From NCBI GenBank assembly GCA_964534925.1, contig CAZHQQ010000002.1, positions 1 through 25,694 on the forward strand: DNA of 25,694 nt. The letters run 5' to 3'. The notes under the pieces are model-generated. The model was not told the origin of the DNA. It worked only from the letters and a program-made list of their open reading frames with translations, and ran no database searches. How positions within the stretch are numbered: position 1 is the first letter of the stretch; every line of letters starts with the position of its first letter. The stretch comes from an uncultured Candidatus Saccharibacteria bacterium. GTDB lineage: Bacteria; Patescibacteriota; Minisyncoccia; Minisyncoccales; CAZBVF01. Positions 1 to 25,694 of the stretch are shown piece after piece. The position numbers and the translations under genes were made by a program.

Positions 1-77
1 AATCTATGCAGGGTCAAACCCTGATTTGAATCTATGCAGGGTCAAACCCTGATTTAAATCTATGCAGGGTCAAACCC
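1..77. repeat. Tandem 28-bp repeat (REP-like family A), ~2.75 copies, probably continuing upstream of the window
   Basis: Unit AATCTATGCAGGGTCAAACCCTGATTT(G/A) starts at 1, 29 and 57. Each unit holds the palindrome CAGGGT-CAA-ACCCTG (third copy truncated). There are no variable spacers. Confidence 0.95.
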
Positions 78-91
78 CGCAATAAGTAATT

Positions 92-126
92 TATGATTGG
101 TTGACACCAGGTGTCAACCGATTTTA
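92..126. repeat. REP-like palindrome family B, copy 1
   Basis: TATGATTGGTTGACACC-A-GGTGTCAACCGATTTTA with a perfect 10+1+10 core at 99-119. The same 35-bp unit recurs at 1882 and 2828, and the core alone at 3103. Confidence 0.95.
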
Positions 127-154
127 AGTTTTGTTTGCAGAATAAATATTTTTT

Positions 155-220
155 TTATGTCTTACAACTCATTTCGTATGGCAATCTATGTTGTTCGTAT
201 AACTTATTTTATCGGATAAC
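155..220 (+). repeat. Left inverted repeat of Fic module (IR-L1)
   Basis: Matches the reverse complement of 1444-1510 at 56/67 aligned columns (one gap, hand alignment). Confidence 0.9.
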
Positions 221-225
221 ATAAC

Positions 226-254
226 TTGACAAGAATTGATATTCCGATTAATAT
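226..254 (+). promoter_or_regulatory. Sigma70-type promoter of fic
   Basis: TTGACA (226-231), 17 bp, TAATAT (249-254). Confidence 0.65.
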
Positions 255-296
255 ATAAAAACAGAACAGTTTTTGATAACCGTTCTGGTTGTTAAT

Positions 297-1433
297 ATGA
301 TGCGTTCAGGAAAACACATAAATCAATTAAAAGGAGAGTTGACATATAAGGCATTTATCCCAAATTATCTGCCCTTTAGTCTTAAAAAAAACCCGGAAAT
401 AGATATTTTGTTATCTGAGGCTAATTTAAACTTAGGTAGATTAGATGGTATTTCGGATATAGTTCCGGATATAGACTTTCTTACATTGATATTTGGGAGA
501 AAAGAAGCAACTTTTTCTAGTCAGGTGGAAGGAACTCAGGCAACATTTGCAGACGTCTTAAAGGCAGAGGCAAAAGTTGAAGACAAGGATATCCCTGCCG
601 ATGTAAGAGAAATTTTCAACCATATTAGTGTAATGAATTATGGAATAAAGGAGTTAAAAAAAATTCCCTTATCTCTAAGACTTATACAAGGAATACATAA
701 AAGACTACTCAAAGGTGTAAGGGGTCAAGAAAGACAACCTGGGCAATTTAGAAAAACTCAAAATTGGGTAGGTGGACCAACAATTCAAACAGCGGCTTAT
801 GTCCCTGCTCCACCTCAAGAGATCCTATCTTTATTGGGAAATTTAGAAAATTTCTTGCATGACAAAAAACCCATTCCTCCATTAATTAAAGCTGCTTTAA
901 TCCATGCTCAATTTGAAAACATCCATCCTTTTCTAGATGGTAATGGGAGAATTGGTCGTCTTCTTGTAGCTTTTTACCTTTGGCATCAGAAAGTATTAAA
1001 ACACCCTATACTTTATTTATCTGTGTATTTCAAAAAAAATCAAAAAGATTACTATTATTGGTTGAATAATTTCCATGAAAAAGATGATATTGAAGGATGG
1101 ATAAAATTTTTTTTAAGGGGGGTAATCACAACCGCTAAAGAAGAGTTTGAAACAGCTCAAAAAGTTTTAGATTTAAAAGAAAAAGATACTCAAAAAATTA
1201 CAGCCGAACTTACTCGTGTTAGTAAGAATGGCCTAGTTCTTCTTAAAAACCTCTATAAAAATCCTTTTGTTTCGTTGAAAAGTGTAGTTTTATTTACTGG
1301 ATTAAGTAAATCAAATGCTCACTATTTACTTAAAAGAGTAGAAAAAACTGGCATATTAAAAGCTTTGCCCTCTAAGCCATATAGAACAAAAACTTACATT
1401 TATAAAGAATACATGGATTTATTGAATGCCTAA
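297..1433 (+). CDS. fic: Fic family protein (class II / SoFic-like AMPylase with N-terminal Fic_N region and probable C-terminal HTH)
   Basis: Canonical HPFLDGNGRIGR motif and N-terminal autoinhibitory (S/T)xxxE(G/N) motif SSQVEG. ATG at 297 (or 300) is preferred over the TTG at 273. Confidence 0.93.
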   Translation: MMRSGKHINQLKGELTYKAFIPNYLPFSLKKNPEIDILLSEANLNLGRLDGISDIVPDIDFLTLIFGRKEATFSSQVEGTQATFADVLKAEAKVEDKDIPADVREIFNHISVMNYGIKELKKIPLSLRLIQGIHKRLLKGVRGQERQPGQFRKTQNWVGGPTIQTAAYVPAPPQEILSLLGNLENFLHDKKPIPPLIKAALIHAQFENIHPFLDGNGRIGRLLVAFYLWHQKVLKHPILYLSVYFKKNQKDYYYWLNNFHEKDDIEGWIKFFLRGVITTAKEEFETAQKVLDLKEKDTQKITAELTRVSKNGLVLLKNLYKNPFVSLKSVVLFTGLSKSNAHYLLKRVEKTGILKALPSKPYRTKTYIYKEYMDLLNA

Positions 1434-1443
1434 TAATTATCTT

Positions 1444-1510
1444 GCTATCCGATAAGATAAGTTATAAGAACAAACACAGATTGTCATACAAGATGCGTCA
1501 TAAGACATAA
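1444..1510 (-). repeat. Right inverted repeat of Fic module (IR-R1)
   Basis: Reverse complement TTATGTCTTATGACGCATCTTGTATGACAATCTGTGTTTGTTCTTATAACTTATCTTATCGGATAGC is ~84% identical to 155-220. It starts 10 bp after the fic stop. Confidence 0.9.
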
Positions 1511-1664
1511 AGAATTATCTTTTTAATAATTTTTAGGTTGAACAAGTTTTATAATTTTTATTTCTAATGTCATAAAAAATTCGTGACTAAAAAAATTAGT
1601 TTTTCGTCTATTTTTCTCCAATCAAAAATTCTAAGTACGTCCTACAAAAGGAGGAAGAATTGCT

Positions 1665-1817
1665 GTGGAATATAATAATTCAGATTTTTTAATTGAAAAC
1701 ATCTTTTGTAACGGAGGAGAAATAGGAAACCTACCGGAAGAATATGACATATCGGATGCATTGGGAGAAAATGGGACCATCGTCATAAACGGAATAATTA
1801 CACAATCACCAGAGTAA
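1665..1817 (+). CDS. Small acidic hypothetical protein, 50 aa (not in ORF track)
   Basis: AAGGAGG at 1648-1654, GTG at 1665, TAA at 1815-1817. Translation MEYNNSDFLIENIFCNGGEIGNLPEEYDISDALGENGTIVINGIITQSPE has 10 D/E and no K/R/H. Confidence 0.55.
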   Translation: MEYNNSDFLIENIFCNGGEIGNLPEEYDISDALGENGTIVINGIITQSPE

Positions 1818-1827
1818 AACAAAAAAA

Positions 1828-1877
1828 TTAAATCAGGGTCAAACCCTGATTTAAATCTATGCAGGGTCAAACCCTGT
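1828..1877. repeat. REP-like family A, two copies at 28-bp period
   Basis: TTAAATCAGGGT-CAA-ACCCTGATTTAA (perfect 12-bp arms, 1828-1854) followed by CAGGGTCAAACCCTG (1862-1876). 1834-1874 is identical to 37-77. Confidence 0.95.
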
Positions 1878-1881
1878 AACA

Positions 1882-1916
1882 TATGATCGGTTGACACCTG
1901 GTGTCAACCGATTTTA
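1882..1916. repeat. REP-like palindrome family B, copy 2
   Basis: ATCGGTTGACACC-T-GGTGTCAACCGAT, perfect 13+1+13 (1886-1912). Confidence 0.95.
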
Positions 1917-2040
1917 TAATTATCTAGCCTGCCCGGAGAACAAATTGAGAAGCAAAAATTTTTAATTTATTTCCCATATAATATTATTATATCAAAAAAA
2001 CCGTCTGATTGGCGATTTTAATTCATTCAGTTTGTATTAA

Positions 2041-2093
2041 ATGTCTCACAACACATCTTGTCTGTCGTTCAATCTATGACGTGAGTCGCGAAA
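2041..2093 (+). repeat. Left inverted repeat of nuclease/sRNA module (IR-L2)
   Basis: First 32 nt match the reverse complement of 2726-2775 at 30/32, then a 4-nt indel, then 12/13. Its outer part is homologous to IR-L1 and IR-R1. Confidence 0.92.
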
Positions 2094-2110
2094 TTATTCA
2101 TCTAAGCTAA

Positions 2111-2154
2111 TGTGGATAAACCCCCTTGACACGTTCTGGAGATAGGGTTAAATT
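2111..2154 (+). promoter_or_regulatory. DnaA-box consensus plus sigma70-type promoter
   Basis: TGTGGATAA (reverse complement of TTATCCACA) at 2111-2119; TTGACA (2126-2131), 17 bp, TAAATT (2149-2154). Confidence 0.6.
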
Positions 2155-2160
2155 AAAAGT

Positions 2161-2222
2161 GCACCTGTGAGAGCTATGGCTCTCCCGCGGTCAATACATA
2201 AACTGCAGACGGGTGTTTTTTT
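2161..2222 (+). ncRNA. Candidate ~60-nt three-way-junction small RNA ending in a U-tract, convergent on the downstream gene
   Basis: P1 GCACCUGU(2161-68)/ACGGGUGU(2209-16); P2 GAGAGC-UAUG-GCUCUC(2169-84); P3 GCGGU(2187-91)/ACUGC(2202-06). A T-run follows, and the element starts 6 nt after the -10 box. It is a GC-rich island in AT-rich DNA. Confidence 0.6.
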
Positions 2223-2699
2223 TTAATCTTCTTCTAAGTTTCCAGAGAAAAATATTTTTTTCCTAAGAGAATTTTTAGTTGTTTTCCAAGAAGGGTATAG
2301 ACTATAAAAAATTTTGTTTCCACCTTCTATTTCTTTGATAATTATTTTTAATCTCACCTCCTTTATAATTGCGATAAAAACGTAATAGCGAACTAACTTT
2401 GCTCTTTTTTCCCAACGAGAATTGATGTTTTGTCTCACTAGCATCTTTCGTTCATCGTATTCTTGTAGAGTATGTGACCTAGTGATAATATCGGGAACTA
2501 AAGATATAAGTCTCAACCTTGTATGTTGCTCTAGGCTAGATCTACCCCTATTCCACGTTTTAAATAATATATGATCAAAACCTTCATTATTAAAAAAAAC
2601 CTCGTCCTTTAAACACGGACACCAAACTTTTCCAATTTTTTCATATATTTCTTTAGCTTTTTTCTTTGTCTCTTCTAATTTCTTTTCATCAATTTGCAT
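2223..2699 (-). CDS. Hypothetical protein, probable RelE/BECR-fold (PBECR-like) nuclease/toxin
   Basis: 158-aa basic ORF with an extended -10 (TGCTAAATT, 2714-2706) 6 nt before the ATG. The pattern VWCPCL..VFFNNEGFDH...R...EQ..RL...YYVF.A...LKIII...G.KIFYSLYP resembles BECR-type RNases by eye. The CDS is likely real; the fold call is tentative. Confidence 0.6.
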   Translation of the reverse strand: MQIDEKKLEETKKKAKEIYEKIGKVWCPCLKDEVFFNNEGFDHILFKTWNRGRSSLEQHTRLRLISLVPDIITRSHTLQEYDERKMLVRQNINSRWEKRAKLVRYYVFIAIIKEVRLKIIIKEIEGGNKIFYSLYPSWKTTKNSLRKKIFFSGNLEED

Positions 2700-2725
2700 T
2701 ATTTTAATTTAGCATAAAAATTACC

Positions 2726-2775
2726 TTTCAGCGACTCATGTCATTGAACGACAGACAAGATGTGTTGCGAGACGT
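2726..2775 (-). repeat. Right inverted repeat of nuclease/sRNA module (IR-R2)
   Basis: Reverse complement ACGTCTCGCAACACATCTTGTCTGTCGTTCAATGACATGAGTCGCTGAAA versus 2041-2093, including a 25-nt perfect run. It overlaps the predicted -35 position of the ORF promoter. Confidence 0.92.
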
Positions 2776-2827
2776 AAAAGAAAAAGCCCCGATGGATTCC
2801 AACGAGGCATTAAGAACTCCTACTATA

Positions 2828-2862
2828 TATGATTGGTTGACACCTGGTGTCAACCAATTTTA
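2828..2862. repeat. REP-like palindrome family B, copy 3
   Basis: ATTGGTTGACACC-T-GGTGTCAACCAAT, perfect 13+1+13 (2832-2858). Confidence 0.95.
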
Positions 2863-2869
2863 TTTGGAC

Positions 2870-3015
2870 AAAAAAAAGAGCGGGCAGATAGTATACTTAT
2901 GTATGCTTTGACTTGCCCGCTTTTATCATGAGTAGATTAGACTTCTGTTGTTTGGTTAAAACATGAAAAATGAGAATATCCGTGGAGACGCTTGTTTGAC
3001 AGAAGTCTAATCTAC
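2870..3015 (-). other. Double-hairpin structured element (possible ncRNA with terminator)
   Basis: Perfect 17-bp inverted repeat GTAGATTAGACTTCTGT (2932-2948)/ACAGAAGTCTAATCTAC (2999-3015). A second stem AGCGGGCA (2879-86)/TGCCCGCT (2914-21) is followed on the minus strand by T8 (A-run 2870-2877). Confidence 0.5.
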
Positions 3016-3099
3016 GAAAGAACTATTATGTAATAACATTACATCTTTAACTTAGTACCTTTTAAAAGTTTGTCAAGGGCTGAGGAAAAACTAAAGGAG

Positions 3100-3124
3100 A
3101 TCGGTTGACACCTGGTGTCAACCG
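3100..3124. repeat. REP-like palindrome family B, core-only copy 4
   Basis: CGGTTGACACC-T-GGTGTCAACCG (3102-3124). Confidence 0.92.
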
Positions 3125-3160
3125 GGAAGATTAATCGGGGTTTAATTTTATATAGGTATA

Positions 3161-3190
3161 TAAAAAAAATGCGGAGAAAAATCTCCGCAT
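3161..3190 (-). terminator. Rho-independent terminator of the minus-strand three-gene operon
   Basis: ATGCGGAGA-AAAA-TCTCCGCAT (3169-3190), followed on the minus strand by a T-run (A-run ending at 3169). Confidence 0.8.
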
Positions 3191-3223
3191 ATTTATGTAA
3201 AAATATTTTTTTACTTTTTACAT

Positions 3224-3775
3224 TTAGGCTATCATAAATTCCAAATCCTTCCATCCATAGATTCTCTTCCCGCGAATACATTCCTTATTATAGGGAGTGT
3301 CAAAAATAATTGTTTGACATTTTTTTCTGAGACTCTCTATGATCTCAGAATTACTTTCAATAATAGTATTTACTTTTTCTCGTCCAACAATTTTAAGCTT
3401 GCTTTCACATGCATGCCCCCTATTAATATAGTAAATCCTATCAAATGGAAGCTTGTTTCTCTCAAGAGATTGAATGGTTAATCTGTTCAATAAACTCGGT
3501 CTCGTTGTCCAATAAATCAGTTTATGATTACGTTTACCATTCCTTAAAGTGTTAAGAATTTTTTTAGCGTCATTCCTTGCTTTTAAATTTTTTAGAAAAC
3601 TTCTATTTCTAAACGCTTCCTTTAACCACATTCCTCTTTCTGTGGATAAATAAAATTTGTTTCCAACATTAAAAGAATACCAATCTATTTCTCCATCAAA
3701 CTCTTCATGAAATTTTATTTCTAAAAATTTACGAGTTGAGAATATTACTTCATCTAGATCTACTGCAATTGTAAT
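3224..3775 (-). CDS. HAD-superfamily 5'(3')-deoxyribonucleotidase-like (NT5C-type) protein; true start probably ATT at 3775, upstream of the tracked ATG at 3631
   Basis: The frame is open from 3790 to 3224. Motif I IAVDLDEV lies upstream of the first ATG; motif II region YWTTR; C-terminal IFDTPYN...RIYGW is typical of the family. GAGGAGG (3790-3784) sits 8 nt before ATT 3775. Confidence 0.75.
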   Translation of the reverse strand: MTIAVDLDEVIFSTRKFLEIKFHEEFDGEIDWYSFNVGNKFYLSTERGMWLKEAFRNRSFLKNLKARNDAKKILNTLRNGKRNHKLIYWTTRPSLLNRLTIQSLERNKLPFDRIYYINRGHACESKLKIVGREKVNTIIESNSEIIESLRKKCQTIIFDTPYNKECIRGKRIYGWKDLEFMIA

Positions 3776-3815
3776 TTTAATCGCCTCCTCTTAATATTTA
3801 ATAAATTCAATAATT

Positions 3816-4199
3816 TTAGTATTTCAGTGTAAGCTGATCTGCTGATTTATCTTGTTCTATCTCCCATTCAAAAAGCATTTTCGGAATAGATTTTTTGTCC
3901 TGTTCATACAAAACATTTTCTACTACTTTTATTTTTTTACCTAAGACAAACACCATTCCTAAACAGAAAGTAAAACTTTCAGATTTTGGATCGCAAAATA
4001 TGTGAACCTCGTCACTCCATCCAATCCATGAACAGATTTGTTCGGATATGTCGTATAACTTGACATCTAAATTAATATCTTTTGCTAGTAAAAATACGGC
4101 ATTACCTTTTTTCTTTTGAAATTCCGCATATTTTTCCATCTTTTCCAACGATACAACTCTTCCGTCACCTATCGGTCCTAAGATACAAATTCTTTTCAT
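3816..4199 (-). CDS. Nucleoside 2-deoxyribosyltransferase-like (NDT fold) protein
   Basis: 127 aa with ICILGP strand, ...SDEVHIF... and FCLGMVFVLGKKIKVV helix/strand. AGGAGG SD at 4216-4211. Function uncertain. Confidence 0.55.
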   Translation of the reverse strand: MKRICILGPIGDGRVVSLEKMEKYAEFQKKKGNAVFLLAKDINLDVKLYDISEQICSWIGWSDEVHIFCDPKSESFTFCLGMVFVLGKKIKVVENVLYEQDKKSIPKMLFEWEIEQDKSADQLTLKY

Positions 4200-4336
4200 T
4201 CTTTTTTAGCCCTCCTTTCTAGAGCTCTCTTCTTCTCGATTGCATTGCACTTATCACAGTCACCATCTACTCTGTCACACACGCCCGCTGAAACCCTACA
4301 TAATTCCCATAGCCAACATTTTTTCTTTCTTTTCAT
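4196..4336 (-). CDS. Small Cys-rich hypothetical protein, 46 aa (not in ORF track)
   Basis: MKRKKKCWLWELCRVSAGVCDRVDGDCDKCNAIEKKRALERRAKKE has 5 Cys. Strong AAAGGAGGTGA SD upstream; its TGA overlaps the next ATG (ATGA coupling). The better-spaced ATG at 4340 is out of frame and gives 14 aa. Confidence 0.5.
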   Translation of the reverse strand: MKRKKKCWLWELCRVSAGVCDRVDGDCDKCNAIEKKRALERRAKKE

Positions 4337-4424
4337 TCATATCATCACCTCCTTTCATATTTTTTCTTCTATTAACTTTTCAAATAACTAAAAAAATAAT
4401 TAACTAATAATCATTTAATGTTTG

Positions 4425-4465
4425 TTTATACCACAAAAACACAAAGAATACAAGTCTTTGTGTTT
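4425..4465 (-). promoter_or_regulatory. Promoter of the small operon, overlapped by an 11-bp inverted repeat
   Basis: Minus strand TTGTAT (4453-48), 17 bp, TATAAA (4430-25) with TG extension. AAACACAAAGA (4437-47)/TCTTTGTGTTT (4455-65) brackets the -35. Confidence 0.55.
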
Positions 4466-4518
4466 CTATTAATATTAAGTACGTGCCCTTTGAAAAAAAA
4501 TAAAACAAGAAAAAGAAA

Positions 4519-5250
4519 TTAGAATCCGCTAAATTCTCTTATGAGAGAAATAGGAAGAACAACTAATTTCCCCTGTTCGTCTATTTCGCTTAGGCCAAGT
4601 ATTTTCCCCTGTATGTCAAATACAGAAGAACCAGAAGCAATTTCATTTTCAAATATATTAGTATGAATAAAATCTTCTTTAAAATATTTAATTATGCCTT
4701 CGTTTGTCATTTTGGAAATTTCTCCTTTCTCGTCGAAAATAGTTCCTACTAAAAATATTCTTTCTCCAATTTCTTTTTCTCCAATATTTCCAAAATCAAC
4801 AGCATTAAAATTTGTTTTTTCTAATTTTACTAGGGCAAGGTTATTTTTAATATCTCTTTTTTGAATTTCATAACTTTGCTTTTCTTCGCCGATAAAGAAA
4901 GAAAAATCAGAACCAACAGGAACTAATTCTGCTAATGTGATAATTAAACCATCTGAGGAAATAACAAAACCAGATCCTTCTATAACATTTTTATGAGAAT
5001 CAACAGTTCTAACAGCTATAATTGAAGATTCAACTCCTTTGATAGCTTCTTGTAGTGCAGTATTTTCTTGAATCGTGATTTCCTTTGTCTCTGTGATATG
5101 CACAGGAGCTTGTTCTAGTCCATATCGATAAAACAAAGGTTTCTCAACTAAATAGGGCCAGACTATCTGTTCTGAAAATATCCCACCAACCATTGCTATA
5201 ATAAAAACAGCCAGAATCTTTAAAATATTTTTTAACATAAGTATAAACAA
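4519..5250 (-). CDS. Membrane-anchored trypsin-like (S1C/HtrA-like) domain protein, catalytically degenerate, no PDZ
   Basis: N-terminal TM helix; GSGFVISSDGLIIT; triad positions read LAELV (His->Glu), NNLAL (Asp->Asn) and ASGSS (Ser kept). Confidence 0.75.
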   Translation of the reverse strand: MFILMLKNILKILAVFIIAMVGGIFSEQIVWPYLVEKPLFYRYGLEQAPVHITETKEITIQENTALQEAIKGVESSIIAVRTVDSHKNVIEGSGFVISSDGLIITLAELVPVGSDFSFFIGEEKQSYEIQKRDIKNNLALVKLEKTNFNAVDFGNIGEKEIGERIFLVGTIFDEKGEISKMTNEGIIKYFKEDFIHTNIFENEIASGSSVFDIQGKILGLSEIDEQGKLVVLPISLIREFSGF

Positions 5251-5276
5251 AAAAGAGTTATCCCCTTTTTAAATGA

Positions 5277-7952
5277 TTATTTTTTATTTTTTTTCCCTAA
5301 AGAAGAAGTTTTAAAAATAATCTTATCTTTTTCAAAATCAACAATTATTCTTTCTCCTTCATTTATTTCACCTGAAACAATTTTCAAAGACAAAGGATTT
5401 AAGATCATCCTCTGGATAACTCTTTTTAAAGGTCTTGCGCCTAAGTTTTGATCAAATCCTTTTTCGGCAAGAATGTTTTTAACAGATAAGGAAATTTTTA
5501 TCTTGATTTTTTTCTTTTCAAGTCTTTTTCTAACCTTCTCAAGTTCCAATCCTACTATCTTTCTAATCTCTTCTCTCTCCAAATAATTAAAGATAATAAT
5601 TTCGTCAATCCTGTTCAGAAATTCTGGCCTGAATTGCTCTTTGAGGGCATCTTTTACTTTATTTTTCAAATCTAAATTCTTTTTATCTTTTCCATGAACA
5701 AAACCGAAAGAACCCATTTCTGAAATGTATTCAGACCCAACATTTGAAGTCATGATTATAATTGCATTTTTAAAAGAAGTGACCCTTCCTTTAGAATCAG
5801 TTAATCTCCCATCCTCAAAAACCTGAAGAAGGATATTAAAAACTTCTGGATGTGCTTTTTCTATTTCATCAAGCAATATGACAGAATAAGGCCTTCTTCT
5901 TATCTTTTCTGTTAATTGTCCCCCCTCCTCATAACCAACGTAACCGGGAGAAGAACCAATCATTTTAGAAACGCTATATTTCTCCATATATTCTGACATA
6001 TCAAATCTAATAAGAGCATTTTCGTCATTAAAAAGGAACTGGGCAAGAGCTTTAGCCGTTTCTGTTTTCCCAACTCCTGTGGGACCAAGAAAAATAAAGG
6101 AACCTACTGGTCTATTTTCTTCTGAAATCCCGGCCCTTGATCTTCTTATAGCATTAGATATAGCAACAATTGCTTCTTCTTGACCTACAACTCTTGAATT
6201 AAGAACATCTTCCATGTTCTTTAATTTATTAGCTTCTTCTTCTATTAATCTTGTTACGGGAATCCCTGTCCATTTTGAAACAACTTGAGCCACATCTTCT
6301 TCTGTAATTTCTTCTTTTAATATATGATGTTTTTTCTGAAATCTAGTAAGTTTTCTTTCCTTTCTTTTGATCTCTTTTAGGCAATCAGGAATCTTACCGT
6401 ATTTTAACTCGGCTACAATTTGAAGATCAGCTTTTCTTTGAGCAACTTCCGCCTGGAAATTAAGATCTCCCAATTTTTCCCTAAGATCTTTTATGCCTCT
6501 GATTAAATCTCTTTCGCTTTTCCATTTCAATTCAATATCCTTAGCTTTTTCTTTTAAATCGGCTAAGCTTCTTTCGATAACTTTCATCCTTTTTTTAGAA
6601 GAAGCCGAATCTTCACTTTTTAATGCCTCCTTCTCTATTTCAAGTTTTTCAATTTCTTTCCGAAATTTATCAAACTCAATTGGCTCTGATTCAATTTCCA
6701 ATCTTAAAGCTGAAGCAGCTTCATCCATAAGGTCAACTGCCTTATCTGGGAGAAACCTATCTGTAATATATCTCGCACTTAATTCTGCGGAAGCGATAAG
6801 AGCTGAATCTCTAATTTTAACTCCATGGTGAACTTCATATTTTTCCTTAATTCCTCTTAATATTGTAATAGTGTCTTCTATTGAGGGTTCTGTTACATAT
6901 ATTGGCTGAAATCTTCTTTCAAGAGCAGGGTCTTTTTCTATATATTTTTGGTATTCTTTTAAAGTTGTAGCACCTATAGCTTTTAACTCTCCTCTAGCTA
7001 AAGCGGGTTTTAAAAGATTTGAAGCATCAATTGCCCCTTCAGCTCCTCCGGCTCCAACTAAAGTATGAAGTTCGTCTATAAAAAGAATATACTTACCCTT
7101 ACCTCTGTTTATTTCTCTTAAAAAAGCCTTTACCCTGTCTTCAAACTCTCCTCTGTATTTTGTTCCGGCAACCATTGCTCCTAAATCTAAGGCAATGATT
7201 TCTTTTTCTTTTAATGATTCTGGAACATTTCTTTTAATAATCCTTTGGGCAAGTCCTTCTGCAACTGCTGTTTTACCAACTCCAGCTTCGCCAATTAGAA
7301 CAGGATTGTTTTTGGTCCTTCTGCTTAAAACCTGCATCAATCTTCTTATCTCATCCTCTCTCCCTATAACAGGGTCAAGCTTTCCTTCTGATGCAAGCTT
7401 GGTTAAGTTTTGAGCATATTTCTCCAAAATTTGATATTTAGATTCTGGGTTAGAATCGGTTACTCTTTGCCCTCCGCGAATCTGCATTAAGATTTTTAAT
7501 GCTTCATTATAATTGAGATTTTTTGACTCCATAACATCCCCTTCGCCCTTAACAAAAGAGCTGTTTTCTAAAACTTGTTTTGCTCTCGTGTCTACCTTGA
7601 GAAGAGAAAGAAATAAATGTTCAACAGAAATATATTCATCTCCCATCATTGAACTTTCCTGCTTAGCGCCATCTAAAACTTTAGCCATATCTTGGGTAAG
7701 ATAAAACTGACCAAAACTTTTTGGGTTGATAATTGTAGGACTGTTTCGGACTGCACTTTCTGCTCTTTTCTTAACGTCTTCTGCGTCAACTCCCATTTTT
7801 AAAAGAAGCGTTTTTGCTACGCTTTCTTCTTGAGACATTAAGGCTAAAAGCAAATGAACAGCGTCTATTTGGTGCTGTCCTCTCTTTTTGGCCATCTCCT
7901 GAGCCATTAAAACTGCCTGTTGTGATTTTTGAGTAAAATTTTCTCCATTCAT
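5277..7952 (-). CDS. clpB: ATP-dependent chaperone/disaggregase ClpB
   Basis: Clp N domain, Walker A GEAGVGKT and GPTGVGKT, Walker B LFIDELH and ILLDEIEK, coiled-coil M domain. Confidence 0.97.
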
Positions 7953-7992
7953 AATACACTGTTATTCTAATAGAAAAACAATAAAAATCAAG

Positions 7993-9294
7993 TTATCTTT
8001 TACCTAAAGTAATGATAACATTCATCTCTTGATCATCCCTAACAATCTTTAACTGAACATCTTCTCCCGGATTATATTGAAATATAGCCTCGGCCAAACT
8101 ATTCTCTGTGCTTATTTTTTCACTTTCAATCTCAATAATAATATCATCTCTCTTTAGCCCTGCTTTCTCAGCTGCAGAATCAGAGAAGATGGCCTCTTCT
8201 GTTATTTTACCCTCACCATCCCTTCCAATCCAAGCACCATATTCAACTGGCAAGTCATAACTTTTAACAAGTTCAGGAGTAATTAAAGTATAATATATAC
8301 CGATAAAAGGATAAACGATTTCACCTGTTTCTTTAACTTGATTAATATCTCTCTTTGCCTCATTTATAGGAATAGCAAAACCGATGTTTTCGGCCGATTG
8401 ACTCATAGCAACATTAATTCCTATAACTTCTCCTTTAAGATTTAATAAAGGACCTCCCGAATTACCACTATTAATAGCGGCATCTGTTTGAATAACATTT
8501 TCCAATAACTCTGATTGCCCCCCTCCAGAGGCTAAAATATTCCTCCTCAAACCAGAAACTACTCCTGTCGAAACTGTGTTTTGAAATTCTCCAAGAGCAT
8601 TTCCAATAGCAATCACCGTCTGCCCTGCTTGGAGATTGTCAGAATCACCAAGTCTTAAAGGATTAAAACTTTTTTCTGAAATAATTTTAATTACAGCTAA
8701 ATCTTTAACTGGATCACGAGCTAAAACCTGAGCAGAAAACCTTTCTCCTTCATTATTTAAAACAATATATTCTGCATCTTCATCTAAAACTACGTGGCGA
8801 TTAGTTAATACCATACCGTCTTCTGAAATTATAAATCCTGTTCCGCTTCCGACCTCTTGTTTTTCTGTTCCTTTCTGACGATATTGAGGAATTCCAAAAA
8901 TATCATTTCCGAAAAAATCCTCGAAACCTTCAAGAGGCTCATAATATTGTTCAACAATAGGAATATCTTTAGTTATGATTATGCTGACGACAGAAGGAGA
9001 AACCTCTTTTACAGCCTCTATTATCTTTTCTTCCTGGGATGTTTGAGGAATATAGTCACTTTTAATTATTGTCTCTTTTTCAAATACTTTTTCTGGAAAT
9101 TTGATTCTAAAAAAATCAGAATAATCTTTAAGCTTAGGATAGATATACCCAATACCAATAACCCCCCCTATCATCCCAAAGAATAAAGAAAAAAGAATAA
9201 TCAAAGCAATAGCTGGAAACTTATTTTTTTTGGGTTTCTTCTTTTTTAAATTTAATTTCGGAATTTTTATTTCTGGAAGGGAATAAATAGACAT
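7993..9294 (-). CDS. htrA: HtrA/DegP-family serine protease (TM + trypsin + PDZ)
   Basis: TNRHVV, DPVKDLAV, TDAAINSGNSGGPL and a C-terminal PDZ domain. Confidence 0.93.
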   Translation of the reverse strand: MSIYSLPEIKIPKLNLKKKKPKKNKFPAIALIILFSLFFGMIGGVIGIGYIYPKLKDYSDFFRIKFPEKVFEKETIIKSDYIPQTSQEEKIIEAVKEVSPSVVSIIITKDIPIVEQYYEPLEGFEDFFGNDIFGIPQYRQKGTEKQEVGSGTGFIISEDGMVLTNRHVVLDEDAEYIVLNNEGERFSAQVLARDPVKDLAVIKIISEKSFNPLRLGDSDNLQAGQTVIAIGNALGEFQNTVSTGVVSGLRRNILASGGGQSELLENVIQTDAAINSGNSGGPLLNLKGEVIGINVAMSQSAENIGFAIPINEAKRDINQVKETGEIVYPFIGIYYTLITPELVKSYDLPVEYGAWIGRDGEGKITEEAIFSDSAAEKAGLKRDDIIIEIESEKISTENSLAEAIFQYNPGEDVQLKIVRDDQEMNVIITLGKR

Positions 9295-9300
9295 AGGTTT

Positions 9301-10140
9301 TTATAAATCCTTTTTTTTAGACCTTTTAATCGAAAGGATTATAGAAAAAAGATAAACAATGACAAACAAGGGAAATATAAATAAGGTAATAATAAAAAAG
9401 AAAATTTCTTCAAAAAATCTGCCTAAGGAATTCTTTTTTTTATCGTAGCCAAAACTATAATTAAAAATATTTGATTTTACTGGGCCGAGAAATATCATAT
9501 ACATTTCACATAACGCATATTTCAAAACAGTTTTAAAAAGCCCATCTCTTTCAAATCTCCTGGTCGAGACATAAACAAAAGAAGAATTAATAATTCCAAA
9601 TTTTCCTATCTTGGCTCCCTCTCTTGCATAAAGATAATCTTCACCGAAAATAACCGTTTCGTCAAATCCTTTTAATTTAGTATGTAATCCTTTTTTTGCC
9701 ATAATAATACTAGTGGCATGAGGTAAAATCTTCCCACCTAAAAAACAAACTAAAAAATTATATAAAAAGGCATAACTAGCTTTTAGAGCCCAACCTCCCT
9801 CTCTCGGAGAAAGAAAAAAACCAGCTAAATCAAGATCTTTTTCCTTAAATTCTGAGAGACTGTTTGAAATAAAATCTTCAGGTAAGACAATGTCTGCATC
9901 AACAAATAAGAGAATATTGCTTCTGGCAACTTTCGCTCCATTATTTCTAGCCACAGAAGGATACCCTCCTTCAATTATTTTACAGCCAAATTCCTTAGCT
10001 ACTTTTAGAGTTTTATCTTTTGAGTCATTATCGGCTACAATTACCTCAAAATCTCCCTCAAAATCTTGTTTTTTTAAGGAATCAATCAGAAGAGAAAGAT
10101 TCTTCCCTTCATTAAAAGTTGGAATGATAATAGAAAGCAT
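9301..10140 (-). CDS. Glycosyltransferase family 2 with C-terminal TM
   Basis: SIIIPTFNE, VADNDSKD, ARNNG, FVDAD, GED motifs. Confidence 0.9.
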   Translation of the reverse strand: MLSIIIPTFNEGKNLSLLIDSLKKQDFEGDFEVIVADNDSKDKTLKVAKEFGCKIIEGGYPSVARNNGAKVARSNILLFVDADIVLPEDFISNSLSEFKEKDLDLAGFFLSPREGGWALKASYAFLYNFLVCFLGGKILPHATSIIMAKKGLHTKLKGFDETVIFGEDYLYAREGAKIGKFGIINSSFVYVSTRRFERDGLFKTVLKYALCEMYMIFLGPVKSNIFNYSFGYDKKKNSLGRFFEEIFFFIITLFIFPLFVIVYLFSIILSIKRSKKKDL

Positions 10141-10150
10141 AGTATAAAAA

Positions 10151-11689
10151 TTATTTTTTTCTTATTTTCGGAGTTGTCCAGAAACCCATATATTTTCCAA
10201 ACATCCATCTCGTTTGAGCATCAAGGGCAGGGAAAGAAGTAAAGAAAATCATAACGAGAGGCAACAAAAACCATTCAAGGAAAAAGGAAGCATATCTTTC
10301 TTTTTTCTCACTCGGAGGTTTGGGTGGAAGAAGAGTAATACTTAAAATACCAGAAGAAATTAGTCCTATCATAGAAATTGTTAATGCTCTACTAACAAAA
10401 ATAGGCAGATTATAAGCAAGAACGCTTTGTCCAAATGCTCTACCTCCAATGACAATAGGAAGCCACCCGAGTAAAAATATCATAATTGAATTTGTAGCCC
10501 AAGACCAATGTCCTTCAAAGACAGAAAATCCAAGAGAGAGTTTTTTGTAGAAAGAAATCTTTCTATTTTTATAAAAGCCAAATATAAAATATGCTATATC
10601 TCCGCAACCATAAGCCCATCGTTTCTGCTGTTTGTAAACATTCTTCATTGTCTGGATGAAGCTAACGTCACAATTAGCATCCATTGATATCGGATAATAA
10701 AGAGGTACAACTTTGTAATCTCCATTATACATGAAAAAGCCCTGCCAAAAAATCCTAGAATCATCAGATATAATATTAGTTTGGCGAAACCCGACCTCAA
10801 CTAATGCTTTAAAACTCATGGAATGAGATGAAAAAGTTAGAAGTTGTTCTGGCCGTTCCTGACACATCATTTGCCAAAAAGTAGCAGAAAAAGAAAAAAC
10901 TCTAGAGATAAGAGGAGTTTCCCAAATATTGTTGATAAAAAATGGAATTGGTTGAAAGCTACATTGGGTTGGTTTGTCCTGTATTAGATAATAATAAGTA
11001 AGACAACTAAAGTATTTTGGAAAAACTTTTGTATCAACATCAAAAGAGGAATATATAATATCTTCATAGGGAATTTTTAGAACATCCACAATTTCTTTTT
11101 TTGCTTTTCTAGCACCCCATGTTTCATTAGATCCTTTTCCGGGAATATCTCCAGGCAAATCTTTTGGATGACAAGTGGTCAATAATTTAAAAAATTTATC
11201 TCCAAATTCATTTTTAATAGTTTCAGCTACTTTTTCCGCTTCGGGTTTCCCTTTTTCTTCATAGGAAAGAACAACTATCATTTTTTCATTAGGCCACTGA
11301 GAATTCATCAGAGATTCAAAAGATTCTCTCACAACCTCTATGGGTTCCGTATACATGGCAAGAACAACTAAATGATAAATTTTTTCAGAACCTTTCATAG
11401 AAGAAATTATTTTCAGCCAATCTTTTTTCTCATTTTCTCTCATTCTTCTGTAGCAAGCCCTTAGGTGAAAGGAAAAATAAATAGTTCTGATAAGCCAATA
11501 AATAATAAATCCTATTATGAAAAAAGATACCCAGACAGGTTTTAACCAAGAAAAAACAAAAATAGCGATTAGAGTTGTCCAACTGACTAGTCCCGGCAAA
11601 ATTTCAAGAAACCTGAAAAAAACCCTTTCTTTCGGATCTTTTAAGTCGGCAGCACGACTTATATTAAAATAATAAGGTAGATCGCTCAT
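10151..11689 (-). CDS. Multi-TM processive-type GT2 glycosyltransferase
   Basis: FDVDT, SDD and QQKRW (QxxRW) motifs; N- and C-terminal TM helices. Confidence 0.85.
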   Translation of the reverse strand: MSDLPYYFNISRAADLKDPKERVFFRFLEILPGLVSWTTLIAIFVFSWLKPVWVSFFIIGFIIYWLIRTIYFSFHLRACYRRMRENEKKDWLKIISSMKGSEKIYHLVVLAMYTEPIEVVRESFESLMNSQWPNEKMIVVLSYEEKGKPEAEKVAETIKNEFGDKFFKLLTTCHPKDLPGDIPGKGSNETWGARKAKKEIVDVLKIPYEDIIYSSFDVDTKVFPKYFSCLTYYYLIQDKPTQCSFQPIPFFINNIWETPLISRVFSFSATFWQMMCQERPEQLLTFSSHSMSFKALVEVGFRQTNIISDDSRIFWQGFFMYNGDYKVVPLYYPISMDANCDVSFIQTMKNVYKQQKRWAYGCGDIAYFIFGFYKNRKISFYKKLSLGFSVFEGHWSWATNSIMIFLLGWLPIVIGGRAFGQSVLAYNLPIFVSRALTISMIGLISSGILSITLLPPKPPSEKKERYASFFLEWFLLPLVMIFFTSFPALDAQTRWMFGKYMGFWTTPKIRKK

Positions 11690-11690
11690 A

Positions 11691-12614
11691 TCAATATATT
11701 GTCGGATTAAAAGCTATCATCACCAAACCAATAACTATTAAAACAATAGCTAATCCTTTTTGAAAAACAATCTTTTTTGAAGTTTCTTCATTTAGAACCC
11801 CCGGAAAATTCAAAGAAATAATAAAAGAAAAGAAGAAAAGAAAAACATATTTAGTTCCCTCGAGAGCGTTAACAAAAGAAAGTAAGCTTAGAGGAACTAA
11901 GGCTATGGCAAAATTTTGTAATATAAATGCTAATCCTCCTATTGCTTGGTTCCCAGAAAAAATCCACAACGTTTTACGTTTAAAACTAACTTTGTTCTTA
12001 AAAATTTCTGTTTTAACCTCTTTGGATAAAAGGAAGAAAAGAGCGGTGATAAGTCCCCCTATTCTCATCCATATAAATCCAACCCAAAATGGAAAGAGAA
12101 AATAAACAAATTTTGTAAGAATTAGAAAGAGAGCGAATAAGAAGGCTGTTAAAAACGAAATCTCGATACTTCTCAAGGTAGCCTTATTTCCCTTCCTTAG
12201 GTTAACCAAAAATCCTCCTAATATCAAGAAGATAAATGCTAGTATTTTTTTATAATTTAAAATAGGGGAAATCCCAGAAAAGAAATATCCGAGGAAAATA
12301 ATAAAGATAGGAGAAACGGCACCAATAGTTGGAATCACCCTTGAGACTTCAAACTCTTTAAGGGCACTATAAAGAGCAAAAAGAGCTATAAGATGAACCG
12401 AACCCGCCATCAAAGCAAGACTAATATCAAAAAAAGATGCTGGGGCGAAAAAATCAAAAAAAGGAATTAGAAGAATACTTAGAGACCCTAGTAATCCAAC
12501 ATAAAAAACGTAAACTTTTGCTCCCGGAATTGGACCCGAAACAAGATATTTATCAACAAGAGCAACAAAGGCTAAAAGAAAATATGAAAATATTGCAATT
12601 ACGATCCAAACCAT
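11691..12614 (-). CDS. EamA/DMT-family membrane transporter
   Basis: About 10 TM helices in two repeats; ALVDKY N-terminus; ALKEFEVSRVIP. Confidence 0.8.
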   Translation of the reverse strand: MVWIVIAIFSYFLLAFVALVDKYLVSGPIPGAKVYVFYVGLLGSLSILLIPFFDFFAPASFFDISLALMAGSVHLIALFALYSALKEFEVSRVIPTIGAVSPIFIIFLGYFFSGISPILNYKKILAFIFLILGGFLVNLRKGNKATLRSIEISFLTAFLFALFLILTKFVYFLFPFWVGFIWMRIGGLITALFFLLSKEVKTEIFKNKVSFKRKTLWIFSGNQAIGGLAFILQNFAIALVPLSLLSFVNALEGTKYVFLFFFSFIISLNFPGVLNEETSKKIVFQKGLAIVLIVIGLVMIAFNPTIY

Positions 12615-12616
12615 AT

Positions 12617-13963
12617 TTAATTAATTTTATCTTTTTCTTTAGAGATTATTTCTCCAATATTTAAAGTCCCCATTTTTTTACCTTCAATAAAACCATCCAT
12701 ACAGGCTTCAGCAAAGTATCCCTTCTTTAACCAATCAAATATCCATTGATCAGAATATTTAGGATCCTTTTGTTCAATCCCAAAACCTGACATTAAAAGC
12801 CATTCCTTATTAAAATCTTCTTGAGAACCAACGGGAGGAGCAATAATTAAAGGAATTGCTAATGCAGAATAGAAAGACAATTCGCTTGGTTTAGTCCAGA
12901 GAATATCAGTTTCTCTAAGTTTTTGATTAAAATTATTAAAATAATCTTCTATTTTCTCATTAAAAATTATTTCAATTCCTTTTCCTAAAATATCAATCAT
13001 TCCTTCTTTTTTAATTTTGGAAAGAAAATAATCTCTGACTTCCCTTCTAGTGCCAGCTGAAAAAATTAGCCTCACCTTCCCTCTCTGAATTTTCTTTTTA
13101 AGGCTTTCCATTATCTCAAACCCTATTTCTTTTTGGGCACCAGCTCCGCCAATCGCAAACATTATTGTCAATATGTGATCTGTTTTTAAGGGAAGTTTTC
13201 CTAAATATCCTTTTATTAAAGATTCGTATTGTTTAAAGTATCTTTTTTCAGGATCAAGATTTAAGAGACGATGGCTAAAATCATGTTTTAAAATTTCCAT
13301 CCCTGTTCCCCCAATATTTTCTAACGGCAGAGGAAAACCCGTCATAAAGATATTATTAGAGTCAACTCCGTAAAGACTTAACCTTTCGGCAACTCTTTCT
13401 GTTGGAGCAAAATATTTTATCTTGCTAGAAGAAGGATTGAGAGGCGCCCAAGTCCTTGAAGCATCGCTATCACAAACAAGACAATAGATATTGCCCGAAT
13501 AATCAAACTGCTCAGCCATAAAGGCTGGGATAAAGAAAGTAGATACTAAGGGAAGATTTCCTTTTTTGGTTTTTAGTTTCTCAACAAAACTTTTTCCCCA
13601 TCCTTTTTTAATAAGAGAATAGTTCTGTTTCAATTGAAAGCTTGATTTAGAAAGATCCCTTTTGGGATAAAACTTAAATATTTTTTGAAACCTGTCAAAG
13701 AGAGAAAAAACAACAGTTCCTATTAATGGAACTTTTTTGAAAATAGAGATGAAGTCATAGAGCTTCTTGCTGTTTTTCCAAATAGATTTATCTTTTTTAG
13801 ATATTCCAGGAAAATCATTAGCATTAATGACTCTTCTATTAGGAGAAAGATATTTTAAAGGATAGGCAGCTCTTCTGTGCCCATATCCCATACTTACCGA
13901 TACAATCCAGCTTTCTGGTTTTTCTTTCTTGAAAGAAAAAAAATTGTCTTCTAATTTCTCCAT
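12617..13963 (-). CDS. GT-B-fold glycosyltransferase-like protein (MurG/MGDG-synthase-like; resembles the DUF6938 family)
   Basis: VSMGYGHRRAA, GFPLP, AIGGAG, TKPSELSF and PVGSQE motifs. Confidence 0.65.
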   Translation of the reverse strand: MEKLEDNFFSFKKEKPESWIVSVSMGYGHRRAAYPLKYLSPNRRVINANDFPGISKKDKSIWKNSKKLYDFISIFKKVPLIGTVVFSLFDRFQKIFKFYPKRDLSKSSFQLKQNYSLIKKGWGKSFVEKLKTKKGNLPLVSTFFIPAFMAEQFDYSGNIYCLVCDSDASRTWAPLNPSSSKIKYFAPTERVAERLSLYGVDSNNIFMTGFPLPLENIGGTGMEILKHDFSHRLLNLDPEKRYFKQYESLIKGYLGKLPLKTDHILTIMFAIGGAGAQKEIGFEIMESLKKKIQRGKVRLIFSAGTRREVRDYFLSKIKKEGMIDILGKGIEIIFNEKIEDYFNNFNQKLRETDILWTKPSELSFYSALAIPLIIAPPVGSQEDFNKEWLLMSGFGIEQKDPKYSDQWIFDWLKKGYFAEACMDGFIEGKKMGTLNIGEIISKEKDKIN

Positions 13964-13969
13964 TATTGT

Positions 13970-13978
13970 ATTTTACCA
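13970..13978 (-). promoter_or_regulatory. Extended -10 promoter, leaderless start
   Basis: TGGTAAAAT followed 6 nt later by the ATG at 13963. Confidence 0.55.
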
Positions 13979-14035
13979 TAAGAAACATAAAAAGATTAAA
14001 AGAAACACTATCAGTGTCTCTGCGCCATCAAAAAT

Positions 14036-14064
14036 TTGACAAAAAGAATTTAGTGTCCTATAAC
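14036..14064 (+). promoter_or_regulatory. Sigma70-type promoter
   Basis: TTGACA (14036-41), 17 bp, TATAAC (14059-64). Confidence 0.7.
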
Positions 14065-14148
14065 AAAAATATCATACAATGTAGCTTAACAATAGAATAC
14101 AGATTGAAAGGATTACAAGTATAAAATAAATAAAGGAGGGTAAGGAAA

Positions 14149-15630
14149 ATGAAAAAATTGATAGTAGTCCCAATGATTCTGATAGTCTTATTTACGGCTA
14201 TAGTAGCTTGTGCTTACGAAAACCAGAGGATTGAAACCGAATTCGAAGGAATGTCTACCCAAATGGATGAAACCGCAATAATCTCAAACGATGTTTATAT
14301 CAAAAAACACGTTGCTAGACCTTGGTTTTTCTTAGTAGAGATAACCCTGAAAAACATCGGGAAAGAGGAAAAGGTTTTTGATTTTTGGAATGATTTAAAG
14401 TTTTATGCCCAGGACAGTGAAGGAGAAATCTACAAAAAGGTTGAGGTGTATACCGAAAAAAAAGTACTTAAAGATATCCACAAGCTTAAGCTTGGACCTG
14501 GTCAATCTCAAAAACTTTGGATTCATTTTCACGGAGTCCCAATGGAAATTAAAGGTTTGAGAGTTCTCTACGAAGACATTATCAAAAAAAAGCGAATCTT
14601 AATTACAATTATTGGGAAAGAATACTTTGAAGTTTTTGCTAAAACACAAAAGAATCCAAAAACTCCAGGAGAGGTATTGGCGACATTCTATCTGCTGACC
14701 AAAGAAGGAAGATATCAAGAAGCCGAAAAATTAGTATCTCTATCTTCTCTAGAAAATTACCGATTCAACCAATCAGCAATAAAGGAATTTATGACCACTG
14801 CCGAAAGAATAGATGTGATAAATGAAGATTTTCTTGAAGCTGACTATTGGAATATCACCGTAAAATTTCCGGATAATCCACGTGGATTTATTGGAGTTTA
14901 CAATTGTTTTGGAGAAGAGAGGCTCAATGAAATAAGCAGTGGAGGACCTATAAATGTTCCTATGGAAGTTGAAGGCGTAAGAAATCAAAGAGTTGAATTG
15001 ATAGCAATTAACGGAGAATATAAGGCAGGCGAAGAAGTAATGATTTCCTTCGCCATCAACTATGCAAACAATAAATACTCAGACTGCAATGCAAGACTTA
15101 CAAAGCAAAATAAACAATGGAAGATTGTATATGACAAAACGTTTGCTAGAACACCAAAAGATCCAAAGACTTTAGAAGAACTAACCGCAGCATTTTACTT
15201 TTTGACCAAAGAAGGAAAATATAAAGAAGTTGAAAAAATGATAACCCCAGAATGTGTAGAAGATTACCACTCGAGTTGGAAGAAAATAAAAGAATACATG
15301 GGATTGGTTCAAAGCATGGAGATAACGGACAAAAAGGTACTCCGGTTTGATTACTGGCATGTGAGTCTTTACTGCGTTAAAGATAAGACTAATAAGGATT
15401 GTTATGTAGGAAAAGACATAATGGAAAGAATAAAAAAAGGAGAGACGATAAGTCTTTATGACATGGGAACTCAAAAAGTAGAGTTACTATCAATTAATGA
15501 AGAATACAAAGCAAATAGCGAAGCGATCGTTTATTTTAAATTTAACCACTATGGAGGAGAAGACAATAAATCTAGAAGCCATCTTAAATTTATAAAAGAA
15601 AATAAAAGATGGAAAATAATAAGTGGTTAG
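14149..15630 (+). CDS. Secreted/surface protein with N-terminal DUF4352-like Ig domain and two ~165-aa internal repeats
   Basis: Signal peptide MKKLIVVPMILIVLFTAIVACA; AGGAGG SD at 14134-39. Repeats start FAKTQKNPKT (aa163) and FARTPKDPKT (aa332), sharing FY.LTKEG.Y.E.EK, DYW, Q.VEL..IN.EYKA and K.WKI. Confidence 0.8.
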   Translation: MKKLIVVPMILIVLFTAIVACAYENQRIETEFEGMSTQMDETAIISNDVYIKKHVARPWFFLVEITLKNIGKEEKVFDFWNDLKFYAQDSEGEIYKKVEVYTEKKVLKDIHKLKLGPGQSQKLWIHFHGVPMEIKGLRVLYEDIIKKKRILITIIGKEYFEVFAKTQKNPKTPGEVLATFYLLTKEGRYQEAEKLVSLSSLENYRFNQSAIKEFMTTAERIDVINEDFLEADYWNITVKFPDNPRGFIGVYNCFGEERLNEISSGGPINVPMEVEGVRNQRVELIAINGEYKAGEEVMISFAINYANNKYSDCNARLTKQNKQWKIVYDKTFARTPKDPKTLEELTAAFYFLTKEGKYKEVEKMITPECVEDYHSSWKKIKEYMGLVQSMEITDKKVLRFDYWHVSLYCVKDKTNKDCYVGKDIMERIKKGETISLYDMGTQKVELLSINEEYKANSEAIVYFKFNHYGGEDNKSRSHLKFIKENKRWKIISG

Positions 15631-15640
15631 AACTAAAACG

Positions 15641-15680
15641 AAAAGGCACCATCTAATATCTAAGATAGTGCCTTTTTTCT
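15641..15680. terminator. Bidirectional terminator between convergent genes
   Basis: AAAAGGCAC (15641-49)...GTGCCTTTT (15668-76) with inner ATCT/AGAT, followed by a T-tract. Confidence 0.7.
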
Positions 15681-17191
15681 TTTTTAAATTTCAAACCTAG
15701 ATAAATAAAAAATAAATAATAAAAAATTAGAAAGACTAAAGGAATATTACTTTTCAAAAAAATAAAAGAGAAAGAAGATAGGAAATTAATAATAAGTTTC
15801 AAGTAGCTTAATAAGAAATATGCAGGAAAAGAAAAAAGCCATCCCAAGAAGGGAGAAATTATACCTAAAATCCCTGAAATAAAACCGAATATCATTATAA
15901 AAGGGATAAAAGGAACTACCAAGACATTGCTTAATGGAGAAATTATAGAGATATATCCAAAATTATAAATAAGAATAGGAAGGGTAAATACTTGGGCAGA
16001 AAGAGTAAGAGATAAAATATCTTTAAAATTAAGAAAGTTAGGAACTTTCACAAAGAACTTCCTAATCTTTACCCTGAAAAATGATAAGAAATAAAGGATG
16101 CCGATTATAGCCGAAAAAGAAAGTTGGAATCCAACATCTGATTTTAAAAGAAGAGGATTAAATACAAGCAAAGAGAAGGCAGTAAAAACAAGAATTTTAA
16201 AAGGCTGTATCTTGCTTCCAAAGAAAACAGCGGACAGAAATAAAATAGCCATAATACCAGCTCTTAATGCTGAAGATTGAAATCCTGTTATGACAACAAA
16301 GAGAGAGATAAGCAAAGAGGAAAGAAAAAAGATCCAATTGTGAGAAAAATGAAAATAACTTAATAAGAAAATGATAATTCCCAAGATTATTGCAACATGC
16401 ATCCCTGAGACAGCAGTTACATGTCTTAGTCCCGTTAAGTTTAATTTTTCTTTCCATTTTTCAGAAATCCTACTTTTATCTCCCAAAAGGACAGCTCCAA
16501 GAATAAAAGAGGATGGTGGAGAAAAATTAGAATAAATACTTTCTCTTAAAGAATTTTTAAAAGAAAGAATTAAACCATAAGAGTTAGAAAAAATATTTCT
16601 TGAATTCTTCTTTTCTAAAAGTTCCACCTCTGGGAAATACATCAAAGAATAAATTCCTTCTTTGGCTAAATAGCTCTTATAATTAAATTCATTAAATTCT
16701 CCGGGTGATAAAACTTTTCCAACAGCTTTAATCCTATCTCCATATTCATATTCAGGATAACGATCTAAAGTAATAAGAATTCTTCCTTTTGTAGAACCAA
16801 AGGAATAATCTTCACTTTCTATTTTTAAAGGATTAAATGTCAACATTGTTTTGTTTTCTCTAGTGTCTGCTTCCTTTGATACTATCCCTTCAATAATAAA
16901 AGTTTTTTCAGAATCGTTAATTTTAGTTAAAATACTTTCCTCAATTCCCTTTTGAGAAAGATAACAGCGAAAAGTTCCTAAAGATAAAAATAAAAAACAA
17001 AAACCTATTAAAATTAAAACTGTCTGTTTCTCAATGTCTTTCTCTTCGATTCCTTTAGATAAAAAGAAAAATATCAAGAAAAGACCCAATATTAAAAAGA
17101 CAAAAGAGGAAGCAATGGAAAGTAAAGGGAAAAGAAAAATTCCTCCTATAAAGGAGAAACAAGAATAAAGAAGAACTTTTGACTTAAACAT
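15653..17191 (-). CDS. comEC: ComEC/Rec2 DNA-uptake channel (DUF4131 + Competence domain, no MBL domain)
   Basis: GLRHVTAVSGMHV, SALRAGIM, DVGFQLSFSA and SPLSNVLVVP motifs. Confidence 0.93.
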   Translation of the reverse strand: MFKSKVLLYSCFSFIGGIFLFPLLSIASSFVFLILGLFLIFFFLSKGIEEKDIEKQTVLILIGFCFLFLSLGTFRCYLSQKGIEESILTKINDSEKTFIIEGIVSKEADTRENKTMLTFNPLKIESEDYSFGSTKGRILITLDRYPEYEYGDRIKAVGKVLSPGEFNEFNYKSYLAKEGIYSLMYFPEVELLEKKNSRNIFSNSYGLILSFKNSLRESIYSNFSPPSSFILGAVLLGDKSRISEKWKEKLNLTGLRHVTAVSGMHVAIILGIIIFLLSYFHFSHNWIFFLSSLLISLFVVITGFQSSALRAGIMAILFLSAVFFGSKIQPFKILVFTAFSLLVFNPLLLKSDVGFQLSFSAIIGILYFLSFFRVKIRKFFVKVPNFLNFKDILSLTLSAQVFTLPILIYNFGYISIISPLSNVLVVPFIPFIMIFGFISGILGIISPFLGWLFSFPAYFLLSYLKLIINFLSSFSFIFLKSNIPLVFLIFYYLFFIYLGLKFKKEKRHYLRY

Positions 17192-17193
17192 GA

Positions 17194-17889
17194 TTACCTT
17201 ATCTCACATTCTTCAAAGAAAGGAGAAATTTCATCTTTAATTTCCTTCATAAAATCGTAAGAGTACGGTTTCGTTTTTTTAAGTTTTTCATCTAGAAGTT
17301 TATCATTTTTGAAGTTTTGAAGATAATACTTCTTCGCTGGAGAAATCCATTTCACGATATTAATAACATCTTTTTTGTCTATTATCCCAGGGACAACAGT
17401 TGTTCTAAATTCAAAATCTATCTTACATTCCTTTAAAATGTTAACTGACTTTTCAATATCTTTAATATTAACTTTTACTCCAGCAGCCTTTTCGTACTTC
17501 TCTCTCGGAGCCTTAATATCCATAGCGACATAATCAATCAATTTATCTTTTATAAGACTTTTTAACATCTCGGGATTTGAACCGTTTGTGTCAAGCTTTA
17601 AAGAATAACCAAAATTCTTAATTCTTTTTAAAAAAGTGGGAAGATTTTCATGAATAGTAGGCTCTCCACCACAAATAACAACTCCCTCTATTAATTCTTT
17701 TCTCTCTTCTAAAAAATAAAAAAGATCATCCATACTAATCTTGGGATGATTCTTAATTTCTTCTGGCAAAACCAGTTCCGCAGAATAACAAAAAGGACAA
17801 CGAAAATTACATCCGACAAGAAAAACTGTAGTTGCAACAAGACCAGGATAGTCAAGAAGAGTGGTTTTTTGTATTCCACCTATCTCCAT
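17194..17889 (-). CDS. nrdG: Anaerobic ribonucleotide reductase activating radical-SAM enzyme
   Basis: GCNFRCPFC, GGEPT and LDTNGS motifs; start overlaps the nrdD stop. Confidence 0.93.
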   Translation of the reverse strand: MEIGGIQKTTLLDYPGLVATTVFLVGCNFRCPFCYSAELVLPEEIKNHPKISMDDLFYFLEERKELIEGVVICGGEPTIHENLPTFLKRIKNFGYSLKLDTNGSNPEMLKSLIKDKLIDYVAMDIKAPREKYEKAAGVKVNIKDIEKSVNILKECKIDFEFRTTVVPGIIDKKDVINIVKWISPAKKYYLQNFKNDKLLDEKLKKTKPYSYDFMKEIKDEISPFFEECEIR

Positions 17890-20012
17890 TATTTAGAAAT
17901 TATTTTTTTAGATAATTTAAATTCTTTTCTCTGTCTAAATTCTTCTTTTTTCCCTTTATTCCATTGGGAAATTGGGCGAAGATATCCAACTACCCTTGAG
18001 TAAACTTCACAAGGTTGTTTTATAACGCAGTGAGGACAATAAAAATGCTCTCCAGCTATATACCCATGAACAGGGCAAATAGAAAAAGTTGGAGTTATGG
18101 TAATATAGGGTAAGTTGAAATTTTCAAAAACTTTTTTGATTAATCTTTTAGTTGATTCAGTATTAGGAACTCTTTCTCCTAAGAATAGATGCAAAACACT
18201 GCCTCCCGTATATCTACATTGAATTTCATCCTGAAGTTCTAATGCTTCAAAAACATCATCAGTATAATTGACCGATAATTGAGTTGAGTTCGTATAATAA
18301 GGAACTTCTTTCGTTCCAGCAGTTATAATGTCAGGATATTTTTTCTTATCTTCTGATGCAAACCGATAAGCAGTGCTTTCAGCTGGTGTTTGTTCTAAGT
18401 TGTAAAGACTTCCTGTGTCTTCCTGATACTTTACTAATTTTTTTCTCATAAAATCCATCACTTCTAAGGTAAATTTTATTCCTTTTTTTGAACCTACATC
18501 TTCTTCTATAAAATTTAACAAACACTCGTTCATTCCAACCAAGCCAATGGTTGAAAAATGATTATTATAATATGCTCCTCTGGCTTTTTTAATACTTGCT
18601 AAATAAAATTTTGAATAAGGATAAAGTCCTTTATCTGCAAAATCTTCTATCGTTTTTCTCTTAATTTCTAAAGAGTCCTTGGCTAAATTCATTAATTTAG
18701 ATAATCTATCAAAAAAATCTTTTTTAGTTTTTGCCAAATAACCAATTCGGGGCAAATTAATCGTTACCACACCAATACTTCCCGTATTTGATCCACTCCC
18801 AAATAGTCCTCCGCCTCCTCGGTTATGAAGTTCAGTTAAGTCAAGCCTGAGCCTACAACACATTGATCTTACGTCTTCCGGCTTCATATCTGAATTAATA
18901 TAATTAGCAAAATAACTCGTTCCGTATTTTGCCGAGGCCTCAAAGATTCCATCAAAAGCAGGTTCATTCCAAGGAAAATCTTTAGTAATATTTATAGTAG
19001 GAATCGGAAAAGAAAAAGGCCGACCAGATTTATCGCCTTCCATCATTACTTCAAAAAGAGCTTTATCAAACATTTTCATCTCTTCTTCAAATTCTCCATA
19101 AGTTTCCTTTTGAGGTTCTCCGCCAATAATTACCGCTTGCTTAGCAAATGTTGGAGAAGGACTAAGATCTAAAGTAATATTTGAAAAAGGGCATTGAAAT
19201 CCAACCCTGGTAGGGACAGCCATATTAAATAAAAACTCCTGAAGAGATTGTTTTACCTGTCCATAACTTAGACCGTCAAAACGAATGAAAGGAGCTAAAA
19301 GAGTATCAAAATTTGAAAAAGCAACCGCTCCAGCTACTTCTCCAGTTACTGTAAATATAAAATTTACTACCTGACCTAACGTTGACCTAAAATGCTTCGG
19401 TGGTTTTGATTCTAATTTTCCCTCGACTCCACTAAAACCTTTTAATAAAAAATCGTATAGGTCCCAGCCAGCACAATAAAGACCAAGCGTATCTAAGTCA
19501 TGAATATGAAAATCACTAGACTTGTCGGCATCTCTCATCTCCTTAGGATAAATTTTATTAAGCCAGTATTTTTTTACAACATCACTCACTACATAGCGAT
19601 TTAGTCCTTGGAGAGAAAAAGCCATATTAGCATTTTCCTTAACTTCCCAATCTACTTTTTCTATATATTGATCAATCCTATTAATTGCTTCTTCGTTTAC
19701 TTGTATTGACTCCCTTATTTCTCTTCTTTTCTCTCTGTACAAGATATAGGCCTTAGCAGTTTTTACCAAATCTTCTAAAATTAAAACTTCTTCAACAATG
19801 TCCTGAATTTGCTCAACATTAGGAATTTCTTCTTTCTTAAATCTACGGTTTATTAATCTTACTACTCTTTCGGCAATTTTTTTTGATTTTATTCCATCAC
19901 CTTGTCCAGTCGCAGTAATCGCTTTATAAATAACTTCTGCAATCTTTGATTCTTCAAAATCAACAATAACTCCGTTTCTCTTTTTTACTTTCTCAATTTT
20001 ATGGGGAGACAT
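17889..20012 (-). CDS. nrdD: Class III (anaerobic) ribonucleoside-triphosphate reductase with ATP cone
   Basis: N-terminal ATP cone (VKKRNG), HIHDL, RSMCCRL, CPVHG/CPHC and the glycyl-radical motif YSRVVGYLRP. Confidence 0.96.
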   Translation of the reverse strand: MSPHKIEKVKKRNGVIVDFEESKIAEVIYKAITATGQGDGIKSKKIAERVVRLINRRFKKEEIPNVEQIQDIVEEVLILEDLVKTAKAYILYREKRREIRESIQVNEEAINRIDQYIEKVDWEVKENANMAFSLQGLNRYVVSDVVKKYWLNKIYPKEMRDADKSSDFHIHDLDTLGLYCAGWDLYDFLLKGFSGVEGKLESKPPKHFRSTLGQVVNFIFTVTGEVAGAVAFSNFDTLLAPFIRFDGLSYGQVKQSLQEFLFNMAVPTRVGFQCPFSNITLDLSPSPTFAKQAVIIGGEPQKETYGEFEEEMKMFDKALFEVMMEGDKSGRPFSFPIPTINITKDFPWNEPAFDGIFEASAKYGTSYFANYINSDMKPEDVRSMCCRLRLDLTELHNRGGGGLFGSGSNTGSIGVVTINLPRIGYLAKTKKDFFDRLSKLMNLAKDSLEIKRKTIEDFADKGLYPYSKFYLASIKKARGAYYNNHFSTIGLVGMNECLLNFIEEDVGSKKGIKFTLEVMDFMRKKLVKYQEDTGSLYNLEQTPAESTAYRFASEDKKKYPDIITAGTKEVPYYTNSTQLSVNYTDDVFEALELQDEIQCRYTGGSVLHLFLGERVPNTESTKRLIKKVFENFNLPYITITPTFSICPVHGYIAGEHFYCPHCVIKQPCEVYSRVVGYLRPISQWNKGKKEEFRQRKEFKLSKKIISK

Positions 20013-20163
20013 ATTAGAAATAAAAAAATAAAGTTTGACCTTTTATAAAATAGTTTTGAATCTTTCCTCTAGCCTTAGAAGAACGACATTATAGTATTTT
20101 ATCCCAATTAAAAAAGAGCGTCAAACAACGCCGAATCCTTATACATCATTAAGTTGGAAAAAG

Positions 20164-20172
20164 TTATCCACA
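20164..20172 (+). promoter_or_regulatory. Perfect DnaA-box consensus upstream of nrdD
   Basis: TTATCCACA in the ftsZ-nrdD intergenic region. Confidence 0.5.
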
Positions 20173-20177
20173 AGAGC

Positions 20178-21107
20178 TCACTCTTTTCCGAACCCCGTTG
20201 CTATAACCATTACCCTTACTTCTCCTTTTTTAATATTCTTTCCATGAACTGCCCCAAATATTATTTTTGCATTAGGAGCAACATTTCTTGTAATGGCTTC
20301 TGCTGCTCTATTTATTTCAGATAAACTTAAATCGTTCCCACCTGAAATATTAAACAGGATCCCTTTGGCTCCATGAGACAGAAAACCAACCAAAGGAGAA
20401 TTTATGGCCTGCTTTACAGCTTTTTCTATTCTCTTTTCTCCCTTTGCTCTCCCTTGTCCAAAAAAGGCTCTCCCTGAGCTATTCAAAATAGCTTTAAGGT
20501 CCGCAAAATCAATATTAATTATACCCGGGACCGTTACGAGATCAGATATTGTTTCAACAGCTTCCCTTAGAATATCATCACATGCCCAAAAAGCAGAAAG
20601 CAATGTTGTGTCTTTATCTGAGAGAGAAAGAATTCTTTCATTAGGAATAACCACAAGTGTATCAACTTTATCTTTTATTTTATCAAGACCCTTCTTGGCT
20701 ATCTTCATTCTTGGAAAACCTTCAAATTTAAAAGGAGTAGTGATAACGGCTATAGTTAGAATCCCCAATGATCTCGCTATGTCAGCTATCACTGGAGTAG
20801 CACCTGTGCAGGTTCCACCTCCAAATCCTCCTGTTATAAAAAGCATGTCAGTATCCTTTAATGCTTTTTCTATTTCTTCTTTCTGTTCTTCGGCTGACCT
20901 TCTCCCAATATCTGAATTCATACCAGCCCCAAGGCCTTTTGTAATTTCTTTACCTATTTGAATTTTTAAATCCGCCTTAGTCTTTTTAAGATCTTGCAAG
21001 TCTGTATTAAGGGCAATCAAACTAACTCCCCTTATCTTGGAAGAGCTCATTCTTGAAATTGCATTAGATCCAGATCCACCAGCACCAATTACTTTTATTC
21101 TAGTCAT
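20178..21107 (-). CDS. ftsZ: Cell division protein FtsZ (short, lacks C-terminal tail)
   Basis: IGAGGSGSNA, NTD, GLGAG, GGGTCTG, INIDFAD and VIATGF motifs; follows ftsA. Confidence 0.9.
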   Translation of the reverse strand: MTRIKVIGAGGSGSNAISRMSSSKIRGVSLIALNTDLQDLKKTKADLKIQIGKEITKGLGAGMNSDIGRRSAEEQKEEIEKALKDTDMLFITGGFGGGTCTGATPVIADIARSLGILTIAVITTPFKFEGFPRMKIAKKGLDKIKDKVDTLVVIPNERILSLSDKDTTLLSAFWACDDILREAVETISDLVTVPGIINIDFADLKAILNSSGRAFFGQGRAKGEKRIEKAVKQAINSPLVGFLSHGAKGILFNISGGNDLSLSEINRAAEAITRNVAPNAKIIFGAVHGKNIKKGEVRVMVIATGFGKE

Positions 21108-21112
21108 AAAAA

Positions 21113-22348
21113 TTAGGGGACAAAGATTCCTAATATTTTTTTAATTTTTTCTATTAAACTTTCTTTCTCTTTACTTTCGGAATCTTCAAAACTAGAGAGA
21201 GCAAGACCCCAAGCTGTACTAAAACAAGGATCCTCTTCTGCCTCACCAATAAATTCTTCGCCAAATCCATCTTTTTTTAAAATGGGAACTCCTATTTTAC
21301 ATGGAAGCTTTAATTCTTTCTTAGCAAACTCAACCATTCCAGGAAGTTTTGACCCTCCTCCAGTAATAACAACCCCTCCCGGCAAAGTCCCAACGCCAGA
21401 TTTTTTAATCTCTTTTCCAATAATATCAAATATGTCAAACATTCTAGCTTTAATAACTTTAGTCAATGTTTGAGAAGAGAAATTAAGAAAATCAAGAGGT
21501 ATTTCTTTCTTTTCTTTTTCTTTCTTTTTTAAAGATTTCCCTCCTCTTGACCTAATGCAATGACCAAATTCTTTTTTTATCTTTTCTGCAATATCAACAT
21601 CTATCTTGAGAGCAATTGCGATATCATCTGTAATATTTCCAGACCCAATTGGTATGACGTGCAAATGACATAAATCCCCTTCTTTATATATAGCAAGGTC
21701 TGTAGTCCTTGCTCCAATATCAAGCAAAACAACCCCTAACTCTTTTTGTTGAGAAGTAAGACAAGATTCTGAAGAAGCCACGGGATTGCAAATGACATTA
21801 GATATCTGATTAATGTCTGCGTTTGAACAAACATCAGCAAGGTTCTTATAATAAAGATAAAATACTCCAATAGAAAAAATCTCTGACTCCAATTTTATTC
21901 CTGTCATTCCAACCGGATCTTTAACGCCCTCTCCTCCATCGACAATATGTCTTTTTTCAAAACAATCTATAACTTTCATATTAACTGGGAGAGGAAAAGC
22001 TTTAGCTGCCTGAATTGATCTTTCAACATCTTCCTGTGAAATATTATGGTCAACTCTAGAGATAGCGACAGAACCCTTAGAAGAAGTTAAAAATATATGA
22101 CTGCCTCCAATATTAACATTAACTTTATTAATTCTTCTCCCTATTTTTTCTTGAATTTTGTCCAAGGTATCAGAAATATTTTGAGAAACTCTTTCAACAT
22201 TATCAATGACTCCTCTTCTCATCCCAGAATTGGGCATTTTCACTCTAGTTAAAATTTCAAATTCCCCAGACCCTCTTTTTTCGGAAACAACAAGAGCCTT
22301 AATTGATTTAGTTCCTATATCCAGACCAGTAATAATTCTACTTCTCAT
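21113..22348 (-). CDS. ftsA: Cell division protein FtsA
   Basis: GLDIGT, GMRRGVI, DIGARTTD and TGGGSKLPG motifs; C-terminal amphipathic helix IEKIKKILGIF. Confidence 0.92.
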   Translation of the reverse strand: MRSRIITGLDIGTKSIKALVVSEKRGSGEFEILTRVKMPNSGMRRGVIDNVERVSQNISDTLDKIQEKIGRRINKVNVNIGGSHIFLTSSKGSVAISRVDHNISQEDVERSIQAAKAFPLPVNMKVIDCFEKRHIVDGGEGVKDPVGMTGIKLESEIFSIGVFYLYYKNLADVCSNADINQISNVICNPVASSESCLTSQQKELGVVLLDIGARTTDLAIYKEGDLCHLHVIPIGSGNITDDIAIALKIDVDIAEKIKKEFGHCIRSRGGKSLKKKEKEKKEIPLDFLNFSSQTLTKVIKARMFDIFDIIGKEIKKSGVGTLPGGVVITGGGSKLPGMVEFAKKELKLPCKIGVPILKKDGFGEEFIGEAEEDPCFSTAWGLALSSFEDSESKEKESLIEKIKKILGIFVP

Positions 22349-22781
22349 AAAAAGTTAAAACTTCATTTAAATATTTTTTCTCTTTTCCCCTCATTTTTTG
22401 AGCATTGACTTCTGAGTCTTCATGGTCAAAACCAATCAGATGAAGGATACCGTGAATAAGAACTTTAATTAATTCTCTCTCAAAAGAAATTTTTGATTCT
22501 TCTGAACCCTTTTTTACTTCCTCAGGACAAATAACTATCTCTCCCAAAAAATTCTCTTGCAAGATCCCGGGGATATTTTCGTTAGAATCAAAAGAAAGAA
22601 CATCGGTAGGTTTTTTTTTCTTTCTATAATTATAATTAATTTCCTTAATTTTATCGGAACCCACCAATGCAATTGATAATTCATTTTTACCAATTGATTC
22701 TTTTTTTAAAACAACCTCTGAAACTTTTTTTAAAAGATTTTTATCTATATTAAAATCGGTTAAATTATTTATCTCAATCAT
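22338..22781 (-). CDS. ybeY: rRNA maturation endoribonuclease YbeY
   Basis: PTDVLSF, LGEIVIC and HGILHLIGFDH motifs. Confidence 0.95.
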   Translation of the reverse strand: MIEINNLTDFNIDKNLLKKVSEVVLKKESIGKNELSIALVGSDKIKEINYNYRKKKKPTDVLSFDSNENIPGILQENFLGEIVICPEEVKKGSEESKISFERELIKVLIHGILHLIGFDHEDSEVNAQKMRGKEKKYLNEVLTFYEK

Positions 22782-23278
22782 TAAGACAATAATTCCTTTG
22801 CAAATTTGCTAATTTGCCCTCCCTCAGCCTTTCCTTTGACTTTAGGCATAATAGAAGACATAACCTTTCCAATTTCTTTCATACTTTCGGCTCCTAATTC
22901 TTTAATCGTCTCTTCTACTATTTTTCTAATTTCTTCTTCAGAAAGCTGTTCCGGAAGATATTCTTTTAGTATCTCTAATTCTTCGGTCTCCTTTTGGACA
23001 AGATCTTCTCTACCGCCTTTCTTAAATTCATCAATTGATTCTTTTCTTTTTTTTGCCTCGGAAAAAACAACTTCAATAATTTCTTCTTCACATAAAGAAC
23101 TTCCATTCTGAAGTTCTTCTTCGTTTAGGTCAAGCTTTTCTTTAGAAAGCATATATCTCTTCTCTTTTTCTCTACTTGTAATACCACTTAAAAGCAGACG
23201 AAGAACAGATAATTCTTTTTCCCTCTTTCCTCTTATAGCTTCTTTTAAATTGTCTCTAATTTTTTCTTTTAAAGTCAT
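22781..23278 (-). CDS. yqeY: GatB/YqeY domain protein
   Basis: MTLKEKI start (ATG 23278 preferred over 23302); K.RKESI..F..GGREDL...E..E...L..YLPEQLS; follows rpsU. Confidence 0.9.
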   Translation of the reverse strand: MTLKEKIRDNLKEAIRGKREKELSVLRLLLSGITSREKEKRYMLSKEKLDLNEEELQNGSSLCEEEIIEVVFSEAKKRKESIDEFKKGGREDLVQKETEELEILKEYLPEQLSEEEIRKIVEETIKELGAESMKEIGKVMSSIMPKVKGKAEGGQISKFAKELLS

Positions 23279-23486
23279 TTCCAAATTTTTTCTTCTTTTC
23301 ATAGATTGCTTTAACTTCTTCTCTTCTTAAAGCAGCTCTCTTCTTTAACTGAGGTGACTTCTTTCTCTGCATAAATCTATTTTTCCTTGCCCTAATTAAA
23401 ACTCCGCTTCTCTGAACACTTTGAGAAAAACGTCTGATTAAACTTTGGGGTGATTCTTTTGGTTTTCTTTTTGTTTCTATAACCAT
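23256..23486 (-). CDS. rpsU: 30S ribosomal protein bS21 (divergent)
   Basis: 76 aa, basic; ES...LIRRF...VQ.SG.L...R..RF pattern; classic rpsU-yqeY synteny. Confidence 0.8.
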   Translation of the reverse strand: MVIETKRKPKESPQSLIRRFSQSVQRSGVLIRARKNRFMQRKKSPQLKKRAALRREEVKAIYEKKKKFGNDFKRKN

Positions 23487-23677
23487 GTTTTAAAAGCATT
23501 AAATCCAAGTGAAATTAAGAAAATCCTTCCACTCTGAAATTTACAATACTTCTCTTTCTTTTTTATTATCCCATCCGTTAAGCAAATGCAAGTAAATAAT
23601 AAATGAGTGCTTTAAGGTTTATATTTTTTATCGGAAGGAATTTCTGTTTTTAGCAATTCTAAGAAAAGACAATTTAT

Positions 23678-24958
23678 CTACTTATCGAGAATTTTTTTGA
23701 CTTCCTTTATTATTTTTTCAATTTTAACTTCTCTTTGTTTCCCGCTAGACATATTTCTTATTATAATTGTATTTTCAACTGCCTCTTTTTGACCCATTAT
23801 CAAACAGTGATCAACTCCAATTTTATTAGCTTTATTAAGCTGACCTTTTAAACTGTCTTTATTAAAGCTTTCTGCAATTGGAATCCTCGCCTTTCTAAAT
23901 TCCTCAGCAAGAACTAAACTTTTTTTCTTTGCTAAATTACCAATCTGAGCAAGAAATATATTTGGAGAATCAGTCCTTGAGGTCCTAATAGGTCTTTCCT
24001 TCATTAGATTAACCACTCTTTCAATACCGCAAGCACCTCCGCAACCAGGAGTTTCCCTCCCCCCTAAAAGTTTAACTAAATCATCATATCTCCCTCCACC
24101 TAAAAGCGCTCCTTGATTTATCTCTTGATCTAACCCATAAATTTCAAAAACTGTTTTAGTGTAGTAATCAAGTCCTCTTACAAGATAAGGATCTAAATCA
24201 TAAGGAATCTTCAATTCATCAAGAAATTCAAGAACTTGTTTAAAGTGTGATTTACAGTCATCGCAAAGATGATCAATTAGTTGAGGAGCTTGGCTACAAA
24301 CTCTCTGACATTTCTCTTCTTTGCAATCAAGAATTCTTAAAGGATTTGTTTTTATTCTTTTTCTACAACTAGCACAAAGAGAATTCTTTCTTGATCTCAT
24401 ATAACTTACCAAAAGCTTTCTATAGTAAGACCTGCAATGAAGACATCCCATAGAATTTATTTTCACTACTAGGTTTTTGAATTTAAGTTCACGGAGGATA
24501 TTATAAAAAATCTGAATTACTTGTACGTCTATAACGGGCGAAACATCTCCTAAAATCTCAAATCCGAATTGCCAAAATTGTCTATATCTTCCAAGTTGTG
24601 GTTTTTCGTGGCGAAAGAAAGGTCCAAAATGCCATAATTTAACTGGCTGAGGCAAACTATTCATTCCATGTTCTATATATGCTCTAGCGATAGATGCAGT
24701 ACCTTCAGGTCTTAAGACTAAGTAATCGCCTCCCTTGGTTTTAAAATCATACATTTCTTTTTCAACAATATCTGTATCTTTCCCAATTCCTCTTAGAAAA
24801 AGATCAGCCTTCTCAATAATAGGAGTTTCAATTCTTTTAAATCCATAGAAATCAGCCATATTTTGGCATACCTTAAGAACTTTATCAAAATACGGCCAGT
24901 CCTCAGGCAGAATATCATGCATACCGACAGGACTTTGAAACTTTATTTTTTTAGTCAT
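23678..24958 (-). CDS. hisS: Histidine--tRNA ligase
   Basis: GMHD, LRPEGTA, FRHEKPQLGRYRQF and LVRGLDYYT motifs; C-terminal anticodon domain. Confidence 0.97.
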   Translation of the reverse strand: MTKKIKFQSPVGMHDILPEDWPYFDKVLKVCQNMADFYGFKRIETPIIEKADLFLRGIGKDTDIVEKEMYDFKTKGGDYLVLRPEGTASIARAYIEHGMNSLPQPVKLWHFGPFFRHEKPQLGRYRQFWQFGFEILGDVSPVIDVQVIQIFYNILRELKFKNLVVKINSMGCLHCRSYYRKLLVSYMRSRKNSLCASCRKRIKTNPLRILDCKEEKCQRVCSQAPQLIDHLCDDCKSHFKQVLEFLDELKIPYDLDPYLVRGLDYYTKTVFEIYGLDQEINQGALLGGGRYDDLVKLLGGRETPGCGGACGIERVVNLMKERPIRTSRTDSPNIFLAQIGNLAKKKSLVLAEEFRKARIPIAESFNKDSLKGQLNKANKIGVDHCLIMGQKEAVENTIIIRNMSSGKQREVKIEKIIKEVKKILDK

Positions 24959-24960
24959 AA

Positions 24961-25500
24961 TTAATATTCAGGTATTTCAATTTTTGTAAATGAGGAAAAT
25001 GGCCAAGCTCTCAAAAAAACTTTGCCAATAATATTATCTTTAGGAAGAAGTCCCCACCTTCTGGAATCATAAGAAGAATCTCTATTGTCTCCTAAAACAA
25101 AATATTGATGACCGTTCAAAGAAACATTAATATCCCCATCTGTCTCATCAAAAATATACTTGGACTCATTAAGCATAATCTCTTTTTCCTCTTTAATGAT
25201 TTTGATTTCTCCATCTTTTATCAGAACTTCTTCTCCGGGGAGACCAATAATTCTTTTAATAAAATTCTGAGAAGGATAAGTGGGAGATTTAAAAACTATC
25301 ACATCTCCTCTTTGAGGATCGTCAAACTGATAAGAAATTTCATCAACTATAAGATAATCATTATTTGAAAAATTCGGTTCCATTGATTGTCCCCTGACTA
25401 AAAATGGCTGAAATACAAAATAGCGGATAGGTATTACTATCAGCAAAGCAACTATCACGATTTTCATCATTTCCCAAATAAAAAGAATAATTGATTTCAT
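24961..25500 (-). CDS. lepB: Signal peptidase I
   Basis: GQSMEPN (Ser), IKRIIGLPGE (Lys) and GDNR..S.DSR motifs. Confidence 0.95.
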   Translation of the reverse strand: MKSIILFIWEMMKIVIVALLIVIPIRYFVFQPFLVRGQSMEPNFSNNDYLIVDEISYQFDDPQRGDVIVFKSPTYPSQNFIKRIIGLPGEEVLIKDGEIKIIKEEKEIMLNESKYIFDETDGDINVSLNGHQYFVLGDNRDSSYDSRRWGLLPKDNIIGKVFLRAWPFSSFTKIEIPEY

Positions 25501-25509
25501 ATCAACCCA

Positions 25510-25518
25510 ATTATACCA
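25510..25518 (-). promoter_or_regulatory. Extended -10 promoter, near-leaderless start
   Basis: TGGTATAAT, 9 nt before the lepB ATG. Confidence 0.6.
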
Positions 25519-25604
25519 AATTTTTCCTATTTTACAACCCCGATTTCCCCAATTCTTTATTGGTTTTCTTATGCTCCTCCCCTCTCTCTTCTTTTCTTAT
25601 TCCG

Positions 25605-25633
25605 TCCGCCAGTCGGCGGAGTCAACCGGCGGA
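25605..25633. repeat. Short GC-rich palindrome TCCGCC-AGTC-GGCGGA with a second GGCGGA half (REP-like)
   Basis: Arms at 25605-10 and 25615-20; extra half at 25628-33. Confidence 0.5.
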
Positions 25634-25694
25634 TAATTTATCTATCCATCGGCAATAAATTTTTCAAGGTATCGGACGTTCAAATCCCAGCGTG

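Follow-up and report, generated by a model that had tools for sequence, protein, structure and literature searches.

Two gene units framed by related inverted repeats at the margin of a predicted defence-type island in an ultra-small Patescibacteria bacterium

Layout of the island margin

The beginning of the window (the whole stretch of DNA analysed, 25.7 kb) belongs to a chromosomal island, flanked on one side by a giant surface-protein gene (its 3' end) and on the other by a conserved housekeeping block. The host is an uncultured, ultra-small Patescibacteria bacterium, Parcubacteria/Nealsonbacteria-like. The island cargo consists of two self-contained units, a SoFic-type Fic gene (module 1) and a solo LPD3-family gene with a convergent small RNA (sRNA; module 2). 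The order and coordinates of repeats and genes given in an earlier note on this DNA were confirmed, and the features are as follows:

1–85 (+): REP-A x3, 28-nt tandem units, each with the hairpin CAGGGT-CAA-ACCCTG
95–123 (no strand): REP-B1, perfect palindrome with a 13-bp stem and T-rich tail, terminator-like
151–221 (+): IR-L1, left arm of module 1, core at 157–180
226–254 (+): sigma70-like Fic promoter, TTGACA-17-TAATAT, starting 5 nt inside IR-L1
262–287 (+): CAGAAC...GTTCTG dyad or hairpin in the Fic leader, kept in Fic homologues at 65–88% identity
297–1433 (+): Fic gene, 378 aa; domains Fic_N, Fic (HPFLDGNGRIGR) and C-terminal winged HTH
1443–1514 (-): IR-R1, right arm of module 1, core at 1485–1508
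1649–1817 (+): X', relic of the giant ORF's final ~56 codons
1828–1880 (+): REP-A x2, part of the direct duplication
1885–1913 (no strand): REP-B2, part of the direct duplication
1994–2025 (+): small hairpin + T-tract element (AAAAACCGTCTGATTGGCGATTTTAATTC), from sequence comparison
2031–2093 (+): IR-L2, left arm of module 2, core at 2041–2064
2126–2154 (+): sigma70-like sRNA promoter, TTGACA-17-TAAATT, just inside IR-L2
2156–2229 (+): structured sRNA, ~60 nt; outer stem, two hairpins, conserved loop CAAUACAUAA and U-tract
2223–2699 (-): solo LPD3-family gene, 158 aa, Pfam 29 bits
2706–2714 (-): extended -10 (TGCTAAATT) of LPD3, read from the sequence, 6 nt upstream of the ATG
2726–2785 (-): IR-R2, right arm of module 2, core at 2752–2775
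2776–2808 (-): terminator-like hairpin + T-run, read from the sequence
2831–2859 (no strand): REP-B3
2864–3100 (+): gene-free, highly structured slot (z -5.8), with a strong hairpin at 2876–2924 and a perfect 17-bp inverted repeat at 2932–2948 / 2999–3015
3102–3124 (no strand): REP-B4

The content of the island is variable between relatives. In the closest relative (ClpB 85%) the flanking synteny is kept and the island holds different genes: the interval from the Trypsin_2 gene to the 3' end of the giant gene contains these together with a tRNA, a pseudogene fragment and numerous REP hairpins. A ComEC competence gene is found in the window.

Two self-contained cargo units

Both modules are self-contained as had been claimed, each with its own sigma70-like promoter just inside the arms. 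The cargo of module 1 is a predicted SoFic-type Fic AMP-transferase gene. Its product is a full-length SoFic-type protein (PADLOC E 5.6e-112) with an intact Fic motif and the N-terminal S-x-x-x-E-G inhibitory motif, and the promoter is kept in the relatives L111–L114. According to PMC12249575, SoFic is a toxic AMPylase that works through abortive infection, and the predicted window protein resembles it in its full-length match, Fic motif and C-terminal domain. The E. coli SoFic system includes AS1, a small antitoxin gene located downstream. In the window the right arm starts 10 nt past the Fic stop codon, and the gap leaves no room for an ORF of this kind.

The protein gene of module 2, previously described as nuclease-like, is instead a member of the LPD3 family (29 bits against a Pfam cut-off of 27), and its structure model gave no PDB fold match. 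The position of its extended -10 implies a leaderless LPD3 mRNA, and the same arrangement is present in L021, L023 and L027. The sRNA proposed earlier is real: three helices are supported by compensatory changes, the RNA is strongly conserved, and it adjoins nearly every solo LPD3 gene examined, with a TTGACA-type -35 box at the promoter position in all four homologous modules inspected. A comparison with Rfam returned zero family matches. The LPD3+sRNA unit recurs at >80 other loci, with differing gene neighbourhoods in four of the four for which gene calls were read, and it is an autonomous unit. Predicted from comparative sequence evidence, the sRNA is the firmest new result of this analysis.

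The tight pairing of a protein gene with a small RNA gene is reminiscent of type I and type III toxin-antitoxin systems, and some type I systems likewise have an RNA that converges on the 3' end of the protein gene; here the 3' end of the sRNA reaches the LPD3 stop codon. The structure and conserved loops of the sRNA would, by analogy, be expected of a protein-binding RNA. LPD3+sRNA fits neither the type I toxin, which is a short hydrophobic peptide, nor the type III antitoxin, which consists of tandem repeats located upstream of the toxin gene and on its strand.

Repeat arms, hairpins and a direct duplication

A 24-nt core, ATGTCTYRYRACNCATYTYGTMTG, has four matches in 25.7 kb where none is expected (the match in IR-R2 with 1 mismatch); these form two inverted pairs, with zero matches in 100 shuffles and none elsewhere in the window. 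The earlier description of four arms with a common outer core and module-specific inner parts is upheld: the inner parts are pair-specific and the core is at the outermost edge of every arm, pointing inward. This placement and orientation look like the pattern expected of terminal repeats from one element family, judged from the sequence. Pair 1 (151–221 / 1443–1514) has 60 of 72 identical columns (83%) and pair 2 (2043–2093 / 2726–2773) has 45 of 51 (88%), with local-alignment scores of 81 and 66, respectively, against a shuffle maximum of 30. In pair 1 the core (18/24) is no better conserved than the inner part. The termini of module 1 read TGTCT...AGACA with TA on both flanks, while module 2 is flanked by AA/TA and the IR-R2 core has terminal CG in place of CA; as stated earlier, no consistent target duplication is seen between modules 1 and 2.

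Comparison with relatives reveals how the arms are situated around the Fic unit. In the relative with 88% Fic identity, the stretch homologous to the window begins at AATCTAT, ahead of the promoter, and ends with the stop codon. The arms fall outside this conserved unit, whose left end is in part copied in the right arm of the window. Relative to L112, the core resembles an insertion or replacement just outside the common AATCTAT, and the inner part of IR-L1 (183–205) is homologous to the region upstream of the L112 Fic promoter. The right arm of module 1 holds an inverted copy of sequence that in L112 is part of the Fic unit, which indicates that at least part of the arm arose by copying. L112 has two arms of its own around Fic, each with a small hairpin + T-tract facing the unit. 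The 1994–2025 element is homologous to an L112 element 3' of the large ORF, which there forms the left repeat arm. On the opposite side of module 2, the hairpin at 2776–2808 faces the module with its T-run overlapping the outer edge of IR-R2, so that terminator-like elements face module 2 from both sides.

REP-A (CAGGGTCAAACCCTG, n = 5) and REP-B (GGTTGACACCWGGTGTCAACC, n = 4; perfect palindromes of 21–27 nt) occur solely within the first 3.1 kb. The REP-A x3 array comes after the stop codon that closes the giant upstream ORF, and the REP-A hairpin and its GAGGTTAAACCTC variant are present at several intergenic sites in the relatives L121 and L115. REP-B1 contains two TTGACA boxes back to back, and REP-B2 together with TATAAT at 1915–1920 makes a perfect sigma70 consensus. 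The acidic ORF formerly treated as a gene of its own (1665–1817) proved to be part of a relic copy of the giant ORF end: window positions 1649–1945 duplicate the last ~170 nt of that ORF along with REP-A and REP-B (L011, 3486–3822). This direct duplication of 270–320 bp lies on both sides of the Fic unit, and the array look and regular REP spacing are mostly the result of this one large duplication and not of cassette boundaries. The giant-gene 3' end (X) and X' behave like sequence-exchanging alleles, and the window X' allele differs from X' in all other contigs.

Origin of the repeat arms

The earlier note had proposed that a trans-acting enzyme swaps or inverts the modules through these repeats, for which the searches offer no support. 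Neither the core nor a four-arm profile gave a further match when GTDB (one genome per species), IMG/VR, the JGI metagenome set and 666 kb of related loci were scanned. No empty site, inversion or cargo swap occurs in 14 population contigs, and no recombinase or transposase gene lies in the window or, beyond it, in the extended contigs. As far as the data reach, neither cargo variation nor another core copy was seen, two absences that count against mobility by the terms of the earlier note. Xer-type and attC-type sites were not found at the modules, in agreement with the statement that they do not match integron attC. Flanking repeats are absent from about 70 other LPD3+sRNA modules and from Fic homologues at 65–72% identity. 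Two other lineages frame the same cargo types with their own inverted repeats of unrelated sequence, which hints that such repeats can arise without this core. Overall, the interpretation in the earlier note is partly supported.

Several known systems offer partial parallels. MIC231 of Bacillus cereus is an example of a mobile insertion cassette (MIC). As in MICs, a concept used in PMC5444012, and in cargo-bearing MITEs, the modules hold one or two passenger genes and no transposase between terminal inverted repeats, with related ends around different cargo. Unlike MICs, they have no known parent IS with matching ends, further copies or clear target duplication, their arms are 50–72 nt with pair-specific inner parts, and there is no sign of movement. 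Cassettes of integrons mostly lack promoters, share one orientation and terminate in a single attC site on which the IntI recombinase acts, whereas the modules have their own promoters, differing orientations and two inverted arms each; REP-B is not an attC and an integrase was not seen. Integron gene cassettes can carry phage-defence genes, according to bioRxiv 10.1101/2024.07.02.601719, and to that extent the array-like single-gene accessory units, including defence genes, with palindromic elements between them are similar. Acinetobacter pdif sites are 28 bp (XerC 11 - spacer 6 - XerD 11), shared by neighbours in alternating orientation, and frame accessory or toxin-antitoxin units with the enzyme encoded elsewhere (PMC13141974). 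The modules are likewise small accessory units between inverted short sites and strung together, but each has its own pair, no pdif-type site, a chromosomal setting and no shuffling.

In parallel with the proposal for Acinetobacter dif modules, the cores could be sites for a tyrosine or serine recombinase, acting by inversion or by double-crossover cassette exchange between replicons. Short, related sequences in inverted orientation frame the units, the core can be fitted loosely to a 10-6-10 geometry (6–7 of 10 arm positions complementary) and ATTTCGTATgg of L1 is identical to the Acinetobacter XerC half-site at 9 of 11 positions (PMC13141974). This reading is nonetheless improbable: the other three arms match at 6–8/11 with no in-register XerD-like half-site, the core dyad is not significant (equalled or bettered in 17–39% of shuffles), adjacent units share no site and lie ~530 nt apart, a single orientation prevails across all contigs and no recombinase gene was found nearby. 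Inversion would also leave expression unchanged, because each unit has its own promoter. Far more remote is an assembly artefact. The window begins inside the REP-A array, where several contigs break, and its X' allele is unlike all others, yet the same layout, with four arms at equal spacing and both modules spanned, is present in at least 14 distinct, independent metagenome contigs from different samples in two public collections (ENA and JGI; 99.2–99.5% identity), alike in orientation and content, and the repeats are not artefactual.

Two other explanations are unlikely, though less so. The arms may be cis-regulatory or insulating, with one DNA-binding protein (possibly the Fic protein through its winged HTH) acting at both ends of each unit, co-regulating the convergent LPD3 and sRNA promoters and shielding both modules from outside transcription. 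Arm inner edges abut promoters, L1 ending 5 nt upstream of the Fic -35; the LPD3-side arm ends 27 nt upstream of the ATG and the other arm begins just past the sRNA promoter both in the window and, independently, in L023/L029, where the L023 arm duplicates the region upstream of the sRNA promoter. The hairpin + T-tract elements facing Fic in L112 and module 2 here, and arms of unrelated sequence around the same cargo in three lineages, point the same way. Against regulation, the many LPD3+sRNA modules and Fic homologues noted above manage without such repeats, the part common to both modules is outermost and most distant from the promoters, the right arm of module 1 has no promoter recognisable by eye and the core lacks the significant dyad of a dimeric operator. 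A similarly low probability attaches to functionless by-products, enlarged and homogenised by gene conversion between arms, that began as local inverted duplications from acquisition or repair or as short REP-like elements that landed in inverted terminators already present. Lineage-specific palindromes are dense in the island (REP-A, REP-B and the 17-bp perfect inverted repeat), and the inverted Fic-unit copy in the right arm, the core's inserted or replaced appearance against L112, the 83–88% divergence of the arms, as for unconstrained sequence, and the confinement of the core to this locus all fit. Two independent accidents would, however, have to give the same inward terminal core at 4/4 ends, and REP-type elements are normally multi-copy, whereas the core has four copies only in the data searched.

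The reading preferred here, tentatively and at somewhat less than even confidence, is that the modules are non-autonomous cargo elements bounded by terminal inverted repeats, either fossil or moving only rarely. Arguing for such elements are the four inward cores, the TGTCT...AGACA ends with TA flanks, the modules' own promoters and the autonomy of LPD3+sRNA; the island content of the nearest relative, the homology to the 88% Fic relative, the duplication and ComEC are also counted in its favour. Arguing against it are the lack of an enzyme gene, another core copy or a variant contig, the inconsistent target duplication, arms of 50–72 nt that are long for terminal repeats, a pair 1 core that is not better conserved and the unrelated repeats around the same cargo elsewhere.

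Under the preferred explanation, the two modules would be related elements comparable to mobile insertion cassettes or cargo-bearing MITEs, with the arms as their terminal inverted repeats, placed by a transposase encoded elsewhere in the genome and now fixed. Module 2 is probably decaying, with CG in place of the terminal CA and AA instead of TA at its flank, and the pair-specific inner parts may have grown by gene conversion between arms. The duplication stands apart from this, one recombination event best accounting for both copies: for example, incoming DNA with its anchor in the giant gene could have entered by homology-facilitated illegitimate recombination, bringing a new 3' end, hairpins and the Fic unit and turning the old 3' end into a relic. 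Positions 1–3124 are best explained as the margin of a small accessory island, predicted to be of defence type.

Two gene modules between inverted arms

Two gene modules occupy the first 3.1 kb of the window, each enclosed by a pair of long inverted arms, and reading of positions 1-3600 together with a repeat finder bore out the layout and order of the four arms claimed by the earlier note.

Features of the locus (window coordinates)
151-221 and 1443-1514, inverted: arms of pair 1 (IR-L1, IR-R1), 60 of 72 columns identical (83%)
297-1433, plus strand: Fic gene (module 1)
1649-1817: X', relic copy of the 3' end of the giant surface-protein gene that lies upstream of the window
2043-2093 and 2726-2773, inverted: arms of pair 2 (IR-L2, IR-R2), 45 of 51 columns identical (88%)
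2156-2229, plus strand: small RNA (module 2)
2223-2699, minus strand: LPD3 gene (module 2)

The arms of each pair are about as alike as had been claimed, with alignment scores of 81 for pair 1 and 66 for pair 2 against a shuffle maximum of 30, and all four carry a common 24-nt core at their outer edge. The degenerate form of this core, ATGTCTYRYRACNCATYTYGTMTG, matches the 25.7-kb window at four places (157+, 1485-, 2041+ and 2752-) and the shuffles at none. Between the pairs, the alignable sequence comprises the outer ~24 nt and a short CAATCTRTG, while the inner parts of the arms are pair-specific; IR-R1 (ending at 1514) and IR-L2 (starting at 2031) are separate, ~530 nt apart. The passenger genes are enclosed by these inverted repeats with no transposase ORF inside either pair, and each module does have its own promoter, as had been proposed, with the two units in different orientations. 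Module 1 has the termini TGTCT...AGACA between TA and TA, and module 2 has TGTCT...GAGACG between AA and TA, or TAAA/TAAA in another register. Short matches of this kind are expected by chance because the flanks are AT-rich, and the earlier view that there is no consistent target-site duplication stands.

Two further ideas about the arms were rejected. The sequence AATCTATG occurs six times in the first 3.2 kb against two in the rest of the window, but as a common junction or crossover motif it is not independent evidence, four of the six being copies of the hairpin repeat REP-A and the other two lying in homologous arms. Long-range RNA pairing of the arms is opposed by the position of IR-L1 upstream of the Fic promoter and by the arm differences, just two of seven of which are wobble-compatible on the plus strand as read from the sequence.

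The cargo of module 1 is a protein of 378 aa with Fic_N and Fic domains, a weak winged-HTH domain, an N-terminal S-x-x-x-E-G inhibitory motif and an intact HPFLDGNGRIGR motif (the SoFic criterion being HPFx(D/E)GNGR), and its match to the PADLOC SoFic model is full-length, covering residues 16-377 (E 5.6e-112). By sequence it is a SoFic-type protein with a predicted role in defence. SoFic has been described as a toxic AMPylase that provides defence by abortive infection (PMC12249575), and the earlier label "toxin-type" is therefore fair for this gene. The surroundings of Fic homologues differ with distance: the 88% homologue (L112) has its own inverted repeat of ~26-40 nt, made of two facing hairpin-plus-T-tract elements, and its homology to the window spans AATCTAT to the stop codon and no further; the 72% homologue has direct REP copies in place of an inverted repeat; and flanking repeats are absent from the 65-68% homologues. 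A CAGAAC...GTTCTG dyad or hairpin between promoter and start codon (window 262-287) is kept in homologues down to 65% identity (L115, L127 and L128) and may be a candidate operator, perhaps for the winged-HTH domain of Fic itself, or a leader hairpin. A hairpin-plus-T-tract element lies after a large ORF and before Fic in L112, and in the window one lies in front of module 2 (1994-2025), a placement that may reflect a former position of the Fic unit at the present site of the LPD3 unit; alternatively, the element may form a repeat family of its own.

The small RNA beside LPD3

The small RNA of module 2 is the firmest new result of this analysis. The first four LPD3 contexts fetched have different housekeeping genes as neighbours, and in them a near-identical ~60-nt sequence with its own TTGACA promoter lies on the opposite strand, directly past the LPD3 stop codon. 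Across an alignment of 32 distinct copies the three-helix structure is complete (576 of 576 cells pair) and 10 of its 18 pairs show compensatory changes, values that none of 500 shuffles reached; many pairs are G·U, which places the selected structure on the strand of the small RNA and not on that of LPD3. A covariance model found the RNA at this position beside essentially every LPD3 homologue (83 loci, 81 matches) and gave zero matches in two control loci without LPD3. The small RNA that the earlier note had placed in module 2 is thus real by both covariation and its recurrence across these loci. An Rfam identity was rejected for 2156-2229, which matched no Rfam 15 covariance model even at E up to 5, and the whole window holds no match at gathering scores. 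The RNA is a candidate new family and a possible RNA partner of LPD3.

The protein itself, of 158 aa, barely exceeds the gathering score of Pfam LPD3 (PF18798; 29.0 bits against a cut-off of 27, E 1.3e-6). LPD3 is one of 40 domains (LPD1-LPD40) in the "polyvalent proteins" of phages and plasmids, with its function left open (PMC5512222). The suggestion that the ORF is "nuclease-like" found no backing: neither Pfam nor PADLOC assigns it to a nuclease family, and an AlphaFold model built from 38 homologues (pLDDT 85) has no fold match in the PDB (best E 0.42, TM below 0.26). The best viral Foldseek matches of the model are phage proteins annotated as LPD3, with probabilities of 0.98-0.99 but E about 0.01. 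More than 100 homologues were found, every one in Patescibacteria, and a profile search returned 1240 representative clusters, of which 561 scored E 1e-10 or lower; those listed are mostly ~160 aa. With an extended -10 element 6-7 nt upstream of the ATG, LPD3 mRNAs look leaderless. A phage origin of the LPD3-sRNA unit was rejected, as there is no relative in IMG/VR viral contigs. In one Patescibacteria genome (L027/L028, 1636-3973), two serine recombinase genes and an HTH gene adjoin the unit, which is possibly within an integrated element.

The pair falls outside both the type I and the type III toxin-antitoxin definitions. The antitoxin RNA of type III systems consists of tandem repeats upstream of the toxin gene and co-transcribed with it, whereas the RNA here is single-copy, convergent and transcribed from its own promoter. 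The LPD3-sRNA pair merits follow-up independent of the repeats around it.

A direct duplication in a variable island

The hairpin repeats REP-A (five copies) and REP-B (four copies) are found only in the first 3.1 kb of the window. The rest is ordinary chromosome of ~32% G+C that encodes ClpB, HtrA, glycosyltransferases, ComEC, NrdD and its activase, FtsZ/FtsA, YbeY, HisRS and signal peptidase, with no tRNA, Rfam match or recombinase. Look-ups of exact proteins recovered ~20 loci from 14 distinct contigs (ENA and JGI metagenomes) that are 99.2-99.5% identical and share one arrangement. In those contigs that reach upstream, a giant ORF of >1422 aa with LTD, Ig-like and BACON domains stops just before the three REP-A copies. 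Window positions 1649-1945, which comprise the "acidic ORF" of the earlier note, two REP-A copies and the second REP-B, are a direct copy of the last ~170 nt of this giant gene with its hairpins, 92-97% identical depending on the allele. The "acidic ORF" is accordingly a copied 3' end and not a separate gene, and the REP palindromes, once taken for cassette spacers, owe most of their array pattern to one 270-320-bp direct duplication: the order [REP-A][REP-B]...[REP-A][REP-B] arises because this duplication flanks the Fic unit and does not mark cassette boundaries.

We infer that a single recombination event lies behind the duplication. DNA of a related strain carrying the giant gene's end, the hairpins and the Fic unit would have entered, anchored by homology in the giant gene; its far end would have been joined illegitimately, leaving the old 3' end of the recipient stranded as X'. 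Such an event fits the 88% Fic relative, in which the gene also comes right after a large ORF, and the presence of ComEC. The X' of the window is the X allele (the real 3' end of the giant gene, its last ~56 codons) of the population contig L004, including a 9-nt in-frame deletion, and all 14 other contigs share a different X' allele with 16 SNPs. Either the relic and the end of the giant gene have probably exchanged sequence by gene conversion, or the assembly is mosaic here. Tandem duplication of a whole unit (X, REP-A, REP-B and module) followed by replacement of the cargo is unlikely, since the cores of L1 and L2 agree at just 19 of 24 positions, with unrelated inner parts, against 92-97% identity between X and X'. 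Nor do the modules look like orphan toxin-tip cassettes of a polymorphic toxin system: X is just ~56 residues, repeat-like and without a toxin domain, at the end of a giant ORF of LTD, Ig-like and BACON domains.

Comparison of the syntenic locus showed other genes in the island of the nearest relatives. These relatives, identified through ClpB (85% identity), retain the synteny at both edges, with NrdD ... ClpB-Trypsin_2 at one and the 3' end of a giant gene of 2123 aa at the other. The interval contains no Fic, LPD3, core or REP-B; its contents are an ORF of 179 aa, a pilin-like gene, an HSP20 fragment, a stretch that reads as tRNA-like in the sequence, and numerous REP hairpins (GAGGTTAAACCTC, plus a single exact REP-A). 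REP-A is accordingly a REP-type hairpin of the whole lineage, and the window locus is the only place where REP-B and the core were seen. In the nearest ClpB relative (L121), <1 kb (positions 14600-15460) accommodates the tRNA-like stretch, the HSP20 fragment (55 aa) and no fewer than seven REP-type hairpins (GAGGTTAAACCTC), and the hairpin recurs between ComEC and the next gene, which indicates a dispersed REP family in that lineage.

Several smaller features of the island should also be recorded. At least three other contigs, like the window itself, have an end inside the REP-A / X repeat (window 1-90), a place where assemblies break, and a further partial REP-A unit is implied by the window's opening 8 nt. 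Each REP-B (1891-1920; also 99-119, 2835-2855 and 3103-3123) holds two back-to-back TTGACA boxes and also scores as a terminator with a 13-bp stem; the second copy, together with a TATAAT, forms a perfect sigma70 consensus (12/12) directed at module 2. The gene-free slot between the third and fourth REP-B (2864-3100) folds far better than shuffles (z -5.8). A strong hairpin with a T-tail occupies 2876-2924, and a stretch of 50 nt is enclosed by a perfect inverted repeat of 17 bp (2932-2948 / 2999-3015); the slot is perhaps a further small RNA, perhaps a remnant that is now empty.

Origin and meaning of the inverted repeats

Searches for further copies of the core found no matches in one genome per GTDB species, IMG/VR or the PLSDB plasmids, and in the JGI metagenome set they returned the same locus and one unrelated GC-rich chance match (L109). 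Across ~540 kb of Patescibacteria loci, a regex of the core with a tolerance of 5 mismatches gave only unrelated chance matches, all at 5 mismatches, and none in the relatives' loci, and an nhmmer profile of the four arms against 666 kb of related loci recovered nothing related beyond those arms. The proposal of a family with further copies found no support in these searches. No autonomous IS with matching ends was found in the GTDB species genomes, IMG/VR, the JGI metagenome set or PLSDB, and kinship with plasmid-borne IS ends was rejected, there being no blastn match for window 130-300. At contig level, the 14 population contigs have identical structure, with no empty, inverted or swapped variant. 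No gene for a transposase, recombinase, integrase or invertase was seen in the window, as already noted earlier, or in the contigs that extend it. With no other core copy, enzyme or structural variant at contig level, the claim that a trans-acting enzyme swaps or inverts the modules was not sustained.

The repeats are also not intrinsic to the LPD3-sRNA module. When upstream and downstream flanks were compared across 75 LPD3 loci (99th percentile of a cross-locus null, 29), real flanking repeats were confined to two cases, the window with a score of 66 and the lineage of L023/L029 with 116; the 63-nt arms of the latter are unrelated in sequence to those of the window and include a duplicated sRNA promoter region; ~70 of the 75 modules have none, and an apparent pair in L083 is low-complexity AT sequence.

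Of the systems compared, the architecture would work most like mobile insertion cassettes or cargo-bearing MITEs. The former are transposase-less passenger units between terminal inverted repeats, as are the modules of the window, but their ends match an autonomous IS and they occur in several copies or show presence/absence polymorphism, neither of which was found in the genomes and contigs searched. A direct target-site duplication at both ends is a further mark of such elements; the flanks here are TA/TA in module 1 and AA/TA in module 2. The dif (pdif) modules are bounded by a 28-bp site in which a 6-bp spacer separates the XerC half from the XerD half (PMC13141974), whereas the window arms hold no such 11-6-11 site; neighbouring dif modules share one site in alternating orientation, whereas those of the window have separate arms, and the likeness goes no further than the idea of inverted bounding sites. 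A 9/11 resemblance of L1 to the Acinetobacter XerC half-site is treated as chance, as no XerD half is in register and the other arms are weaker against the same published table; a recombinase-type dyad in the core was not significant. The locus is not an integron array: integron cassettes have one attC each, are co-oriented, mostly promoterless and near IntI, whereas these units have two inverted arms, their own promoters, mixed orientations and no integrase seen. The earlier exclusion of attC architecture was correct, as no attC-like structure is present and REP-B is a perfect 21-27-nt palindrome. Invertible (phase-variable) segments occur in both orientations with an invertase nearby, whereas the assembled contigs show a single orientation and no invertase was seen. 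The architecture is best described as a possible variant on known systems and is not assigned to any of them.

Among the explanations weighed, we place first, tentatively and at somewhat less than an even chance, that the repeats are the terminal repeats of fossil or rarely moving elements resembling mobile insertion cassettes. The strongest argument for one element family is the geometry, in which the outermost part of the arms is common to both pairs and points inward at all four ends, around unrelated, self-contained cargoes in a variable island; module 1 has TG...CA ends and TA flanks. Against terminal repeats stand the failure to find other copies, an enzyme or polymorphism, and the unrelated inverted repeats around the same two cargo types elsewhere. 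The repeats in other lineages leave room for two further explanations, both of them rather unlikely. One is that the repeats regulate or insulate the modules, and the arms do abut promoters with outward terminator-like elements facing the units; the other is that they are functionless by-products, inverted duplications enlarged by gene conversion, and the right arm of module 1 does copy sequence that is part of the Fic unit in a relative. A site-specific recombinase system is improbable, and an assembly artefact is scarcely credible given 14 distinct near-identical contigs with one arrangement in both ENA and JGI data.

A broader reading is a long shot. In it, Patescibacteria would have an undescribed cassette system in which long inverted repeats, alike in their terminal core, enclose single defence-type genes (SoFic, LPD3 with its sRNA) that an enzyme encoded elsewhere moves or exchanges; separately, LPD3 and its sRNA would form a new kind of protein-RNA conflict module (toxin-antitoxin or defence). 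A mobile cassette family for defence-gene exchange is a minority possibility; if the repeats are its ends, they would offer a rare view of such exchange in the genome-reduced, mostly IS-poor Patescibacteria and would indicate that a transposase or recombinase awaits discovery. The association of nearly every solo LPD3 gene examined with a three-helix RNA gives the domain its first concrete functional lead, a possible RNA partner, and provides a candidate Rfam entry from a lineage with few known non-coding RNAs.

Follow-up and report, generated by a model that had tools for sequence, protein, structure and literature searches.

Type III toxin–antitoxin systems (ToxIN, CptIN, and TenpIN) combine a protein with a structured noncoding RNA, have no protein antitoxin, and are found in defense or mobile contexts. 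Their antitoxin is a tandem-repeat array encoded upstream of the toxin gene, on the same strand and under the same promoter with a terminator between the two, and the toxin is an endoribonuclease of the ToxN/AbiQ/CptN/TenpN type. A tail-to-tail layout is known from convergent type I loci with a 3′ overlap, such as par/fst RNA I–RNA II of pAD1 and bsrG/SR4 and txpA/RatA of Bacillus subtilis, where a small RNA and the mRNA of a hydrophobic peptide toxin of under ~60 aa share or abut a terminator. The abiF and DUF3800 motifs of Rfam are conserved structured RNAs, each tied to one conflict-protein family and proposed as an RNA antitoxin, and they form the 5′ leader of their gene. The LPD3 domain, in turn, was named in 2017 in the polyvalent proteins of phages and conjugative elements; no function was assigned to it, it is absent from the LPD domains flagged as potentially enzymatic, and the source paper mentions no RNA partner (Iyer et al. 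2017, PMC5512222).

We analyzed a 25,694-nt stretch of DNA from an uncultured Candidatus Saccharibacteria bacterium (hereafter, the window), in which a gene for an LPD3-like protein faces a small structured RNA on the opposite strand. The pair shares with type III systems its composition of a protein and a structured noncoding RNA, the lack of a protein antitoxin, the defense or mobile context, and an RNA that is presumed to act by binding to protein. The RNA is, however, a single three-way junction and not a repeat array (Tandem Repeats Finder detected nothing across 1800–3200), it converges on the gene from its own promoter, and the LPD3-like protein shows no match to the type III endoribonucleases. 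An earlier sequence-only reading of this DNA had likened the pair to type III systems; as a claim of membership we rejected it, given the lack of tandem repeats and of a ToxN-like toxin and the separate convergent promoter. Like convergent type I loci, the locus places mRNA and small RNA tail to tail at a shared or abutting terminator. The protein, however, has 158 aa and an alpha/beta model with pLDDT 83, and the RNA core lies outside the coding sequence (CDS), is conserved as a structure, and shows no detected complementarity to the start region of the mRNA; the locus is not a type I system in that the protein is not a small peptide, and base pairing is not evident in that region. The RNA ends before the CDS in 60 of 72 loci, and an overlap with the 3′ UTR of the mRNA is possible. 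As with abiF and DUF3800, a conserved structured RNA is linked to a single protein family, but it is convergent with its own promoter, the family is a different one, and Rfam contains no match. The protein resembles the LPD3 polyvalent proteins by a PF18798 match above the cut-off and by a predicted fold closest to theirs, although it is a stand-alone protein of ~160 aa, encoded in bacterial chromosomes and always with a cognate RNA gene. By analogy, the module would work most like a type III pair or the abiF and DUF3800 RNA–gene pairs, while lying outside those families.

Table 1. Sequence features of the RNA–protein locus; positions are counted from the first nucleotide of the window.
Feature	Position	Strand	Basis or description
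Inverted repeat, left arm	2031..2089	.	aligned with the arms around the Fic gene
DnaA-box-like 9-mer TTATCCACA (+ strand reads TGTGGATAA)	2111..2119	-	exact consensus match, 6 nt upstream of the -35 box
Sigma-70-type promoter of the small RNA	2126..2154	+	10/12 matches; box positions conserved across loci
-35 box TTGACA	2126-2131	+	sequence read directly
-10 box TAAATT	2149-2154	+	17-nt spacer after the -35 box
Three-way-junction RNA core, 56 nt, GC-rich	2161..2216	+	fold, covariation, covariance model
P1	2161-2168/2209-2216	+	8 bp, with G·U pairs
P2	2169-2174/2179-2184	+	6 bp, loop UAUG at 2175-2178
P3	2187-2191/2202-2206	+	5 bp, 10-nt loop
9-T run	2216-2224	+	with P1, intrinsic terminator of the small RNA
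Stand-alone LPD3-like protein gene, 158 aa	2223..2699	-	ORF call, Pfam, homologues, AlphaFold2 model
Inverted repeat, right arm	2731..2785	.	aligned with the arms around the Fic gene

The promoter, the 56-nt three-way junction, and the T-run ending at the convergent TAA, all described in the sequence-only reading, could be read at 2126–2224 on the + strand (Table 1). The T-run overlaps the TAA stop codon of the convergent gene (2223–2225) by 2 nt, its last TT complementing the AA of the codon, and an A-run precedes the junction on the + strand. The three-way junction is the exact minimum-free-energy fold of the window element (–24.1 kcal/mol, z = –3.1), although one of 200 shuffles folded equally well and the fold is only moderately unusual; the gene-strand fold of the same region is weaker (–19.9 kcal/mol). 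The ORF list of the window contains no + strand ORF following the promoter, and the small RNA is predicted to be ~62–65 nt long, extending from about 2158/2161 to about 2222 (+). The window promoter is not significant alone, with 14 promoter-like sites against 9.0 ± 2.8 expected in 2 kb, and it is thus the comparison with other loci that has to make the case. A covariance model derived from such loci (see below) finds its sole match within the window at 2159–2230, with 73.5 bits, and the comparative evidence as a whole raises the predicted RNA feature far above chance, beyond what the window promoter and fold provide.

For the comparison, we used 77 loci from species-representative genomes encoding homologues of the protein (protein-first set). 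Nearly all of them, even when protein identity falls to 37–45%, have a junction-like stretch of ~56 nt just 3′ of the stop codon. A covarying antisense structure past the stop codons of homologues, which the sequence-only reading had proposed to look for, is present in 73 of the 77: this is the number matched by a covariance model built from 72 of the loci, and the match is on the strand opposite to the gene every time. The four loci without a clear match include two in which the contig ends too soon (L037 and L053), one with a truncated gene (L062), and a 29%-identical homologue with a weak match of 11 bits (L077). In the 72-sequence alignment, standard pairs make up 97.8% of the helix cells, against at most 52% with the partners slid, and double-sided changes occur at 12 of the 19 pairs, in 132 cells; RNAalifold predicted the same junction without structure input. 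A second, independent set of loci came from metagenome contigs searched with a DNA pattern that describes the RNA (RNA-first set). There, 98.6% of the cells are paired, and 11 of the 19 pairs change on both sides. The conserved RNA with covariation thus spans at least 190 loci, which upholds the original description of a promoter-driven, structured small RNA on the + strand.

Searches against Rfam 15 gave no match in the whole window at gathering scores. With the threshold relaxed to E ≤ 10, the region 2000–2800 produced two weak minus-strand matches, to a snoRNA model and IS009, neither of them on the RNA element; the abiF and DUF3800 motifs, which the sequence-only reading had suggested as relatives worth checking, were likewise without a match there. 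We found no earlier description of the RNA family in the literature searched, and a scan of IMG/VR with the RNA pattern matched a single contig. As judged from sequence comparison, this is a genuine, previously uncatalogued conserved small RNA gene.

The pairing pattern also identifies the strand. On the strand opposite to the gene, helix cells contain 156 G·U pairs versus 5 A·C pairs, the latter corresponding to G·U on the gene strand, which shows that selection on the structure acts on the RNA strand, the one put forward in the sequence-only reading. Among the 72 loci, 49 have a TTGAC[ATG] hexamer as their best –35 box, and the –10 box resembles TATAAT and has its end ~9–13 nt before P1. This arrangement recurs in the RNA-first set and leads us to expect the transcription start at P1 or within a few bases before it. 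A T-run directly follows P1, as it does in the window, in 26 of the 72 loci, while 34 have an extra GC hairpin and T-run on the RNA strand after P1, giving a recognizable RNA-strand terminator in 60 loci in total. In the remaining 12, a clear terminator is not visible before the gene, and the RNA could there run antisense into the CDS. The conserved promoter and terminator make the RNA an independent transcription unit that mostly stops just short of the convergent CDS. Compared with this strong, dedicated promoter of the RNA, no conserved promoter was found for the LPD3-like gene. The tail-to-tail layout, which had been regarded as unusual, turned out to be no oddity of this locus and is invariant across the whole LPD3-like/RNA family.

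A recurrent element upstream of the promoter is a 9-mer resembling a DnaA box. In the protein-first loci (537 kb), 25 of the 51 exact occurrences of TTATCCACA are within 100 nt of this position, and if up to one mismatch is allowed, 42 of the 72 loci match there. Among the regions upstream of the RNA in the RNA-first set, an exact match was found in 37 of 105 distinct regions versus 6 of 315 control windows, and a match with at most one mismatch in 60 of 105 versus 15 of 315, an enrichment of roughly 12- to 18-fold. The motif usually starts 10–17 nt before the –35 box and may face either way, and a few loci have it inside the spacer. The window has only two other exact copies: one upstream of nrdD (20164–20172) and one at 3641–3649, upstream of a gene weakly similar to NT5C 5′-nucleotidases (Pfam E 0.0015, below the curated cut-off). 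The nrd genes are DnaA-regulated in Escherichia coli, and with one copy upstream of nrdD a true DnaA box is therefore plausible. The candidate box near the promoter suggests that DnaA may tune the supply of the RNA, and it fits a housekeeping, replication-linked RNA equally well as a defense module. A link to oriC or dnaA, which the motif had brought to mind, was rejected in view of the varied contexts and the lack of any observed dnaA gene in the vicinity.

The 158-aa protein matches PF18798 (LPD3) with 29.0 bits against a cut-off of 27 (E 1.3e-6), the alignment covering profile positions 2–113 of 114. LPD3 is the sole Pfam family matched, and many homologues carry a precomputed PF18798 annotation. 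The AlphaFold2 model (pLDDT 83, pTM 0.76) consists of an alpha/beta domain with helices at the N terminus followed by a four-strand meander. Its top three matches in BFVD, a collection of predicted viral structures, are phage polyvalent proteins annotated with LPD3 (probability 1.00, 0.99, and 0.89). The protein had initially been thought to be BECR/RelE-like, and this assignment found no support in the searches: Foldseek against PDB returned nothing at E ≤ 0.001 (best E 0.84), with no BECR/RelE-type toxin among the 50 best PDB matches listed; a profile search of PDB sequences gave 0 matches at E ≤ 10; and the Pfam families RelE, ParE, YoeB, and HigB had no match at E ≤ 1. PADLOC (0 families), NCBIfam, and PHROGs gave no match for the protein, and nor did tblastn of the window protein against annotated plasmid and phage collections or of a distant homologue against annotated plasmids. 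The 104 close homologues are all ~160 aa long and all from Patescibacteria. The LPD3-like family comprises at least 1,219 clusters at 50% identity (profile search, E ≤ 1e-3), and the best 150 of these are nearly all stand-alone proteins of up to ~220 aa. The homologue alignment contains many invariant polar or basic residues, including H43, R53, R61, Q79, R116, K118, and K122. No earlier description of a function for LPD3 was found in the literature searched.

We studied the linkage of the two genes from both directions. Of the 120 loci in the RNA-first set, 100 have an adjacent convergent LPD3-like ORF and 6 leave no room for one before the contig end; among the 114 assessable loci, the adjacency is 88% (100/114), and 14 have no adjacent LPD3-like gene. 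All 11 gene-less loci inspected show promoter-like sequence upstream of the RNA, and such orphans imply that the RNA may have a role of its own. Convergent ORFs at gene-less loci, when tested against Pfam, included a Gp49/HigB-like toxin with an HTH protein, a PemK/MazF-like toxin, and TIR, NYN, and NUDIX proteins. One gene-less locus has two convergent RNA copies, and nearly all loci have one. In the other direction, no intact, assessable LPD3-like gene lacking the RNA was found among the protein-first loci and a distant clade. The occurrence of orphan RNAs and not of orphan protein genes is the asymmetry shown by toxin–antitoxin pairs.

The distant clade consists of relatives of the protein P0246 and has the same junction in diverged form, its helices differing in sequence. 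Some of its loci come from GC-rich contigs, and on one of these an outer-membrane beta-barrel protein is encoded as well. The RNA immediately follows the stop codon in two of the loci (L204 and L206), in the former with TGTGGATAA adjacent to it; in a third (L205), a weak RNA match of 13.9 bits is ~1.1 kb away, with an intervening gene between. The comparison indicates that the predicted RNA and the protein gene are co-inherited across Patescibacteria and at least one more distant, GC-rich clade. Clustering of all neighboring ORFs revealed no conserved neighboring protein, the most widespread family being found in 9 of 72 loci, and there is therefore no candidate for a protein antitoxin, the absence of which the sequence-only reading had noted for its repeat-bounded module. 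A conserved protein partner of any kind was rejected on the same clustering.

Neighbors recognized by Pfam or sequence reading include HsdM/HsdS of type I restriction-modification, DNA methylases, Fic/RhuM, and DnaK, as well as an ABC-type and a ComM-like protein. The module is located between hsdM and hsdS in five loci (L033, L034, L035, L039, and L043); other loci have serine recombinases nearby or hold the module as an insert separating grpE from dnaK. In the window, the upstream neighbor is a SoFic-type Fic gene (PADLOC E 5.7e-112). The genomic context is that of defense and toxin–antitoxin islands.

The duplex energies between the RNA and the start region of its cognate mRNA (–45 to +21) were not better than those of noncognate combinations (p = 0.24), which makes action through the RNA structure the better reading. 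The selection on structure, the lack of complementarity to the mRNA start, and the terminator before the CDS together favor a folded RNA recognized by a protein, for which the LPD3-like protein is the only co-inherited candidate. The claim that the RNA would act by structure and without overlapping the CDS is consistent with these energies and with the positions in most loci. We tentatively favor, at somewhat below an even chance, a two-gene module in which the RNA restrains the LPD3-like protein in a toxin–antitoxin-like manner, possibly tuned by DnaA. The convergent small RNA would be transcribed from its own near-consensus sigma-70 promoter, fold into the three-way junction, and end at the intrinsic terminator just before the stop codon of the gene. 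It would work by its shape, as a dedicated binding partner of the protein and not through base pairing with the mRNA, and would most likely restrain a harmful or defense-related activity as an RNA antitoxin or immunity RNA. A drop in the RNA supply would release the LPD3-like protein, and DnaA, the replication initiator, might tune that supply and couple the module to the replication state. A toxin–antitoxin- or abortive-infection-like function fits because of the orphan asymmetry, the defense-island context, and the strong RNA promoter versus no conserved gene promoter. The idea of a toxin paired with a noncoding RNA, put forward in the sequence-only reading, thereby retains its conserved RNA and its setting in defense and toxin–antitoxin islands and loses the BECR protein and the type III features. 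The more far-reaching proposal of a widespread protein–RNA conflict module, with an LPD3-like effector checked by a single-copy junction RNA under a DnaA-controlled promoter, is possible though on the unlikely side.

The same data bear on other relationships between the two genes. If the pair formed an obligate ribonucleoprotein, the RNA would be a cofactor or scaffold that the LPD3-like protein needs for activity, much as Ro needs Y RNA or an effector its guide; the RNA would then not be an inhibitor, and the module need not be toxic. That the protein gene was never found without the RNA, whose structure is conserved and whose promoter is strong and its own, agrees with this. A cofactor is useless without its protein, however, and yet the RNA is kept without the gene in 14 of 114 loci, with promoter-like sequence upstream in each of the 11 inspected; moreover, the P3 loop, the only variable part, is too conserved within clades for a programmable guide. 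We consider the cofactor role unlikely and, given the conservation of the sole variable loop, set aside the idea of a guide or bridge RNA. The orphan loci with their promoter-like sequences would be expected of an independent small RNA of the DnaA regulon with a cellular role of its own, the LPD3-like gene then being a frequent neighbor, for example, cargo integrating beside the RNA gene. The DnaA box at the RNA promoter, found also at nrdD and the NT5C-like gene in the window, and the locus with two RNA copies and no gene point the same way. The pair is nevertheless found in unrelated contexts (inside type I restriction-modification operons, at grpE/dnaK, and near recombinases), and the RNA therefore travels together with the gene instead of marking a fixed chromosomal site. 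With 88% adjacency and an invariant convergent geometry at protein identities of 37%–99% being hard to obtain through hitchhiking, an independent RNA appears distinctly improbable.

Regulation in cis, as in type I loci, would require only a 3′-end overlap between the RNA and the mRNA or a bidirectional terminator common to both, a duplex or polymerase collision then lowering expression. The convergent layout allows for it, and in the window the mRNA must cross the RNA region to reach a T-rich stretch; furthermore, the fold of the antisense strand retains –19.9 kcal/mol, and no RNA terminator is visible in 12 of 72 loci. However, the terminator stops the RNA before the CDS in 60 of 72 loci, antisense pairing has no need for a conserved three-way junction with G·U-specific strandedness, the RNA has no complementarity to the translation start region, and the product is a 158-aa soluble protein and not a small membrane peptide. 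We find cis-antisense regulation very unlikely to be the function. The P1 stem and T-run do look like a terminator, with the A-run preceding them on the + strand, and the element could in principle be a structured bidirectional terminator only and yield no functional RNA. This we hold to be scarcely credible: the promoter and DnaA box are conserved and keep a fixed distance, a separate canonical terminator accompanies the junction in 34 of 72 loci, covariation has kept P2 and P3, which a terminator does not need, and orphan copies of the RNA occur without any convergent gene.

As defined by comparison of the loci, the RNA is a new structured family, absent from Rfam 15, with strong covariation support and with its predicted promoter, terminator, and strand delimited, and the module it forms with the LPD3-like gene occurs in hundreds of uncultured bacteria. 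It ties an RNA to a protein family of at least 1,219 clusters whose LPD3 domain has had no function since its naming in 2017. If the RNA neutralizes the protein, the pair controls a conflict protein through RNA with a new architecture. It would do so in Patescibacteria, whose genomes are reduced and where restriction-modification operons often house it, as well as in at least one further lineage. Regulation through a conserved DnaA box would be unusual for a module of this kind. If the DnaA-controlled reading is true, the RNA would in effect be a new type of RNA antitoxin, one sensing the replication-initiation state of the cell, and the LPD3 domain in the polyvalent proteins of phages and conjugative elements would gain its first functional handle. 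The whole unit of gene and RNA spans only ~0.7 kb and is therefore easily tested in E. coli.

The sequence-only reading had placed the pair inside a module bounded by inverted repeats. In the window, the core of the repeat pairs 2031–2073 with 2743–2785 at 86% complementarity, and the arms are homologous to those around the neighboring Fic gene (151–221 and 1443–1514). Such flanking repeats do not generalize: among ~66 assessable loci, they were found in two, the window and its closest relative (L001), and their sequences in the two are unrelated. The inverted repeat was thus rejected as a part of the module, and its restriction to these two loci makes it a local cassette or mobility feature that is lineage-specific and outside the module core. 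In the relative, the repeat is 63 nt long and 97% complementary and adjoins an apparent tRNA gene.

The first 3,200 nt of the window (1-3200) look like an array of cassettes. Copies of the palindrome GGTTGACACC(W)GGTGTCAACC, two of which (1889 and 2835) drew a terminator-like call, separate units that each carry their own bracketing inverted repeat, and CAGGGTCAAACCCTG hairpins recur in the same region (see the table). One unit holds a SoFic-type Fic/DOC gene. The outer ~35 nt of the repeat around this gene are homologous to the repeat that brackets the convergent pair of LPD3-like gene and small RNA, the two having ATGTCTYACAAC.CAT... in common, and this homology points to a possible family of passenger cassettes flanked by TIRs. 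Downstream of the Fic cassette, an acidic 50-aa ORF with a strong Shine-Dalgarno sequence (AAAGGAGG) ahead of its start had no match in Pfam or PADLOC; it may encode a small protein that partners Fic. A further perfect repeat, flanked by two palindrome copies, encloses ~49 nt without an ORF, and the element could be an empty cassette or else another small RNA.

Features of the window and of related loci
Feature	Location	Strand	Details
CAGGGTCAAACCCTG hairpins	window 9, 37, 1834, 1862		
Palindrome GGTTGACACC(W)GGTGTCAACC	window 99, 1889, 2835, 3103		
Inverted repeat around Fic/DOC gene	window 151-221 and 1443-1514		~70 nt
SoFic-type Fic/DOC gene	window ORF 273-1433	+	PADLOC E 5.7e-112; Pfam Fic, Fic_N
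Acidic 50-aa ORF	window 1665-1817	+	downstream of Fic cassette
Inverted repeat GTAGATTAGACTTCTGT / ACAGAAGTCTAATCTAC	window 2933-3015		perfect, 17 nt; read from sequence
Exact 9-mer TTATCCACA	window 3641-3649		10 nt upstream of start of ORF with weak NT5C similarity
Exact 9-mer TTATCCACA	window 20164-20172		ftsZ-nrdD intergenic region, ~150 nt upstream of nrdD
Direct repeat	window 14635-14761 and 15142-15268		127 nt, 72% identity; within ORF 14149..15630 (+)
Inverted repeat bracketing L001 module	L001 2171-2233 and 2840-2902		63 nt, 97%
tRNA-like gene adjoining L001 repeat	L001 ~2907-2985	-	judged by eye
LPD3-like gene in hsdM/hsdS loci	L033, L034, L035, L039, L043: 4001-44xx, or 893-1375 and 1701-2093		
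Small-RNA copy	L155 1888-1962	+	63.9 bits
Small-RNA copy	L155 2076-2145	-	37.2 bits

In L001, the window's closest relative, the repeat bracketing the module holds a TTGACA-type promoter-like sequence, and the adjoining minus-strand feature looks like a tRNA gene. At five other homologous loci, type I restriction-modification systems carry the LPD3-like gene and its RNA as an insertion separating hsdM from hsdS. This arrangement resembles that of anticodon nucleases, PrrC for example, which lie within type I restriction-modification loci. The RNA-first scan of metagenome contigs returned a locus, L155, in which two convergent copies of the small RNA are separated by ~113 nt, and neither this interval nor the sequence nearby contains an LPD3-like gene.

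Besides the copy next to the small-RNA promoter, the window has two exact copies of the DnaA-box-like 9-mer TTATCCACA, one upstream of nrdD and one upstream of an ORF whose resemblance to NT5C 5'-nucleotidases is weak (Pfam E of 0.0015, short of the cut-off). Their placement hints that nucleotide-pool genes of the organism may form a DnaA regulon. ORF 14149..15630 had no match in Pfam, and the direct repeat within it probably reflects a repeat inside the encoded protein.
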